Shown here: one piece after another, positions 1 to 64,000 of the stretch | How positions within the stretch are numbered: position 1 is the first letter of the stretch | Layout: the number at the start of each line of letters is the position of its first letter | Made by a program: the position numbers and the translations under genes | The notes under the pieces: model-generated | Told to the model about the DNA's origin: nothing | Database searches by the model: none | Seen by the model: the letters and a program-made list of their open reading frames with translations, nothing else | Assembly: GCF_003334765.1 (NCBI RefSeq) | Contig: NZ_QOWT01000001.1 | Origin: Escherichia coli | GTDB lineage: Bacteria > Pseudomonadota > Gammaproteobacteria > Enterobacterales > Enterobacteriaceae | DNA length: 64,000 bases | Reading direction: 5' to 3' (one strand)

Positions 1-1072
1 CATGCAGGCGCAGAATGACATAACGCCAGGGAACAGTATGTTTTTCTCGTTTATTGCGTTCGACTTCCTGGAGATTTTTTTCTGCCCAGTCAAATGGGTC
101 GCGTTGTTTGCGCTCGGCAAACCAGGCTTGAGCAAAGGAATCGACATTCAGGCTCTCTAAGGCTATGCGTTGACTCCAGTCTGGATCAGCAAACTTGATT
201 TCCTCTACTATCAATCTAAATACCCGATCCAAAAGGCCCTCTTCGCCTTTTTGAATCTCAGCATTTAATGCCTGATCGGTGACGATGTGTAAGGGCTCGT
301 AGGGAATAGGGCAATAGAAATCGGCTTCGGGTAAAATACCCGTGCGCGACAACAACGTGATATTTAGCTTTTCACTTGCGTTATCGCGGTGAAAAACGAC
401 GTGTTGTTTATCATCTTCAATGAACGAACCATGCTGAATAGCCACTGCCATTGCCGCATCCAGTCCGCTCAAGGATGTTCCCATAATACCCACGTTACAC
501 GCATCGACCTTTGCTTCCATCAGGCCTGACCACGGGCTGGGAAAATACGTTCGGGTTGCTTCTTCTTCATCAGGCCAGACGTGACCCGTGGCGATCACCG
601 CTAAATCAAACGTCTCGCTGGGTAAATCCTGATTTGTAGCGAGCATGACGCCAGCATTTGTAATTTGCAGATCGGTAACCTGGCATGATTCATAAACAGC
701 CACTGCAAATTTTTGCTGTCGTGCCTGGTCTACTAGTCGTAAAAATTGATCGCGGAAATATTCGCCCAGCAGAATTCGCGGTAAAAACTGACGATCGTGC
801 AAGGTTTCTTTTTTAACGCCATAACGCTGGAGATGGCTGTCTTCTTGCTTTTGTAGCCATTCGAGATACGTACAATAAATCGGCGGTATTTCAATACTGG
901 CAATATTTGCCAGCATCATTTTTGAGTTTTCCTCATCACTGTATGGCATCCCGACACCGGCCTCGTCAGCCTGCTCGAAGATAGAAATAGAAAGTGGAGT
1001 TTGTTGCTGTAGAAGCGAGAATAAGGTGTAGATCCCCGTAGGCCCGGCACCCACAATAGCAATTTTTTTCAT
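1..1072 (-). CDS. ydhS: FAD/NAD(P)-binding protein YdhS, N-terminal ~357 codons; 3' end lies beyond the window start
   Basis: Minus-strand frame open from window edge to start codon at 1070-1072; RC reads atgaaaaaaattgctattgtgg = MKKIAIVGAGPTG (dinucleotide-binding GxGxxG). Sits next to ydhR as in K-12. Confidence 0.8.
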   Translation of the reverse strand, partial: MKKIAIVGAGPTGIYTLFSLLQQQTPLSISIFEQADEAGVGMPYSDEENSKMMLANIASIEIPPIYCTYLEWLQKQEDSHLQRYGVKKETLHDRQFLPRILLGEYFRDQFLRLVDQARQQKFAVAVYESCQVTDLQITNAGVMLATNQDLPSETFDLAVIATGHVWPDEEEATRTYFPSPWSGLMEAKVDACNVGIMGTSLSGLDAAMAVAIQHGSFIEDDKQHVVFHRDNASEKLNITLLSRTGILPEADFYCPIPYEPLHIVTDQALNAEIQKGEEGLLDRVFRLIVEEIKFADPDWSQRIALESLNVDSFAQAWFAERKQRDPFDWAEKNLQEVERNKREKHTVPWRYVILRLH

Positions 1073-1197
1073 TGTTACTTACCTGTACGCATTCTTTCGA
1101 ATTTAGTGTTATCAGATAAGTTTGGTTGAGATTTTTAGAATTTGAGAAATTTCAGACAGGGATGAAAAGGGCGCTAACCGCCCTTGATTAAATTCTG

Positions 1198-1503
1198 TCA
1201 GGCGAGTTTTGCCTGATTGATTTGACTAAGTGGCTCATTGACATCGAAAACTTTGGCGACAACTTCCTCAACGCCGAGATTTTTCAGTCGGGCAGTATGT
1301 TTTTCCAGATAGGCAAGGGCGCTTTTTTCATCAGTGAAAAGGTAGATCCCACCGGCTTCGTGGTTCTTTTCACTTTCTGTCCATACCTTCCACAGAAAAC
1401 CAGGTTCCTGATTAATCGACTCAGCAAGTGGTTTAAGCTGCTCAGCCATTGCGTCGCCAAATGGGCCATTAAAAGCAAAATGAAGTTGTAACAAAGTTGC
1501 CAT
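1198..1503 (-). CDS. ydhR: Dimeric alpha/beta-barrel family protein YdhR (101 aa)
   Basis: ORF-track 101 aa frame; length and sequence match recalled K-12 YdhR; synteny between ydhS and the tRNA-Val pair. Confidence 0.85.
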
Positions 1504-1610
1504 AGCGATTCTCCTTCTGATAACGCATACGAAGACAGTGTAAATCTTTTAACGTATTGGATACAGAGAAGAAACAGAGGGAAAAAGGAGAAGACCAGAT
1601 TAAGAAAATC

Positions 1611-1687
1611 TGGTGCGTCCGAGTGGACTCGAACCACCGACCCCCACCATGTCAAGGTGGTGCTCTAACCAACTGAGCTACGGACGC
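1611..1687 (-). tRNA. valW: tRNA-Val (anticodon GAC), 77 nt with encoded CCA
   Basis: RC of 1611-1687 is gcgtccgtagctcagttggttagagcaccaccttgacatggtgggggtcggtggttcgagtccactcggacgcacca: canonical D-loop and T-loop (GGTTCGAGTCC), anticodon GAC. valV/valW assignment by synteny is tentative. Confidence 0.9.
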
Positions 1688-1691
1688 AGGA

Positions 1692-1768
1692 TGGTGCGTT
1701 CAATTGGACTCGAACCAACGACCCCCACCATGTCAAGGTGGTGCTCTAACCAACTGAGCTATGAACGC
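1692..1768 (-). tRNA. valV: tRNA-Val (anticodon GAC), 77 nt with encoded CCA; tandem copy separated by a 4-nt spacer
   Basis: RC of 1692-1768 is gcgttcatagctcagttggttagagcaccaccttgacatggtgggggtcgttggttcgagtccaattgaacgcacca; differs from the neighbouring copy only in acceptor/T stem positions. Confidence 0.9.
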
Positions 1769-2075
1769 AACGTTGTAGGTGACAACGGGGACGAATATTA
1801 GCGGCAGAGTGGGAAGGTGGCAAGAGGCAAAACGTAATTTTCTGCGCTATTTCGACCGTTTGCAGAGCTTTTAAGCAAATTGGCTATATTTTGTTGATTT
1901 GCAAGGGTGATTTTTATTCAGGATCGCATTTACATCTGATACAACCCAATAATTCGTGTATCAGAGTTTAAACAGAGTTGTTTGCCACCATCTCAAATCT
2001 GTCGTGGATAAATCCTCCGTAGCCTTTACACTTAGGTAGCAATAAAGGCACACAGATGCAGCAAAGGAATAAATC

Positions 2076-3332
2076 ATGGGATCTGATGCGAAAAACTTGA
2101 TGAGCGACGGGAACGTGCAAATTGTTAAGACCGGCGAGGTCATTGGCGCGACGCAACTTACTGAAGGCGAGTTGATTGTTGAAGCTGGCGGAAGAGCCGA
2201 AAATACCGTGGTCACGGGGGCTGGCTGGTTGAAAGTGGCAACCGGTGGGATCGCCAAATGCACACAGTACGGTAACAATGGCACGCTATCGGTCAGCGAT
2301 GGTGCCATTGCCACAGATATTGTTCAGTCCGAGGGAGGCGCAATTAGTCTCTCTACGCTCGCTACGGTTAATGGCCGCCATCCCGAAGGTGAATTCAGCG
2401 TTGATAAAGGTTATGCCTGCGGTTTGTTGCTGGAAAATGGCGGTAACCTGCGTGTACTGGAAGGACATCGCGCGGAAAAAATCATTCTCGATCAAGAGGG
2501 CGGCCTGTTGGTTAATGGGACAACCTCAGCGGTCGTGGTAGATGAAGGTGGTGAATTGTTGGTGTATCCAGGTGGGGAAGCCAGCAATTGTGAGATTAAT
2601 CAGGGCGGCGTTTTTATGCTGGCCGGGAAAGCCAGTGATACGTTGCTTGCTGGTGGCACCATGAATAATCTCGGTGGTGAAGACTCTGACACTATTGTTG
2701 AGAATGGATCCATTTATCGTCTGGGGACGGATGGCCTTCAGCTCTACAGTTCCGGTAAGACGCAAAACCTGTCCGTGAATGTGGGTGGTCGGGCTGAAGT
2801 GCATGCCGGTACGCTGGAAAACGCGGTAATACAAGGTGGGACAGTGATCCTGTTGTCACCCACCAGCGCGGACGAAAATTTTGTCGTAGAGGAAGATCGC
2901 GCACCGGTTGAACTGACCGGGAGTGTTGCATTACTGGACGGCGCTTCAATGATTATTGGTTATGGCGCAGAGCTGCAACAATCAACGATTACTGTACAGC
3001 AGGGCGGTGTGTTGATTCTAGACGGCAGTACGGTAAAAGGTGACGGTGTCACTTTCATTGTTGGTAACATCAATCTGAATGGTGGAAAACTGTGGCTGAT
3101 CACTGATGCGGCAACGCATGTGCAACTGAAAGTGAAACGCCTGCGCGGAGAGGGAGCGATTTGCCTGCAAACCAGTGCAAAAGAAATTTCACCTGACTTC
3201 ATCAATGTGAAAGGGGAAGTTACCGGGGATATACACGTTGAGATAACAGATGCCAGTCGGCAAACTCTGTGTAACGCTCTGAAATTACAGCCAGACGAAG
3301 ACGGGATTGGCGCAACGCTCCAGCCTGCGTAA
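2076..3332 (+). CDS. ydhQ: Autotransporter-adhesin-related protein YdhQ (418 aa), passenger-like beta-helix repeats without a recognisable beta-barrel translocator
   Basis: ORF-track 418 aa frame; Gly/Asn/Thr-rich repeats typical of AIDA-like passengers (e.g. GGxAxNTVV, GGxLxV); length matches recalled K-12 YdhQ. Confidence 0.85.
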   Translation: MGSDAKNLMSDGNVQIVKTGEVIGATQLTEGELIVEAGGRAENTVVTGAGWLKVATGGIAKCTQYGNNGTLSVSDGAIATDIVQSEGGAISLSTLATVNGRHPEGEFSVDKGYACGLLLENGGNLRVLEGHRAEKIILDQEGGLLVNGTTSAVVVDEGGELLVYPGGEASNCEINQGGVFMLAGKASDTLLAGGTMNNLGGEDSDTIVENGSIYRLGTDGLQLYSSGKTQNLSVNVGGRAEVHAGTLENAVIQGGTVILLSPTSADENFVVEEDRAPVELTGSVALLDGASMIIGYGAELQQSTITVQQGGVLILDGSTVKGDGVTFIVGNINLNGGKLWLITDAATHVQLKVKRLRGEGAICLQTSAKEISPDFINVKGEVTGDIHVEITDASRQTLCNALKLQPDEDGIGATLQPA

Positions 3333-3338
3333 AAATAC

Positions 3339-3372
3339 AGGCGCAACCCGTGAAGGTTGCGCCTTGTCTTTA

Positions 3373-3374
<2 letters not shown>
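3339..3374. terminator. Bidirectional intrinsic-terminator-like hairpin between convergent ydhQ and mdtK
   Basis: aggcgcaacc cgtgaa ggttgcgcct followed by tgtctttatt; 10-bp GC-rich stem plus T-rich tail, placed between two convergent stop codons. Confidence 0.55.
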
Positions 3375-4767
<1,393 letters not shown>

Positions 4768-4960
4768 TTATATGAGAGACTAAAAAGCCGCCTGAATGGG
4801 CAGCAAAAAGAAGAAGCAGGGGAAATTCAGTCTATTGTAGCGAGGATTTATTAATTCTCCAGTGAAAAAATAGCCATTCTTACCCCTTCACTGGTAAGGG
4901 CGTTTTCCACCTGCTATTGTGCTGAACAGAATGTCTTAACTGATTTCAGGAGTTGTAAGT

Positions 4961-5602
4961 ATGTTTACGGGGATTGTACAGGGCACCGCAAAACTGGTGT
5001 CGATTGACGAGAAACCAAATTTTCGTACGCATGTGGTGGAGTTACCCGACCACATGCTGGACGGCCTGGAAACCGGTGCTTCCGTGGCGCATAACGGTTG
5101 CTGCCTGACCGTGACGGAAATTAACGGCAACCATGTCAGTTTTGACCTGATGAAAGAAACGTTACGCATTACCAATCTTGGCGATTTAAAAGTGGGGGAT
5201 TGGGTAAACGTTGAGCGTGCGGCGAAATTCAGTGATGAAATTGGCGGACACTTAATGTCAGGTCATATTATGACCACTGCTGAAGTGGCGAAAATATTAA
5301 CCTCAGAAAATAATCGCCAGATCTGGTTTAAAGTCCAGGATAGTCAGTTGATGAAATATATTCTGTACAAAGGATTTATTGGCATCGACGGTATTAGCCT
5401 GACCGTCGGCGAAGTCACGCCAACGCGTTTTTGCGTCCATTTAATTCCGGAAACACTGGAACGCACGACTCTTGGGAAGAAAAAACTTGGCGCACGCGTC
5501 AACATTGAAATCGATCCACAAACTCAGGCAGTGGTAGATACGGTAGAACGTGTGCTGGCGGCACGAGAAAATGCCATGAATCAACCAGGCACAGAAGCCT
5601 GA
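4961..5602 (+). CDS. ribC: Riboflavin synthase alpha subunit (213 aa)
   Basis: ORF-track 213 aa beginning [29 protein letters not shown], the classic riboflavin synthase N-terminus; internal duplication of the lumazine-binding half. Confidence 0.95.
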
Positions 5603-5609
5603 TCTGAAA

Positions 5610-5631
5610 TCGCCCCCGGAGAGGGGGCGAT
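5610..5631. terminator. GC-rich hairpin between convergent ribC and cfa (possible shared terminator)
   Basis: tcgcccccg gaga gggggcga perfect stem; flanking U-tracts are weak, hence low confidence. Confidence 0.4.
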
Positions 5632-5641
5632 AGAATAGCCT

Positions 5642-6790
5642 TTAGCGAGCCACTCGAAGGCCGTTTTCAACACCGCGTGAGAACACGACCTGCCAGAGCT
5701 GAATATCACGGGCGCGGAAAGCACCTGCACAGGCATTCAGATAATAGGTAAACATTCGTTTAAAGCGTTCACTATAGTTATCCGCAATTTCTGGCCATGC
5801 GGCGAGGAATCGTTCATACCACGCCATCAACGTAGTATCGTAATCAGCACCGAAGTTATGCCAGTCTTCCATCACAAAGTGGGGTTCGCTGGACTGAGCA
5901 ATCTGGCGTACAGAGGGCAGGCAACCGTTCGGAAAAATATATTTATTAATCCAGGGATCAACATTCAGATCGGTTTTTTTCGAACCGATAGTATGGAGCA
6001 GGAATATGCCTTCCGGTTTCAAATTACGATCCACCACCGCAAAATAGGTATCGTAATTTTTCGGTCCGACGTGCTCGAACATCCCCACAGAAACAATACG
6101 ATCAAACTGGTCGTTCAGGTCACGATAATCTTGCAGCAAAATGGTGACATCCAGGCCTTCACAGCGTTCCTGAGCCATTTTTTGCTGTTCGGCAGAAATG
6201 GTGACGCCCACCACGCTTACGTCATAATTAGATGCCATGTAGTGTGCCAGTCCGCCCCAGCCGCAGCCAATATCCAGTACGCGCATCCCTGGTTTTAACT
6301 GCAATTTTTCACAAATCATTTTGAGCTTCGCCTGCTGGGCAGATTCCAGATTATCGGCATCTTTCCAGTAAGCGCAGGAATATTGCATGAAGGGATCAAG
6401 CATGCGGCTGAACAAGTCATTACCCAAATCGTAATGCTCTTTGCCGACTATCCAGGCACGTTTTTTACTCTGCAGATTGAAGAGACGAGCGCCGGCAATA
6501 CGCAGCGTGTCTTTGAAATGATGGGGGAGTTGGTTCTCGAGACCTGCGCGTAAGACTTTGCTAAAAAACATATCCAGTCGGTCACATTCCCACCAGCCAT
6601 CCATATAACTTTCGCCTAACCCCAAAGAGCCTTCTTGCAGAACGCGTTTAAAAAAATCGGGGTTTTTCACACGAATATCCGCCGGGGCAGAACCGTTAAT
6701 GGCTATACCGGCACGGCTAAGTAATTCGTTGGCGATACGGTACCAGTTGTCATCCGGTACACTGACTTCTTCTATACACGATGAACTCAT
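5642..6790 (-). CDS. cfa: Cyclopropane-fatty-acyl-phospholipid synthase (382 aa)
   Basis: ORF-track 382 aa; SAM-methyltransferase motif VLDIGCGWGG; matches recalled K-12 Cfa. Confidence 0.95.
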   Translation of the reverse strand: MSSSCIEEVSVPDDNWYRIANELLSRAGIAINGSAPADIRVKNPDFFKRVLQEGSLGLGESYMDGWWECDRLDMFFSKVLRAGLENQLPHHFKDTLRIAGARLFNLQSKKRAWIVGKEHYDLGNDLFSRMLDPFMQYSCAYWKDADNLESAQQAKLKMICEKLQLKPGMRVLDIGCGWGGLAHYMASNYDVSVVGVTISAEQQKMAQERCEGLDVTILLQDYRDLNDQFDRIVSVGMFEHVGPKNYDTYFAVVDRNLKPEGIFLLHTIGSKKTDLNVDPWINKYIFPNGCLPSVRQIAQSSEPHFVMEDWHNFGADYDTTLMAWYERFLAAWPEIADNYSERFKRMFTYYLNACAGAFRARDIQLWQVVFSRGVENGLRVAR

Positions 6791-7080
6791 AGTTTCTCCA
6801 TCACTGGTCGGTGATCAGAACCTTAAAACAGCGTAGACGCTTTTTGGGCTTTGTGAGAAATCTCGCAGAAAAAACCGCGAGTCTATAATCCGACGTAGAA
6901 CAGAGGGAAAGGAGGAACCCTTGCCGAAATGACTATCCATAGTGAGTCGGGAACGATCCTGTCCCCGTAAAAACATAATATTTATCGTAGCTTTAACAAC
7001 TCGAAATTAGTATAGGCCGCTAATTTCAATCATACAACAAAATTTTGTTAGCAGCCTAAGTATAAGTATATCGATATAGA

Positions 7081-8292
7081 TCAGTGTGATTCGCTATGAG
7101 CGACTTCGGCATTGCCATGATTCTGGCAGCCAACTTCTTCACAACGTTGCATCATGTAACCCAGCGCGACCAGCACTACTGTTGATAACATCACGCTGGT
7201 GGTGGTGAGCAATGGCGTGCTGATACTGATCAGCCAGGAAACTACCAGACTTGCGAGGAAGCACAGACCCAGTTGAAGAGTGTTCTGCAACGCTGCGGCG
7301 CGACCAGTTGCGTGTGGGAAGGGACGCAGCGCCTGGGCGACAACAATAGGGTAGATCGCGCCATTGGCAATCGCCATCACACAGAATGGGATCAGGATTT
7401 CGACCAGCGACACATGGCTAATGAAGCCCGCAGCCCAGGTCGCAATGACGCTGACAGCAAACAGCACCAGCAACCACGGTAATAACTGCTTGCCTTGCCA
7501 TTTCTGCAGCGCGGCGCGACAGCCATAACCACCAATCAGAAACGCGATAGTTTGCGGGACATAACTTAAACCAATAACTGCCGGGCTGTAGCCCATTTCA
7601 CTAAGGATGAACGGTGAACCGGTCAGCCATGCAAAAAAACTGGCTGAACAGGCTGCGTATATCAGCACGTTGCCGCGATAGGTTTTAGAACGTAGCAGGT
7701 CGGTAAAGGTCAGACCATCCTGACTATTGTTACGGGCCTTCGTCGTGGGTTTGAGCCAGAAAATAGGCAGAATCAGCACCACGGTAATGGCAAACAGGGT
7801 GGCGAAAATCGCCTGCCAGGAAAAATGGACCAGCAGCCAGCTTCCTAACAGAGGAGCCAGTGCCGGAGATAGACCCACCAGCGGCATGATGGTCGCAAAA
7901 ATACGGTTAACTTTCTGTGAAGGATAATAATCTGTCACTAATGCTTGCCAGATAACCGCCGCGGCGCAGACACCCACAGCCTGTACAAAACGCAATACCA
8001 GCAGCGTAGCGGCGTTTTCTACCCACAGCATCCCCAGACTACCTAACGCAAAAATTGTCAGGCCGATTAATAATACCGGTTTACGACCATAACGGTCGGA
8101 GAGCGGCCCCCACAGAAGCTGGGCTGCGGCAAAACCGGCAAGGAACAGACTAAGGCTGGCACTGACAGCAGACGCAGGCGTTTGCAGGTCGGCCTGTATG
8201 GCGGCGAAAGCAGGCAGATACATATCGGTTGCCAGAAAACCGAGTACGCTCAAACCCGCCAGCCAGACTAAAAATCTTTTCCCAGGTTGCAT
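7081..8292 (-). CDS. punC: MFS transporter YdhC/PunC (purine nucleoside exporter), 403 aa
   Basis: ORF-track 403 aa, 12-TM MFS-like; synteny with the divergent LysR regulator and cfa. Confidence 0.9.
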
Positions 8293-8404
8293 GTATATTC
8301 TCTAAATCTCTCAATTAAACACCGCCGCAAAGTGTAGGGAGTGAAATTAGTGTTGTGAAACGGTAATATTTGATGACTGGTTTCAAAAATTTTGCAGGCA
8401 GACT

Positions 8405-9337
8405 ATGTGGTCAGAATATTCACTCGAAGTTGTTGATGCGGTAGCGCGTAATGGTAGTTTTAGCGCTGCGGCACAGGAGCTGCATCGCGTTCCTTCTGCG
8501 GTCAGCTATACCGTGCGTCAGCTGGAAGAGTGGCTGGCGGTGCCGCTCTTTGAACGACGGCACCGTGATGTGGAGCTGACCGCTGCTGGAGCGTGGTTTC
8601 TCAAAGAAGGGCGCTCTGTTGTCAAAAAAATGCAGATCACCCGCCAGCAATGTCAGCAGATAGCGAACGGCTGGCGCGGTCAGTTAGCTATCGCAGTGGA
8701 TAATATTGTCAGGCCAGAACGTACACGGCAGATGATCGTTGATTTTTATCGCCATTTTGATGATGTCGAACTTCTTGTCTTTCAGGAAGTGTTCAACGGT
8801 GTCTGGGATGCGCTTTCCGACGGGCGCGTGGAACTGGCGATTGGCGCAACACGCGCGATTCCGGTAGGCGGTCGTTATGCCTTCCGGGATATGGGGATGC
8901 TAAGCTGGAGTTGCGTTGTTGCCAGTCACCACCCGCTGGCGTTGATGGATGGCCCGTTCAGCGATGATACGTTGCGCAACTGGCCGTCGTTGGTGCGCGA
9001 AGACACCTCGCGAACGCTACCTAAACGTATTACCTGGTTGCTGGATAACCAAAAAAGAGTTGTCGTGCCTGACTGGGAATCATCGGCAACCTGTATCTCG
9101 GCAGGATTATGCATAGGGATGGTGCCAACACATTTCGCCAAACCGTGGCTTAATGAGGGGAAGTGGGTAGCATTAGAACTGGAAAACCCCTTTCCGGATT
9201 CGGCATGTTGTCTGACATGGCAGCAAAATGATATGTCGCCTGCGTTAACCTGGTTGCTTGAGTATCTCGGCGATAGTGAGACGCTGAATAAGGAGTGGCT
9301 GCGGGAGCCGGAAGAGACTCCCGCAACGGGTGATTAA
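8405..9337 (+). CDS. punR: LysR-family transcriptional regulator YdhB/PunR (310 aa)
   Basis: ORF-track 310 aa; N-terminal LysR HTH ([26 protein letters not shown]); divergent from its transporter target. Confidence 0.9.
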
Positions 9338-10359
9338 CGACGATAGTCGCGGAACGGGCCGTCAGCCACGGAGCGGCGTTCAATCAAGCGCGGATGCACT
9401 TCAATAGACTGCGGTTCTTCACGTTTGTTGACGATACGATCCAACAGCATGTTGAACGCTGTTTCACCCAGCGAATCTTTTGGCTGATGGATCGTGGTCA
9501 GCGCCGGCGTAAAATAGCGCGCGTTGCGCACGTTATCATAACCGATCAGCGAAACATCCTGCGGGACGCGCAGGCCCATTTCATCAGCAGCACAAAGTGC
9601 GCCCATTGCCATGATATCGCCACCACAGAAGACGGCAGTAGGGCGATGCGGCTGCGACAGGATTTGCTGCATGGCGCGATAACCGGATTCAGGTTCAAAG
9701 TCACCCTGCACAATCCAGCTTTCCGGCACCTTGATCATCGCTTCTTCCATCGCCTTCATAAAACCGGCAAGGCGGCCTGCGCCGGTGTTACGTTCCAGCG
9801 GGCCGGGGATGACGCCGATTTCGCGGTGACCGCGTTCAATCAGATAACGCCCGGCCATGTAGCCGCCTTCGAACGCGTTATCAATGACCGCATCGGTGAA
9901 GTCAGCTTTTGCTTCACCCCAGTCCATGACCACCATTGGGATATGGCGATACTCTTCCAGCATCGCCAGCAACGGCTCTGGGTACTCAGAACACATCACC
10001 AGCAGACCATCGACGCGTTTTTGCGCCATCATCGACAGATAAGCCCGCTGTTTCTCAAGATTGTTCCACGCATTGCCCAGAATCAGGGTGTAACCTTTCT
10101 GGAAGCAATTTTTTTCAACTGCTTCAATGATCTCGGCAAAATAGGCCGCTTCGCTGCTGGTCGCCAGCAAACCGATAGACTTGGTGTGGTTAACCTTCAG
10201 GCTACGCGCCACCGCGCTAGGGGAGTAGTGTAATTCTTTAATCGCTGCCCACACGGCGTTGCGCGTTTCTTCAGCGACGAAACGTGTTTTGTTGATCACG
10301 TGTGACACAGTTGTAGTGGAAACGTTTGCTCGTTTCGCTACATCTTTTATTGTTGCCAT
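9334..10359 (-). CDS. purR: Purine repressor PurR (LacI family), 341 aa
   Basis: ORF-track 341 aa beginning [57 protein letters not shown], the canonical PurR HTH; its 3' end overlaps the convergent punR by 4 nt. Confidence 0.96.
10317..10332. promoter_or_regulatory. Putative PurR operator (PUR box) inside the purR 5' coding region
   Basis: gtggaaacgtttgctc; core GCAAACGTTT on the opposite strand matches the PUR-box core aCGCAAACGTTTtCnT. purR autoregulation via two downstream operators is established. Confidence 0.5.
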
Positions 10360-10403
10360 TCCATTTCACTCCAGACCCTAACTTCAGCTCCTGCAAAATC
10401 GCA

Positions 10404-10419
10404 AGGTAAACGTTTGCCT
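10404..10419. promoter_or_regulatory. Putative PurR operator (PUR box) in the purR leader
   Basis: aggtaaacgtttgcct; palindromic core AAACGTTT with flanking G/C as in PUR boxes; about 45 nt upstream of the purR start codon. Confidence 0.5.
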
Positions 10420-10657
10420 TTACACACCTTACGCACAACAAAAGTGTTGCGGTACGCCGGAAAAACGACACGGAGCGTCAGGAAGGGGTCAATGGCCAGT
10501 ACGCAAATAGTGTAAGCGTGGAATTTTGGCCGATCTTGACGAAAAGGGGAAGTGGTAAAAACACTTATCATTATAAATGACGGGAGATTTTTTCATCACA
10601 GTGTGTAAAAATGCGTAATATCACTTTTTGTGTGGTAATAAAAAAGGAGAAAACTTG

Positions 10658-10747
10658 ATGAGCACCGACCTTAAATTTTCACTGGTAACAACGATTATCG
10701 TCCTCGGTTTGATCGTAGCCGTGGGTTTGACTGCCGCGCTGCACTGA
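10658..10747 (+). CDS. ynhF: Small membrane protein YnhF (29 aa)
   Basis: Not in the ORF track (too short). atg at 10658 preceded by aaggagaaaactTG RBS; encodes MSTDLKFSLVTTIIVLGLIVAVGLTAALH, a single TM helix, which I recall as K-12 YnhF. Confidence 0.75.
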   Translation: MSTDLKFSLVTTIIVLGLIVAVGLTAALH

Positions 10748-10912
10748 TTTCCTCTCGAGGGAGCGCGTTCTCCCTCGCATCTCCTTCCTGTTTGTTAGCA
10801 AAATGGCAAAAGTGTTTTCTCTTTTTGTTATTTTCATTTTTTTGTGATTGCTGTCATGCTTTCGCCACTTTAATGAATATCGCGTAATGACGCGAAGAGG
10901 TGGAGATAAGGC

Positions 10913-12082
10913 ATGAAAATTAACTATCCGTTGCTGGCGCTGGCGATTGGCGCGTTTGGTATCGGGACAACGGAGTTCTCGCCAATGGGCTTGTTGCCCG
11001 TCATTGCGCGCGGTGTGGATGTCTCGATTCCCGCTGCCGGAATGTTAATCAGTGCCTATGCAGTTGGCGTAATGGTTGGCGCGCCGCTGATGACGCTTCT
11101 ACTTTCTCATCGTGCCCGCCGCAGTGCGTTGATTTTCCTGATGGCAATTTTCACGCTCGGCAACGTACTTTCCGCCATCGCGCCGGATTATATGACCCTG
11201 ATGCTTTCACGCATTTTGACCAGCCTGAATCACGGAGCATTTTTTGGTTTGGGTTCAGTCGTGGCCGCAAGCGTGGTGCCAAAACATAAACAGGCCAGCG
11301 CAGTTGCCACTATGTTTATGGGGTTAACCCTGGCAAATATCGGTGGCGTGCCGGCGGCGACCTGGTTGGGTGAAACCATCGGCTGGCGGATGTCATTTCT
11401 GGCAACGGCGGGGCTGGGAGTGATTTCAATGGTAAGTCTGTTCTTCTCATTACCTAAAGGTGGTGCAGGGGCACGACCTGAAGTGAAAAAAGAGCTGGCG
11501 GTATTAATGCGTCCGCAGGTGCTGTCTGCATTGCTGACGACGGTACTGGGAGCTGGTGCAATGTTTACTCTCTACACCTATATCTCTCCGGTACTGCAAA
11601 GTATTACCCACGCAACACCGGTGTTCGTCACGGCAATGCTGGTGCTGATTGGTGTCGGATTCTCTATCGGTAACTATCTCGGCGGCAAACTGGCAGATCG
11701 TTCAGTTAACGGCACGTTGAAAGGCTTTTTGTTGTTGTTGATGGTGATTATGCTGGCAATCCCGTTTCTGGCCCGCAATGAGTTCGGCGCAGCTATTAGC
11801 ATGGTGGTGTGGGGCGCAGCAACCTTTGCGGTCGTACCGCCGTTACAGATGCGCGTGATGCGTGTCGCCAGTGAAGCGCCAGGTCTGTCTTCATCAGTCA
11901 ATATTGGTGCCTTTAATCTTGGAAATGCGCTGGGAGCAGCTGCTGGTGGTGCGGTAATTTCCGCTGGGCTGGGATACAGCTTTGTGCCGGTGATGGGAGC
12001 GATTGTCGCGGGACTGGCATTATTGCTGGTGTTTATGTCAGCCAGAAAACAACCTGAAACAGTTTGCGTTGCTAACAGCTAA
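10913..12082 (+). CDS. ydhP: MFS transporter YdhP (389 aa)
   Basis: ORF-track 389 aa, 12-TM MFS; synteny between purR and sodB. Confidence 0.9.
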   Translation: MKINYPLLALAIGAFGIGTTEFSPMGLLPVIARGVDVSIPAAGMLISAYAVGVMVGAPLMTLLLSHRARRSALIFLMAIFTLGNVLSAIAPDYMTLMLSRILTSLNHGAFFGLGSVVAASVVPKHKQASAVATMFMGLTLANIGGVPAATWLGETIGWRMSFLATAGLGVISMVSLFFSLPKGGAGARPEVKKELAVLMRPQVLSALLTTVLGAGAMFTLYTYISPVLQSITHATPVFVTAMLVLIGVGFSIGNYLGGKLADRSVNGTLKGFLLLLMVIMLAIPFLARNEFGAAISMVVWGAATFAVVPPLQMRVMRVASEAPGLSSSVNIGAFNLGNALGAAAGGAVISAGLGYSFVPVMGAIVAGLALLLVFMSARKQPETVCVANS

Positions 12083-12092
12083 TTAAACAAAA

Positions 12093-12118
12093 ACGCAGAA
12101 GGATAACCTTCTGCGTTA
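12093..12118 (+). terminator. Intrinsic-terminator-like hairpin downstream of ydhP
   Basis: acgcagaagg ataa ccttctgcgt immediately after the ydhP stop (12080-12082). Confidence 0.5.
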
Positions 12119-12146
12119 CAGTTGCTGACAACGTGCGATTTATCTT

Positions 12147-12295
12147 GCCGGATGCGGTGTTAACGACTCATCCGCGTTGACATGAAAAGACGCGTTAGGC
12201 GTCGTATCATGCAGCGCTTGTCGGATGCGGCGAGTGCCTTATCCGACCTACATCGATGATCCGCGTAGGCCTGATAAGCGTAGCGCTTCAGGCAA
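12147..12295. repeat. REP/BIME cluster (three REP-like palindromic units) in the ydhP-sodB intergenic region
   Basis: gccggatgcggtgttaacgactcatccgcg, gtcggatgcggcgagtgccttatccgacctac and gtaggcctgataagcgtagcgcttcaggc match the E. coli REP consensus (GCCGGATGCGGCG...CTTATCCGGCCTAC). Confidence 0.8.
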
Positions 12296-12316
12296 TGCTG
12301 CATTTGCCATCAGTTA

Positions 12317-12898
12317 TTATGCAGCGAGATTTTTCGCTACGAATTCCCAGTTCACCAGCGCCCAGAAGTGCTCCAGATAGCCAGGACGTGCATTGCGATA
12401 GTCGATGTAATAAGCGTGTTCCCAGACATCAACGGTCAGCAGCGGAGTCGCATCGGTGGTCAGCGGAGTACCCGCGTTAGAGGTTGAAACGATAGCCAGT
12501 TTGCCATCGCTGTTTTTCACCAGCCAGGTCCAGCCAGAACCAAAGTTTTTGATCGCTGCATCAGTAAACTGCGCTTTGAAATCGGCAAAGCTGCCAAAAG
12601 ATGCGGCGATAGCTTCAGCGACTTTTCCAGTCGGTTCGCCACCGGCGTTCGGTGCCAGGCAGTTCCAGTAGAAAGTATGGTTCCAGACCTGAGCTGCGTT
12701 GTTGAATACGCCACCTTCAGAGCTGCGAATAATCTCTTCCAGTGATTTACCTTCAAACGCGGTACCTTTAATCAGGTTGTTCAGGTTAGTGACATAAGTC
12801 TGATGGTGCTTGCCGTAGTGATACTCGATGGTTTCCGCAGAAATGTGCGGTGCCAGAGCATCTTTAGCATATGGTAGTGCAGGTAATTCGAATGACAT
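12317..12898 (-). CDS. sodB: Fe-superoxide dismutase (193 aa)
   Basis: ORF-track 193 aa beginning [36 protein letters not shown], canonical Fe/Mn-SOD; matches K-12 SodB. Confidence 0.96.
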
Positions 12899-13025
12899 TG
12901 CTACTCTCCTTTATTATTAATTTGCATACGTACAATAGCCTTATTGTGCGTATGGATAGGGTAGCAAATTAAAAGGTGAGACAAAAGATGAACTTACCCT
13001 GTTGCCGTAACAACAGGGTAAAGTT

Positions 13026-13841
13026 TTAGCGAAGTGTTTTTGGGGTCATTACCCGACGAGCGCCAACATAGTGGCGCTGCCAGTAGTCTTCACTGAGAGA
13101 AGTGATTTGAATTTCCTGACCTGTGCGCGGTGACTGAATAAATTTGCCGTTGCCGACATACACGCCGACATGATCGGCTGTGCCGCGTCCCTGAGTACGG
13201 AAAAAGACCAGGTCGCCGTTTTTCAGTTCACTACGTTCGATTGGCGCTGCATCACGCAGGTGATACATTTCATTCGCCGTACGCGGAATACGAATTTTCA
13301 CCAAATCTTTATAAGCGTAATAAACCAGGCCGCTGCAATCAAAACCGGTACGCGGTGAGCTGCCACCCCAACGATATGGCTTACCAATTTGCTGCATCAG
13401 TTTATTCATTGCCACTTTCGTAGCTTTTTGCACCTTCGCTTTGTGCGCGTCGGCAAGAGTTCCTGACGCGGCATTTTTGACTTTCACACAATGCGATTTA
13501 TAGCCCTTACGTTTGGTACACTTTTCGGTAAAGCTGGCTGAGGCCGTTTTATTGACGGCGTGTTTGCTGCGAGTTTTGGCGTTTTTAGAAGCGGTAATGG
13601 AAGATTTTTTAACGGAAGAAGCGGTTTTGCTTTTGGTCGTACTTTTACTGGCGGCTTTTTTCGCTGTTTTCTGGGTCTTTTTGGTGGTTGCCGTGCTTTT
13701 CTTTTTATCTGCTTTTTTGGTGATATGAGTGGTAGCAGAACTCTCCCTGGCTTGCTTTGAAGCATGGGCCATAGGCGTTAAAGGCAGGGTGGTAAAAAGT
13801 AAAGCACAGAGCGTGATCGAAATACGGTTTATCCGCGCCAC
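13026..13841 (-). CDS. mepH: NlpC/P60 peptidoglycan DD-endopeptidase MepH (YdhO), 271 aa, with a Lys/Thr/Ser-rich low-complexity linker
   Basis: ORF-track 271 aa; signal peptide, long K/T/S/A-rich segment, C-terminal NlpC/P60 catalytic region (GFDCSGLVYYAY ... H). Confidence 0.9.
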   Translation of the reverse strand: MARINRISITLCALLFTTLPLTPMAHASKQARESSATTHITKKADKKKSTATTKKTQKTAKKAASKSTTKSKTASSVKKSSITASKNAKTRSKHAVNKTASASFTEKCTKRKGYKSHCVKVKNAASGTLADAHKAKVQKATKVAMNKLMQQIGKPYRWGGSSPRTGFDCSGLVYYAYKDLVKIRIPRTANEMYHLRDAAPIERSELKNGDLVFFRTQGRGTADHVGVYVGNGKFIQSPRTGQEIQITSLSEDYWQRHYVGARRVMTPKTLR

Positions 13842-14174
13842 TGAGCGTCCCTCTGTTAAGGCAGGTCTATCATGCCTGCGTCTGATTTACAAAACTTGAT
13901 GATTCTAATGCATAGAAGAAGAGAAAGTTAATAGCTTTTATTGTTAAAAAATACGTTTCGTTGGCGAGCGCAAAAAAATGCAGCAGTGAAAGCTAAAAAT
14001 GGTTATAAATACGCCAGTTTGCCGGCATCAGAGAAGAAACGAATATTTGAAATGCAACAAATAGAGCAAAGGGATAAAATAGCAAAAGCGTGATGAAAAT
14101 GTTATTTTCCGATGCCGCACTGACCCGCTACAATGTCAGATTACTGCCGTAAAGAAGTTTGAGGAAGCAAGACA

Positions 14175-14522
14175 ATGAGCACCACTATCGAAAAAATCCA
14201 ACGCCAGATTGCTGAAAACCCGATCCTGCTGTACATGAAAGGTTCACCGAAACTGCCGAGCTGCGGTTTCTCTGCCCAGGCAGTCCAGGCGCTTGCCGCA
14301 TGTGGCGAACGTTTTGCCTATGTTGATATTCTGCAGAATCCGGACATTCGTGCGGAACTGCCGAAATATGCTAACTGGCCGACCTTCCCGCAACTGTGGG
14401 TTGACGGCGAGCTGGTCGGCGGTTGTGATATCGTGATCGAAATGTATCAGCGTGGCGAACTGCAGCAGCTGATCAAAGAAACTGCCGCTAAATACAAGTC
14501 TGAAGAGCCGGACGCGGAATAA
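14175..14522 (+). CDS. grxD: Monothiol glutaredoxin Grx4 (115 aa)
   Basis: ORF-track 115 aa with CGFS active site (KGSPKLPSCGFSAQAVQAL). Confidence 0.95.
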   Translation: MSTTIEKIQRQIAENPILLYMKGSPKLPSCGFSAQAVQALAACGERFAYVDILQNPDIRAELPKYANWPTFPQLWVDGELVGGCDIVIEMYQRGELQQLIKETAAKYKSEEPDAE

Positions 14523-14538
14523 TCCGTCCTGCAATACT

Positions 14539-14572
14539 GACGGATGCGAACGGGCATCCGTCAGTCCTTTCT
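14539..14572 (+). terminator. Intrinsic-terminator-like hairpin after grxD, shared with the convergent lhr
   Basis: gacggatgc gaacgg gcatccgtc followed by agtcctttctct; sits between the grxD stop and the lhr stop. Confidence 0.55.
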
Positions 14573-17500
14573 CTATCCCCAATCCAGCCCTTGTGGCGAA
14601 CTTGAAAATCCCGCCTCACGCAGCAGCGTAAACATCGGCGTTTGCCGGACCGGTAGATCATTCACTTCTGTTAGCGTAAAGCGCAGCCGTGGTTCGCGAC
14701 GCAGTGCGGTAGTCAGCGCGTGGAAAACCTCTGGGGCGAGTAATTCCTCTTTTTCCTGCCAGACCAGCATTTTTTTGCCACCTTGCGCCAGATAGAGTAA
14801 CAATTTGCCGCCAGAAACGACCACCAGCGCACCCGCCCGACGCGTTGGAACCAGCGTTGCCGGATGTGCAGGCCAGGGCAGAAGATTTCCCCACACATTA
14901 GCCGGATCGTTGGCAGAGAGCGCCACTGGTGTATAGTGGCGCGTTTGCGTGGCTTGTGTCGCCAGATCGCGCAATCGGTCAATAGTCAGACGTTCAGCGA
15001 ATTGCGCGCCACCCAGACCTTCTACAAAACGACCTCGCATAATTCGCCCGGAGTCTTCCATACTTCGACAAAGCGTTTGCATCGATGGAAACCCGCCAGG
15101 GATATTTTCGGCTATCACCGCCTGACGACTGATGATGCCGTAGCGGTCGAGCATATTTTCCGCCAGCGCCAGCATCCTTTCGGTATCGTTTAGTGGCTCC
15201 ACCTGCAATAACGACCAGCGTCCAGCCAGATTTGGTGTGTTGTAAGATACCCGCGGCGAGACGGGTTGCGCATAGACAGGACGTCCACGACGAGCCCGGT
15301 GACTGCGGCGAGTTGAGGTGCGTGCGTTGGAACTGCTGCGGGTGAGGGCGCGTAACGGTGCCCAAATGTCGCTGGTGATGACGCCTTGCCAGACCAGCGC
15401 CCATAACGCCTCTTGCAGGGCAGAGAGATCAACCGATTCGCCGATTTTGTCGCGTATCCGTTGGCTGATTTGTTGTGCAAACCAGGCTCCTCCGTCAGCC
15501 AGAACAGCGACTATCGCTTGTTGCAGCGCCGAACGATTCGCCTGATCCGCTTCGGCGGGAGTGAACGATTCTGCAGCATATTCCTGTAGATGCAGTGCCA
15601 CCAGGCCGTCATCTTCACCCAGTTTTTTTTGCCCCGACCAGATAACCGCACCGGTTGCCAGTAATTCATCGAGCATTTCTGACGAATAGTCGCGTACGCG
15701 GGCAGGCAGGATCTGGCTTTCCCAGAGTGAGGCGGGTAAACCGACTCCGGCAAGCTGTTCGATCACCCGCATCACGCCATCTACGCCCTCATAAACGCCT
15801 GGCGATGTTGAGGCAAAGAGCGCCGGGCTACCATCGGTGGCGGGTAATACGCCCTGACGTTCCAGCAGCAATCGCGCATAGGTCGTGGCTGCAACGGGAC
15901 GCGTCGCTTCTCTGGCGGCTTGCAGCGAGCGCAAACGCAGACGACGAAATACTTCATCGCTCACCCAGATGTCTTGTTGCAGATTCATCACCAGACCCTG
16001 TTCACGCAGTTGCTGAAGCTGCTCTTCGACAATGGCAATACCGAGACTAAACTCATGAGCCAGTTGTTCAGCCGTGACCAGAGCATGAGCCCGGAGATAG
16101 CGCAGAAAGAGGTCGCGAAGCGGGTAACTGACTCTATGTAAATAAATCTCTGGCAATGACTCTGGTAGTCGTACGCCGAGGGCATCACGCAGCCTGGCGG
16201 CATCATCCATACAGGCAAGACGCTCCTGTCCGCTAATCATCGCTGGGAAGATTCGTTTTACTGCAAGAAGATTTTCCAGATACGACGCAACCTCTTCACT
16301 GCTGCCTGTATGCCGTTGCGCCAGGTCTTCAACGGTCATTGGCCCCAGTTCGCGCAGCAGGTCGAACAATCCTTCTTCACCTTTCGCTCTTCTGCCAGGA
16401 GCCAGTCGTTGCAACTCTTCTTCCACCTGGCGAATGACCTGCGGGTCGAGTAATTCCCCCGGATCGACCTGTCCGAGTAGATTGCGCAGTAACTCGCTGT
16501 CCAGCGACAGTACGGATGCCCGGCGCTCTGCCAGCGGGGCGTCGCTCTGGTACATAAATTCCGCGACATAGCCGAACAATAAACTTGTGGCGAAAGGCGA
16601 GGGCGTAGTGGTCGTTACATCGGATATTTGAATTTCGCCACCGTTCAGGCGACGCATCAAACGTTCCAGTGCGGGAAGATCATAAACATCTTGCAGACAT
16701 TCGCGTAGGGTTTCGAGAATGACCGGAAAATCCGGATATCCCTGAGCGATTTCCAGCAACTGACTGGCGCGCAGCCGTTGTTGCCAAAGCGGGGTGCGAT
16801 GGCCCGGAGTGCGCCCCGGCATTAATAATGCCCGCGCGGCGCATTCGCGAAAACGGGCGGCGAAAAGTGCCGAGCTGCCTACCGCCTCGCGGACAATTTG
16901 CAGCAACTTTTCTGGTTCAAACAAAAAAATCGCGGCATCGGGCAATTTACCATCGGTGTCAGGAATACGTGCAACAATGCCGTCATCACTGGCGACCACC
17001 GACGCGTCAGCGCCCCATAGCGCATGTATTCGCCCGGCAATCGCCACCGCCCAGGGTTCATGCACCCGTCTTCCATAGGGAGAGTGCAAAATAATACGCC
17101 AGTCACCAATTTCATCACGGCACCGTTCGAGGACCAGATGGCGACTCCCCGGAACGATGCCCGTCGCGTTGCGCTGCTCCTCAATCAACCCCTGAATATT
17201 GGCGATCGTATTTTCTTCTGCCAGCCACGGGGGAATAGTCCCGGAAAAGAACGCGCCATCCGCCAGCAAATGAAGAAAATCGCCGATCATCTCGCCTAAT
17301 TCAGCCGGACGTCCGTTACCTTCACCACGCCAGAAGGGGAGCCGGGCAGAACGACCCGGAGCAGGAGTCACAATCACCTGATCGCGGGTGATTTGCTGGA
17401 TCCGCCATGAGGTAGCGCCGAGAGTGATAATATCGTTCACCCGCGACTCATATACCATCTCCTCATCCAGTTCACCCACCCGCCGCGAACCGGCCTTTTC

Positions 17501-19189
17501 TTCACCTTCGGGTAATAACACGCTATACATGCCACGATCCGGAATGGTGCCGCCGCTGGTAACCGCCAACAATTGAGCGCCAGGTCGGGCGGTCAATATC
17601 CCGGTCTCCCTGTTCCAGACCAGTTTGGGGCGAAAAGCAGAAAAATCGCCAGAGGGATAGCGCCCGGAAAGCATATCCAGCGTGGCGTCAAAAACACGTC
17701 TTGGCAGATCTTTCCACGGTGCGGCACGGCGTACGCGGGAGTACCATTCGTCTACCTGTAATGCATCCATCGCCGCGGCGGCAACGGTTTGCTGCGCAAG
17801 GACGTCGAGAGGATTATGCGGTGGTGTCAGGTTTTCCAGCCTGCCTGCGAACATACACTCTACAATGACTGCGGAATCGACTAAATCACGCCGGGTACGG
17901 GGGAAAAACAGCCCTTTAGATACACCGCCAACCTGATGTCCGGCGCGACCAATGCGTTGTAACCCACTGGCAACAGAAAGCGGCGTTGCCACCTGAATCA
18001 CCAGATCCACCGCGCCCATATCAATCCCCAGTTCAAGACTGGAGGTTGCGACCACGCAGCGTAATTCACCCGATTTCAGCGCCTGTTCGGTGATTGCTCG
18101 TTGTTCTTTAGAGACGGAGCCGTGGTGTGAGCGGGCAATAAAAACGTCGCTACTTTGTACACGGTTAGAGGTTGCGCCGGAGGTCGACTCGAAATGGGCC
18201 GCATCAACGGCGATAGACGGGGAACGCTGTAAGCGTGCGGCGTAAAGCTCATTTAATCGTGCCGTCAGTTTTTCCGCCAGCCCCCGCGAATTAGTAAAGA
18301 CAATGGTCGAGCGATGGCGCAACACTTCATCAAGGATACCCGTTTCAATATATGGCCAGATGGAGCCTTCCCGGCCGGCATGGCTGTCTTCGCCGGTGCC
18401 GCTGGCGACCGATGAGACATCATCCATATTGGCGACCGGTACGACAATTCGTATCTGCGGATGGCGCATTGCGGGCGGGTTGACTACCGTAACCGGGCGA
18501 TCGCCACCAAGAAATGCTGCCACATCGCTGGCTGAGCGCACAGTGGCAGAAAGGCCAATTCGCTGTGCTGAGGTGTGGAGCAGCGCATCGAGCCGCTCCA
18601 GACTTAACGCCAGATGCGCACCACGTTTACTGCCCGCTACCGCGTGGACTTCATCAATAATTACCGTTTCGACGCCGCGTAGCGTTTCGCGCGCGCGGGA
18701 GGTCAGCATCAGATAGAGTGATTCGGGTGTGGTGATCAGAATATCCGGCGGATTACGGGTGAGTTTGCTGCGTTCCTGTGCAGGCGTATCGCCAGTACGG
18801 ATCCCTACGCGAAGATTGACTTCCGTTTCGCCGCGCCGCCGCCGTTCATCGGCAATACCCTTCAACGGGATCTGCAAGTTGCGCTGAACGTCGGTGCCCA
18901 GGGCTTTTATCGGTGAAATATAGAGGATGCGTGAGGTTTTACGCTTATGCGCCTCGCGGGTATCTTCGCCGCCTTCGCGGAAGAGCCGATCGAGGGCGTA
19001 GAGAAATGCTGCCAGCGTTTTCCCGGAGCCGGTCGGTGCAATCACCAGCGCATGTTCGCTTCGCGCCGCCACATGCCAGGTTTGCGGCTGGACAGCGGTC
19101 GGCTGTTTAAAGGCGCGAAGAAACCAGTCGCGGGTCGCCGGTGAAAACACGTCCGGCAGGAGCGATGAAGGGTCTGGATTATCTGCCAT
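14573..19189 (-). CDS. lhr: Lhr, large ATP-dependent DEAD/DEAH-box helicase-related protein (1538 aa)
   Basis: ORF-track 1538 aa; Walker A (PTGSGKT), DEVH box, helicase C motifs in the N-terminal third; length matches K-12 Lhr. Confidence 0.95.
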   Translation of the reverse strand: MADNPDPSSLLPDVFSPATRDWFLRAFKQPTAVQPQTWHVAARSEHALVIAPTGSGKTLAAFLYALDRLFREGGEDTREAHKRKTSRILYISPIKALGTDVQRNLQIPLKGIADERRRRGETEVNLRVGIRTGDTPAQERSKLTRNPPDILITTPESLYLMLTSRARETLRGVETVIIDEVHAVAGSKRGAHLALSLERLDALLHTSAQRIGLSATVRSASDVAAFLGGDRPVTVVNPPAMRHPQIRIVVPVANMDDVSSVASGTGEDSHAGREGSIWPYIETGILDEVLRHRSTIVFTNSRGLAEKLTARLNELYAARLQRSPSIAVDAAHFESTSGATSNRVQSSDVFIARSHHGSVSKEQRAITEQALKSGELRCVVATSSLELGIDMGAVDLVIQVATPLSVASGLQRIGRAGHQVGGVSKGLFFPRTRRDLVDSAVIVECMFAGRLENLTPPHNPLDVLAQQTVAAAAMDALQVDEWYSRVRRAAPWKDLPRRVFDATLDMLSGRYPSGDFSAFRPKLVWNRETGILTARPGAQLLAVTSGGTIPDRGMYSVLLPEGEEKAGSRRVGELDEEMVYESRVNDIITLGATSWRIQQITRDQVIVTPAPGRSARLPFWRGEGNGRPAELGEMIGDFLHLLADGAFFSGTIPPWLAEENTIANIQGLIEEQRNATGIVPGSRHLVLERCRDEIGDWRIILHSPYGRRVHEPWAVAIAGRIHALWGADASVVASDDGIVARIPDTDGKLPDAAIFLFEPEKLLQIVREAVGSSALFAARFRECAARALLMPGRTPGHRTPLWQQRLRASQLLEIAQGYPDFPVILETLRECLQDVYDLPALERLMRRLNGGEIQISDVTTTTPSPFATSLLFGYVAEFMYQSDAPLAERRASVLSLDSELLRNLLGQVDPGELLDPQVIRQVEEELQRLAPGRRAKGEEGLFDLLRELGPMTVEDLAQRHTGSSEEVASYLENLLAVKRIFPAMISGQERLACMDDAARLRDALGVRLPESLPEIYLHRVSYPLRDLFLRYLRAHALVTAEQLAHEFSLGIAIVEEQLQQLREQGLVMNLQQDIWVSDEVFRRLRLRSLQAAREATRPVAATTYARLLLERQGVLPATDGSPALFASTSPGVYEGVDGVMRVIEQLAGVGLPASLWESQILPARVRDYSSEMLDELLATGAVIWSGQKKLGEDDGLVALHLQEYAAESFTPAEADQANRSALQQAIVAVLADGGAWFAQQISQRIRDKIGESVDLSALQEALWALVWQGVITSDIWAPLRALTRSSSNARTSTRRSHRARRGRPVYAQPVSPRVSYNTPNLAGRWSLLQVEPLNDTERMLALAENMLDRYGIISRQAVIAENIPGGFPSMQTLCRSMEDSGRIMRGRFVEGLGGAQFAERLTIDRLRDLATQATQTRHYTPVALSANDPANVWGNLLPWPAHPATLVPTRRAGALVVVSGGKLLLYLAQGGKKMLVWQEKEELLAPEVFHALTTALRREPRLRFTLTEVNDLPVRQTPMFTLLREAGFSSSPQGLDWG

Positions 19190-19281
19190 TAACGCTATTC
19201 CCCGTGAATATCATGCAGGATGCGTGGAATAGCCTCACTATAGATGCCTGAATCATTGCATGTCATCAGGCATCGACTCGA

Positions 19282-19929
19282 TTACACCTCTTCGGCGGCA
19301 GATAGCGGCCAGCCTCCCAGACGTTTCCAGCGGTTGACGATTTCACAAAACAGCACAGCAGTGCGTTCGGTGTCGTACAGCGCGGAGTGCGCCTGGGTGC
19401 TGTCGAAGTCCATGCCAGCGGTCTGGCAAGCCTTTGACAATACGGTTTGTCCGAGTGCCAGCCCGGCCAGTGCAGCAGTGTCAAAAGTGGCGAAAGGGTG
19501 GAACGGGTTACGTTTCAGTGAGGCGCGTTCTGCGGCGGCCATCATAAAGCTGTGATCAAAATTGGCATTGTGCGCCACCATAATGGCGCGGTTACAGCCG
19601 CTCGCTTTAATACCTTTACGTACAACTTTAAAAATTTCGTGCAGCGCCTCGTATTCGCTGACCGCGCCGCGATCGGGATCGTTCGGGTCAATGCCGTTGA
19701 AGGCGAGGGCTTCTGGTTGCAAATTTGCGCCGACAAATGGTTCGACGTGGAAATGTAATGTGGTGTCCGGCATCAGCCAGCCTTGTTCATCCATTTTCAG
19801 GGTGATGGCGGCAATCTCAAGCAGCGCATCGGTTTTGGCGTTAAATCCGGCTGTTTCAACATCGATCACAACAGGATAAAAACCACGAAAACGGTCGCAC
19901 AGACCGGTAAGTTGAGCGTTATCGGACAT
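19282..19929 (-). CDS. rnt: RNase T, DEDDh 3'-5' exoribonuclease (215 aa)
   Basis: ORF-track 215 aa; exonuclease motif [11 protein letters not shown]; immediately upstream of lhr on the same strand. Confidence 0.95.
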
Positions 19930-20031
19930 CTGATTCTCTTAATACGGATAAATTGCAGCGCGCATTATGACAAATATTACTTGTCGATGCAGTAAAGATG
20001 CGGGCGCGATGAGTTCACGCCCGGCAGGAGA

Positions 20032-20439
20032 TTAGTTGCCCAGACCGCGACCGGCGTCTTTCTCTTCGATTAACTCAATTTTGTAACCGTCCGGATCTTC
20101 CACAAACGCGATAACCGTAGTACCGCCTTTTACCGGACCCGCTTCACGGGTCACGTTACCCCCGTTTTGACGGATTTTTTCGCACGCTTCAGCGGCGTTA
20201 TCTACGCTAAGCGCGATGTGACCATAAGCAGTGCCGAGTTCGTATTTATCCACGCCCCAGTTGTAGGTCAGTTCAATCACCGCTTCTTCGGTTTCCGGGC
20301 CGTAGCCAACAAACGCCAGTGAGTATTTGTATTCCGGGTTTTCGCTGGTACGCAGCAGTTTCATGCCCAGCACTTTGGTATAAAAATCGATGGAGCGTTG
20401 CAAATCGCCAACGCGCAGCATGGTATGAAGAAGACGCAT
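20032..20439 (-). CDS. gloA: Glyoxalase I (lactoylglutathione lyase), 135 aa
   Basis: ORF-track 135 aa beginning [26 protein letters not shown], canonical GloA. Confidence 0.95.
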
Positions 20440-20519
20440 CTTTTTATCCTCAAAATGGCTAACAGATTCAAAATGTTGTTTTAGTATAGCGGCGGCTTTA
20501 CGCCGCTCGCAATGTTGGA

Positions 20520-21617
20520 TTACAACGTCGGGTAATCGGTATAGCCTTCCGCGCCGCCACCGTAGAAACTTTCGGCACGCTGTGGGTTAAGCTCAGCTTT
20601 GCGCTGCAAGCGGGCGACCAGATCCGGGTTCGCAATCCAGTCACGACCAAATGCCACCGCATCAATTAACCCTTTGCCGATCAGCGTTTCAGCTTTTTCT
20701 ACTGTGTATGCACCTGCGCCGATAATCGGACCGTGGAAACGGGCGCGTACTTTTTCGCGGAACGCATCAGTATACGGTTCACCCCCCGCCCAATCTGGTT
20801 CTGACATATGCAGATAAGCAATGCCGCGTTTACCCAGTTGTTCAATCAGATACAGTGCATCGGCTTCTTCATTCGGGCCGTTATCTGTGTTCTGGAAAGT
20901 ACCGATTGGTGAAACGCGAATGCCAATGCGATCGGCACCCCATTCTTCAATCCCGGCATCGACCACTTCCAGTACCAAACGTGCGCGATTTTCCACGCTG
21001 CCGCCGTACTGATCGGTACGATGGTTTGAAGAAGGAGAAAGGAACTGATGCAGCAAATAACCGTGAGCAGAGTGGAGCTCTACCAGATCAAAACCGGCTT
21101 CACGCGCGTTAGCAATGGCCTGACGGAAATCATTGACGATACCTGGAATCTCTTCCAGTTCAAGCGCACGCGGCATGGATGTTTCAACACGGATCGCCTG
21201 ACCATTTTCATCGCGCAGAGAAGTACGTGTTCCCGCGCTAAGTGCTGAAGGCGCTACCGGTGCCTGACCGCCAGGTTGCAGGCTGGCGTGAGAAATGCGT
21301 CCGGTGTGCCACAGCTGCACGGCCATATGACCATTTTCAGCATGAACGCCAGCGGTGATTTTTTTCCATGCGGCAATTTGCTCCGGACTATGGATGCCAG
21401 GCGCACCTGCATATCCTTTTGCCTGGGCAGAAATTTGCGTGGCTTCACTAATAATCAAACCGGCACTGGCACGTTGGCGATAGTATTCCGCCATCAACGG
21501 GGTAGGAATGTCACCCGGTTCAATACTGCGCAGACGCGTCAGCGGTGCCATAAAAATACGGTTTGCCGCCGTGATCGCGCCCACTTTCAGTGGGGAATAC
21601 AGTTTTTCAGATGACAT
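20520..21617 (-). CDS. nemA: N-ethylmaleimide reductase, Old Yellow Enzyme family (365 aa)
   Basis: ORF-track 365 aa; OYE-family FMN oxidoreductase; downstream of nemR on the same strand. Confidence 0.95.
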
Positions 21618-21653
21618 AAAGGCTCCCGGTCGTCTGGTGATAAAAAATGCCTG

Positions 21654-22253
21654 CTAAACGGCAGGCGTCGCAATAATGTTTTTTACATGGGCCAGCGCGT
21701 TTTCCAGTGGCTCGAAACTGCGCGAAATTTTGGCCTGCAGATTCGCGCCAAGCCACAGTGCGTAAAGCACTTGTGCCTGTTGCAGCGGTTCGCCACAAAA
21801 GGTTAAACAATGGTTCTCACGGCCATTTTCCAGCGCCTGAGAGAGCAGGGCGATCACGCCGCGAGCACCTTTATCCATCGCGCTGCGCATATCTTCTGAC
21901 AGATCGCACACTTCGGCAGAGAGTTTTACTGTCAGGCAACCACTGATGGTTCCATGTTGGCAAAACTGGTTCAGTGTTTGCTGGTAATAAGCCAGTATGC
22001 GGTCGCGGTAGTTACCTTCGCCGGATTGCAGCAACTCAGTCAGTCGCTGGTGATATGCGGCGTAATGACGCTCAAGCATGGCAACGCCAAACGCTTCTTT
22101 AGAGCGAAAGTAGTGATAGAAGGACCCTTTCGGCACTTCAGCGGTTTTTAGTAATTCGCTTAGCCCCATCCCGGTGAATCCACGTTGCAGGCAAAGTTGC
22201 TCGCCCGTCGCCAGGAGATGTTCGCGAGTATCATGTTCGGTGTGTTTGTTCAT
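21654..22253 (-). CDS. nemR: TetR-family electrophile-sensing repressor NemR (199 aa)
   Basis: ORF-track 199 aa; N-terminal TetR HTH; first gene of the nemR-nemA-gloA cluster. Confidence 0.93.
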   Translation of the reverse strand: MNKHTEHDTREHLLATGEQLCLQRGFTGMGLSELLKTAEVPKGSFYHYFRSKEAFGVAMLERHYAAYHQRLTELLQSGEGNYRDRILAYYQQTLNQFCQHGTISGCLTVKLSAEVCDLSEDMRSAMDKGARGVIALLSQALENGRENHCLTFCGEPLQQAQVLYALWLGANLQAKISRSFEPLENALAHVKNIIATPAV

Positions 22254-22267
22254 GCGTTGGAGTGTAG

Positions 22268-22283
22268 TAGACCAGTCGGTCTA
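22268..22283. promoter_or_regulatory. NemR box: perfect 16-bp palindrome in the nemR promoter/leader
   Basis: tagaccagtcggtcta (TAGACCGACTGGTCTA on the nemR sense strand), 15-30 nt upstream of the nemR start codon; matches the NemR operator as I recall it. Confidence 0.7.
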
Positions 22284-22355
22284 GTGCAAGCAAAGTTGCT
22301 ACTTTGGACATTAACAGCTTCAATAATGGTAATAATCTTATCTGAGGAGGGCGAA

Positions 22356-22595
22356 GTGGCGGAGCAATTAGAGTTCTTTCCCGTCCAGAGCCCGTGCCGG
22401 GGAATTTGCCAGTCTGACGAACGCGGGTTTTGTCGCGGCTGTTTTCGTAGTCGTGATGAGCGTTTTAACTGGAATAAAATGAGCGATGGCGAAAAACAAG
22501 AGGTGCTGCGCCTTTGTCGGCAGCGATTAATGCGCAAATTACGCGCAAATAAGCCAGCGTCATCAGACGAACCGGAGCAACCATCACTCTTTTGA
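22356..22595 (+). CDS. ydhL: DUF1289-family Cys-rich small protein YdhL (79 aa, GTG start)
   Basis: ORF-track frame 22185..22595; preferred start is GTG at 22356 after aggaggg RBS, giving 79 aa (VAEQLEFFPVQSPCRGICQSDERGFCRGCFRS...) as for K-12 YdhL. Start codon choice is uncertain. Confidence 0.7.
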   Translation: MAEQLEFFPVQSPCRGICQSDERGFCRGCFRSRDERFNWNKMSDGEKQEVLRLCRQRLMRKLRANKPASSDEPEQPSLF

Positions 22596-22643
22596 ACCTA
22601 ATCTTGCGTATACTCCTCTCATATCTGATAAGAGGAAGCGATT

Positions 22644-23540
22644 ATGGTTCAGCGTATTACTATTGCGCCGCAAGGCCCGGAGTTTTCCCGTTTTGTGATG
22701 GGCTACTGGCGATTGATGGACTGGAATATGTCCGCCCGCCAGCTGGTCAGTTTTATTGAAGAGCATCTGGATCTCGGCGTGACCACCGTGGACCATGCTG
22801 ATATTTATGGTGGCTATCAGTGCGAAGCGGCGTTTGGCGAGGCACTGAAACTGGCACCTCACCTGCGTGAACGGATGGAAATCGTCAGTAAATGCGGTAT
22901 CGCGACGACCGCGCGTGAAGAAAACGTCATTGGTCATTACATCACTGACCGCGATCACATCATTAAGAGCGCCGAACAGTCGCTAATTAATCTCGCGACC
23001 GATCATCTGGATTTGCTGTTAATCCACCGACCAGACCCGTTAATGGATGCCGATGAAGTGGCGGACGCGTTCAAACATCTGCATCAGAGCGGCAAAGTGC
23101 GTCATTTTGGCGTATCGAACTTTACGCCTGCGCAATTTGCCCTGTTGCAATCACGTCTGCCGTTTACCCTTGCCACTAATCAGGTGGAAATATCCCCGGT
23201 GCATCAGCCGTTACTGCTGGATGGCACGCTCGACCAACTACAACAACTGCGTGTTCGTCCGATGGCGTGGTCCTGCCTTGGTGGTGGTCGTCTGTTTAAT
23301 GATGATTATTTCCAGCCGCTGCGTGATGAACTGGCTGTGGTGGCAGAGGAGTTAAACGCGGGCTCGATTGAACAGGTGGTTTACGCCTGGGTATTACGTT
23401 TACCATCGCAGCCGCTGCCAATTATCGGTTCAGGTAAAATTGAGCGCGTACGGGCAGCTGTCGAAGCAGAAACACTGAAAATGACCCGTCAACAATGGTT
23501 TCGTATCCGTAAAGCGGCACTGGGGTACGACGTACCGTAA
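22644..23540 (+). CDS. ydhF: Aldo-keto reductase family oxidoreductase YdhF (298 aa)
   Basis: ORF-track 298 aa; AKR-like TIM-barrel motifs; synteny. Confidence 0.9.
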   Translation: MVQRITIAPQGPEFSRFVMGYWRLMDWNMSARQLVSFIEEHLDLGVTTVDHADIYGGYQCEAAFGEALKLAPHLRERMEIVSKCGIATTAREENVIGHYITDRDHIIKSAEQSLINLATDHLDLLLIHRPDPLMDADEVADAFKHLHQSGKVRHFGVSNFTPAQFALLQSRLPFTLATNQVEISPVHQPLLLDGTLDQLQQLRVRPMAWSCLGGGRLFNDDYFQPLRDELAVVAEELNAGSIEQVVYAWVLRLPSQPLPIIGSGKIERVRAAVEAETLKMTRQQWFRIRKAALGYDVP

Positions 23541-23620
23541 GCACTTTTAGGAATAGCCGCCGTTCAAAAATGTGTCACTGGTTTACACTTATTCAGGAAT
23601 GCACAATGAACGGAGGTCCT

Positions 23621-24142
23621 ATGAAACGTTTTAGTCTGGCTATTCTGGCGCTGGTTGTTGCAACCGGCGCACAAGCTGCCAGTGAAAAAGTCGAGATGAA
23701 CCTCGTCACGTCGCAAGGGGTAGGGCAGTCAATTGGTAGCGTCACCATTACTGAAACCGATAAAGGTCTGGAGTTTTCGCCCGATCTGAAAGCATTACCC
23801 CCCGGTGAACATGGCTTCCATATTCATGCCAAAGGAAGCTGCCAGCCAGCCACCAAAGATGGCAAAGCCAGCGCCGCGGAATCCGCAGGCGGGCATCTTG
23901 ATCCACAAAATACCGGTAAACATGAAGGGCCAGAAGGTGCCGGGCATTTAGGCGATCTGCCTGCACTGGTCGTCAATAATGACGGCAAAGCTACCGATGC
24001 CGTCATCGCGCCTCGTCTGAAATCACTGGATGAAATCAAAGACAAAGCGCTGATGGTCCACGTTGGCGGCGATAATATGTCCGATCAACCTAAACCGCTG
24101 GGCGGTGGCGGTGAACGCTATGCCTGTGGTGTAATTAAGTAA
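23621..24142 (+). CDS. sodC: Periplasmic Cu,Zn-superoxide dismutase (173 aa)
   Basis: ORF-track frame 23570..24142; true start is the internal ATG at 23621 (MKRFSLAILALVVATGAQA signal peptide); His-rich Cu/Zn ligands (GFHIHAKG, GGHLDPQ). Confidence 0.93.
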   Translation: MKRFSLAILALVVATGAQAASEKVEMNLVTSQGVGQSIGSVTITETDKGLEFSPDLKALPPGEHGFHIHAKGSCQPATKDGKASAAESAGGHLDPQNTGKHEGPEGAGHLGDLPALVVNNDGKATDAVIAPRLKSLDEIKDKALMVHVGGDNMSDQPKPLGGGGERYACGVIK

Positions 24143-26155
24143 TTAAGAGGCCAGCGTACCTTGCGGTGGTGCTTGCTCAAGTTGCGAAAGCGAGCAGTAC
24201 AGCCGCCAGACAATTGCCGCCAGCTCACGGGCGGCAGGTTGATGATGACGGGCAAGGCTGTCGCAAATCCGCTGTAATTCTTCAAGTGTGGCCGCCAGTG
24301 ATTTTTGCTGAACGCCACGCTCACTCATCACTCCCCGCAACAGTGAAATACAGTTATCCCGTACTCGCGATAACGGATCGGAACGCGATTCCCAGTCGCG
24401 CAATTGCCAGACAACATGAGAACAGTTCAGCAGCACTACACCCCAGCGTAATAACCAACGGCGAGCCAGCGCATCCTGGCTGTTACTCAACTGACTGACG
24501 TGATGATAAGTGAGCGATTCAAATTCGCTTTCACTCAGTGTTGGATGGCGGCTTAGCTGATCGACAAAATCCCGGCGCAGCGCGCGAATATGGCGGCGGC
24601 TTTTACGAGCATCCGATCCTGGACGCAGAATGGCGAACGCTAACCACGCCAACGCGACGCCAACGATTTTTGCCAGATTATCGTTAAGAAAATCAGCAAA
24701 ATCATACACCGGGGGATTAGTGACAGCGATAAAAGAACCCATAAAAACAATCAGTTGCCCCCACAATGCGGCAAATTTTGGCATCTGCAATTTAAGAAGC
24801 TGCATTGTCGCCAGCAGTGGAAAGAGAAACAGTAAAAATTGCCACAGATCGCTAATCTGGACCATCAGACCAAATTTGACCACAAAGCTGAATAGCGAAA
24901 GTAACACCAGCGTGCGCATCAGAAGTGACAACGACTTAAACGGTGCTGCGACGGCGGAGTAGAGTACGCAGCTAATTGCTGCCAGCGTTAATGCATTGGC
25001 ACCGGCATCCCATTGCGAAGCAATACTCCATGCGCCAATCATCATCAACGTACAAAATGTACGCAGCCCGCTCCACATAGCTTCGGCGTTATCGGTATGA
25101 CGAGCCAGGCCGGATGTCCGTGGGAGTCTGGTATGATCATCTACACCGCTTTGCAGACGATGTAATTCCTGACTACTTTGCAGATAAAGGCGGCAAAAAT
25201 AACGTAGTCGCTGCCAGAAGGCGACGTGCCGATAGTCGGCGACGTTGGTCGGGCGTAGCGGGGCGATAATACGTGCGACGGTGTAAACATCTGTTTGCGA
25301 ACTGGCGAGCGCCGTCAGCAACTGTTCGAGAATTTCTCGTGTGGCACCTGGCGGTGAGGGCCAGTTGAGCAACATACGTCGCAGGCTGGAGATGACACTG
25401 GTCATACGTAATTGCTGGTGGAGCAGCGCATTAAGGCGCGCGTTTTGCTGGCGAAAACGATAGTGGCTCCAGAAAGCCTGGATACGCAGCAAATTCATGG
25501 TCAGTATCTGCCCAATCACCCCTTCATGTGCTGCACGAATGGCATCGGTTGTTTCAGGCTGCCAGAGTAAACTGGCATGTTCCAGTAATCGGGCGTGCAT
25601 GTTTTTCAATGCGGTTAAAAGGGCAGTAGCATCGGAACTGCTCGGCAGGATCATCATCATCATGCCGCCGCACAAAATACCGACTATTACCTCGCAAACG
25701 CGCGCCTGAGCGATATCCCACAGCTGGCTGGCCTCAGTAATATTAACCATCGGAAAGGCGATGATGGCAGCCGTGTAGCCCGCCAGTTGAAATGCATACG
25801 CGACGTTATTCGTGAAGTGCGCACAGGCCCAGGTACAAAAGCCAAGCCACGCCGACATGCTCAATAGAAAAAACCACGGCTCATTGAGCGTATGCCCGGC
25901 AAGAAGCAGTGCCGCAATGGCTCCGAGCAAACTGCCAGCGATGCGTCCGAGGCTTTTGCTGATAACACCGCCAACGGTGGGAAAGCTAACCACTGCAGCC
26001 GAGGTCATCGCCCAATAGGGTTCATCCAGATTTAAATAATAGGCAACCGTCAGCGCCAGACACATGGCAATGGTATTGCGTAACGCATAACGCCATTGCG
26101 CCAGCGTGGCCCTGAACCAGGGCAAATTGCGCAAGGACCATGACGATGCGTTCAT
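24143..26155 (-). CDS. ydhK: Fusaric-acid-resistance (FUSC/AaeB-like) inner-membrane efflux protein YdhK (670 aa)
   Basis: ORF-track 670 aa, two hydrophobic domains separated by a cytoplasmic segment as in AaeB; matches K-12 YdhK. Confidence 0.9.
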
Positions 26156-27012
26156 TATTGACCTACGGCAATGCTACAGGTGGTGCCCGACACCAACGTG
26201 ACATCGCCTGGGACTTTATCCAGCGCAAAGCGGACGGGAACGCGTTGGGCGAGTCGAACCCAGGGGACGTTAGGTTTAACATCCGGAATAAGGCTTGAGT
26301 CACTTTCAACGCTCTGATCATAAATCGCCCGACCGATACTGGAAACGTGACCCTGTAACGTTTTGTTATCACTATAGAGGGTAATTTGTGCTGGTGCACC
26401 TTCGCGGATATGGCGCAACTTGGTTTCTTCAAAATAACCAATGACGTAAAACGAGTGGCTGTCGACAAGGGCAAACAGCGGTTTCCCGGTATCAGCGTAA
26501 TCGCCGATGCGGGTAGTAAGGTTAGTCACCCATCCACTCACCGGGGCGCGAATTTCCGTTTGCGCCAGTTGCCATTGTGCCTGTTTCAGCGTCGCCTGTG
26601 CGGCATCAACACTGGCCTGCATCGCTTTAACATTGAGGTTAGCGGTATCGAGTTCTTCGGCAGAAATAAAATTTTGTGAGAGATGACGACGACGATTCGC
26701 TTCGTTATTGGCTTTTGCGAGGTCAGATTGCGCTTTCGCCAGCTGAGCCTGTGCGTTCAGCTCGGCGATCTGAAAGGGCGTTTTATCGATCGTGAGCAGA
26801 AGATCCCCCGCGTTAACCAGCTGGTTGTCTTTTATATTCAGCTCAACAATACGTCCCGACACCTGTGGGGTGATAGAAACCTGTTCTGCGCGTATTTTCC
26901 CGTCGCGTGTCCACGGAGATTGCATGTAATAATTCCACAGCCACCATCCGGCAAGAACCGCAACTACCGCTACAATGATTGTTGAGAAATACTTAATTGT
27001 TTTAATTGACAT
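26155..27012 (-). CDS. ydhJ: HlyD/AaeA-like membrane-fusion (periplasmic adaptor) protein YdhJ (~285 aa)
   Basis: ORF-track frame 26155..27054; start placed at the internal ATG ([24 protein letters not shown]) by recall of K-12 YdhJ; N-terminal TM anchor plus coiled-coil; stop overlaps the ydhK start by 1 nt. Confidence 0.85.
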
Positions 27013-27014
27013 AG

Positions 27015-27251
27015 TTACCACGCAATCAGTATTGCCAGAGCAAGGCAAACGCAAATCGCAAACAGCGATAAATCCATTAACAAGGGATGCCAGATGTCAC
27101 CGGCGTAGATCCAGCCACGAAGCAGGCGGTGTACGACAAGCCAGATGACGAATCCAAACGCGAATGCTTTGAAAAACGGAGGAAAGTAGACGGACGCACC
27201 GAACACCAGATCTTGTAAGGGCAATCCTGTTGCATTGAGCATAAACTTCAC
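27015..27251 (-). CDS. ydhI: DUF1656 small membrane protein YdhI (78 aa)
   Basis: ORF-track 78 aa, two predicted TM helices; first gene of ydhIJK. Confidence 0.85.
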
Positions 27252-27423
27252 AAAGTAGATTCCTTTACGACCGAATATATTGCGTTAGATTAATAAATAT
27301 TCTTTAAGTGCGAAAAATTTACGCGCAATTTCTGAAAAATATGTCTGACGGTAACCAAATGCAGCAATACATTTGTTTTAGCAATACAATTGCTGCACAC
27401 TATTCTAAAAGCCGCATAATATC

Positions 27424-27435
27424 TTAGCAAGCTAA
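27424..27435. promoter_or_regulatory. SlyA binding site, 12-bp palindrome in the slyA leader and slyA-ydhI divergent region
   Basis: ttagcaagctaa is a perfect match to the published SlyA consensus TTAGCAAGCTAA; about 10 nt upstream of the slyA start codon. Confidence 0.7.
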
Positions 27436-27445
27436 TTATAAGGAG

Positions 27446-27886
27446 ATGAAATTGGAATCGCCACTAGGTTCTGATCTGGCACGGTTGGTGCGCATATGGC
27501 GTGCTCTGATAGACCATCGCCTGAAACCGCTGGAGTTAACACAAACCCATTGGGTTACGTTACACAATATCCATCAGTTACCTCCAGACCAGTCGCAAAT
27601 TCAACTGGCAAAAGCGATTGGCATCGAGCAGCCATCACTGGTCCGTACTCTGGACCAACTGGAAGAAAAAGGGTTAATTTCGCGTCAAACTTGTGCCAGC
27701 GATCGTCGGGCTAAACGTATTAAACTGACGGAAAAGGCAGAGCCGCTGATCAGCGAAATGGAAGCTGTTATTAACAAAACCCGCGCGGAAATATTACATG
27801 GCATCTCCGCAGAGGAACTGGAGCAACTGATTACGCTCATCGCAAAACTTGAGCATAATATCATTGAGTTACAGGCCAAAGGGTGA
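27446..27886 (+). CDS. slyA: MarR-family transcriptional regulator SlyA
   Basis: ORF-track 146 aa ([26 protein letters not shown]...); a TTG start 6 nt downstream (27452) would give the 144-aa form; winged-helix MarR fold. Confidence 0.93.
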
Positions 27887-27932
27887 AATGAAGGGGGCGT
27901 GTGGTCAGTAACCTGACCACACGCAAACTTAT

Positions 27933-28400
27933 TTAGCGCGGAGAAACGGTCACCTGACTGCCATTGCTGGCCAGTACGACACGTTGGCCCGGAGAGAAAC
28001 GAGTGTTGCCTTGTTTCTGTACCACCATGATGGTATTACCATCGTCTTTACGAATTTCCAGCTCGACACCCTGCGTTTTGTTCATTGCACTCTGTACGCC
28101 CTGACCAGCTACGCCACCTGCAACAGCGCCTGCTGCAGTAGCCAGAGAACGCCCGGTTCCGCCACCAACAGTATTCCCCAGGAAACCACCAAGAACAGCA
28201 CCGCCAATTGCACCGATAACGTTGGAATCATCACCGCCCTGAATCTGTACCGGACGTACGTTAACGATGGTGCCATAGCTGACATTCTGTACTTGTTTCG
28301 CTTCAGAAGCGGTATAAACATCCCCTGACAGGGTGTCGTTATTAACACAACCGACAAGAGACAGACCTACCATTGAAACAACCAATACGCGTTTAATCAT
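27933..28400 (-). CDS. slyB: Outer-membrane lipoprotein SlyB (155 aa)
   Basis: ORF-track 155 aa; lipobox LVGC; Gly-rich glycine-zipper region. Confidence 0.93.
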   Translation of the reverse strand: MIKRVLVVSMVGLSLVGCVNNDTLSGDVYTASEAKQVQNVSYGTIVNVRPVQIQGGDDSNVIGAIGGAVLGGFLGNTVGGGTGRSLATAAGAVAGGVAGQGVQSAMNKTQGVELEIRKDDGNTIMVVQKQGNTRFSPGQRVVLASNGSQVTVSPR

Positions 28401-28673
28401 TGAAAAATCTCCTGTTCACCATGAAACGCCACGCAAGCATCCCTCATGGTCAAAGTATATGGCATATGTGAATCCATGGTTACATGTTCTACCAAATATG
28501 AGCAAATCATAATGAAAGTAGGATCAACCAATTATAAACAAAACATTCATGATGATTATTGATTTGAAGATAATGTTTTACTACCAACGGTAAAAATCGG
28601 TCATTCCGCATGGTATTCACGAAAAGTTTATGTTTGAGTGGTGCGCAAACGTCAGATTGAAAAAGGATGAACT

Positions 28674-29783
28674 ATGAAATCGGGCCGCTTTATTGGCGTT
28701 ATGTCAGGCACCAGCCTTGATGGTGTTGATGTTGTGTTGGCGACAATTGATGAACACCGGGTCGCACAGCTGGCAAGTTTGAGTTGGCCGATCCCGGTAT
28801 CTCTGAAACAGGCTGTACTGGATATTTGCCAGGGCCAGCAGCTTACACTTTCGCAGTTTGGACAGCTTGATACTCAACTCGGGCGACTTTTTGCTGATGC
28901 GGTCAATGCCTTGCTTAAGGAACAAAATCTGCAGGCAAGAGATATAGTTGCGATCGGTTGTCACGGTCAAACCGTCTGGCATGAACCGACGGGCGTGGCA
29001 CCACACACTTTACAGATTGGCGATAACAATCAAATTGTGGCACGCACCGGAATTACGGTTGTCGGTGATTTTCGCCGTCGCGATATTGCCTTGGGAGGAC
29101 AAGGCGCACCGCTGGTACCTGCGTTCCATCATGCGCTGCTGGCTCACCCAACCGAGCGACGAATGGTGCTCAATATTGGCGGCATCGCCAATCTGTCACT
29201 GCTCATTCCTGGGCAGCCGGTTGGGGGCTACGATACCGGTCCTGGTAACATGCTGATGGATGCCTGGATCTGGCGTCAGGCCGGTAAACCTTACGATAAA
29301 GATGCCGAGTGGGCACGGGCGGGTAAAGTTATTCTCCCACTGCTGCAAAATATGCTCAGCGACCCGTATTTCTCGCAACCTGCACCGAAAAGCACCGGAC
29401 GCGAATACTTTAACTATGGTTGGCTGGAGCGCCATTTGCGCCATTTTCCGGGTGTTGATCCCCGAGATGTGCAGGCGACACTGGCAGAACTCACCGCCGT
29501 GACCATTTCTGAACAAGTTTTGTTGAGCGGTGGCTGCGAACGATTGATGGTATGTGGTGGAGGTAGTCGTAATCCGCTACTCATGGCGCGTCTGGCGGCA
29601 TTACTGCCAGGCACAGAAGTCACCACCACCGATGCCGTTGGCATTAGTGGCGATGACATGGAAGCATTGGCTTTCGCCTGGCTTGCCTGGCGGACGCTGG
29701 CGGGATTACCAGGAAATCTGCCTTCCGTCACTGGCGCAAGCCAGGAGACGGTACTGGGGGCTATTTTCCCCGCTAACCCGTGA
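28674..29783 (+). CDS. anmK: Anhydro-N-acetylmuramic acid kinase (369 aa)
   Basis: ORF-track 369 aa beginning [27 protein letters not shown], canonical AnmK. Confidence 0.95.
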
Positions 29784-29880
29784 TATCAGAGTTAACTGAA
29801 TTTTTCTTACCGCGTCTGCCGTTACACTTGGAACGTTAGGGAGGGCGTATTGCCCTCCAGACCAGGAAAGTCTTCGGGAT

Positions 29881-30210
29881 ATGACTATGAAAAAACTGTT
29901 AATTATCATTTTGCCGGTCCTTCTCTCCGGCTGTAGCGCCTTTAATCAGCTGGTTGAGCGCATGCAAACCGATACGCTGGAATACCAGTGTGATGAAAAA
30001 CCGTTGACGGTCAAACTGAATAATCCGCGCCAGGAGGTCAGTTTTGTTTACGATAATCAACTACTGCATCTCAAACAGGGCATTTCAGCCTCTGGCGCGC
30101 GTTACACTGACGGAATCTATGTTTTCTGGTCGAAAGGCGATGAAGCGACTGTCTATAAACGCGACCGCATCGTCTTGAATAACTGTCAGTTACAAAATCC
30201 ACAGCGTTGA
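29881..30210 (+). CDS. mliC: Membrane-bound lysozyme inhibitor of C-type lysozyme (109 aa)
   Basis: ORF-track 109 aa; lipoprotein signal with lipobox LSGC; synteny after anmK. Confidence 0.92.
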
Positions 30211-30268
30211 GATTTTTCCAGGGGCGGCGCACAATAGCGTCACCCACTGACAATCCGTAAAGAAAACC

Positions 30269-30925
30269 ATGTCTGATAACGACGAATTGCAGCAAATCGC
30301 GCATCTGCGCCGTGAATACACCAAAGGCGGGTTACGCCGCCGCGATCTTCCCGCCGATCCATTAACCCTTTTTGAACGTTGGCTCTCTCAGGCTTGTGAA
30401 GCCAAACTGGCGGACCCTACCGCGATGGTGGTCGCTACCGTGGATGAACATGGTCAGCCTTATCAGCGCATCGTTTTACTCAAACATTACGACGAAAAAG
30501 GCATGGTGTTTTACACCAACCTCGGCAGCCGTAAAGCACATCAAATCGAAAATAATCCGCGCGTTAGCCTGCTGTTCCCGTGGCATACCCTTGAGCGCCA
30601 GGTGATGGTGATCGGTAAAGCAGAACGACTTTCGACTCTCGAAGTGATGAAATATTTTCATAGCCGCCCGCGTGATAGCCAGATTGGTGCATGGGTTTCG
30701 AAGCAGTCCAGTCGCATTTCTGCCCGCGGTATCCTTGAAAGTAAATTCCTGGAGCTGAAGCAGAAGTTTCAACAGGGCGAAGTGCCATTGCCGAGCTTTT
30801 GGGGCGGTTTTCGCGTCAGCCTTGAACAGATTGAGTTCTGGCAGGGTGGTGAGCATCGCCTGCATGACCGCTTTTTGTACCAGCGTGAAAATGATGCGTG
30901 GAAGATTGATCGTCTTGCACCCTGA
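30269..30925 (+). CDS. pdxH: Pyridoxine/pyridoxamine 5'-phosphate oxidase (218 aa)
   Basis: ORF-track 218 aa; matches K-12 PdxH. Confidence 0.95.
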
Positions 30926-31053
30926 AAAGATGCAAAAATCTTGCTTTAATCGCTGGTACTCCTGATTCTGGCACTTTATTCTATGTCTCTTTCGCATCTG
31001 GCGAAAAGTCGTGTACCGGCAAAGGTGCAGTCGTTATATACATGGAGATTTTG

Positions 31054-32328
31054 ATGGCAAGCAGTAACTTGATTAAACAATTGCAAGAGCGGGGGCTGGT
31101 AGCCCAGGTGACGGACGAGGAAGCGTTAGCAGAGCGACTGGCGCAAGGCCCGATCGCGCTCTATTGCGGCTTCGATCCTACCGCTGACAGCTTGCATTTG
31201 GGGCATCTTGTTCCATTGTTATGCCTGAAACGCTTCCAGCAGGCGGGCCACAAGCCGGTTGCGCTGGTAGGCGGCGCGACGGGTCTGATTGGCGACCCGA
31301 GCTTCAAAGCTGCCGAGCGTAAGCTGAACACCGAAGAAACTGTTCAGGAGTGGGTGGACAAAATCCGTAAGCAGGTTGCCCCGTTCCTCGATTTCGACTG
31401 TGGAGAAAACTCTGCTATCGCGGCGAACAACTATGACTGGTTCGGCAATATGAATGTGCTGACCTTCCTGCGCGATATTGGCAAACACTTCTCCGTTAAC
31501 CAGATGATCAACAAAGAAGCGGTTAAGCAGCGTCTCAACCGTGAAGATCAGGGGATTTCGTTCACTGAGTTTTCCTACAACCTGTTGCAGGGTTATGACT
31601 TCGCCTGTCTGAACAAACAGTACGGTGTGGTGCTGCAAATTGGTGGTTCTGACCAGTGGGGTAACATCACTTCTGGTATCGACCTGACCCGTCGTCTGCA
31701 TCAGAATCAGGTGTTTGGCCTGACCGTTCCGCTGATCACTAAAGCAGATGGCACCAAATTTGGTAAAACTGAAGGCGGCGCAGTCTGGTTGGATCCGAAG
31801 AAAACCAGCCCGTACAAATTCTACCAGTTCTGGATCAACACTGCGGATGCCGACGTTTACCGCTTCCTGAAGTTCTTCACCTTTATGAGCATTGAAGAGA
31901 TCAACGCCCTGGAAGAAGAAGATAAAAACAGCGGTAAAGCACCGCGCGCCCAGTATGTACTGGCGGAGCAGGTGACTCGTCTGGTTCACGGTGAAGAAGG
32001 TTTACAGGCGGCAAAACGTATTACCGAATGCCTGTTCAGCGGTTCTTTGAGTGCGCTGAGTGAAGCGGACTTCGAACAGCTGGCGCAGGACGGCGTACCG
32101 ATGGTTGAGATGGAAAAGGGCGCAGACCTGATGCAGGCACTGGTCGATTCTGAACTGCAACCTTCCCGTGGTCAGGCACGTAAAACTATCGCCTCCAATG
32201 CCATCACCATTAACGGTGAAAAACAGTCCGATCCTGAATACTTCTTTAAAGAAGAAGATCGTCTGTTTGGTCGTTTTACCTTACTGCGTCGCGGTAAAAA
32301 GAATTACTGTCTGATTTGCTGGAAATAA
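31054..32328 (+). CDS. tyrS: Tyrosyl-tRNA synthetase (424 aa)
   Basis: ORF-track frame 31042..32328; true start is the second ATG ([15 protein letters not shown]); class I HIGH motif (HLGHL) and KMSKS-type KFGKT. Confidence 0.95.
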
Positions 32329-32343
32329 TGCATTAAGTGGAAA

Positions 32344-32376
32344 GGGGGAGTGAGAAATCACTCCCCCTGGTTTTTA
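32344..32376 (+). terminator. Intrinsic terminator/attenuator hairpin between tyrS and pdxY
   Basis: gggggagtga gaaa tcactccccc (perfect 10-bp stem) followed by tggttttta. Confidence 0.65.
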
Positions 32377-32386
32377 TACAGGGAAC

Positions 32387-33250
32387 ATGATGAAAAATAT
32401 TCTCGCTATCCAGTCTCACGTTGTTTATGGTCATGCGGGTAACAGTGCGGCAGAGTTTCCGATGCGCCGCCTGGGCGCGAACGTCTGGCCGCTGAACACC
32501 GTTCAATTTTCTAATCACACCCAATACGGCAAATGGACTGGCTGCGTGATGCCGCCCAGCCATTTAACCGAAATTGTGCAAGGCATTGCCGCCATTGATA
32601 AATTACACACCTGTGATGCCGTATTAAGTGGCTATCTGGGATCGGCGGAGCAGGGTGAACATATCCTCGGTATCGTCCGTCAGGTGAAAGCCGCGAATCC
32701 GCAGGCGAAATATTTTTGCGATCCGGTAATGGGTCATCCGGAAAAAGGCTGTATCGTTGCACCGGGTGTCGCAGAGTTTCATGTGCGGCACGGTTTGCCT
32801 GCCAGCGATATCATTGCGCCAAATCTGGTTGAGCTGGAAATACTCTGTGAGCATGCGGTAAATAACGTCGAAGAAGCGGTTCTGGCAGCGCGCGAACTCA
32901 TTGCGCAAGGGCCACAAATTGTGTTGGTTAAACACCTGGCGCGAGCTGGCTACAGCCGTGACCGTTTTGAAATGCTGCTGGTCACCGCCGATGAAGCCTG
33001 GCATATCAGCCGTCCGCTGGTGGATTTTGGTATGCGCCAGCCGGTAGGTGTTGGTGATGTGACGAGCGGTTTACTGCTGGTGAAACTGCTTCAGGGGGCA
33101 ACGCTGCAGGAGGCGCTGGAACATGTGACCGCTGCAGTCTACGAAATCATGGTGACCACCAAAGCAATGCAGGAATATGAGCTGCAAGTGGTGGCTGCTC
33201 AGGATCGTATTGCCAAACCAGAACATTACTTCAGCGCAACAAAGCTCTGA
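32387..33250 (+). CDS. pdxY: Pyridoxal kinase PdxY (287 aa)
   Basis: ORF-track 287 aa; ribokinase-like fold; synteny downstream of tyrS. Confidence 0.95.
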
Positions 33251-33293
33251 AATATCTCATTTCGGCCCACAACGACCTGTGGGCCGATGGCTA

Positions 33294-33899
33294 TTACTTT
33301 AAGCCTTCCGCTGACAGCGCGTCTTGTACTTCCGGACGTTCAGCCATACGTTGCATAAATGCTGCAATGTGCTCTAACCCTTCCAGATTCAGTTTCACCG
33401 CGTATGCCCAGCGCAGAACCGTAAACAGATAGGCATCAGCAATTGTAAATCTTTGCCCGCAGATCCAGTGCTCATCCTTCAGTGCCTCGTTCACATATTG
33501 CAGCTTCTTCTCCAGCTGCGCGCGAACTGTCGGTTTGTACTCTTCCGGTGTATCAGGGCGAAACAGAGGTGTGAAACCTTTATGCAGCTCGGTGGCGATG
33601 TAATTCAGCCATTCGATGGTTTTATAGCGGGAAATACTGTTTACCGGTGCCAGCAACTGGCGGTCGGGGACGCTGTCGGCAAGATACTGCATAATCGCTA
33701 CGCCTTCCGTCAGCAAAGTACCGTCATCCAGCAGCAATGCAGGCACCTGCCCCTTAGGGTTAACGGCAAAGTAATCGTCACCGTTTTCGAGACGTTTTTT
33801 CATTAAATCCACGCTGACGAGGGTAAAATCCTTTCCGCTCTCACGCAGGGTGATATGGGAAGCGAGAGAGCAGGCACCCGGTTTGTAGAACAATTTCAT
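33294..33899 (-). CDS. gstA: Glutathione S-transferase GstA (201 aa)
   Basis: ORF-track 201 aa beginning [32 protein letters not shown], canonical GstA. Confidence 0.95.
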
Positions 33900-34004
33900 C
33901 GGTAACTCCTTTTGTCTGTGGTTTAAAGTATGGTAGTGCGTTGCTGAACAAAAAAAAAGCCGCTAACGAAAAGTTAGCGGCTTGTAAAAGAGTTTCCCTG
34001 AATT

Positions 34005-35507
34005 TTACGCTACGGCTGCTTTCGCCGCTTTGTCTGCAGCGTCATCCTGCGTCATGCGGTGCAGTTTCGGCGCGGTCAGCAGCATCAGTACTGCAATAAC
34101 GGCAGTAGCGACACCAATCTGCAAGAATACGCGACCATAGACTTCCAGTGACATCAGCGGATCGGTAACGTTATCCGGCACAGCCATCATACCCGCAACA
34201 TAACCACCAATCAGGTTTGCACCGGCAGTGGTCAGGAACCAGCTACCCATAATGAAGCCCATCAGACGCTGCGGAACGAGTTGAGCAACCATTGCCAGAC
34301 CCAGACCAGAGATCATCAGTTCCCCGATGCTCTGCAGGCCATAGCTTGCGACCAGCCAGCTTACAGACACGATACCAGCGTCAGACGCGAATTTCGCACC
34401 CAGCGGCAGAATCAGGAACGCACCAGAACACATCACCATGCCGATTGCAAACTTGGTTGGCATCGGCAGGGTATCGCCCATCTTGTTATAGATAGCGGCC
34501 AGAATCGGACTACCGATGATGATCCAGAACGGGTTCAGTGCCTGATACTGCTCAGGTTCTACGGCCAGACCCAGAATGGAGTGCTCAACGTTACGAATCG
34601 CAAAGAAGTTCAGTGACGTTGGCATCTGGCTGTACAGCACGAAGAAGATAATGGCTTCGAGCATCAGGATGAAGGCAACGATCATTTTACGACGCGCAGC
34701 ACCTTTCATCGCGAAGGCTTCTTTACCGAAGATAACCACGATACCGAAGGCAACAACGCCCAGCGCCATACGCGCAACTTCCTGATTGTGCAGCAGCCAG
34801 GTGGCGATAGCGATCAGTGCCACAACACCAATAATGGTCAGCAGCAGGTTACGGTAGTTGATAGGCTCGAAGTCTGGTTTTGAACCGTACTGTTTAACCC
34901 AGCGTTGGCAGAAGGCGAAGTTAACGATAGTGATCAGCAGGCCTACAACGCTCAACGCAAACGCAACACTCCAGCCGTATTTCGCGGCCAGCCACGGCGT
35001 AGCAATCATAGAGAAGAAAGAGCCGATGTTGACGGACATGTAGTACATGGTGAATGCACCGTCCAGACGCGGGTCGTTTTTCTCATAGCATGTAGAAAGC
35101 AGAGAAGACGGGTTAGCTTTAAACAGGCCGTTACCGACCGCAATAGCCGCCATACCCATATAAACGATACCGGCGTCGTGACCAGACCAGGCAACCAGAG
35201 CATAACCAATCGCCAGCACAATAGCGCCGAGCATAATTACGCGTTTAGTACCCAGTACCTTGTCACCTAACCAGCCGCCGATAGCGACCAGACCATAAAC
35301 CAGGGCACTAAAGGAAGAGAAAAGGGTGATTGAATCCGCTTCAGACATACCCAGTTGTTTAACCAGGTAAACAGCCATAATTCCTTGTAGGCCGTAATAA
35401 CCAAAACGTTCCCATAACTCAATCGAGAAGATGAGATAGAACGCCTTCGGTTGTTTGAAAGCGTTCAAACTGACGCTTTCAGTTGGTTTTTGGTTTGCAG
35501 TGGACAC
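34005..35507 (-). CDS. dtpA: Proton-dependent di/tripeptide permease DtpA (TppB), 500 aa
   Basis: ORF-track 500 aa; POT/PTR2 family 14-TM protein. Confidence 0.95.
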
Positions 35508-36117
35508 TTTTACCTCTTTTTTTACATCCCATATTAACGGGGGTGCTTTCTCGCGTTATGTATAAAAAACATACGCGCAATTGTTATAGTGGGAGGGGAA
35601 ACGGCAGGTAATGTTCACTATCTTGCACTTTCAGACAAGTCCTTTGTAATAATCTGTTACATATAACTGAGGCGGGGAATTCAACCATTCCGGGAAATGT
35701 TATCCAGCGTTAAATTTTTCAAAAAACGTAACGGCAGATTTTTTCACTGCACTGAGAGGGGGGTGATGGCTTAACGGCGATATGTTCTGCTATTTAGCGT
35801 TTTTACTAGTGAGATAGTCCAGTTTCTGAAAAATAGCCAGTGTAATGTTTTGTAGGTCAATATTTGTTGCGTGTGTAAATTTAAATGATTTTAACCTGAT
35901 TCTTGCAATGTTTTTACATTGCGACAGCATCGTGATCTTGATCACGAATGAATAGAAAATTTCGCTATTAAAAAAACAATTAACCTGCATTTTTGGTTAT
36001 CCGCAAACGGATTACCTGATGATAACGCTAAGCAATGGCATCATTGACGTTAAAAAGATGTTTTAAAAGAGGATAAAGAAAGGTTATCAATGGGGTAATC
36101 GGTGTTACCCCTTTTCT

Positions 36118-36753
36118 TCAGATGTCAACTTTCTCTTTGTATTCACAAAGATCTTCAATAATACAAGAGCCACAGCGGGGCTTGCGGGCAATGCAGGTAT
36201 AACGCCCGTGCAGGATCAACCAATGGTGGCAGTCGACTTTAAACTCTGCTGGAACCACTTTCAGTAGCTTTTCTTCTACCTGTTCGACGTTTTTCCCCGG
36301 CGCAAATTGAGTACGATTACAAACGCGGAAAATGTGCGTGTCGACAGCAATAGTCGGCCAGCCGAATGCAGTGTTTAATACGACGTTGGCTGTTTTACGA
36401 CCTACGCCGGGCAGGGCTTCAAGCGCAGCACGATCTTCCGGAACCTCGCCATTATGCTGCTCCAGCAAGATACGGCAGGTTTTGATGATATTTTCTGCTT
36501 TGCTGTTATAAAGCCCAATCGTTTTGATATAGGTTTTCACCCCTTCAACGCCCAGTTCAAGCATCGCTGCAGGCGTATTCGCCACCGGGTAGAGTTTCGC
36601 CGTCGCCTTATTAACACTGACATCGGTCGCCTGAGCGGAAAGCAGTACGGCAATCAGCAATTCAAAAGGCGAACTGAAATTAAGCTCGGTGGTGGGATGA
36701 GGATTGTTCTCACGCAGGCGAGTGAGGATCTCCAGGCGTTTTGCTTTATTCAT
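36118..36753 (-). CDS. nth: Endonuclease III (211 aa)
   Basis: ORF-track 211 aa; HhH-GPD motif and C-terminal 4Fe-4S cluster (CxxxxxxCxxCxxxxxC); last gene of the rsx-nth cluster. Confidence 0.95.
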   Translation of the reverse strand: MNKAKRLEILTRLRENNPHPTTELNFSSPFELLIAVLLSAQATDVSVNKATAKLYPVANTPAAMLELGVEGVKTYIKTIGLYNSKAENIIKTCRILLEQHNGEVPEDRAALEALPGVGRKTANVVLNTAFGWPTIAVDTHIFRVCNRTQFAPGKNVEQVEEKLLKVVPAEFKVDCHHWLILHGRYTCIARKPRCGSCIIEDLCEYKEKVDI

Positions 36754-37448
36754 CAGACATTCCCTGTTTCACCGTTTGGCAATGCACGTTCTGCAGCTGC
36801 TTCAGCACGGCGCTTTTTCATTCTTTCATCAATCAGGTATTTTCCTGCCAGCATCAGTCCCAGGCCAATAAATGCACCTGGTGGCAGCATCGCCAGCAGG
36901 AAAGGGGAGTCGGTGTGGAAAATCTCCACGCGTAATACTTTTGCCCAGCTACCTAACAGCGCATCTGCACCGTCAAACAATGTGCCATTGCCGATAATTT
37001 CGCGTAGTGAACCCAGCACGAACATGGCGCAGGTTGCGCCCATACCAATTGAAAAGCCGTCCAGTGCCGAAAGCGCCGGACCTTTTTTGGCGGCGAAGGC
37101 TTCAGCGCGGCCCACAACGATACAGTTAGTGACAATCAGCGGAATAAAAATCCCTAATGATTGATACAGGCCAAAGGCGTAGGCGTTGATCAGCATCTGT
37201 ACAGCGCTGACCACCGAGGCGATGATCATCACGTAAATGGGAATGCGGATCTCGGCTGGCGTCCAGTGACGCAGCGTCGAAATGGTCAGGTTGGTCAGCG
37301 TCAGTACCAGCGTAGTCGCAAGTCCTAAACCCAGAGCGTTAGTGGCAGTGGACGTGACCGCCAACAGAGGACAAAGGCCGAGCAACTGGACCAGCGCAGA
37401 GTTGTTTTTCCACAACCCCTGAACAATAACGTCTTTAATTTCGCTCAC
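36753..37448 (-). CDS. rsxE: Rnf/Rsx electron-transport complex subunit E (231 aa)
   Basis: ORF-track 231 aa integral membrane protein; stop overlaps the nth start by 1 nt. Confidence 0.93.
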
Positions 37449-37451
37449 GCT

Positions 37452-38072
37452 TTATTCTCCACAGGCAGGAAGTTGAGAAAGTTGTGCCGGTAACGTCTGA
37501 GCGTACAATCCGGCGCGTTTTACCGCATTAACCACCGCGCGGGGAGTAATCGTCGCGCCGGTGAACTGGTCGAAATCACCACCATCTTTCTTCACCGCCC
37601 AGTGCGCATCATCTGCACCACTGATTTTTTTACCCGCAAAATGGGTGATCCAGTCAGAAAGGCGCAGTTCGATTTTATCGCCAAGCCCTGGCGTTTCGTG
37701 GTGCTCTGTCACGCGCGTGCCAAGTACCGTGCCGTTAAAATCGGCTCCCACCAGCAGCTGAATCGCACCGGAATAGCCATCTGGCGCGGTTGCTTCCAGA
37801 ACGGCGGCTACCGGTTTGTCATCCTGTTTGGCGATGTAAACCCGATGCTCACCTTTACCTAACTCTGGCGCAGTTACCAGATAGCAACTCTGTGCCAGCG
37901 CATTGTTATAGCGTTCGGCTGGCAGCACCTGATCAAATAACGCCTTTTGTTGCAGACTGGCCTGTTCAGCAATCGTCGTTTTGGTCATCTGGTTGATGGC
38001 CGCAGTTAACCCTGTTGAACCCGCTGCAAATAGCGCCAACGTAATGCCGTGTTTTCGGATAGTTTTCAGCAT
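37452..38072 (-). CDS. rsxG: Rnf/Rsx complex subunit G (206 aa)
   Basis: ORF-track 206 aa; FMN-binding-domain protein with N-terminal TM anchor. Confidence 0.93.
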
Positions 38073-38075
38073 GGT

Positions 38076-39134
38076 TTACCCTTTGCGATGGCCGTAGACG
38101 CGCGGACGCGTGTAGTAATCGATCAGAGGAACCGTGATGTTCGCCAGCAGGACGGCAAAAGCCACGCCGTCAGGATAGCCGCCGAAACTGCGGATCAACC
38201 AGACTAATAAGCCCGCAAGCGCGCCGAAAATAAGACGACCACGATTGGTCGTAGAAGCGGTAACCGGGTCAGTCAAAATAAAGAATGCGCCGAGCATGGT
38301 CGCTCCAGACAGCAGATGAATTTGCGGTGCTGCCAGTGTTTCTGGTGAGAACAACCAGCCCAACATTGCGCATAACGCCAGCGTTACTAAGAAGCTGAGG
38401 GGAATATGCCAGCGAATCGCTTTCTGCCATAGCAACCATACGCCGCCAGCCAGCCAGGCGAGATTTACCCATTGCCAACCAGCGCCCGCCAGAATACCGC
38501 TGTAGATCGGATATTGCATAATCTGTTCAACCGAATGACCGGCACGGACAGAGGTTTTAAATGTATCCAGCGGTGTCGCCTGACTAATGCCATCAATACC
38601 TAAGCGTAGTGTGTTCATATCACCACCACTGGCGGTATGACCGCTAAAAATAACCTGGATGGCGTCGATAAAACCAGGGATGTTGACCGCAATTTCATGT
38701 GGCGGTAACCAGCTGGTCATCTGCACGGGGAAGGAGATCAGTAAGACCACATAACCAATCATTGCCGGATTAAACGGGTTTTGTCCCAGACCGCCATACA
38801 ACTGTTTAGCGATGATCACCGCAAACACCGTACCCAGCACGACCATCCACCATGGCGCGAGGGGGGGAATACTTACCGCCAGCAATAAGCCTGTCAGCAA
38901 TGCTGAGTTATCTTTCAACGTTGCGGCTACCGACTGCTTGCGTAGTTTGAGTACGAGAGCTTCGGCTAACAGAGCACTAACCGATGCCAACAGGATCTGA
39001 ACGAGAGTACCCCAACCAAAAAACCACAGTTGCGCTGCGATTCCTGGCACGGCTGCGAGCAACACCAACAGCATAATGCGCGATGTCTGGCGCTGGTTAT
39101 GGGTATAAGGGGAGCTAGCTATTCTGAATACCAT
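38076..39134 (-). CDS. rsxD: Rnf/Rsx complex subunit D (352 aa)
   Basis: ORF-track 352 aa polytopic membrane protein. Confidence 0.93.
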
Positions 39135-41927
<2,793 letters not shown>

Positions 41928-41928
<1 letters not shown>

Positions 41929-42509
41929 TACAACTTCACCAAACCACTAAAGCCCATAAAGGCCAGAGACATAAGACCTGCGGTAATTAACGCAATGGCA
42001 TTACCGCGAAAAGGTGCCGGGACATCAGCCACAGCAAGGCGTTCGCGGATGGCGGCGAAGAGCACCATCACCAGCGAGAAACCGACAGCGGCGGAAAAAC
42101 CGTACAGCGCCGACTGCAAGAAATTGTGCCCGAGATTGATATTCAGCAACGCCACGCCGAGCACTGCACAGTTGGTGGTGATAAGCGGCAAAAAAATCCC
42201 CAGCAGACGGTAAAGCACCGGGCTGGTTTTGCGCACCACCATCTCGGTGAACTGCACGACCACAGCAATCACCAGAATAAATGCCAGGGTGCGCAGGTAA
42301 ATCAGATTAAGTGGGATCAAAATCCACGTATCGATAAGCCAGGCGCAAATAGACGCCAGCGTCATCACAAACGTTGTTGCCAGCCCCATGCCCATCGCGG
42401 TTTCCAGTTTTTTGGAAACCCCCATAAACGGACAGAGACCGAGAAACTTGACCAGTACAAAGTTATTGACCAGTACAGTTCCGACAAACAGTAACAGGTA
42501 GTCAGTCAT
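41928..42509 (-). CDS. rsxA: Rnf/Rsx complex subunit A (193 aa)
   Basis: ORF-track 193 aa hydrophobic protein; first rsx gene; stop overlaps the rsxB start by 1 nt. Confidence 0.93.
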
Positions 42510-42585
42510 TTTTCGGCCTGAAATAAAAAAGCCGCCTATTATCCGTTAATCCAGAGCAGGCGACAACAGGTTAACTGTAAGGTTA

Positions 42586-43026
42586 TTACGGATTCACAAA
42601 CGTCGCTTTTACCCGCGACGAGCGTTTGAAATAGGGGACGATCAATGCGGTTGCCAACAAAGTAAACAGCAACTGGCGAACGGCTATGCCATCTTCCACG
42701 GGTGAAAAAGCGAATGCTTTTACTGCCAGCAATACGGAAATAAGCAGCCAGATAATATAGTGTTTAGGAACACAACGCCGACGTTTAAAGAAAGCGATGG
42801 TCAACCACAGTGTGTAATACCACAAGGCGATAGCGGTAATAAAAGAAACGCCCCATAAGATTTGTGTCGTCAGTGCTTGTCCGCCGAGCGTTTGAAATGT
42901 TTGCGGAGAAGATAACGCAGCGGTATACAGCAACAACGCCAGCGTCGTACTCAACAGAGCGACTAAAAGCCAGGCCAACGGGCCAAGCAACCAGCCTCCA
43001 ATACGTTGTGGCGTTGTGGTGGTCAT
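42586..43026 (-). CDS. ydgK: DUF2569 inner-membrane protein YdgK (~146 aa)
   Basis: ORF-track frame 42586..43050; start placed at the internal ATG (MTTTTPQRIGGW) by recall of K-12 YdgK; 4 predicted TM helices. Confidence 0.8.
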   Translation of the reverse strand: MTTTTPQRIGGWLLGPLAWLLVALLSTTLALLLYTAALSSPQTFQTLGGQALTTQILWGVSFITAIALWYYTLWLTIAFFKRRRCVPKHYIIWLLISVLLAVKAFAFSPVEDGIAVRQLLFTLLATALIVPYFKRSSRVKATFVNP

Positions 43027-43111
43027 AGGTTCTCCAGAATAGCGACGCAAACAGGCAAATCTAATTTTAGGGGCGTTATTATAAGGCTTTTATAACCGAT
43101 CGCTACTTTCT

Positions 43112-43327
43112 TTATTGGACATAGTGCCAGACGGACTTCGGTACCTGGCCGAGGTCAAACAAACGCCCGCCAGAAACCAGCTCTGCGCGACGGTGATCGG
43201 CAGCACGATACATATTGATCAGTTCCTGATCGTCCGTCAGGGTGTAATTAAGATGGTCGTAGAGTTTTTCCAGACTTTCGAGTGAACTGATTTTGCGAAA
43301 TTTTAATAAGTAGTCCTGAACAGTCAT
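43112..43327 (-). CDS. cnu: Cnu (YdgT), Hha-family H-NS-binding oriC-binding nucleoid protein (71 aa)
   Basis: ORF-track 71 aa beginning [51 protein letters not shown], an Hha/YmoA-family protein. Confidence 0.93.
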
Positions 43328-43599
43328 AAAAGGTCCATAAAATAATTAATACCAAAGGGGTAGGTATTATTAGTGATGATAAAATTTCACCAAAAGTGAA
43401 CGCTTGTGTTATTACAATAATAAGAATGCGCTGATGGCAAATATTCAGGGATGAAAAACTGCTCTGAAAAGAGTAACGCGCTTTACTATCCCTGACAATC
43501 ACCAACAACATCGAACAAGATAATAAATTCCTGGTTTAATATCCGACAAGTGAAAACATGCACCCGGACGGGCAGCATGTCGCTCCACAAGTGCAGAGC

Positions 43600-43725
43600 T
43601 TACTTGTGTTGTACCGAAGCACTCTGTTCAGGTGGCTGATAGTTGTCAATGTGACTCGCCACGCCAAGAAGAATGACTGAAACGACAAGAACGATCCAAC
43701 CTGTTAATTCAATAAGACGATTCAT
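43600..43725 (-). CDS. blr: Small membrane protein Blr (41 aa)
   Basis: Inside ORF-track frame 43600..43800; the internal ATG gives MNRLIELTGWIVLVVSVILLGVASHIDNYQPPEQSASVQHK, which I recall as K-12 Blr (single TM helix). Confidence 0.75.
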   Translation of the reverse strand: MNRLIELTGWIVLVVSVILLGVASHIDNYQPPEQSASVQHK

Positions 43726-43967
43726 TACAGCCCACATCTCTCTTGATTGATCCATTAACTTCAGGGGGTAAATGTTACTTAGCAATAATAGCTCCAGCAA
43801 GATTTTTACTGAGGTTTTTGCGATATTTAGCTTTTGTCGTTGGAAAATTCGCTATTTTTTTGACTTAAGTTAAACAACATCCCTTATTGCTGGCAGGTTA
43901 TTAAACTGTTGAGCGTGGGTAAAGGATAGTGTCAAATAGCCATCATACTTCAATGAGAGGCAATGAC

Positions 43968-45008
43968 ATGAGCGACAACATCCGTGTTGGGTTGATTGGG
44001 TATGGTTATGCGAGCAAAACCTTCCATGCGCCCCTGATTGCGGGCACGCCCGGGCTGGAACTGGCGGTAATCTCCAGCAGTGATGAAACAAAAGTAAAAG
44101 CCGACTGGCCAACGGTTACGGTTGTCTCTGAGCCGAAGCATCTGTTTAACGATCCCAACATAGACCTGATTGTCATTCCTACACCCAACGATACCCATTT
44201 ACCGTTAGCCAAAGCGGCGCTTGAGGCGGGTAAACATGTGGTCGTTGATAAACCCTTTACCGTGACACTGTCACAAGCGCGAGAGCTGGATGCGCTGGCA
44301 AAAAGCCTGGGGCGTGTGCTGTCTGTATTCCATAACCGTCGCTGGGATAGCGATTTCTTGACGCTAAAAGGTTTACTCGCGGAAGGCGTGCTGGGTGAAG
44401 TTGCTTACTTTGAGTCTCATTTTGACCGCTTCCGTCCGCAGGTGCGCGATCGTTGGCGTGAACAGGGCGGCCCAGGCAGCGGTATCTGGTACGATTTAGC
44501 ACCACATCTTCTTGATCAGGCCATTACGCTTTTTGGTTTACCGGTCAGCATGACGGTAGATTTGGCACAGTTACGGCCCGGAGCGCAGTCGACCGATTAT
44601 TTCCACGCCATCTTGTCCTATCCACAGCGGCGAGTCATTTTACACGGTACCATGCTGGCAGCCGCTGAGTCAGCACGGTATATCGTGCATGGATCCCGAG
44701 GCAGTTATGTGAAATATGGCCTCGATCCACAGGAAGAACGTCTGAAAAATGGCGAGCGTCTACCGCAGGAAGACTGGGGCTACGATATGCGTGATGGCGT
44801 ACTTACCCGCGTGGAAGGTGAGGAACGTGTCGAAGAAACGCTGTTGACGGTGCCTGGGAATTATCCGGCTTACTATGCGGCTATTCGTGATGCGTTAAAT
44901 GGCGATGGTGAAAATCCGGTTCCGGCAAGCCAGGCAATCCAGGTAATGGAGTTGATTGAGCTGGGCATCGAATCCGCCAAACATCGCGCGACTTTGTGCC
45001 TTGCATGA
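43968..45008 (+). CDS. ydgJ: Gfo/Idh/MocA-family NAD(P)-dependent oxidoreductase YdgJ (346 aa)
   Basis: ORF-track frame 43929..45008; start at the internal ATG (MSDNIRVGLIGYGYASKTFH, Rossmann-type N-terminus). Confidence 0.88.
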   Translation: MSDNIRVGLIGYGYASKTFHAPLIAGTPGLELAVISSSDETKVKADWPTVTVVSEPKHLFNDPNIDLIVIPTPNDTHLPLAKAALEAGKHVVVDKPFTVTLSQARELDALAKSLGRVLSVFHNRRWDSDFLTLKGLLAEGVLGEVAYFESHFDRFRPQVRDRWREQGGPGSGIWYDLAPHLLDQAITLFGLPVSMTVDLAQLRPGAQSTDYFHAILSYPQRRVILHGTMLAAAESARYIVHGSRGSYVKYGLDPQEERLKNGERLPQEDWGYDMRDGVLTRVEGEERVEETLLTVPGNYPAYYAAIRDALNGDGENPVPASQAIQVMELIELGIESAKHRATLCLA

Positions 45009-45041
45009 AAAATGGATGGTGCATTTGCACCATCCATTTTG

Positions 45042-46043
45042 TTACTTCGCGGCGACTTTTTCTCGCAGTGCGCGTTTTTCCTCAGCGCTGAGGAAAGCCA
45101 TTTCCAGACCATTAATCTGTGCCTGGCGGATTTGCTCGCGGGATAACCCAGCAGCTGGCGCGGCAACGGTATATTCGTGAATGATATCCACTCCCTGTAC
45201 GCCGGGATCGTCAGTGTTAATGCTGGCACGAATGCCATGCTCAAGGAACGTTTTCAGCGGATGTGCAGCCAGCTCTGCTACGGTGCTGGTCTGAATATTG
45301 GAGGTCAGACAGGATTCAATACCAATTTGTTGCTCGGCGAGAAAATCCATCAGCGCCCGATCTTCAATGGCTTTTACGCCATGTCCAATACGCTCCGCAC
45401 CCAGTTCACGAATCGCCTGCCAGATGCTTTCCGGCCCGGCAGCTTCGCCTGCATGGACGGTAATATGCCAGCCCGCATCACGCGCGCGGTTGAAGTGAGA
45501 AAGGAACAGACTTCCCGGGAAACCAAGTTCATCACCGGCTAAATCAAGTGCGGTAATCTGGTCACGGTGGGCTAAAAAGGCCTCCAGCTCTTGCTGACAG
45601 GCGGCTTCGCCGAAGGTCCGGCTCATAATGCCGATAAGCTTCGCCTGCACACCAAAGGTGCGGCAACCTTCACGTACGCCATCGATCACCGCTTCGACAA
45701 CACCCGCTACAGGCAGCTGATGTGCCATTGCCATGTAGCCTGGTGAAAAACGCAGCTCGACATAGTGCAGGCCGTGACGGGCTGCATCTTCAATGTTTTC
45801 AAATGCCACGCGGCGACAGGCATCAAGAGAGGCGAGAACTTTAACGCCCCAGTCAAGTTTGGTCAGAAAGCTCACCAGATCGGGTTCGTTGGCAATGACC
45901 TGAACGTGGGGAATCAGTGTTTCCAGGGATTGTGCAGGAAGCGAGATATTATACTGGCGGCCAAGTTCAAGAATGGTCTGGGGACGAATGTTGCCATCAA
46001 GGTGGCGATGGATATCAGTTAATGGCAGGGTGGTATCAATCAT
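45042..46043 (-). CDS. add: Adenosine deaminase (333 aa)
   Basis: ORF-track 333 aa beginning [28 protein letters not shown], the canonical ADA metal-binding HxH start. Confidence 0.95.
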
Positions 46044-46146
46044 GGTCGCACTCTTTTTCTGGATATAAAAGTGCGCACCATTATAAAAACAAAGCAGGGT
46101 AAAAATCCACGATTGCGCAACGATTTTTTACGTTGCGCAATTGGGG

Positions 46147-47319
46147 TTAACGAACAGCGCGGATGGCGTTAATTAATCCAGCCACACCTTTTTCCAGTTT
46201 CGAACGTGGGCAGCCGGCATTGAGACGGACAAAACCACGACCTTCTTCACCGTAGGTATACCCCGGCATGATCGCGACTTTTTCTTGTTCGATAAGTGCT
46301 TTTTGCAACGCGTTGTCGTCAATATTCAACGGACGTAAATCAAGCCATGCCAGATAAGTGGATTGTGGGATCTGCCAGTTGAGTTCAGGAAACGCGGCGT
46401 TCATTTTATCTGCGATATACGTCAGGTTATCTTTCAGATAGATGCGTAAGGCATCCAGCCACGGCGCGCCTTGCTGATAGGCGGCGATATGGGCAGTTAA
46501 CGCCAGTACCGAAGGGGAAGAAAGCCCATCACGGCCTTTCAGTGCCGATAAATAGGCATCGCGGCTACTGCTATTTTCTATAATCCCGTAAGCACCGGTC
46601 AGGGCGGGAATATTGAAACTTTTCGAGCCCGACGTTAGCAACGCCCAGTCTCCGCGAGCCACATTACTCCAGGGAATATGCGGCTGCTCGCCCCAAACCA
46701 TATCCATATGGATTTCATCGGAAATAACCCGCACACCATGACGCTCGCACAGGTCAGCCATGATCTCCAGCTCATCGCACGTCCACACTTTCCCGGTAGG
46801 ATTCTGTGGGCTACACAGGAGCATAATTTTACATTCTGGTTTCGCCAACACGGCTTCCAACTTGCCCATATCGCAAAACCAACCATCAGCCTGCTTCTCT
46901 AAAGCAACGGGCATTACTGTGCGCTGGTTACCTTCAATGGCCTTGTAAAATGCGTCATAGGCGGGTGTGTGGATCACCACGCCTTCACCTGTTTCAGACC
47001 ACTGACGAATCAGTTCTGAAACCATATAGATGACAGAAGGGCCATACACCACCGTCTGAGAATCGATGGCGGTGTAATGCTGGGTGGAAAACCAGTGGGC
47101 AATAGCCGCGAGAAACTCATCGTTTTTCCAGCGGCTGTAGCCAAATACGCCGTGCATCAGGCGCTGATTCAGCGCCTCGATAATGCAGGGGGCAGTGGCA
47201 AAATCCATGTCTGAAATCGTGAACGGTAACAGGTCAGCAGTGCCGAAACGGTCAGCGACATAATCCCACTGTGTACACCATGTGCCATGACGATCCACGA
47301 CCTTTGAAAAATCGAACAT
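46147..47319 (-). CDS. malY: MalY, PLP-dependent cystathionine beta-lyase and maltose-regulon modulator (390 aa)
   Basis: ORF-track 390 aa; aminotransferase class I/II fold; downstream of malX on the same strand. Confidence 0.93.
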   Translation of the reverse strand: MFDFSKVVDRHGTWCTQWDYVADRFGTADLLPFTISDMDFATAPCIIEALNQRLMHGVFGYSRWKNDEFLAAIAHWFSTQHYTAIDSQTVVYGPSVIYMVSELIRQWSETGEGVVIHTPAYDAFYKAIEGNQRTVMPVALEKQADGWFCDMGKLEAVLAKPECKIMLLCSPQNPTGKVWTCDELEIMADLCERHGVRVISDEIHMDMVWGEQPHIPWSNVARGDWALLTSGSKSFNIPALTGAYGIIENSSSRDAYLSALKGRDGLSSPSVLALTAHIAAYQQGAPWLDALRIYLKDNLTYIADKMNAAFPELNWQIPQSTYLAWLDLRPLNIDDNALQKALIEQEKVAIMPGYTYGEEGRGFVRLNAGCPRSKLEKGVAGLINAIRAVR

Positions 47320-47328
47320 ATCTTATCC

Positions 47329-48921
47329 TTATGCCTGGACAGTATGCATCAGACCGGCCATTTCATCTTTTACTGACTGAACTTGTGGCCCGATAACAAC
47401 CTGCAGGTTATGTTGATTAAGTTGTACTACGCCAATTGCCCGATTGTCCTTCAGTGCCTGCACATTAACAAGCGACATATCTTTCACAGACAAACGCAGA
47501 CGGGTAATGCAGTTATCGAGGCTGACAATATTGTCGGCACCGCCTAATGCTTCGAGGATTGCAGGAACGTTGTAACCTGATTTACCCGGCGCACCGGCAA
47601 CGGCTTTTTCGATTGAGCTGGCAACTTCGCTATCGCGCCCCGGGGTTTTCAGATTGAAGCGGGTGATAGCGAAACGGAAGATGACGTAGTAAACGACAAA
47701 CCAGATTGCCGCCACCACTGGCACCATGTACCACTTGGTTGACAGACCATGCAAAATACCGAACACCACGAAGTCGATGATATTGCCGTCGGTATTACCG
47801 ATGGTGACGCCGAGCACAGACATGACGGTGAAGCCGAGGCCGGTTAACAGCGCGTGGATGACATACAGAACTGGCGCTACGAACAGGAACAGGAATTCCA
47901 GCGGTTCGGTAGTGCCGCCAACGACGCAGGCGATCAGGCCAGAAATCAGCAGACCTTTAATTTTATGGCGATTTTCCGGGCGCGCGCAGTGATACATAGC
48001 TAACGCTGCACCTGGCAGACCGCCGAGAAACGCAGGCATTTTACCTTGCGAAAGGAAACGCGTGGCGCTTTCAGAAAAACCGTGAGTGGTCGGGCAACTC
48101 AATTGCGCCTGGAAGATGGTCAGTGCGCCGCTGACGGTTTGACCGCAGACTTCCTGCGTGCCGCCTGCGTCGGTAAAGCGAATTAATGCCACCAGAATGT
48201 GATGCAGACCAAACGGCAACAGCAGACGTTCACCGGTACCAAACAGCATCGGTCCGAAATCACCCGCGCTGTTTATCATATGGCCCAAGCCGCTAATACC
48301 CATGGCGAAAATCGGCCAGACTAATGGAATCACCAGGCCGACAAGGCCCATCACCAGCGAGGAGATAATTGGTACGAAGCGCGTACCGCCGAAGAATGCC
48401 AGCGCATCCGGCAGGCGGATATTATGGAAACGCTCATGCAGCATCCAGACGATAATACCGGCGATCACCGCACCGAGGATCCCGGTATCGATCGACTGGA
48501 TCCCAAGAATGCTCTGGATGTTATTGGCTTTCAGAACCGCGGCATCCGTGGTTGGCAGAATGCCTTTATTGGTCAACCAGAAGTTTACCGCGAGGTTCAT
48601 TACCGCATAACCGATGAAGCCAGCGAATGCCGCTACGCCTTTATTTTCGCGTGCCAGGCCCAGCGGGATGGCGATACAGAACATGACAGGCAGGAAACTA
48701 AAAGCAAACGAGCCAATCTTACTCATCCAGGTAAAGATAGCCTGCAACACGGGGTTGCCCAGGACCGGGATCAGGGTTATGACATCATGGCTGCTAAGAG
48801 AACTACCAATGCCGAGCATAATGCCGCAGAACGACAATAATGCCACGGGTAACATGAAGGTTTTGCCTAACTGCTGGAAGAACTCCCACAGCGTGACTTT
48901 CGGTGCTGTTTTCGCCGTCAT
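47329..48921 (-). CDS. malX: PTS EIICB component MalX (~530 aa)
   Basis: ORF-track frame 47329..49284 (651 aa) is over-extended; start placed at the internal ATG at 48919-48921 (MTAKTAPKVTLWEFFQQLGKTFMLPVALL) by recall of K-12 MalX; glucose-family EIIC plus EIIB Cys motif. Confidence 0.85.
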   Translation of the reverse strand: MTAKTAPKVTLWEFFQQLGKTFMLPVALLSFCGIMLGIGSSLSSHDVITLIPVLGNPVLQAIFTWMSKIGSFAFSFLPVMFCIAIPLGLARENKGVAAFAGFIGYAVMNLAVNFWLTNKGILPTTDAAVLKANNIQSILGIQSIDTGILGAVIAGIIVWMLHERFHNIRLPDALAFFGGTRFVPIISSLVMGLVGLVIPLVWPIFAMGISGLGHMINSAGDFGPMLFGTGERLLLPFGLHHILVALIRFTDAGGTQEVCGQTVSGALTIFQAQLSCPTTHGFSESATRFLSQGKMPAFLGGLPGAALAMYHCARPENRHKIKGLLISGLIACVVGGTTEPLEFLFLFVAPVLYVIHALLTGLGFTVMSVLGVTIGNTDGNIIDFVVFGILHGLSTKWYMVPVVAAIWFVVYYVIFRFAITRFNLKTPGRDSEVASSIEKAVAGAPGKSGYNVPAILEALGGADNIVSLDNCITRLRLSVKDMSLVNVQALKDNRAIGVVQLNQHNLQVVIGPQVQSVKDEMAGLMHTVQA

Positions 48922-48940
48922 AAAACGACTCCTCGTAGAT

Positions 48941-50124
<1,184 letters not shown>

Positions 50125-50235
50125 TCCTCTCTTTATCTGCTATACCTGGTAGTGTCCTTTCCTCAAGGTTAATGATAAAAAATGTGGCACACAGGCGGTG
50201 CCTTTTATTTTTACTGAAGTTCACAGGAGGTTTAT

Positions 50236-51003
50236 GTGTTTAATTCTGACAACCTGAGACTCGACGGAAAATGCGCCATCATCACAGGTGCGGGTGCAGG
50301 TATTGGTAAAGAAATCGCCATTACATTCGCGACAGCTGGCGCATCTGTGGTGGTCAGTGATATTAACGCCGACGCAGCTAACCATGTTGTAGACGAAATT
50401 CAACAACTGGGTGGTCAGGCATTTGCCTGCCGTTGTGATATTACTTCCGAACAGGAACTCTCTGCACTGGCAGACTTTGCTATCAGTAAGCTGGGTAAAG
50501 TTGATATTCTGGTTAACAACGCCGGTGGCGGTGGACCTAAACCGTTTGATATGCCAATGGCGGATTTTCGCCGTGCTTATGAACTGAATGTGTTTTCTTT
50601 TTTCCATCTGTCACAACTTGTTGCGCCAGAAATGGAAAAAAATGGCGGTGGCGTTATTCTGACCATCACTTCTATGGCGGCAGAAAATAAAAATATAAAC
50701 ATGACTTCCTATGCATCATCTAAAGCTGCGGCCAGTCATCTGGTCAGAAATATGGCGTTTGACCTGGGTGAAAAAAATATTCGGGTAAATGGCATTGCGC
50801 CGGGGGCAATATTAACCGATGCCCTGAAATCCGTTATTACACCAGAAATTGAACAAAAAATGTTACAGCACACGCCGATCAGACGTCTGGGCCAACCGCA
50901 AGATATTGCTAACGCAGCGCTGTTCCTTTGCTCGCCTGCTGCGAGCTGGGTAAGCGGACAAATTCTCACCGTCTCCGGTGGTGGGGTACAGGAGCTCAAT
51001 TAA
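50236..51003 (+). CDS. hdhA: 7-alpha-hydroxysteroid dehydrogenase, SDR family (255 aa)
   Basis: ORF-track 255 aa; SDR motifs TGAGAGIG and YxxxK (YASSKAA); matches K-12 HdhA. Confidence 0.95.
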   Translation: MFNSDNLRLDGKCAIITGAGAGIGKEIAITFATAGASVVVSDINADAANHVVDEIQQLGGQAFACRCDITSEQELSALADFAISKLGKVDILVNNAGGGGPKPFDMPMADFRRAYELNVFSFFHLSQLVAPEMEKNGGGVILTITSMAAENKNINMTSYASSKAAASHLVRNMAFDLGEKNIRVNGIAPGAILTDALKSVITPEIEQKMLQHTPIRRLGQPQDIANAALFLCSPAASWVSGQILTVSGGGVQELN

Positions 51004-51223
51004 TACACTAACGGACCGGTAAACAACCGTGCGTGTTGTTTACCGGGATAAACTCATCAACGTCTCTGCTAAATAACTGGCAGCCAAATCACGGCTATTG
51101 GTTAACCAATTTCAGAGTGAAAAGTATACGAATAGAGTGTGCCTTCGCACTATTCAACAGCAATGATAGGCGCTCACCTGACAACGCGGTAAACTAGTTA
51201 TTCACGCTAACTATAATGGTTTA

Positions 51224-51814
51224 ATGATGGATAACATGCAGACTGAAGCACAACCGACACGGACCCGGATCCTCAATGCTGCCAGAGAGATTTTTTCAGA
51301 AAATGGATTTCACAGTGCCTCGATGAAAGCCATCTGTAAATCTTGCGCCATTAGTCCCGGGACGCTCTATCACCATTTCATCTCCAAAGAAGCCTTGATT
51401 CAGGCGATTATCTTACAGGACCAGGAGAGGGCGCTGGCCCGTTTCCGGGAACCGATTGAAGGGATTCATTTCGTTGACTATATGGTCGAGTCCATTGTCT
51501 CTCTCACCCATGAAGCCTTTGGACAACGGGCGCTGGTGGTTGAAATTATGGCGGAAGGGATGCGTAACCCACAGGTCGCCGCCATGCTTAAAAATAAGCA
51601 TATGACGATCACGGAATTTGTTGCCCAGCGGATGCGTGATGCCCAGCAAAAAGGCGAGATAAGCCCAGACATCAACACGGCAATGACTTCACGTTTACTG
51701 CTGGATCTGACCTACGGTGTACTGGCCGATATCGAAGCGGAAGACCTGGCGCGTGAAGCGTCGTTTGCTCAGGGATTACGCGCGATGATTGGCGGTATCT
51801 TAACCGCATCCTGA
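51224..51814 (+). CDS. uidR: TetR-family repressor of the uid (gus) operon, UidR (196 aa)
   Basis: ORF-track 196 aa; TetR HTH; immediately upstream of uidA. Confidence 0.93.
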   Translation: MMDNMQTEAQPTRTRILNAAREIFSENGFHSASMKAICKSCAISPGTLYHHFISKEALIQAIILQDQERALARFREPIEGIHFVDYMVESIVSLTHEAFGQRALVVEIMAEGMRNPQVAAMLKNKHMTITEFVAQRMRDAQQKGEISPDINTAMTSRLLLDLTYGVLADIEAEDLAREASFAQGLRAMIGGILTAS

Positions 51815-52204
51815 TTCTCTCTCTTTTTCGGCGGGCTGGTGATAACTGTGCCCGCGTTTCATATCGTAATTTCTCTGTGCAAAAATTATCCTTCCCGGCT
51901 TCGGAGAATTCCCCCCAAAATATTCACTGTAGCCATATGTCATGAGAGTTTATCGTTCCCAATACGCTCGAACGAACGTTCGGTTGCTTATTTTATGGCT
52001 TCTGTCAACGCTGTTTTAAAGATTAATGCGATCTATATCACGCTGTGGGTATTGCAGTTTTTGGTTTTTTGATCGCGGTGTCAGTTCTTTTTATTTCCAT
52101 TTCTCTTCCATGGGTTTCTCACAGATAACTGTGTGCAACACAGAATTGGTTAACTAATCAGATTAAAGGTTGACCAGTATTATTATCTTAATGAGGAGTC
52201 CCTT

Positions 52205-53485
52205 ATGTTACGTCCTGTAGAAACCCCAACCCGTGAAATCAAAAAACTCGACGGCCTGTGGGCATTCAGTCTGAATCGCGAAAACTGTGGAATTGATCAG
52301 CGTTGGTGGGAAAGCGCGTTACAAGAAAGCCGGGCAATTGCTGTGCCAGGCAGTTTTAACGATCAGTTCGCCGATGCAGATATTCGTAATTATGCGGGCA
52401 ACGTCTGGTATCAGCGCGAAGTCTTTATACCGAAAGGTTGGGCAGGCCAGCGTATCGTGCTGCGTTTCGATGCGGTCACTCATTACGGCAAAGTGTGGGT
52501 CAATAATCAGGAAGTGATGGAGCATCAGGGCGGCTATACGCCATTTGAAGCCGATGTCACGCCGTATGTTATTGCCGGGAAAAGTGTACGTATCACCGTT
52601 TGTGTGAACAACGAACTGAACTGGCAGACTATCCCGCCGGGAATGGTGATTACCGACGAAAACGGCAAGAAAAAGCAGTCTTACTTCCATGATTTCTTTA
52701 ACTATGCCGGGATCCATCGCAGCGTAATGCTCTACACCACGCCGAACACCTGGGTGGACGATATCACCGTGGTGACGCATGTCGCGCAAGACTGTAACCA
52801 CGCGTCTGTTGACTGGCAGGTGGTGGCCAATGGTGATGTCAGCGTTGAACTGCGTGATGCGGATCAACAGGTGGTTGCAACTGGACAAGGCACTAGCGGG
52901 ACTTTGCAAGTGGTGAATCCGCACCTCTGGCAACCGGGTGAAGGTTATCTCTATGAACTGTGCGTCACAGCCAAAAGCCAGACAGAGTGTGATATCTACC
53001 CGCTTCGCGTCGGCATCCGGTCAGTGGCAGTGAAGGGCGAACAGTTCCTGATTAACCACAAACCGTTCTACTTTACTGGCTTTGGTCGTCATGAAGATGC
53101 GGACTTGCGTGGCAAAGGATTCGATAACGTGCTGATGGTGCACGACCACGCATTAATGGACTGGATTGGGGCCAACTCCTACCGTACCTCGCATTACCCT
53201 TACGCTGAAGAGATGCTCGACTGGGCAGATGAACATGGCATCGTGGTGATTGATGAAACTGCTGCTGTCGGCTTTAACCTCTCTTTAGGCATTGGTTTCG
53301 AAGCGGGCAACAAGCCGAAAGAACTGTACAGCGAAGAGGCAGTCAACGGGGAAACTCAGCAAGCGCACTCTTGCTACCGCGATGACCCAACAACCACAAT
53401 CCCGCGCCCGTCTGGGCGCGGCTCGTGGGATTGCCACTTCATTGACCTTTGTCTGCCTGGCATTTCTGATAGGACCGAGCATTAA
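52205..53485 (+). pseudogene. uidA: Truncated beta-glucuronidase uidA: about 388 native N-terminal residues then an out-of-frame 38-aa tail, versus the 603-aa native enzyme
   Basis: ORF-track 426 aa begins with canonical GUS MLRPVETPTREIKKLDGLWAFSL... and follows GUS to ...[11 protein letters not shown], then switches to [15 protein letters not shown]...; native length and continuation are from memory. Confidence 0.85.
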
Positions 53486-54347
53486 GAACTCCAGCCCGGA
53501 AGAGATGGTGTCGGTATACCATTTCTGGACAATTGTGCTGGCGATTGCCGGAATGGTGCTTTACTTCATCTGCTTCAAATCGACGCGTGAGAATGTGGTA
53601 CGTATCGTTGCGCAGCCGTCATTGAATATCAGTCTGCAAACCCTGAAACGGAATCGCCCGCTGTTTATGTTGTGCATCGGTGCGCTGTGTGTGCTGATTT
53701 CGACCTTTGCGGTCAGCGCCTCGTCGTTGTTCTACGTGCGCTATGTGTTAAATGATACCGGGCTGTTCACTGTGCTGGTACTGGTGCAAAACCTGGTTGG
53801 TACTGTGGCATCGGCACCGCTGGTGCCGGGGATGGTCGCGAGGATCGGTAAAAAGAATACCTTCCTGATTGGCGCTTTGCTGGGAACCTGCGGTTATCTG
53901 CTGTTCTTCTGGGTTTCCGTCTGGTCACTGCCGGTGGCGTTGGTTGCGTTGGCCATCGCTTCAATTGGTCAGGGCGTTACCATGACCGTGATGTGGGCGC
54001 TGGAAGCTGATACCGTAGAATACGGTGAATACCTGACCGGCGTGCGAATTGAAGGGCTCACCTATTCACTATTCTCATTTACCCGTAAATGCGGTCAGGC
54101 AATCGGAGGTTCAATTCCTGCCTTTATTTTGGGGTTAAGCGGATATATCGCCAATCAGGTGCAAACGCCGGAAGTTATTATGGGCATCCGCACATCAATT
54201 GCCTTAGTACCTTGCGGATTTATGCTACTGGCATTCGTTATTATCTGGTTTTATCCGCTCACGGATAAAAAATTCAAAGAAATCGTGGTTGAAATTGATA
54301 ATCGTAAAAAAGTGCAGCAGCAATTAATCAGCGATATCACTAATTAA
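53369..54347 (+). pseudogene. uidB: 5'-truncated glucuronide transporter uidB remnant (about 325 C-terminal codons of the 457-aa native protein), no native start or RBS
   Basis: Frame +1 relative to uidA reads [22 protein letters not shown]... to the native C-terminus ...[10 protein letters not shown]; the ORF-track frame 53292..54347 starts inside uidA-derived sequence. Confidence 0.8.
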
Positions 54348-54385
54348 TATTCAATAAAAATAATCAGAACATCAAAGGTGCAACT

Positions 54386-55651
54386 ATGAGAAAAATAGTG
54401 GCCATGGCCGTTATTTGCCTGACGGCTGCCTCTGGCCTTACCTCTGCTTATGCGGCGCAACTGGCTGACGATGAAGCGGGACTACGCATCAGACTGAAAA
54501 ACGAATTGCGCAGGGCGGATAAGCCCAGTGCTGGCGCGGGAAGAGATATTTACGCATGGGTACAGGGAGGATTGCTCGATTTCAATAGTGGTTATTATTC
54601 CAATATTATTGGCGTTGAAGGCGGGGCGTATTATGTTTATAAATTAGGTGCTCGTGCTGATATGAGTACCCGGTGGTATCTTGATGGTGATAAAAGTTTT
54701 GGCTTTGCCCTGGGGGCAGTAAAAATAAAACCCAGTGAAAATAGCCTGCTTAAATTAGGTCGCTTCGGGACGGATTATAGTTATGGTAGCTTACCTTATC
54801 GTATTCCGTTAATGGCTGGCAGTTCGCAACGTACATTACCGACAGTTTCTGAAGGAGCATTAGGTTATTGGGCTTTAACACCAAATATTGATCTGTGGGG
54901 AATGTGGCGTTCACGAGTATTTTTATGGACTGATTCAACAACCGGTATTCGTGATGAAGGGGTGTATAACAGCCAGACGGGAAAATACGATAAACATCGC
55001 GCACGTTCTTTTTTAGCCGCCAGTTGGCATGATGATACCAGTCGCTATTCTCTGGGGGCATCGGTACAGAAAGATGTTTCCAATCAGATACAAAGTATTC
55101 TCGAGAAAAGCATACCGCTCGACCCGAATTATACGTTGAAAGGGGAGTTGCTCGGCTTTTACGCGCAGCTCGAAGGTTTAAGTCGTAATACCAGCCAGCC
55201 CAATGAAACGGCGTTGGTTAGTGGACAATTGACCTGGAATGCGCCGTGGGGAAGTGTATTTGGCAGTGGTGGTTATTTGCGCCATGCAATGAATGGTGCC
55301 GTGGTGGATACCGACATTGGCTATCCCTTTTCATTAAGTCTTGATCGTAACCGTGAAGGAATGCAGTCCTGGCAATTGGGCGTCAACTATCGTTTAACGC
55401 CGCAATTTACGCTGACATTTGCACCGATTGTGACTCGCGGCTATGAATCCAGTAAACGAGATGTGCGGATTGAAGGCACGGGTATCTTAGGTGGTATGAA
55501 CTATCGGGTCAGCGAAGGGCCGTTACAAGGGATGAATTTCTTTCTTGCTGCCGATAAAGGGCGGGAAAAGCGCGATGGCAGTACGCTGGGCGATCGCCTG
55601 AATTACTGGGATGTGAAAATGAGTATTCAGTATGACTTTATGCTGAAGTAA
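54386..55651 (+). CDS. uidC: Outer-membrane glucuronide porin-like protein UidC (421 aa)
   Basis: ORF-track 421 aa with signal peptide and beta-barrel-like alternating pattern; synteny after uidB. Confidence 0.9.
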   Translation: MRKIVAMAVICLTAASGLTSAYAAQLADDEAGLRIRLKNELRRADKPSAGAGRDIYAWVQGGLLDFNSGYYSNIIGVEGGAYYVYKLGARADMSTRWYLDGDKSFGFALGAVKIKPSENSLLKLGRFGTDYSYGSLPYRIPLMAGSSQRTLPTVSEGALGYWALTPNIDLWGMWRSRVFLWTDSTTGIRDEGVYNSQTGKYDKHRARSFLAASWHDDTSRYSLGASVQKDVSNQIQSILEKSIPLDPNYTLKGELLGFYAQLEGLSRNTSQPNETALVSGQLTWNAPWGSVFGSGGYLRHAMNGAVVDTDIGYPFSLSLDRNREGMQSWQLGVNYRLTPQFTLTFAPIVTRGYESSKRDVRIEGTGILGGMNYRVSEGPLQGMNFFLAADKGREKRDGSTLGDRLNYWDVKMSIQYDFMLK

Positions 55652-55656
55652 AAAAT

Positions 55657-55686
55657 AACGCCGGAGAGAAAAATCTCCGGCGTTTC
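55657..55686 (+). terminator. Intrinsic-terminator-like hairpin after uidC
   Basis: aacgccggaga gaaaaa tctccggcgtt followed by tcagatt, right after the uidC stop. Confidence 0.55.
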
Positions 55687-55714
55687 AGATTGTTGACAAA
55701 GTGCGCGTTTTTTA

Positions 55715-55814
55715 TGCCGGATGCGGCGTAAACGCCTTATCCAGCCTACAAAAACTCATAAATTCAAAGTGTTGCAGGAAAAGGTAGGCCTGATAAGCGT
55801 AGCGCATCAGGCAA
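55715..55814. repeat. REP/BIME element pair in the uidC-ydgA intergenic region
   Basis: tgccggatgcggcgtaaacgccttatccagcctac and gtaggcctgataagcgtagcgcatcaggca, canonical E. coli REP units in inverted orientation. Confidence 0.85.
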
Positions 55815-55836
55815 TCTCTGGTTTGTTTTCAGATGA

Positions 55837-55866
55837 AAACGCCGGAGTGAAAATTCTCCGGCGTTT
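55837..55866. terminator. Bidirectional terminator-like hairpin downstream of ydgA
   Basis: aaaacgccggag tgaaaatt ctccggcgtttt, with A/T tracts on both sides. Confidence 0.55.
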
Positions 55867-55876
55867 TGGCCGTGAA

Positions 55877-57385
55877 TTACTGCTGCGGAATTGCCGGTAC
55901 AGCCGGAACGTTAAGAGCTGGCATCGCAAACATGCCAACAAAATCTTCTAACGACATTTTCTGCCCATTTAACGTTATCTGACCGTTAGCATATTGCAGG
56001 CTGGTGGTGATGGTATTGTCCTGCAAGGTGGTCAGACGGAACATCTGCCCCATTGCTGATGCACCTTCAACTTGCTGTTTCGCCAGTTTTTTCGCTTGAT
56101 CTTCCTGATAACCTTCCAGCTTCGCTACCTGAGTCATAAACTCAGTTGCCATATCCACCGGAATGGTCAGTTTCGCATCCAGAGATTTAACCGAACGATC
56201 TACTTCCTGCGCCAGCGTTTGCGGCGCTTCTTTAGTCGTTGCCGGATCTTTCAGGAACAGCGACAGATTCAGGGCACTTTCACCCTGACTGTTTTTCCAG
56301 CTTAGCGGCGCGATAGTAATCACCGGATCGCCTTTCAGCATCAGCGGCAGGGCGCTAAAGAAGGCTTCCGTCACTTTCTCCTGATAAAGTTCGGGGTTGT
56401 TGGCAATTTCTGGCTGTGCCAGCAGCGCCTGAGTTTGCGCGTTATATTGCTGGCTAAACTGATGCCAGGCTTCACCATCAATCTGGCCGACTTTTAAAGT
56501 CAGCTTGCCGCTGCCCAGATCCTGATTCTGTACCTTCAGGCTGTTTAGCGAGTAATCCAGTTGGCTATTGATCGTTTTACCGTCATTGACCAGATCCGAT
56601 TTACAGCTGATCTCCATGCCTTCCAGCAGTGCCAGTTCTTTGCCTTCCACTGAAATGGTCATTTTTTCCAGTGACAGTTTTTGATTTCCTACACGCTCAC
56701 CAAAACTTGCCAGCGTGCTGGAACCGTCGGTTTTCAGATTATTAAAGGTCAACTGCACTTTCTGGTTGTATTCGTTAACTGCGTCTATCCGACCACTTTG
56801 CGCCTCCCCGGAAAGGGAGATGGCTTTGCCGTCTCTGTCAGCATTTAACTGGAACTCGCCGCCGCTAAAGGCGACTTTTTCATCCTTTTGCTCGTAATTC
56901 AGTGGCTTGAGCGAAATATCGGAACTGGAATCACCGCTGTAACCAATGCGCGAGTTAATCTCAAAAGGCGTTTCACCTTTTGCCATATCAAACAGTGGTT
57001 TGCTTACTTCGTTATTAACCAGCGTGGTTTGAATTGATGCCATCGACGGGATCAGGTTCAGTTTTTTAAGCTGGGCAAGCGGGAAGGGACCATGATCAAC
57101 CGATTCGTTGAAGATGACGCTCTGACCGCTTTTAATCCACGGATTTTCTTTCCCGGCAATGGGTTTCACCAACAGTTGCAACTGGCTGCTGAATACGCCG
57201 CGATGATAGTTTTGATAACTCACTTCCAGGTTGGATTCAGGAGCTGTCAGTTTGAGTTGCGCGTTCGCCTGCGCGACCATGTCTTCGAGATGGGTTTCAA
57301 TCTTCTTGCCTGTATACCATGCGCCGCCTGTCCAGACTACGCCTAGCGCAACAATGACGCCTACCGCTACCAGCGATTTATTCAT
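55877..57385 (-). CDS. ydgA: DUF945-family periplasmic protein YdgA (502 aa)
   Basis: ORF-track 502 aa with N-terminal signal/anchor (MNKSLVAVGVIVALGVVWTGGAWY); matches K-12 YdgA. Confidence 0.9.
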   Translation of the reverse strand: MNKSLVAVGVIVALGVVWTGGAWYTGKKIETHLEDMVAQANAQLKLTAPESNLEVSYQNYHRGVFSSQLQLLVKPIAGKENPWIKSGQSVIFNESVDHGPFPLAQLKKLNLIPSMASIQTTLVNNEVSKPLFDMAKGETPFEINSRIGYSGDSSSDISLKPLNYEQKDEKVAFSGGEFQLNADRDGKAISLSGEAQSGRIDAVNEYNQKVQLTFNNLKTDGSSTLASFGERVGNQKLSLEKMTISVEGKELALLEGMEISCKSDLVNDGKTINSQLDYSLNSLKVQNQDLGSGKLTLKVGQIDGEAWHQFSQQYNAQTQALLAQPEIANNPELYQEKVTEAFFSALPLMLKGDPVITIAPLSWKNSQGESALNLSLFLKDPATTKEAPQTLAQEVDRSVKSLDAKLTIPVDMATEFMTQVAKLEGYQEDQAKKLAKQQVEGASAMGQMFRLTTLQDNTITTSLQYANGQITLNGQKMSLEDFVGMFAMPALNVPAVPAIPQQ

Positions 57386-57399
57386 AATGATTATCCATA

Positions 57400-57427
57400 A
57401 AATGAAATCAGGCGGACTGGCCGCCTG
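57400..57427 (-). terminator. Intrinsic-terminator-like hairpin downstream of manA
   Basis: Minus strand reads caggcgg ccagt ccgcctg followed by atttcatttt, between the manA stop and the ydgA start. Confidence 0.5.
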
Positions 57428-57485
57428 AAGGTGTTATAAGCCTTTAATAAGCTTAGCAAGAGATGTTAATTTTTTCAGTAAGCTC

Positions 57486-58661
57486 TTACAGCTTGTTGTA
57501 AACACGCGCTAAACGGCCGTGGCCTTTGACAGTCACCGGTGATTCGTTGGCGGCAATAAACGCTGATTCACCCGGTTTAAGCTGTAACTGCTGAGAACCT
57601 TTCCACAACGTTGCATCGCCTTCGACGCAGAACAAAATGGCGGCACTCTGCTGGCTAATGGTGGTTTCTTTATCACTAAGGTCATGCAGCGAGAAGGCAA
57701 AATCATCCACTGGAATCGGGAAGTCCAGTTCTGCACCTTGTTTCACCGGCTGGGTCAACAACTGGTTAGCCGGTTTGGCTTCGAATTTCACATTGGCAAC
57801 CAGTTCCGGAATATCAATGTATTTAGGCGTCAGACCCGCACGCAGCACGTTATCGGAGTTTGCCATCACTTCCAGCGCCACGCCTTGCAGGTAAGCGTGC
57901 GGTGTTTCAGCGAACAGGAACATCGCTTCGCCAGGGTTCAATTTCACCACATTCAGCAATAGCGGGGAGAACAGACCGCTGTCTTCCGGGTAAAATTCAG
58001 AAATTAAACGAATCGTTTGCCACGGTTCACCCTGCTGGCTATCGAGGGCCGATTTTAAAATCGCCAGCGCGCGGGATTTTTCTTCACCCTGCATATTCAA
58101 CAGGCTGGCGAACAGTTCGCTTAAACGTTCGGCATCAGGCTGTTGTAAAAAGTGAGCAATCGCCGGATGTGCACCTGCGACCGGCTGGAGTAGGGAGACA
58201 ATCTCGGAAAATTCACGAAACGCGTTCATCGCAAGGAAAGGCGTCAGCGCAAAAACCAGCTCCGGCTTGTGGTTAGGATCTTTATAGTTACGCTCGGCGG
58301 CATCCATCGGGATACCTGCGGCATTTTCTTTGGCAAAACCGATTTCAGAATTGTGTTTGTTTGGATGAACCTGAATGGAGAGTGGCTGTGCTGCGCATAA
58401 TACTTTGAACAGGAAAGGCAGTTCGCCAAAGCGTTTGGCAACGGCCTCTCCGAGCAGAGTCGATTTATCACTCTCAATCACATCACGCAGTGAAACGATA
58501 TCTCCGGCGGCATTCTGCACTCGTGAACTGCTTTTCGGATGTGCGCCCATCCACAGCTCGGCCATCGGCTGGCTGGACGGATTTTCCATACCATAAAGTT
58601 CAGTCAACGCCGTTTTGCTGCCCCAGGCATAGTTTTGCACTGAGTTAATGAGTTTTTGCAT
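57486..58661 (-). CDS. manA: Mannose-6-phosphate isomerase (391 aa)
   Basis: ORF-track frame 57486..58739; true start is the internal ATG (MQKLINSVQNYAWGSKTALTELYG), the canonical ManA N-terminus. Confidence 0.93.
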   Translation of the reverse strand: MQKLINSVQNYAWGSKTALTELYGMENPSSQPMAELWMGAHPKSSSRVQNAAGDIVSLRDVIESDKSTLLGEAVAKRFGELPFLFKVLCAAQPLSIQVHPNKHNSEIGFAKENAAGIPMDAAERNYKDPNHKPELVFALTPFLAMNAFREFSEIVSLLQPVAGAHPAIAHFLQQPDAERLSELFASLLNMQGEEKSRALAILKSALDSQQGEPWQTIRLISEFYPEDSGLFSPLLLNVVKLNPGEAMFLFAETPHAYLQGVALEVMANSDNVLRAGLTPKYIDIPELVANVKFEAKPANQLLTQPVKQGAELDFPIPVDDFAFSLHDLSDKETTISQQSAAILFCVEGDATLWKGSQQLQLKPGESAFIAANESPVTVKGHGRLARVYNKL

Positions 58662-58859
58662 GATCAATCCCTGTTTTAATGTGGAAATTAATCCCACTAT
58701 TAAAGCAAGAATCCTACGGGAAGTAACCTGGAGCCGCAAAAAGTCGTACTAGTCTCAGTTTTTGTTAAAAAAGTGTGTAGGATATTGTTACTCGCTTTTA
58801 ACAGGGCAACGGAACACCCGCCCAGAGCATAACCAAACCAGGCAGTAAGTGAGAGAACA

Positions 58860-60506
58860 ATGTCAAACAAACCCTTTCATTATCAGGCTCCTTTTCCACT
58901 CAAAAAAGATGATACTGAGTATTACCTGCTAACCAGCGAACACGTTAGCGTATCTGAATTTGAAGGGCAGGAGATTTTGAAAGTCGCACTCGAAGCGTTA
59001 ACTCTGTTGGCGCGCCAGGCGTTTCATGATGCGTCGTTCATGCTGCGTCCGGCGCACCAACAACAGGTGGCCGACATTCTGCGTGACCCGGAGGCCAGCG
59101 AAAATGATAAATATGTGGCGCTGCAATTCCTGCGTAACTCCGACATCGCGGCGAAAGGCGTTCTGCCAACCTGTCAGGATACCGGCACCGCGATTATTGT
59201 TGGTAAAAAAGGGCAGCGTGTATGGACCGGTGGTGGTGATGAAGCGGCGCTGGCGCGCGGTGTCTATAACACTTATATCGAAGATAATCTGCGCTACTCG
59301 CAAAACGCGCCGCTGGATATGTATAAAGAAGTGAATACCGGCACCAATCTGCCAGCGCAGATCGATCTTTATGCCGTTGATGGCGACGAATACAAATTCC
59401 TCTGTATCGCCAAAGGTGGTGGTTCGGCAAACAAGACGTATCTCTATCAGGAAACCAAAGCGTTACTGACGCCGGGGAAACTGAAAAATTACCTGGTTGA
59501 GAAGATGCGCACGCTGGGTACGGCGGCCTGTCCTCCGTATCATATTGCGTTCGTTATTGGTGGAACTTCTGCAGAAACGAACCTTAAAACGGTGAAACTG
59601 GCTTCCGCGAAATACTATGATGAACTGCCAACGGAAGGGAATGAGCACGGTCAGGCGTTCCGCGATGTGGAACTGGAAAAAGAATTGCTGATCGAAGCGC
59701 AAAATCTTGGTCTGGGTGCGCAGTTTGGTGGTAAATACTTCGCTCACGACATCCGCGTGATTCGCCTGCCACGTCACGGCGCATCCTGCCCGGTCGGTAT
59801 GGGCGTCTCCTGCTCTGCTGACCGTAATATCAAAGCGAAGATCAACCGTCAGGGGATCTGGATCGAAAAACTGGAACATAATCCAGGCAAATATATCCCG
59901 GAAGAGCTGCGCAAAGCGGGAGAAGGCGAAGCGGTGCGCGTTGACCTTAACCGTCCGATGAAAGAGATCCTCGCACAGTTGTCGCAGTATCCCGTTTCTA
60001 CACGCTTATCGCTTAACGGCACGATTATCGTCGGTCGTGATATTGCTCACGCCAAACTGAAAGAGCGGATGGATAACGGTGAAGGGCTGCCGCAGTACAT
60101 CAAAGATCATCCGATTTACTACGCGGGTCCGGCCAAAACGCCGGAAGGTTATGCCTCCGGTTCTCTTGGCCCAACGACCGCCGGACGGATGGATTCTTAT
60201 GTCGATCAACTGCAAGCGCAGGGCGGAAGTATGATCATGCTGGCGAAAGGCAACCGCAGCCAGCAGGTGACGGATGCCTGTAAAAAACACGGCGGCTTCT
60301 ACCTTGGCAGTATCGGTGGTCCGGCCGCTGTATTGGCGCAGGGAAGTATTAAGAGCCTGGAATGTGTTGAATATCCGGAACTGGGAATGGAAGCCATCTG
60401 GAAAATTGAAGTGGAAGATTTCCCGGCGTTTATCCTTGTGGATGATAAAGGAAATGACTTCTTCCAGCAGATACAACTCACACAATGCACCCGCTGTGTG
60501 AAATAA
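58860..60506 (+). CDS. fumA: Class I fumarate hydratase FumA, Fe-S dependent (548 aa)
   Basis: ORF-track 548 aa beginning [29 protein letters not shown]. Confidence 0.95.
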
Positions 60507-60511
60507 ACAGA

Positions 60512-60536
60512 GCCGCCCTTCGGGGCGGTTTTTTTA
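60512..60536 (+). terminator. Rho-independent terminator downstream of fumA
   Basis: gccgccc ttcg gggcggt followed by ttttttt, 5 nt after the fumA stop. Confidence 0.75.
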
Positions 60537-60648
60537 CATGGCACGAAAGACCAAACATTTGTTATCAAATGGTAAATAATAAGTGAGCTAAAAGTTGCTT
60601 AACGAAAGCAAAACAGAAAGAAAAAATTAATCAGGTGAGGAGCAGGTC

Positions 60649-63011
<2,363 letters not shown>

Positions 63012-63053
63012 TTATAGCACAGTCGTGGTGACTTGACCATCGTGCGCGTAGTG

Positions 63054-64000
63054 TCAGGCAGAGGTAAATTGCGGGATGTTATGCCATAACGGCCAGCTAA
63101 ACGAGAAGCGGGCACCACCCAGTTCGCTGGTGTCACAATTAACCGTACCGCCCATTGCCAGTGCTATAGAGTGGACAATTGCCAGCCCCAGCCCGCAGCC
63201 GCCGGTTGAGCGATCCCGGCTGGGATCGAGGCGAACAAAAGGTTCAAAGATATGTTCGCGGTTTTCTGGGGCAATCCCTGGGCCATCATCCTCAACAATT
63301 AATGTCGCTCTATTCCCCGACAGTAGCAGGCTGGTTTCAACCGTTGAATGGCAGTACCGCAGGGCGTTATTGAGCAAATTATCCAGCACGCGCTCCATTA
63401 AGCGCATATCCAACGCCGCATAATGGCCTTGCACGAGCGTTTTTATCCGTACCGTTTTATCGGGCGTTACTGCCTGAATATCTGCCAGATGCGTTGACAG
63501 CCACAACGGCAGGTCTGGTTCGCTAAGATGAAGCTCGTTTTGTGGGCGATCGAGTCGGGCATAAGTCAGCAGCTCTTCAATTAAAGCTTCAAGTTGACTG
63601 ATATCACGATTCAACGCCTGGGATTCGGCGGCGCTCAGGTTATCGCTCATCTCCAGTCGATAACGCAGGCGCACTAACGGTGTTCGCAGTTCGTGAGCGA
63701 TACCGTCAATAAGCTGTTTTTTGCTGGCAATTAAGGCGTTGATATTGTCCGCCATCTGGTTAAATGCGACGCCAAGTCGTTCAAAGCTCGAACCCTCATC
63801 AAAGTGGATACGTTCATTGAGATGCCCATCGCCAAATCGTTGCGCCGCTGCTTCCAGTTTTAACATATCCTGCCAGTGCGGACGCATCCAGATAAACACC
63901 GGAAAGGCGAGGGAAATAGCAATAAAAGCGATCAGGGCGATATCCAGCAATCGCATCTGATGGAGATAATAAAGATAAGGAACAGGACCAACTGCCAGCA
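63054..64000 (-). CDS. rstB: Sensor histidine kinase RstB, C-terminal about 315 codons; 5' end lies beyond the window end
   Basis: Minus-strand frame open to the window edge (ORF track shows only the internal-Met portion 63054..63956); H-box IAHELRTPL, N-box NLLNNALRY and G-boxes DDGPGI, GGCGLGLAIV. Confidence 0.9.
   Translation of the reverse strand, partial: LAVGPVPYLYYLHQMRLLDIALIAFIAISLAFPVFIWMRPHWQDMLKLEAAAQRFGDGHLNERIHFDEGSSFERLGVAFNQMADNINALIASKKQLIDGIAHELRTPLVRLRYRLEMSDNLSAAESQALNRDISQLEALIEELLTYARLDRPQNELHLSEPDLPLWLSTHLADIQAVTPDKTVRIKTLVQGHYAALDMRLMERVLDNLLNNALRYCHSTVETSLLLSGNRATLIVEDDGPGIAPENREHIFEPFVRLDPSRDRSTGGCGLGLAIVHSIALAMGGTVNCDTSELGGARFSFSWPLWHNIPQFTSA

Follow-up and report, generated by a model that had tools for sequence, protein, structure and literature searches.

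Base-level map of the slyA–ydhIJK control region in Escherichia coli, a MarR-type regulator gene divergent from an AaeXAB-like pump with an operator very probably common to both promoters

Among described systems, the AaeXAB pump and its regulator AaeR (b3240–b3243) are organized most like the ydhIJK genes, with the same tightly packed order of a small DUF1656 gene, a HlyD-type adaptor gene, and a FUSC gene, and, as at slyA–ydhIJK, a divergent regulator, situated 182 bp away. A third E. coli system in which an adaptor is paired with a FUSC-type transporter, MdtNOP (SdsRQP), encodes an outer-membrane factor of its own (mdtP) and is not known to carry a DUF1656 gene; the MdtN model was the second-best NCBIfam match of YdhJ (203 bits). 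On the regulatory side, the MprA/EmrR–emrAB pair shares with SlyA–ydhIJK a winged-helix dimer that sits on a pseudo-palindromic operator over the promoters and is released by aromatic carboxylates. The emrAB-type target is likewise a pump made of an adaptor and a transporter, and YdhJ also matches the EmrA/EmrK subfamily model. These systems differ from the locus under study in several respects. The aae genes are governed by a LysR-type activator (AaeR), whereas ydhIJK are governed by a MarR-type repressor (SlyA); AaeAB exports 4-hydroxybenzoate and related acids (Will 2025), whereas the known substrate of YdhIJK is fusaric acid, in Salmonella; and the emrAB-type counterpart of the FUSC-type transporter YdhK belongs to the MFS. 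Unlike regulators of the MprA/EmrR type, SlyA is mainly a pleiotropic H-NS counter-silencer with a large regulon, and slyA has been kept while the ydhIJK pump was lost repeatedly. The slyA–ydhIJK arrangement has been presented as a retained ancestral MarR function (Will 2019, PMC6401476).

The locus was analyzed within a 64-kb stretch of E. coli DNA (hereafter, the window), in which the slyA–ydhIJK region is 100% identical to that of E. coli K-12 MG1655; every one of the 5,426 complete E. coli genomes contains the region. It is thus a known K-12 locus, whose SlyA box, SlyA binding, repression, ligand response, and AaeAB homology were published between 2002 and 2025, and it matters little as a discovery. 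The modest value of the present work lies in a map of the K-12 control region, i.e., a base-level promoter geometry that reconciles a blind promoter scan, capped-transcript starts, and conservation across 80 species. Our own results concern gene content, paralogy, the exact box, the placement of the features with respect to published start sites, and their conservation between species, and with high confidence they describe a MarR-type regulator divergent from an AaeXAB-like pump, with an operator common to both promoters. The features are listed in Table 1.

Table 1. Genes, promoters, and SlyA-type sites of the slyA–ydhIJK locus, in window coordinates.
Feature	Position	Strand	Description	Basis
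ydhK	24143–26155	−	670 aa, FUSC-family inner-membrane efflux protein, AaeB paralogue	ORF and RefSeq annotation
ydhJ	26155–27012	−	285 aa, HlyD/EmrA-type periplasmic adaptor, N-terminal membrane anchor	ORF and RefSeq annotation
ydhI	27015–27251	−	78 aa, GTG start, small two-helix DUF1656 membrane protein, AaeX paralogue	ORF and RefSeq annotation
Proximal ydhI promoter	27285–27311	−	sigma-E-like −35 GCACTT (27311–27306), 16-nt spacer, −10 TCTAA (27289–27285)	read by eye
Second SlyA-type site, TTATTAATCTAA	27285–27296	−	9/12; overlaps the proximal ydhI promoter in its −10 and spacer	
Candidate slyA promoter	27373–27401	+	−35 TTGTTT (27373–27378), 17-bp spacer, −10 CACACT (27396–27401)	
Third, candidate SlyA-type site, TTAGCAATACAA	27378–27389	+	9/12; between the slyA −35 and −10; +6 to +17 of the distal ydhI transcript	
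Distal ydhI promoter	27402–27430	−	−35 TTGCTA (27430–27425), 17-nt spacer, −10 TAGAAT (27407–27402); start 27395/27394	
High-affinity SlyA operator, TTAGCAAGCTAA	27424–27435	+	−29 to −40 of the distal ydhI start, +18 to +29 of the slyA start	
slyA Shine-Dalgarno, AAGGAG	27440–27445	+	6 nt before TTG, directly abutting ATG; invariant in 77/77 sequences	
slyA	27452–27886	+	144 aa, MarR-family regulator, TTG start	RefSeq annotation
GC-rich hairpin terminator	27897–27924	+	between convergent slyA and slyB; 12-bp stem, 8 G-C pairs, T-rich tail	

The initial annotation had described ydhIJK as a tightly packed unit with a 1-nt overlap between ydhJ and ydhK, and this was upheld: the final A of the ydhJ TAA is also the first base of the ydhK ATG (caaTAATGaac, with TAATG at the junction), and only 2 nt separate the ydhI stop from the ydhJ ATG. 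The protein families it had assigned were borne out by Pfam profiles. YdhK matched FUSC (PF04632, E = 5.4e-140) over residues 20–661, corresponding to positions 1–658 of the 660-position model, with a second match to FUSC_2 (E = 8.8e-17), and a crude hydropathy scan placed two hydrophobic clusters at about residues 69–171 and 386–512. Comparing the two halves of YdhK with each other by BLASTP for an internal duplication gave no significant match, and no solved structure related to YdhK was retrieved by sequence search at E ≤ 0.01. YdhJ matched HlyD_D23, CusB_dom_1, and Biotin_lipoyl_2 as well as TIGR01730 (RND_mfp, 135.2 bits, above the cut-off of 94.9), as befits a periplasmic adaptor, and has a hydrophobic segment at residues 8–30, while YdhI, encoded directly upstream of the adaptor gene, matched DUF1656 (PF07869, E = 1.8e-14) and has two hydrophobic segments. 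The proposed likeness to AaeXAB was confirmed by BLASTP, which detected similarity in all three pairs: YdhI/AaeX with 33% identity over 51 aa (E = 1e-5), YdhJ/AaeA with 41% identity (E = 5e-68), and YdhK/AaeB with 24% identity over 521 aa (E = 1e-27). A lack of similarity, the refuting outcome named in the initial annotation, was thus not observed. In NCBIfam, the best match of YdhJ was the AaeA model (NF007850, 243.4 bits, equivalog cut-off 400) and that of YdhK the AaeB model (NF007916, 120.3 bits, cut-off 870), but the scores fall well under the cut-offs, so the proteins are paralogues rather than orthologues. Homology of YdhIJK to AaeAB is stated outright in Will 2025. SlyA itself scored 278.7 bits against the NCBIfam SlyA equivalog (NF002926, cut-off 120) and matched the Salmonella SlyA chains 3q5f and 3deu in the PDB (E about 1e-79). 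The three pump proteins would thus form a paralogue of the aromatic-carboxylate pump AaeXAB, in which YdhK would be the inner-membrane FUSC exporter, YdhJ the membrane-anchored periplasmic adaptor, and YdhI a two-helix accessory. The locus carries no outer-membrane factor gene, ydhK being followed by sodC with no intervening gene, and an outer-membrane channel probably takes part in export.

The slyA and ydhI genes are divergent, and the distance between them, previously given as 194 bp, was corrected to 200 bp because slyA starts at the annotated TTG (27452) rather than at the in-frame ATG upstream (27446). This start codon agrees with the spacing of the Shine-Dalgarno sequence and with the reading frame in Cedecea, where a 1-nt deletion turns the TTG into an ATG and shifts the upstream ATG out of frame; a UUG start of slyA is also cited in the literature. 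Of 5,424 E. coli genomes, 5,406 carry the intergenic spacer at 99% identity or more. Across species, about 90 bp on the slyA side are near-invariant, while the ydhI-side half varies freely and differs completely between genera. In 78 of the 80 Enterobacteriaceae species, slyA and ydhIJK are arranged divergently.

The box TTAGCAAGCTAA was detected as a 12/12 match to the SlyA consensus, the sole exact copy in the window (0.00 expected in 100 shuffles). With up to two mismatches, four matches were obtained against 5.2 expected, and the relaxed motif TTAN6TAA, with 24 matches, is too frequent to inform alone. The earlier description of a perfect consensus palindrome holds for the consensus but not for the palindrome, as TTAGCAAGCTAA is self-complementary at 10 of 12 positions and its reverse complement departs at the two central bases. 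The footprinting that defined the consensus was reportedly done on the slyA promoter itself. A perfect match is in part circular, since the consensus is credited to work with Salmonella SlyA, namely footprinting and limited SELEX (Curran 2017, PMC5797941). The box at the slyA locus appears in Table 3 of the same study. Salmonella loci carry a box identical to TTAGCAAGCTAA. Of the 80 Enterobacteriaceae species, 78 have the exact 12-mer at an unchanged offset, and the loci of the other two depart from it by one mismatch.

Published start sites were taken from SMRT-Cappable-seq (Supplementary Data 2) and converted to window positions as w = 1748276 − g. The entry for thrL in that table is 147. 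This lies one nucleotide below what we take to be the thrL start, and a tolerance of ±1–2 nt was therefore allowed on all start sites. A consensus promoter scan run before the start-site data were consulted had returned TTGCTA-17-TAGAAT (27430–27402) as its only minus-strand promoter, a result that alone is not above chance (one match, 1.9 expected). The forward start at 1720881, with reads covering ydhI and ydhJ, maps to 27395, 7 nt past this −10, and gives a 144-nt leader. All 77 sequences compared contain TTGCTA, and 70 of them contain TAGAAT. The reverse start at 1720869 places the slyA transcript at 27407, and the hexamers that we read as a probable slyA promoter, TTGTTT and CACACT, are present in 76 and 70 of 77 sequences, respectively. 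The rightward slyA start and the leftward distal ydhI start are only about 12 bp apart, and each promoter therefore lies inside the leader of the other gene. The arrangement is that of a MarR-type divergon, in which the map places a single high-affinity operator over the −35 of one gene and within the leader of the other, so that one operator would serve both. A second ydhI start (1720995 forward) maps to about 27281/27280, only 3–4 nt past the −10 of a GCACTT-N16-TCTAA motif recognized by eye as a version of the sigma-E type sought (GGAACTT-N16-TCNAA). The ydhIJK genes have been treated as having a known sigma-E promoter, with RNA rising about 20-fold upon sigma-E induction (PMC7075262). This proximal promoter motif, like the ydhI-side half of the spacer, is kept within Escherichia only. 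All E. coli start sites rest on one dataset because the Ettwiller 2016 supplements yielded no entry for the locus, and the Salmonella Cappable-seq supplement yielded expression values and no ydhI start site.

Besides the 12/12 box, the E. coli spacer holds two 9/12 SlyA-type sites. Table 3 of Curran 2017 (PMC5797941) includes the second site, written TTAGATTAATAA, at a distance of 161 bp upstream from slyA, and TTATTAATCTAA was found in Escherichia only; the third, TTAGCAATACAA, belongs to a direct repeat of 13 nt (AGCAATACATTTG/AGCAATACAATTG).

The evidence that SlyA binds the region, represses its genes, and responds to ligands, like that for the fusaric-acid phenotype, comes from the literature, mostly on Salmonella and Klebsiella. 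SlyA bound a 200-bp E. coli slyA–ydhI fragment in EMSA (Curran 2017, PMC5797941), and in vitro it repressed ydhI 19-fold and slyA 5.3-fold, repression that salicylate relieved, lowering it from 19-fold to 3.2-fold in Salmonella (Will 2019, PMC6401476). SlyA represses ydhIJK in Salmonella (Will 2019, PMC6401476; Will 2025), where a slyA mutant showed derepression of 8–27-fold (log2 fold changes of +4.75 for ydhI, +3.08 for ydhJ, and +3.50 for ydhK; PMC12506092 Data Set S1), and kvrA mutants of K. pneumoniae contained 45- to >100-fold more YdhJ (preprint). A Salmonella ydhIJK mutant was sensitive to fusaric acid and grew late in it (PMC6401476). The EMSA, the in vitro repression, and the Salmonella and K. 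pneumoniae mutants support the suggestion in the initial annotation that SlyA controls both its own gene and ydhIJK. Combined with the map, they point to a mechanism in which SlyA would act on E. coli ydhI through the 12/12 box and repress it sterically: a SlyA dimer on 27424–27435 would cover the −35 of the distal sigma-70 ydhI promoter and keep RNA polymerase out, so that repression would be strong, while the same operator, within the slyA transcript, would form a weaker roadblock, and autorepression would be modest. Salicylate, benzoate, and similar aromatic carboxylates would bind SlyA and release it from the DNA, and the derepressed pump would export compounds such as fusaric acid. In E. 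coli, the Escherichia-specific, putatively sigma-E-responsive proximal promoter, overlapped by a 9/12 SlyA-type site, would add to this scheme. The base-level map would allow the operator to be separated cleanly from the promoter.

It is conceivable, if unlikely, that the 12/12 box serves slyA autoregulation only and that ydhIJK are controlled through separate, weaker, species-specific sites near ydhI, namely the 9/12 site at 27285–27296 in E. coli and, in Salmonella, one of 9/12 some 100 bp upstream of slyA. The E. coli site lies exactly over the proximal ydhI −10, 173 bp separate the box from the ydhI start codon, and the sole 9/12 site of the Salmonella loci, TTGGTAAGCAAA, lies at −104 from slyA. 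The ydhI operator over the −35 in Salmonella was, moreover, described as 75% identical to the consensus (Will 2019, PMC6401476); the box matches at 100%, and so the Salmonella operator, and perhaps the ydhI start, may differ. Furthermore, Intestinirhabdus has lost ydhIJK and retains the conserved block intact, including TTGCTA and TAGAAT, so the conservation cannot be credited to the ydhI promoter. Against separate sites, the capped ydhI–ydhJ transcript begins 29 bp from the box, with its −35 TTGCTA inside it, and the weak sites are not kept between genera, yet Salmonella and Klebsiella both show strong repression. The K-12 counterpart of TTGGTAAGCAAA is a 6/12 sequence (27348–27359). Its reading as a decayed operator, which might account for a loss of repression, is plausible, but no E. 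coli start was mapped nearby and the hexamers found by eye were weak; we retained it solely within the reading of separate ydhI sites.

The literature contains one real discrepancy, namely repression in Salmonella and Klebsiella versus mild activation in E. coli K-12. Deletion of slyA in chemostat cultures of K-12 changed no transcript, and ydhIJK, instead of falling, rose 2.2-fold with slyA in multicopy (Curran 2017, PMC5797941); these are the only E. coli K-12 expression data at issue. We consider it improbable that SlyA is a net activator of ydhIJK in K-12, the opposite of its role in Salmonella, by countering H-NS on the AT-rich ydhI-side spacer. Such a role would match the action of SlyA at hlyE and other E. 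coli targets, it agrees with the interpretation of the 2.2-fold rise as divergent-promoter activation by the authors (Curran 2017, PMC5797941), 24 of the 30 operons with changed transcripts are H-NS-repressed, and the ydhI-side half is the part of the spacer that differs between genera. However, all three K-12 SlyA-type sites occupy normally repressing positions at the ydhI promoters (−35, +6 to +17, and −10), the rise is small and was obtained solely with a multicopy plasmid bearing the same operator, SlyA gave no direct activation in vitro (Will 2019, PMC6401476), and the K. pneumoniae kvrA preprint reads the E. coli data as repression. That TTAGCAAGCTAA is a functionless chance 12-mer, as the commonness of relaxed matches might suggest, is practically inconceivable and already refuted by its zero expectation as an exact match in 64 kb, its conservation at one offset, and the in vitro binding of the fragment by SlyA (Curran 2017, PMC5797941).

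Within the shared-operator arrangement, we tentatively consider, as a possibility with less than even chances, that YdhIJK, rather than being chiefly a xenobiotic pump, exports an endogenous aromatic carboxylate, which would at the same time be the natural ligand of SlyA; the idea of an endogenous substrate was raised in Will 2025, and the present analysis contributes the promoter architecture. A homeostatic loop would then run through the shared operator, in which the accumulating ligand would displace SlyA from the ydhI −35 and the ligand would be exported, and the putative Escherichia sigma-E promoter would link the loop to envelope stress. If this is true, the Escherichia-specific sigma-E promoter and its 9/12 site could explain the difference between K-12 and Salmonella in the net effect of SlyA.

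Two further features of the control region were considered. The 144-nt ydhI 5′ UTR was rejected as a structured leader or riboswitch since its fold was no more stable than that of shuffled sequences (z = +1.13), and no Rfam family was found in the slyA–ydhI control region. A TATAAT-like hexamer at 27415–27420, from which a transcript would start inside the box, was not adopted as the slyA promoter, as SMRT-Cappable-seq contains no such K-12 start; the hexamer reads CATAAT in K-12 and TATAAT in 56 of 77 sequences, and it may serve as the slyA −10 in other genera.

The 4-kb region carrying slyA and ydhIJK was 100% identical to that of E. coli K-12 MG1655 and was present in 5,426 of 5,426 complete E. 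coli genomes. The initial annotation had described slyA as divergent from an AaeXAB-like efflux module, ydhIJK, with a perfect SlyA palindrome in a 194-bp control region; this description of the locus was confirmed, with small corrections to the palindrome and the spacer length. Gene coordinates in the table are those of the RefSeq annotation, carried over onto the window numbering. ydhJ and ydhK overlap by one base, common to the stop of the former and the start of the latter (TAATG), as had been described, and the ydhJ ATG lies 2 nt past the ydhI stop. At the other end, sodC and ydhK are convergent and their stop codons abut (TAATTA, 24140-24145) with zero intergenic bases, so that the terminator of either gene must fall within the coding sequence of the other.

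Genes, mapped transcript starts and predicted elements of the slyA-ydhIJK locus (window positions)
Feature	Position	Strand	Basis	Detail
sodC	end at 24142	+	RefSeq	
ydhK	24143-26155	-	RefSeq	
ydhJ	26155-27012	-	RefSeq	
ydhI	27015-27251	-	RefSeq	GTG start
slyA	27452-27886	+	RefSeq	TTG start
slyB	27933-28400	-	RefSeq	
Distal ydhI promoter (predicted)	-35 27430-27425; -10 27407-27402	-	consensus scan	TTGCTA, 17 nt, TAGAAT
slyA start	27407		SMRT-Cappable-seq	genome 1720869 reverse; leader 45 nt
ydhI-ydhJ distal start	27395		SMRT-Cappable-seq	genome 1720881 forward; leader 144 nt
ydhI-ydhJ proximal start	27281		SMRT-Cappable-seq	genome 1720995 forward; leader about 30 nt
Putative 9/12 SlyA-type site	27378-27389			within slyA promoter spacer; in first 17 nt of distal ydhI transcript
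Putative 9/12 SlyA-type site	27285-27296			over -10 of proximal ydhI promoter

The exact SlyA consensus site, TTAGCAAGCTAA, was located at 27424-27435 in the spacer between ydhI and slyA, precisely where it had been placed; this box has no second exact copy anywhere in the window and was found in 0 of 100 shuffles, and relaxed matches in the window were uninformative. It is self-complementary at 10 of 12 positions and is not a perfect palindrome. The DNA whose footprint defined the consensus is reportedly the slyA promoter itself, and the perfect match to the consensus is partly circular; the box is identical in the Salmonella loci. Curran 2017 (PMC5797941) gives footprinting and limited SELEX, done with the Salmonella protein, as the origin of the consensus. 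Because slyA starts at TTG 27452 and not at ATG 27446, the spacer measures 200 bp rather than 194 bp. The TTG is the RefSeq call, suits the AAGGAG at 27440-27445, and is cited in the literature as an 'unusual UUG start codon'. The in-frame ATG situated 6 nt 5' of it (27446-27454) was kept in 77/77 sequences. In Cedecea sulfonylureivorans (locus L043, about 4990-5003), a 1-nt deletion converts the TTG to ATG and leaves the upstream ATG out of frame, which supports TTG as the real slyA start.

A consensus promoter scan of the spacer, done ahead of any start-site data, returned a single promoter-like site on the ydhI strand, which taken alone was not above chance. Capped-transcript starts were obtained from Supplementary Data 2 of the SMRT-Cappable-seq paper (PMC6131387) in NC_000913.3 coordinates (g) and converted to window positions (w = 1748276 - g). 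The distal of the two ydhI starts was situated exactly 7 nt past the predicted -10. A tolerance of ±1-2 nt applies to the start sites, since the thrL start in the same table (147) is 1 nt under its accepted position. About 12 bp separate the slyA start from the distal ydhI start, and the two are directed away from each other; the box occupies -29 to -40 of the distal ydhI start, over the -35 hexamer, and +18 to +29 of the slyA start. Lying over the -35 of ydhI but downstream of the slyA start, it would be expected to repress ydhI strongly and slyA less. This predicted order agrees with that reported in vitro for Salmonella, where SlyA repressed ydhI 19-fold and slyA 5.3-fold, both relieved by salicylate (Will 2019, PMC6401476). 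The -35 site of ydhI in that study was a 75% match, compared to 100% for our box, so Salmonella may use a ydhI start or operator that differs from the arrangement described here.

Two additional putative SlyA-type sites, each agreeing with the consensus at 9 of 12 positions, were found in the K-12 spacer. The proximal ydhI promoter is sigma-E-like (GCACTT-N16-TCTAA), and ydhIJK is regarded as a sigma-E target, with RNA up about 20-fold upon sigma-E induction (PMC7075262). A 2006 FNR ChIP-chip study placed the slyA/ydhI spacer among the FNR-bound regions; the FNR-like site predicted there by that study, ATTTATTAATCTAACGCAATATAT (27285-27298), overlaps the proximal -10 and the 9/12 site located there. 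The distal ydhI leader gave no indication of a structured RNA element. Two repeats in the segment 27360-27397 straddle the distal ydhI start and the slyA promoter: a perfect inverted repeat of 9 bp (TGCAGCAAT / ATTGCTGCA, arms 20 nt apart) and a direct repeat of 13 nt (AGCAATACATTTG / AGCAATACAATTG). All carry the SlyA-box half AGCAA; they may serve as additional SlyA half-sites or as the site of another factor.

The interpretation that SlyA controls both slyA and ydhIJK is supported by the Salmonella in vitro repression and by a published EMSA in E. coli MG1655 with this 200-bp slyA-ydhI fragment (Curran 2017, whose Table 3 includes TTAGCAAGCTAA and TTAGATTAATAA), and was already known from the literature. 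The reported effect on ydhIJK appears to be mild activation in E. coli K-12, in contrast to strong repression in relatives. SlyA overproduction raised ydhIJK 2.2-fold and slyA deletion was without effect (Curran 2017). In the slyA mutant of Will 2025 (PMC12506092), ydhI, ydhJ and ydhK were derepressed (log2 +4.75, +3.08 and +3.50, respectively), and in kvrA mutants of K. pneumoniae YdhJ was 45- to >100-fold higher. A Salmonella ydhIJK mutant showed fusaric-acid sensitivity (Will 2019).

The linkage of slyA and ydhIJK has been surveyed throughout the Enterobacteriaceae (Will 2019). Among 80 Enterobacteriaceae species loci retrieved with SlyA as query, ydhIJK was divergent from slyA in 78; Intestinirhabdus alba lacks it, and in Kosakonia oryziphila remnants of ydhI and ydhK are left (loci L038 and L060, respectively). 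The box was exact in 78/80 loci and carried one mismatch in the other two. The slyA-proximal ~90 bp were near-invariant (TTGCTA 77/77, TAGAAT 70/77, TTGTTT 76/77, AAGGAG 77/77, TTG 77/77), while the ydhI-proximal half did not align across genera except for the ydhI ribosome-binding site, the same pattern as reported by Will 2019. Both the box and the block upstream of slyA were intact in I. alba and K. oryziphila; as the block survives pump loss, the ydhI promoter cannot be taken as the cause of its conservation. In 5,406/5,424 E. coli genomes the spacer was at least 99% identical.

In three loci (L021, L055, L072) ydhK matched in split form, which points to a frameshift or an internal deletion. 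Insertion sequences occur within the module in some E. coli strains (L084, E. coli LC-1302-2020, 2656-4826; matches H2, H3 and H22 as well); in two strains (H1, H2), ydhJ is split by an IS3-family element. In E. coli SC516, an ISApl1-family element appears to interrupt the ydhI-slyA spacer downstream of the distal ydhI promoter and ahead of ydhI, with a match break near query position 80. Compared with Escherichia, Citrobacter and Salmonella, the distance from slyA to slyB is ~1.5 kb greater in many genera, among them Enterobacter, Klebsiella, Kluyvera, Lelliottia and Trabulsiella (L025, L031-L033, L037, L039, L040, L044-L048 and many others, about 5430-7030), which implies an additional gene inserted between them.

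Regarding the encoded proteins, the family assignments held: YdhK is a FUSC-family protein (PF04632 full-length, E=5e-140), YdhJ an HlyD/EmrA-type adaptor (TIGR01730 score over the cut-off) with a single N-terminal hydrophobic anchor, and YdhI a two-helix DUF1656 protein. When aligned with the aaeXAB products (aaeXAB-aaeR locus of NC_000913.3), all three proteins matched their counterparts: YdhI/AaeX (33% identity over 51 aa, E=1e-5), YdhJ/AaeA (41% over 282 aa, E=5e-68) and YdhK/AaeB (24% over 521 aa, E=1e-27). The AaeA model was the top NCBIfam match of YdhJ (243 bits, orthologue cut-off 400) and the AaeB model the sole one of YdhK (120 bits, cut-off 870); judged by these scores, far under the orthologue cut-offs, YdhIJK is a paralogue of AaeXAB, and its genes stand in the same order. 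Both systems have a divergent regulator, which is LysR-type in AaeXAB (AaeR) but MarR-type in YdhIJK (SlyA). A sequence search found no solved-structure relative of YdhK. The AaeAB homology of YdhIJK is named in Will 2025, according to which its physiological function 'remains to be determined'.

Elsewhere in the window, Rfam gathering-level matches comprised the enterobacterial sRNA family STnc550 (396 bits, 10360-10750, +) and, at 1614-1768 (-), two tRNA genes and an overlapping 'HPnc0260' antisense-family match on the opposite strand.

Follow-up and report, generated by a model that had tools for sequence, protein, structure and literature searches.

A CRP-binding site conserved far upstream of the OmpR-dependent dtpA promoter of Escherichia coli

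The gene dtpA (tppB) encodes the chief proton-driven importer of di- and tripeptides in enteric bacteria and is one of the reference OmpR-regulated genes. It lies in the 64-kb stretch of E. coli DNA analysed here (the window), where a long spacer with two inverted repeats, IR1 and IR2, separates it from its upstream neighbour nth. The locus raises the question of what these repeats are, and whether they belong to the control of dtpA.

The nth-dtpA spacer and its inverted repeats

Read along the minus strand, the window carries rsxD-G-E, nth, the spacer, dtpA and gstA in this order, and the spacer extends from the 3' end of nth to the 5' end of dtpA between two co-oriented genes.

Positions 36118-36753, minus strand: nth, upstream of the spacer and in the same direction as dtpA
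Positions 35508-36117: the spacer, 610 bp
Positions 34005-35507, minus strand: dtpA, GTG start, downstream of the spacer

Window positions (w) were converted as 1748276 minus the NC_000913.3 coordinate. The window is E. coli K-12 DNA. The spacer is 100% identical to that of E. coli K-12 MG1655 and is found in 5424 of 5426 complete E. coli genomes. An earlier note on this DNA, made from the sequence, had described it as an unusually long, AT-rich intergenic region. This description is accurate: at 610 bp it is the longest in the window, the next-longest intergenic regions measuring 390 (uidA-uidR), 333 and 307 bp, and its G+C content is 37%. The RefSeq records of the window contig and of NC_000913.3 annotate nothing within it. 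That no convincing ORF covers the region also holds, the longest one (66 aa, 35790-35990, minus strand) having no conserved start codon. We considered this frame as a conserved small gene and rejected it, with in-frame stops in 47 of 49 related species.

IR1 had been reported as two 7-bp arms, cgtgatc and gatcacg, around tt at 35931-35946. It is found exactly there, and its arms extend to 8 bp (35930-35947). The position given for IR2, 35905-35922, is likewise correct; its 6-bp arms and 6-bp spacer are better replaced by 7-bp arms, GCAATGT and ACATTGC, around a 4-nt spacer, tttt. The frequency of such palindromes was estimated from 2000 dinucleotide-preserving shuffles of the 610 bp, with spacers of up to 8. 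Perfect repeats with arms of at least 8 bp occurred in 14.5% of the shuffles and those with arms of at least 7 bp in 41%. Taken alone, the palindromic symmetry of IR1 and IR2 is within chance. IR1 goes beyond chance because it matches the CRP matrix and is conserved, and not because of the palindrome itself.

IR1 and IR2 as regulator-binding elements

CRP, the sugar-starvation regulator, was one of two regulators that had been named as candidates for the repeats, the other being OmpR. The two elements that we delineated around IR1 and IR2 are the following.

Positions 35928-35949, no strand assigned: CRP binding site, 22 bp; its core is IR1, tCGTGATCttGATCACGa (35930-35947), with the centre at 35938/35939
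Positions 35902-35929, minus strand: TG-phased 5-mers within which lies IR2, GCAATGTttttACATTGC (35905-35922); counterpart of a conserved ArcA-box-like direct repeat

The 39 other sites that Table 1 of a Footprint-seq preprint (PMC12871828) lists as 'novel' were used to build a CRP matrix. With this matrix IR1 scores 20.5 bits, the training median being 16.9, and is the top match in the 64 kb. Its core, cGTGA-tcttga-TCACg, carries 8 of the 10 bases of the consensus TGTGA-N6-TCACA, both GTGA and TCAC included, and two GATC (Dam) sites fall inside the 22-bp site. The second-ranked match in the window, at 19.2 bits, lies in the uidA-uidR intergenic region. This region contains a known CRP site, and the match was taken as a positive control for the matrix.

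Binding of this very sequence has been reported. Table 1 of the preprint (Wang, Stringer, Wade, 2026; PMC12871828) contains the entry '1712342 ttCGTGAtcaagaTCACGatg 2.1 dtpA', in which exactly the IR1 sequence appears as a previously undescribed region protected by CRP in vitro, at NC_000913.3 1712342; the Kd was estimated at 2.1 nM. IR1 is a true CRP-cAMP operator of high affinity, and the matrix, the published Kd and the conservation described below all bear out the naming of CRP. The binding of IR1 by CRP in vitro is already public, and the finding is real and mostly ordinary. A search for CRP occupancy in vivo, or for a CRP-dependent change in dtpA expression, retrieved no report from the searchable literature.

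To follow the site through the family, we collected 80 Enterobacteriaceae loci by a DtpA scan and, with K-12, compared 81 spacers. All 80 loci have nth directly upstream of dtpA. The spacer is 570-638 bp long in 70 of the 81, and the remaining ones have larger insertions. A CRP-like site of at least 9 bits stands 427-431 bp before the dtpA start in 60 of the 81 spacers, and across all 81 the score is 15 bits or more in 39; control 600-bp segments reach 12.2 bits at their 99th percentile. On the other side, the distance from the nth stop to the site varies between 142 and 209 bp, and Kosakonia has a gene inserted between nth and the site. The CRP site therefore belongs to dtpA and not to nth. 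Kosakonia also has a second CRP-like site further upstream; a '139-bp insertion' that anchor matches had indicated in this genus came from a spurious match, and the standard architecture is present.

Most genera carry TGTGA...TCAC(T/C/A), which is nearer the CRP consensus than the K-12 site. From the alignment we infer that the CRP core is ancestral and that its extension to a perfect 8-bp palindrome is found only in Escherichia. The CRP site is gone from Kluyvera and Pseudocitrobacter, in which everything else is retained. Among three divergent E. coli isolates, two have the IR1 of K-12 and one has CATGA in the left half-site; IR2 is the same as in K-12 in all three.

The two palindromes had both been put forward as candidate regulator-binding sites, to be looked for in other enterics, and here they part. 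For IR1 the proposal is upheld by the CRP matrix, by a core kept at a fixed position and by protection in vitro. IR2, in contrast, is not conserved as a palindrome: its right arm is not kept in the cross-genus alignment, and the inverted repeat exists only in Escherichia. At the aligned position most genera have TGATA-N6-TGTTA-N6-TGTT, that is, three direct repeats 11 bp apart. The corresponding 5-mers of E. coli, each beginning with TG and also 11 bp apart on the minus strand, are TGCTG (35929-35925), TGTAA (35918-35914) and TGCAA (35907-35903).

ArcA boxes are direct repeats with an 11-bp centre-to-centre distance, often with three to five repeats (Park et al. 2013). An ArcA matrix was derived from the 115 ChIP-derived boxes of that study, the weakest of which scores 9.6 bits. 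The fumA and fumC boxes present in the window reach 17 bits, as expected of members of the training set. When the upstream region was scanned, one position was outstanding, starting 19 bp after the CRP centre. At this position, which is that of IR2, 9.6 bits or more are reached in 60 of 80 species; 44 of the 80 attain 12 bits and 22 attain 15, and the highest score is 21.0, Klebsiella michiganensis being an example of a species with a strong box (21 bits). The element adjoining the CRP site thus has, in most genera, the repeat architecture of ArcA boxes. It differs from them in its K-12 copy, the 18-mer ATGTAAAAACATTGCAAG (35902-35919, minus strand), which scores only 8.2 bits, below the training minimum, and retains only the TG of each repeat. 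The Salmonella element scores -4.8 bits. Expression of tppB was 2.5-fold lower in an arcA mutant during anaerobic growth (Park et al. 2013, Table S5); the names tppB, dtpA and ydgR are absent from the other supplementary tables of that study that we examined, binding-site tables included. On this comparison IR2 is best seen as the Escherichia form of a conserved repeat of the response-regulator type, probably palindromic only by accident. As an ArcA-type element it is putative in E. coli.

The dtpA promoter and the fixed spacing upstream of it

The transcription start of dtpA was back-calculated from two ChIP-exo tables and falls at U00096.2 1710695-1710697, that is, w35603-35605. The promoter-proximal features are arranged around it as follows.

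Positions 35641-35660, minus strand: proximal OmpR half-sites GTAACAGATT and ATTACAAAGG, about -57 to -38, adjoining the -35 hexamer; invariant in 80 of 80 loci
Positions 35603-35638, minus strand: core dtpA promoter, with predicted -35 TTGTCT (35638-35633), 17-bp spacer, predicted -10 AACATT (35615-35610) and start at about 35603-35605
Positions 35508-35604, minus strand: dtpA 5' leader, about 97 nt, with hairpins at 35552-35577 and 35528-35541 and GAGG at 35513-35516

The OmpR ChIP-exo peak spans U00096.2 1710621-1710680 (w35620-35679), with OmpR acting as an activator centred at -46.5, and a GadX ChIP-exo site at 1710534-1710554 (w35746-35766) lies at position -151. The two hexamers are our own assignment and should be read as presumptive. 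A mutation from long-term stationary phase, A to T at 108 bp before the start codon (w35615), raises dtpA mRNA about 23-fold; it changes the first base of the proposed -10 AACATT, which fits the location of the start.

Relative to this start, the centre of the CRP site (35938.5) falls at about -335, and IR2 occupies about -300 to -320; the mapped transcript includes neither. The earlier note had counted a start downstream of both repeats, together with a lack of protein binding and of conservation, against a role for them. The start does lie downstream of both; protein binding and conservation hold for IR1. Two other suggestions placed OmpR, or a structured dtpA leader, at the repeats. OmpR belongs elsewhere: its ChIP-exo peak and half-sites are about 250-300 bp away, at 35620-35679, and the repeats next to the CRP site are spaced by 11 bp and not by the 10 bp of OmpR. 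As for a leader, transcription starts downstream of both repeats, and neither an Rfam family nor an RNAalifold structure was found at them.

A structured leader does exist, but about 330 bp away from the repeats. The 97 nt are nearly invariant across the family. The hairpin at 35552-35577 covaries, 8 of the 10 pairs of helix 1 changing on both sides. When the two leader helices are taken together, 83% of cells pair, compared with 36-43% in slid controls; their covariation score of 0.279 was reached by none of 500 shuffles, which gave 0.150. The second, small hairpin (35528-35541) stands just before GAGG, which we read as the dtpA ribosome-binding site. The tppB gene is a target of the GcvB small RNA; this was verified in Salmonella, and the target is listed as being conserved in E. 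coli.

Further conserved blocks flank the CRP site and fill the interval between the distal repeats and the OmpR box.

Positions 35950-35987, minus strand: block A, with CAGGTTAAT followed by a run of seven T and by AAATTTCTAT; it flanks the CRP site towards nth and has near-invariant columns across genera
Positions 35694-35852, minus strand: blocks C to F, about -250 to -90; the spacers between them are unalignable but length-invariant, and the GadX site lies inside

Their distances were measured from an invariant core-promoter anchor, GATAGTGAACATTAC.

OmpR box: 40 bp to the anchor, exact in 80 of 80 species
Block F: 95 bp, exact in 80 of 80 species
Block D: 169 bp, exact in 73 of 73 species
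Block C2: 195 bp, exact in 67 of 68 species
CRP centre: 315 bp (316 in Escherichia), exact in 53 of 60 species
Block A: 364 bp, exact in 63 of 72 species

Between the blocks the sequence is only about 34% identical, a near-random level, yet the spacing is free of indels over about 365 bp; on the nth side, by contrast, both the length and the sequence of the spacer vary freely. Because the blocks keep their distances while the segments between them diverge to this extent and the nth side is free, the comparison points to a constraint that acts on spacing upstream of the dtpA core promoter. This constraint is not one on RNA, since the RNAalifold consensus energy upstream of the start is about 0 in all 120-nt windows on both strands except one, and the small stem in the exceptional window is made of the invariant OmpR half-sites, themselves an inverted repeat. 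The hairpins predicted at the repeats in E. coli RNA are the palindromes themselves, and an Rfam search of 35300-36300 with E up to 1 returned only two chance matches, far below the gathering scores. Nor is the constraint a coding one, since the 66-aa frame is interrupted in nearly all the related species and has no conserved start.

What holds the spacing was also sought in the DNA itself. A 10.2-bp periodicity of A/T tracts is seen across species, but it comes from conserved columns only; in E. coli alone the A/T helical periodicity has a z of 2.2, at the 93rd percentile of window tiles. This periodicity would be weak support for bent DNA. Consensus patterns for IHF, FNR, Lrp and Fis are conserved at no fixed position, and a comparison of block A by hand with PhoP, Lrp, sigma-S and ArgR motifs was unconvincing. 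The indel-free 365-bp architecture across the family, and the ArcA-like repeat that adjoins the CRP site at a distance of over 300 bp from the promoter, appear to be new.

Possible modes of action of the distal CRP site

The dtpA site resembles the CRP operators of lac (-61.5) and galP1 (-41.5) in being a 22-bp site of two-fold symmetry with a GTGA-N6-TCAC core and nanomolar affinity in vitro. Unlike them, it is about 335 bp from the sole mapped start and has no conserved -10 at class I or class II spacing. Distal action is favoured because nearby promoters were eliminated, as detailed below, and because the spacing is fixed. We therefore lean, tentatively and with slightly less than even confidence, towards a reading in which IR1 belongs to a distal module and acts from afar on the OmpR-dependent dtpA promoter through a fixed nucleoprotein geometry. 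The module, about 300-380 bp upstream of this sigma-70 promoter, would consist of block A, the CRP site and the direct-repeat element, which is ArcA-box-like in most Enterobacteriaceae and whose E. coli version would be IR2. Most likely it would feed carbon status into dtpA transcription from a distance, and probably redox status too. The route would be bending or looping with the proximal complex of OmpR and RNA polymerase, and not a class I or II contact made at a promoter next to the site. CRP would then be bound in vivo and change dtpA expression from its remote position, and an ArcA-type regulator may act on the neighbouring repeat. ArcA is usually a repressor that acts near the promoter, and action from -335 at a sigma-70 promoter is uncommon.

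Two other systems offer a comparison. At gcvTHP, in work of Wonderling and Stauffer from 1999, a CRP site near -313 is said to act through GcvA and Lrp-bent DNA. This arrangement shares with dtpA a CRP site that precedes a sigma-70 start by more than 300 bp, an operon related to amino acids or peptides, and other regulators in between. It differs in that no GcvA-type or Lrp-type motifs were found at dtpA, where the proximal activator is OmpR and the role of CRP is predicted. The second system is ompF, for whose distal OmpR site F4 (-380 to -361) a looping model reportedly came from the laboratory that mapped the tppB promoter. Here too an OmpR-dependent promoter has a conserved element 300-380 bp upstream, and dtpA, like ompF, is activated at low OmpR and repressed at high OmpR. 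The distal element of dtpA, however, is made of a CRP site and ArcA-type 11-bp repeats and not of OmpR 10-bp repeats, the OmpR ChIP-exo data show a proximal peak only, and the repression at high OmpR was observed with a fusion that lacks the distal module. Since a fusion with only -201 to +15 retains OmpR control, the distal module is not needed for basal OmpR-dependent activity.

The CRP site could instead drive a second dtpA promoter, P2, located just downstream of it, in the ordinary class I or class II manner; transcripts made under glucose starvation would then have a leader of about 300-390 nt. Intergenic CRP sites with a Kd of about 2 nM are usually regulatory (PMC12871828), and the whole 430 bp to the start codon is constant in length, as a transcribed unit might be. 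The alignment also offers a TAnnnT-like hexamer, TAAAAT at 35893-35888, about 46 nt downstream of the CRP centre and common to Escherichia, Citrobacter and Salmonella. With this hexamer, however, CRP would sit at about -57.5, which is not on the helical face used in class I activation, and the hexamer is not conserved beyond the three genera. We found no conserved -10, on either strand and across 56 species, with CRP at -41.5, -61.5, -71.5, -82.5 or -92.5. A simple sigma-70 scan of the spacer gave 0 sites where 2.5 were expected, the putative long leader has no conserved RNAalifold structure, and the OmpR and GadX ChIP-exo studies both use one start near w35604. Such a promoter is the main alternative to distal action, and we consider it unlikely.

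Distal action can also be put in a stronger form, in which the 365 bp would be a rigid enhancer-like assembly and CRP with an ArcA-type regulator, bound more than 300 bp away, would control the OmpR-dependent promoter by looping or wrapping that depends on helical phase. We regard this form as doubtful. If true, carbon, redox and envelope signals would converge over a long range on a promoter outside the sigma-54 class, a rare arrangement.

It is improbable, in our view, that the site binds CRP in vitro without any regulatory output in E. coli, as an orphan or purely architectural site next to a chance palindrome, IR2, in AT-rich DNA. Such a reading would agree with the chance frequency of the palindromes alone, with the silence of the searchable literature on a CRP effect on dtpA, with the E. 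coli isolate that has CATGA in its left half-site and the genera that lost the site, and with the wide use of the spacer as a 'neutral' landing pad. But a GTGA-N6-TCAC core kept at one fixed position in about 20 genera is hard to explain without selection, and the neighbouring blocks are conserved too.

A terminator scan revealed one more feature at the nth end of the spacer.

Positions 36092-36111, no strand assigned: hairpin rich in G+C, immediately behind the nth stop; the K-12 T-run lies on the plus strand, antisense to nth

A hairpin is found at the end of nth in 58 of 81 species, but a T-run comes after it in few: in 8 on the sense strand and in 6 on the antisense strand. It is very unlikely that the CRP site serves a divergent plus-strand promoter for a short antisense or small RNA running toward nth from about 35980 to 36118. 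In favour of such a promoter, the K-12 hairpin is followed by TTTTCTTC on the plus strand only, TATTAA/TAAAAA lies at 35966-35974, about 40 bp from the CRP centre, and block A, which would hold the promoter and the 5' end, is highly conserved. Against it, the key T at -7 is missing from the candidate -10 hexamers, whose conservation is poor; with the best conserved -10 candidate, plus-strand TAACCT, CRP would be at -54.5; block A and nth are separated by 90-160 bp conserved neither in sequence nor in length; the T-run is antisense in just those 6 of 81 species, and no Rfam match was obtained and no RNA is annotated in NC_000913.3. A plus-strand small RNA ending at the hairpin was accordingly rejected, on the orientation of the T-run, the unconserved segment and the lack of a conserved -10.

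With a distal module as the preferred reading, the region upstream of dtpA is a modest regulatory puzzle and not a new kind of element. The gene is strongly induced in the mouse gut, and adaptive mutations arise repeatedly in its promoter during long-term stationary phase. The nth-ydgR spacer is also a popular 'neutral' landing pad for reporters and for massively parallel promoter assays, and is in fact dense with conserved regulatory DNA. If action of the module on dtpA were shown, carbon and oxygen inputs would be added to a supposedly simple OmpR promoter, and dtpA would provide a tractable case of long-range control at a sigma-70 promoter.

Promoter and leader of dtpA

The dtpA gene (also ydgR or tppB) has a weak predicted −10 element, AACATT, which an A-to-T change at 35615 on the − strand converts to TACATT. 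Long-term stationary-phase cultures acquire this mutation repeatedly, and dtpA mRNA rises about 23-fold with it. The alignment displays 24 representative loci, and all of them have A at this position. Two hairpins lie in the 5' UTR:

35552-35577, − strand: hairpin showing clear compensatory base changes among genera
35528-35541, − strand: small second hairpin, immediately 5' of GAGG (35513-35516)

In the cross-species comparison, the single-stranded stretch ahead of both hairpins, CCCACTATAACAAT, is near-invariant; we suspect that it constitutes the GcvB target site.

The 3' end of nth and expression in an arcA mutant

The region directly downstream of nth and two other intergenic regions of the window contain the following features:

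36092-36111: G+C-rich hairpin directly 3' of the nth stop, with a T-run on the strand opposite nth in K-12
28524-28541, − strand: strong match to the ArcA matrix (15.8 bits), anmK-slyB intergenic region
43895-43912, + strand: strong match to the ArcA matrix (14.9 bits), ydgJ-blr intergenic region

A hairpin is found here in 58 of the 81 species, and a T-run rarely follows it on either strand, suggesting that nth may lack a classical intrinsic terminator. Read-through from nth towards dtpA is possible. The upstream ydgK-rsxABCDGE-nth operon (36118-43000) was 2.3-fold down in an arcA mutant, and tppB fell almost equally, by 2.5-fold (Park 2013). These near-equal decreases raise the possibility that the operon and dtpA share control, or that transcription continues from nth into dtpA. 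Both ArcA-matrix matches lie outside the training set of the matrix, which was built from ChIP-derived boxes.

Natural variation and Dam sites at the CRP site

Two GATC sequences, sites of Dam methylation, lie 6 bp apart within the CRP site upstream of dtpA (35934-35943, GATCTTGATC), and both are kept in most other genera compared. Occupancy by CRP could leave this pair under-methylated, in which case methylation-sensitive sequencing would provide a cheap in vivo readout of occupancy. E. coli NRZ105019 (L087) carries a natural G-to-A change aligned to 35932, converting the left half-site from CGTGA to CATGA, and offers a possible natural test of whether the CRP site matters. In Kosakonia (L046 and the related loci L049, L055, L057, L058, L060 and L062), another strong CRP-like site lies about 139 bp further upstream than the standard position, which in several of the species is degenerate. 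Kosakonia also has an additional ORF, given here with its L046 coordinates:

L046 2835-3260 (Kosakonia oryzendophytica), opposite strand: extra membrane-protein ORF of 141 aa, separating nth from the control region of dtpA

The nth-ydgR spacer as an integration site

The nth-ydgR spacer (35508-36117) serves as a standard 'neutral' landing pad on the chromosome (Kuhlman and Cox 2010) and is the integration site of the Urtecho promoter MPRA libraries. Despite this use, conserved regulatory blocks fill the spacer. Insertions could thus uncouple from dtpA the distal module, which comprises block A, the CRP site and an ArcA-box-like repeat, or could read into this module.

Follow-up and report, generated by a model that had tools for sequence, protein, structure and literature searches.

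A 1,039-bp deletion joining truncated uidA to 5'-truncated uidB in Escherichia coli: a very probably natural allele from the human gut with a predicted β-glucuronidase-negative phenotype

In the 64,000-nucleotide stretch of Escherichia coli DNA analysed here, hereafter called the window, 1,039 bp of the uid operon are missing and the 5' part of uidA, the β-glucuronidase (GUS) gene, is joined directly to the 3' part of uidB, the glucuronide symporter gene. The lesion sits at the native hdhA-uidR-uidABC-ydgA locus of an ordinary E. coli chromosome. It is very probably a spontaneous natural deletion of one origin, inherited clonally within a human-gut E. coli lineage, that has turned both genes into pseudogenes and is predicted to make its carriers GUS-negative. 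The fusion allele is real, rare and present in public genomes, where it has gone unremarked.

The breakpoints were placed by extending homology to K-12 MG1655 (reference locus L001) base by base from both sides. Left homology stops at window position 53369, corresponding to uidA nt 1165 and the first base of codon 389, and right homology begins at the next position, 53370, corresponding to uidB nt 397 and the first base of codon 133. The reference sequence missing between these two bases is L001 2871–3909. Strain H3 (L002), used as a second reference, has identical flanks and returned the same 1,039 missing bp; against neither reference was inserted DNA, a scar or any extra base found between uidA nt 1165 and uidB nt 397. 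The distance from the start of uidA to the start of uidC is 2,181 nt in the window versus 3,220 nt in K-12, and in a megablast search of 5,426 complete E. coli genomes the 2,601 bases of window 52000–54600 aligned in two pieces spread over 3,640 reference bases. A first-pass annotation made from the sequence alone had proposed a deletion of about 1 kb fusing truncated uidA to 5'-truncated uidB, with a break around nt 53366–53370, some 388 UidA residues kept ahead of uidB DNA in another frame, no inserted DNA at the junction, and a uidA-to-uidC start distance of 2181 nt against about 3.2 kb expected; all of this is borne out by the alignments, which make the size and the breakpoints exact. The ORF map and the raw sequence of window 50.5–57.5 kb gave the K-12 gene order of hdhA, uidR, uidA, uidB, uidC and ydgA. 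Feature coordinates are collected in Table 1.

Table 1. Features of the uid locus and RNA genes in the window, numbered from the first base of the window.
Feature	Position	Strand	Basis or remark
HPnc0260, antisense RNA	1487-1649	+	Rfam gathering-level match
Two tandem tRNA genes	1614-1687, 1695-1768	-	Rfam; the two tRNA-Val genes annotated in K-12
STnc550, sRNA	10360-10750	+	Rfam gathering-level match
uidR, TetR-family repressor of the uid operon, intact, 196 aa	51224..51814	+	ORF; DNA identical to K-12
uidR-uidA intergenic control region (presumed promoter/operators), unchanged	51815..52204	+	No mismatch to K-12 or H3
Retained 5' uidA, nt 1-1165 (codons 1-388 and first base of codon 389)	52205..53369	+	Breakpoint extension
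Deletion junction, GCGCACT / CTTGCTACC	53369..53370	+	1,039 bp of reference gone between the two bases
Out-of-frame tail of fusion ORF, 38 codons of uidB DNA in the wrong frame, then TAA	53370..53485	+	
Retained 3' uidB, nt 397-1374 (codons 133-457 and stop)	53370..54347	+	
uidC, outer-membrane glucuronide porin, intact, 421 aa	54386..55651	+	ORF; DNA identical to K-12

The resulting fusion ORF (52205–53485) encodes a 426-aa protein consisting of UidA residues 1–388 and 38 out-of-frame residues; in the ORF list, UidA identity runs to ...NGETQQAH and the residues thereafter are unrelated. Pfam analysis found the sugar-binding domain Glyco_hydro_2_N (PF02837, residues 12–180) complete and the Ig-like GH2 domain Glyco_hydro_2 (PF00703, residues 184–272) present. 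Glyco_hydro_2_C (PF02836), the TIM barrel, was matched only at model positions 1–110 of 302, and about two thirds of the (β/α)8 barrel is lost. In K-12 UidA, the NEP motif supplies the Glu at position 413 and TEYG the Glu at position 504. These are the catalytic acid/base and the nucleophile in EcGUS numbering, and both lie within the deleted part, as does the N566/K568 glucuronic-acid recognition motif, which is among the lost residues 389–603 and is absent from the fusion ORF. A GUS-negative phenotype is thus predicted very safely from the catalytic residues lost at this locus of the 64-kb window. A second glucuronidase gene could lie outside the 64 kb, although uidA is normally the sole one of E. 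coli. The PDB chains of E. coli GUS (3K46, 4JHZ, 6LEG and others) align only to fusion-ORF residues 1–389, with a single substitution, D24N, over the aligned part. It stems from an A at window 52274 in place of the K-12 G, the sole left-flank mismatch to L001, which is common to H3 and the other 100%-identical natural strains; D24N is a lineage SNP without relation to the deletion.

In the second gene, the start codon and residues 1–132 are missing. A hydropathy profile of K-12 UidB placed several hydrophobic segments within those residues, and the remnant lacks about the first four transmembrane helices. The N-terminal helices of GPH-family symporters carry cation-site residues. The first-pass annotation had cited native lengths of 603 aa for UidA and 457 aa for UidB, both correct for K-12, and it had rightly listed E413 and E504 among the losses, together with the N-terminal third of the transporter, now measured at 132 of 457 residues. 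Gene callers have started the uidB remnant at TTG 53292, giving a 351-aa product identical to EIG70477.1 from the genome of Escherichia sp. 4_1_40B, and, in ENA and Logan assemblies, at ATG 53505 (uidB codon 178), giving 280 aa. Another possible restart, ATG 53382 (uidB codon 137), has no convincing ribosome-binding site (Shine-Dalgarno). Judged from the sequence, a restart at either ATG would produce a half-transporter at best.

The neighbouring genes of the operon are spared. The promoter and operator role given in Table 1 to the uidR-uidA intergenic region is our assumption, carried over from K-12. No intrinsic terminator was predicted on the + strand between the fusion stop and uidC; transcription of uidC may go on, perhaps lowered by polarity. 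The uidC gene is intact and full length in three independent types of uidA/uidB loss, namely those of the window, of strain ERP001 and, with IS1B, of strain P24_WM1_05.20, and its retention in these three may reflect chance or selection to keep it. The spacer between uidC and ydgA (window 55652–55876) was found to vary in length. It measures 225 bp in the window and in K-12 and only 45 bp in ERP001 and P24_WM1_05.20, while a metagenome contig, L007 (9451–9619), departs from the window after 55685 with about 150 bp apparently missing. This indel polymorphism adjoins a strong, bidirectional-looking hairpin at 55657–55684.

The deletion is carried by other public sequences. The exact 426-aa fusion protein is already deposited as EIG70478.1 (named 'beta-glucuronidase', Escherichia sp. 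4_1_40B) and as CAM3431470.1, and an exact-sequence look-up located it on 53 contigs in NCBI, ENA and Logan, the longest of 4.9 Mb. All seven loci that were fetched (L003–L009), from different projects and assemblers, share an identical 50-mer across the junction. Carriers comprise the NCBI isolate genomes GCA_000158415.2 (scaffold JH660541.1) and GCA_039058215.1, the ENA metagenome assemblies ERZ1743085, ERZ28631448, ERZ28629797 and ERZ28648146 from three submissions, and the Logan assembly of SRA run SRR10919334; human gut metagenome assemblies and an HMP gut isolate are among the sources of the allele. Over the 13,281 bases compared, the window and the 4_1_40B scaffold agree at every position. 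Carrier loci differ from the window by 0–3 SNPs over 8–13 kb, and every SNP is private to one locus, which shows that the carriers are not copies of one data set. A 141-bp junction-centred query found the contiguous junction in none of the 5,426 complete RefSeq E. coli genomes; in 5,331 of them its two halves matched apart from each other. A 40-mer across the junction, searched for exactly in the JGI metagenome collection, gave 0 matches. The allele is therefore rare. No paper describing this uidA-uidB deletion was found in a literature search.

The deleted segment is present in 5,331 of the 5,426 complete genomes, which identifies the deletion as the derived state. One illegitimate-recombination event would have joined uidA nt 1165 to uidB nt 397. 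The event would have occurred once, in a commensal-type lineage with a K-12-like backbone represented by 4_1_40B, and would then have been passed on by clonal inheritance; a single origin is suggested by the identical junction on near-identical flanks, although many strains without the deletion share these flanks, which so give little phylogenetic resolution. The outcome is a truncated β-glucuronidase and a symporter without start codon and first 132 residues, with uidR and uidC spared, and a carrier cell would neither import nor hydrolyse β-D-glucuronides, appearing negative on MUG and X-Gluc.

Strict microhomology at the junction is 0 bp. Each of the two reference breakpoints has a CACTT pentamer, at a spacing of 1,041 bp, and the product reads CACT+CTTG, which differs from a clean one-copy CACTT product by two additional bases, CT. 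When breakpoint pairs in the region were drawn at random in a simulation, 4% of them had 5 bp or more in common in one run under the same tolerance, so the motif is only weak evidence. Clean CACTT-mediated slippage fits the junction only inexactly (extra CT), with a motif coincidence of p ~ 0.04. The deletion may have arisen either by one blunt illegitimate join or by slipped mispairing at CACTT with imprecise resolution or a later 2-bp duplication. An IS-mediated deletion was rejected, since the junction consists of reference sequence on both sides, with no IS or IS remnant and no extra base.

A contig end close to the left breakpoint was seen in Shigella. In four S. dysenteriae draft assemblies a contig breaks off within uidA at nt 1161, which is 4 nt short of the window's left breakpoint (nt 1165); one of these (GCA_014398405.1, contig AAVSJF010000093.1, locus L014) carries a 387-aa 'partial' UidA. 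The contig ends suggest an IS or repeat insertion near the same spot. The nearness of the two positions is probably a coincidence, but it could also reflect a local hotspot.

It is a separate matter whether loss of the operon was favoured or merely tolerated. Under selection, losing glucuronide import and hydrolysis would be advantageous in some gut settings, either by preventing release of toxic aglycones or by saving a cost when glucuronides are scarce, and recurrent independent loss with uidC kept would be accounted for. The distribution of lesions lends this some weight: independent lesions of several kinds affect the one locus, 95 of the 5,426 complete genomes (1.75%) lack the 1,039-bp segment through lesions other than the one described here and 8 more lack part of it, uidC is intact in all three deletion types examined, and the allele persists across several human samples. 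Neutral readings are available too. A loss frequency of about 1.75% fits mutation and drift acting on a dispensable catabolic operon, uidC retention in three cases may be chance, and the carriers are few and near-identical, so that their persistence may reflect one recent clone. Selected loss in place of neutral decay is considered unlikely. The fuller proposal, that the deletion is an instance of recurrent, positively selected GUS loss in human-gut (possibly early-life) lineages with uidC deliberately kept, is rated as a little less likely again. If it were true, GUS loss would count as adaptive, with implications for which E. coli strains in the gut return glucuronidated drugs and hormones to their active form.

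A spontaneous natural deletion also accounts for the data far better than deliberate construction of a ΔuidA reporter host or GUS knockout, which we regard as highly improbable. Deletions of uidA are commonly made in laboratory strains for GUS reporter use, and the K-12-like backbone would suit such a strain. Against an engineered origin, the locus contains no FRT, loxP, marker or vector DNA, the junction does not coincide with a restriction site (the native MluI sites lie elsewhere), the breakpoints are arbitrary and out of frame, and the backbone is closer to natural isolates than to MG1655. Occurrence of the allele in human gut metagenomes and in an HMP gut isolate, with private SNPs in the carriers, argues in the same direction. 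A strain of the uidA(ΔMluI)::pir type was rejected specifically: no pir, FRT or loxP is present, MluI would not cut at the junction, and natural isolates share the backbone.

There is similarly very little chance that the 426-aa ORF or the truncated UidB now serves some new function, such as that of a half-transporter or of a fragment that binds carbohydrate. Such a role would be compatible with the sugar-binding and Ig-like GH2 domains, both kept complete, with the intact promoter and repressor upstream and with the prediction of both ORFs by gene callers. However, the 38-codon tail of the fusion arose by accident when uidB DNA came to be read out of frame, a third of a TIM barrel would hardly be expected to fold, the uidB remnant lacks both a convincing ribosome-binding site at ATG 53382 and the N-terminal helices, and no indication of selection was found on either product.

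Finally, misassembly, which the first-pass annotation had itself raised and in which reads from an intact uidA-uidB region with the full 3.2-kb arrangement would have been collapsed or mis-joined, is a generic risk for any lone draft assembly and would agree with the junction's absence from complete RefSeq genomes, yet it has a negligible probability given an identical junction in seven independently assembled loci from NCBI, ENA and Logan, an exact protein match on 53 contigs including one of 4.9 Mb, and breakpoints without any repeat able to cause a collapse.

The 64-kb window is collinear with MG1655 at ~99.97% identity. The 25 kb flanking the deletion are 100% identical to many natural isolates (H3, ML35, NCTC9087 and others), and the backbone has a few SNPs against MG1655. 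Judging by these comparisons, the background is that of an ordinary commensal-type natural gut lineage (Escherichia sp. 4_1_40B-like), near K-12 but not K-12. The backbone is not strictly K-12, natural strains being the ones with 100% identity. A Shigella origin was considered, since Shigella is often GUS-negative, and was rejected on the 100% identity of the 25-kb flank to many E. coli isolates and the match of the window to 4_1_40B.

Elsewhere in the window, the spacer between ydhP and sodB contains 73 bases more than MG1655 at approximately 12158–12230, forming a further REP-like palindromic unit (…gccggatgcggtgttaacgactcatccgcg…tgtcggatgcggcg…). With this insertion, the first-pass view of the uid deletion as the only structural deviation from K-12 in 64 kb no longer holds. 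Within rsxC, window 39181–39701 contains 96-bp periodic self-similar repeats, seen as staggered BLAST matches at 87–91% identity; they also occur in K-12 and represent a native repetitive coding segment. The STnc550 and HPnc0260 matches and the two tRNA genes are all expected for this K-12 region.

The allele has practical consequences for detection. β-Glucuronidase activity is the standard marker by which water, food and clinical samples are tested for E. coli, and PCR assays often target uidA. Sites of uidA primers, with sequences verified against K-12, were located relative to the deletion. Those of Bej UAL-754/UAR-900, of Chern and of the Frahm forward primer and probe (uidA nt 405–830) are retained in the window, and those of UAL1939b/UAL2105b (uidA nt 1644–1810) lie inside the deletion. 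Carriers are accordingly predicted to be phenotype-negative, positive by PCR targeting 5' uidA and negative by PCR targeting 3' uidA, and would thus give discordant results between assays; they should escape MUG and X-Gluc media. E. coli GUS also reactivates glucuronidated drugs in the gut, and for this reason a resident GUS-null strain would provide a natural control. In other respects this is one more loss-of-function allele of a dispensable operon already known to break often.

Comparison with functional proteins shows what the deletion has removed. Residues 1–388 of functional E. coli GUS (GH2; PDB 3K46 and relatives) are nearly identical in the fusion ORF, whereas residues 389–603, including E413, E504, N566 and K568, are present in the functional enzyme and absent here; the fusion product is therefore not a functional member of the GUS family. 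These four are the conserved EcGUS residues needed to call a protein a GUS (PMC8748916). Full-length UidB/GusB is a glucuronide:H+ symporter of the GPH family with 12 TM, and the uid locus of the window encodes no such protein with its native start and N-terminal helices.

Other lesions of the operon resemble that of the window to different degrees. The uidAB region is less than 80% covered in one piece in 94 complete genomes. Strain ERP001 (NZ_CP063214.1) likewise has an internal deletion from the 3' end of uidA to the 5' end of uidB, intact uidR and uidC, and a uidB annotated as 'missing N-terminus'. Unlike the window, it has other breakpoints, a uidA CDS of 1,653 nt and only part of the window's deleted segment missing, and it belongs to an unrelated lineage and host, which makes it an independent event. 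In P24_WM1_05.20, an IS1B element has taken the place of the hdhA 3' end, of uidR and uidA, and of uidB except for 120 bp. Several genomes, FJ_Ec_21 and 2018-06-4CC among them, have an IS1 inside uidB. These IS1-associated lesions have in common with the window that the glucuronide operon has been inactivated in natural isolates with uidC kept, but they carry an IS1 copy at the lesion, in contrast to the window junction, which is free of IS or foreign DNA. Frameshift alleles were represented by three truncated UidA proteins (P0017, P0026 and P0030).

GUS-negative E. coli with residual uidA sequence have long been documented in human faeces. According to PMC4453288, which cites Chang 1989 and Feng 1991, glucuronidase-negative strains that still carry uidA sequences make up a sizeable fraction of E. 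coli in faeces. PMC2853080, citing Feng and Lampel 1994 and Monday et al. 2001, attributes the GUS-negative character of O157:H7 to a uidA frameshift. Like the window allele, the O157:H7 uidA (gusA) allele is a natural, lineage-marking loss of function, with strains that are MUG-negative and uidA-PCR-positive according to PMC2853080. The two differ in that the O157:H7 allele is a small insertion/frameshift in otherwise full-length DNA with uidB intact, whereas in the window 1,039 bp are gone and uidB is destroyed; the backgrounds differ as well, being EHEC in the one case and a commensal K-12-like lineage in the other. The window deletion is a further member of this well-known class of natural uidA loss-of-function alleles and is biologically ordinary.
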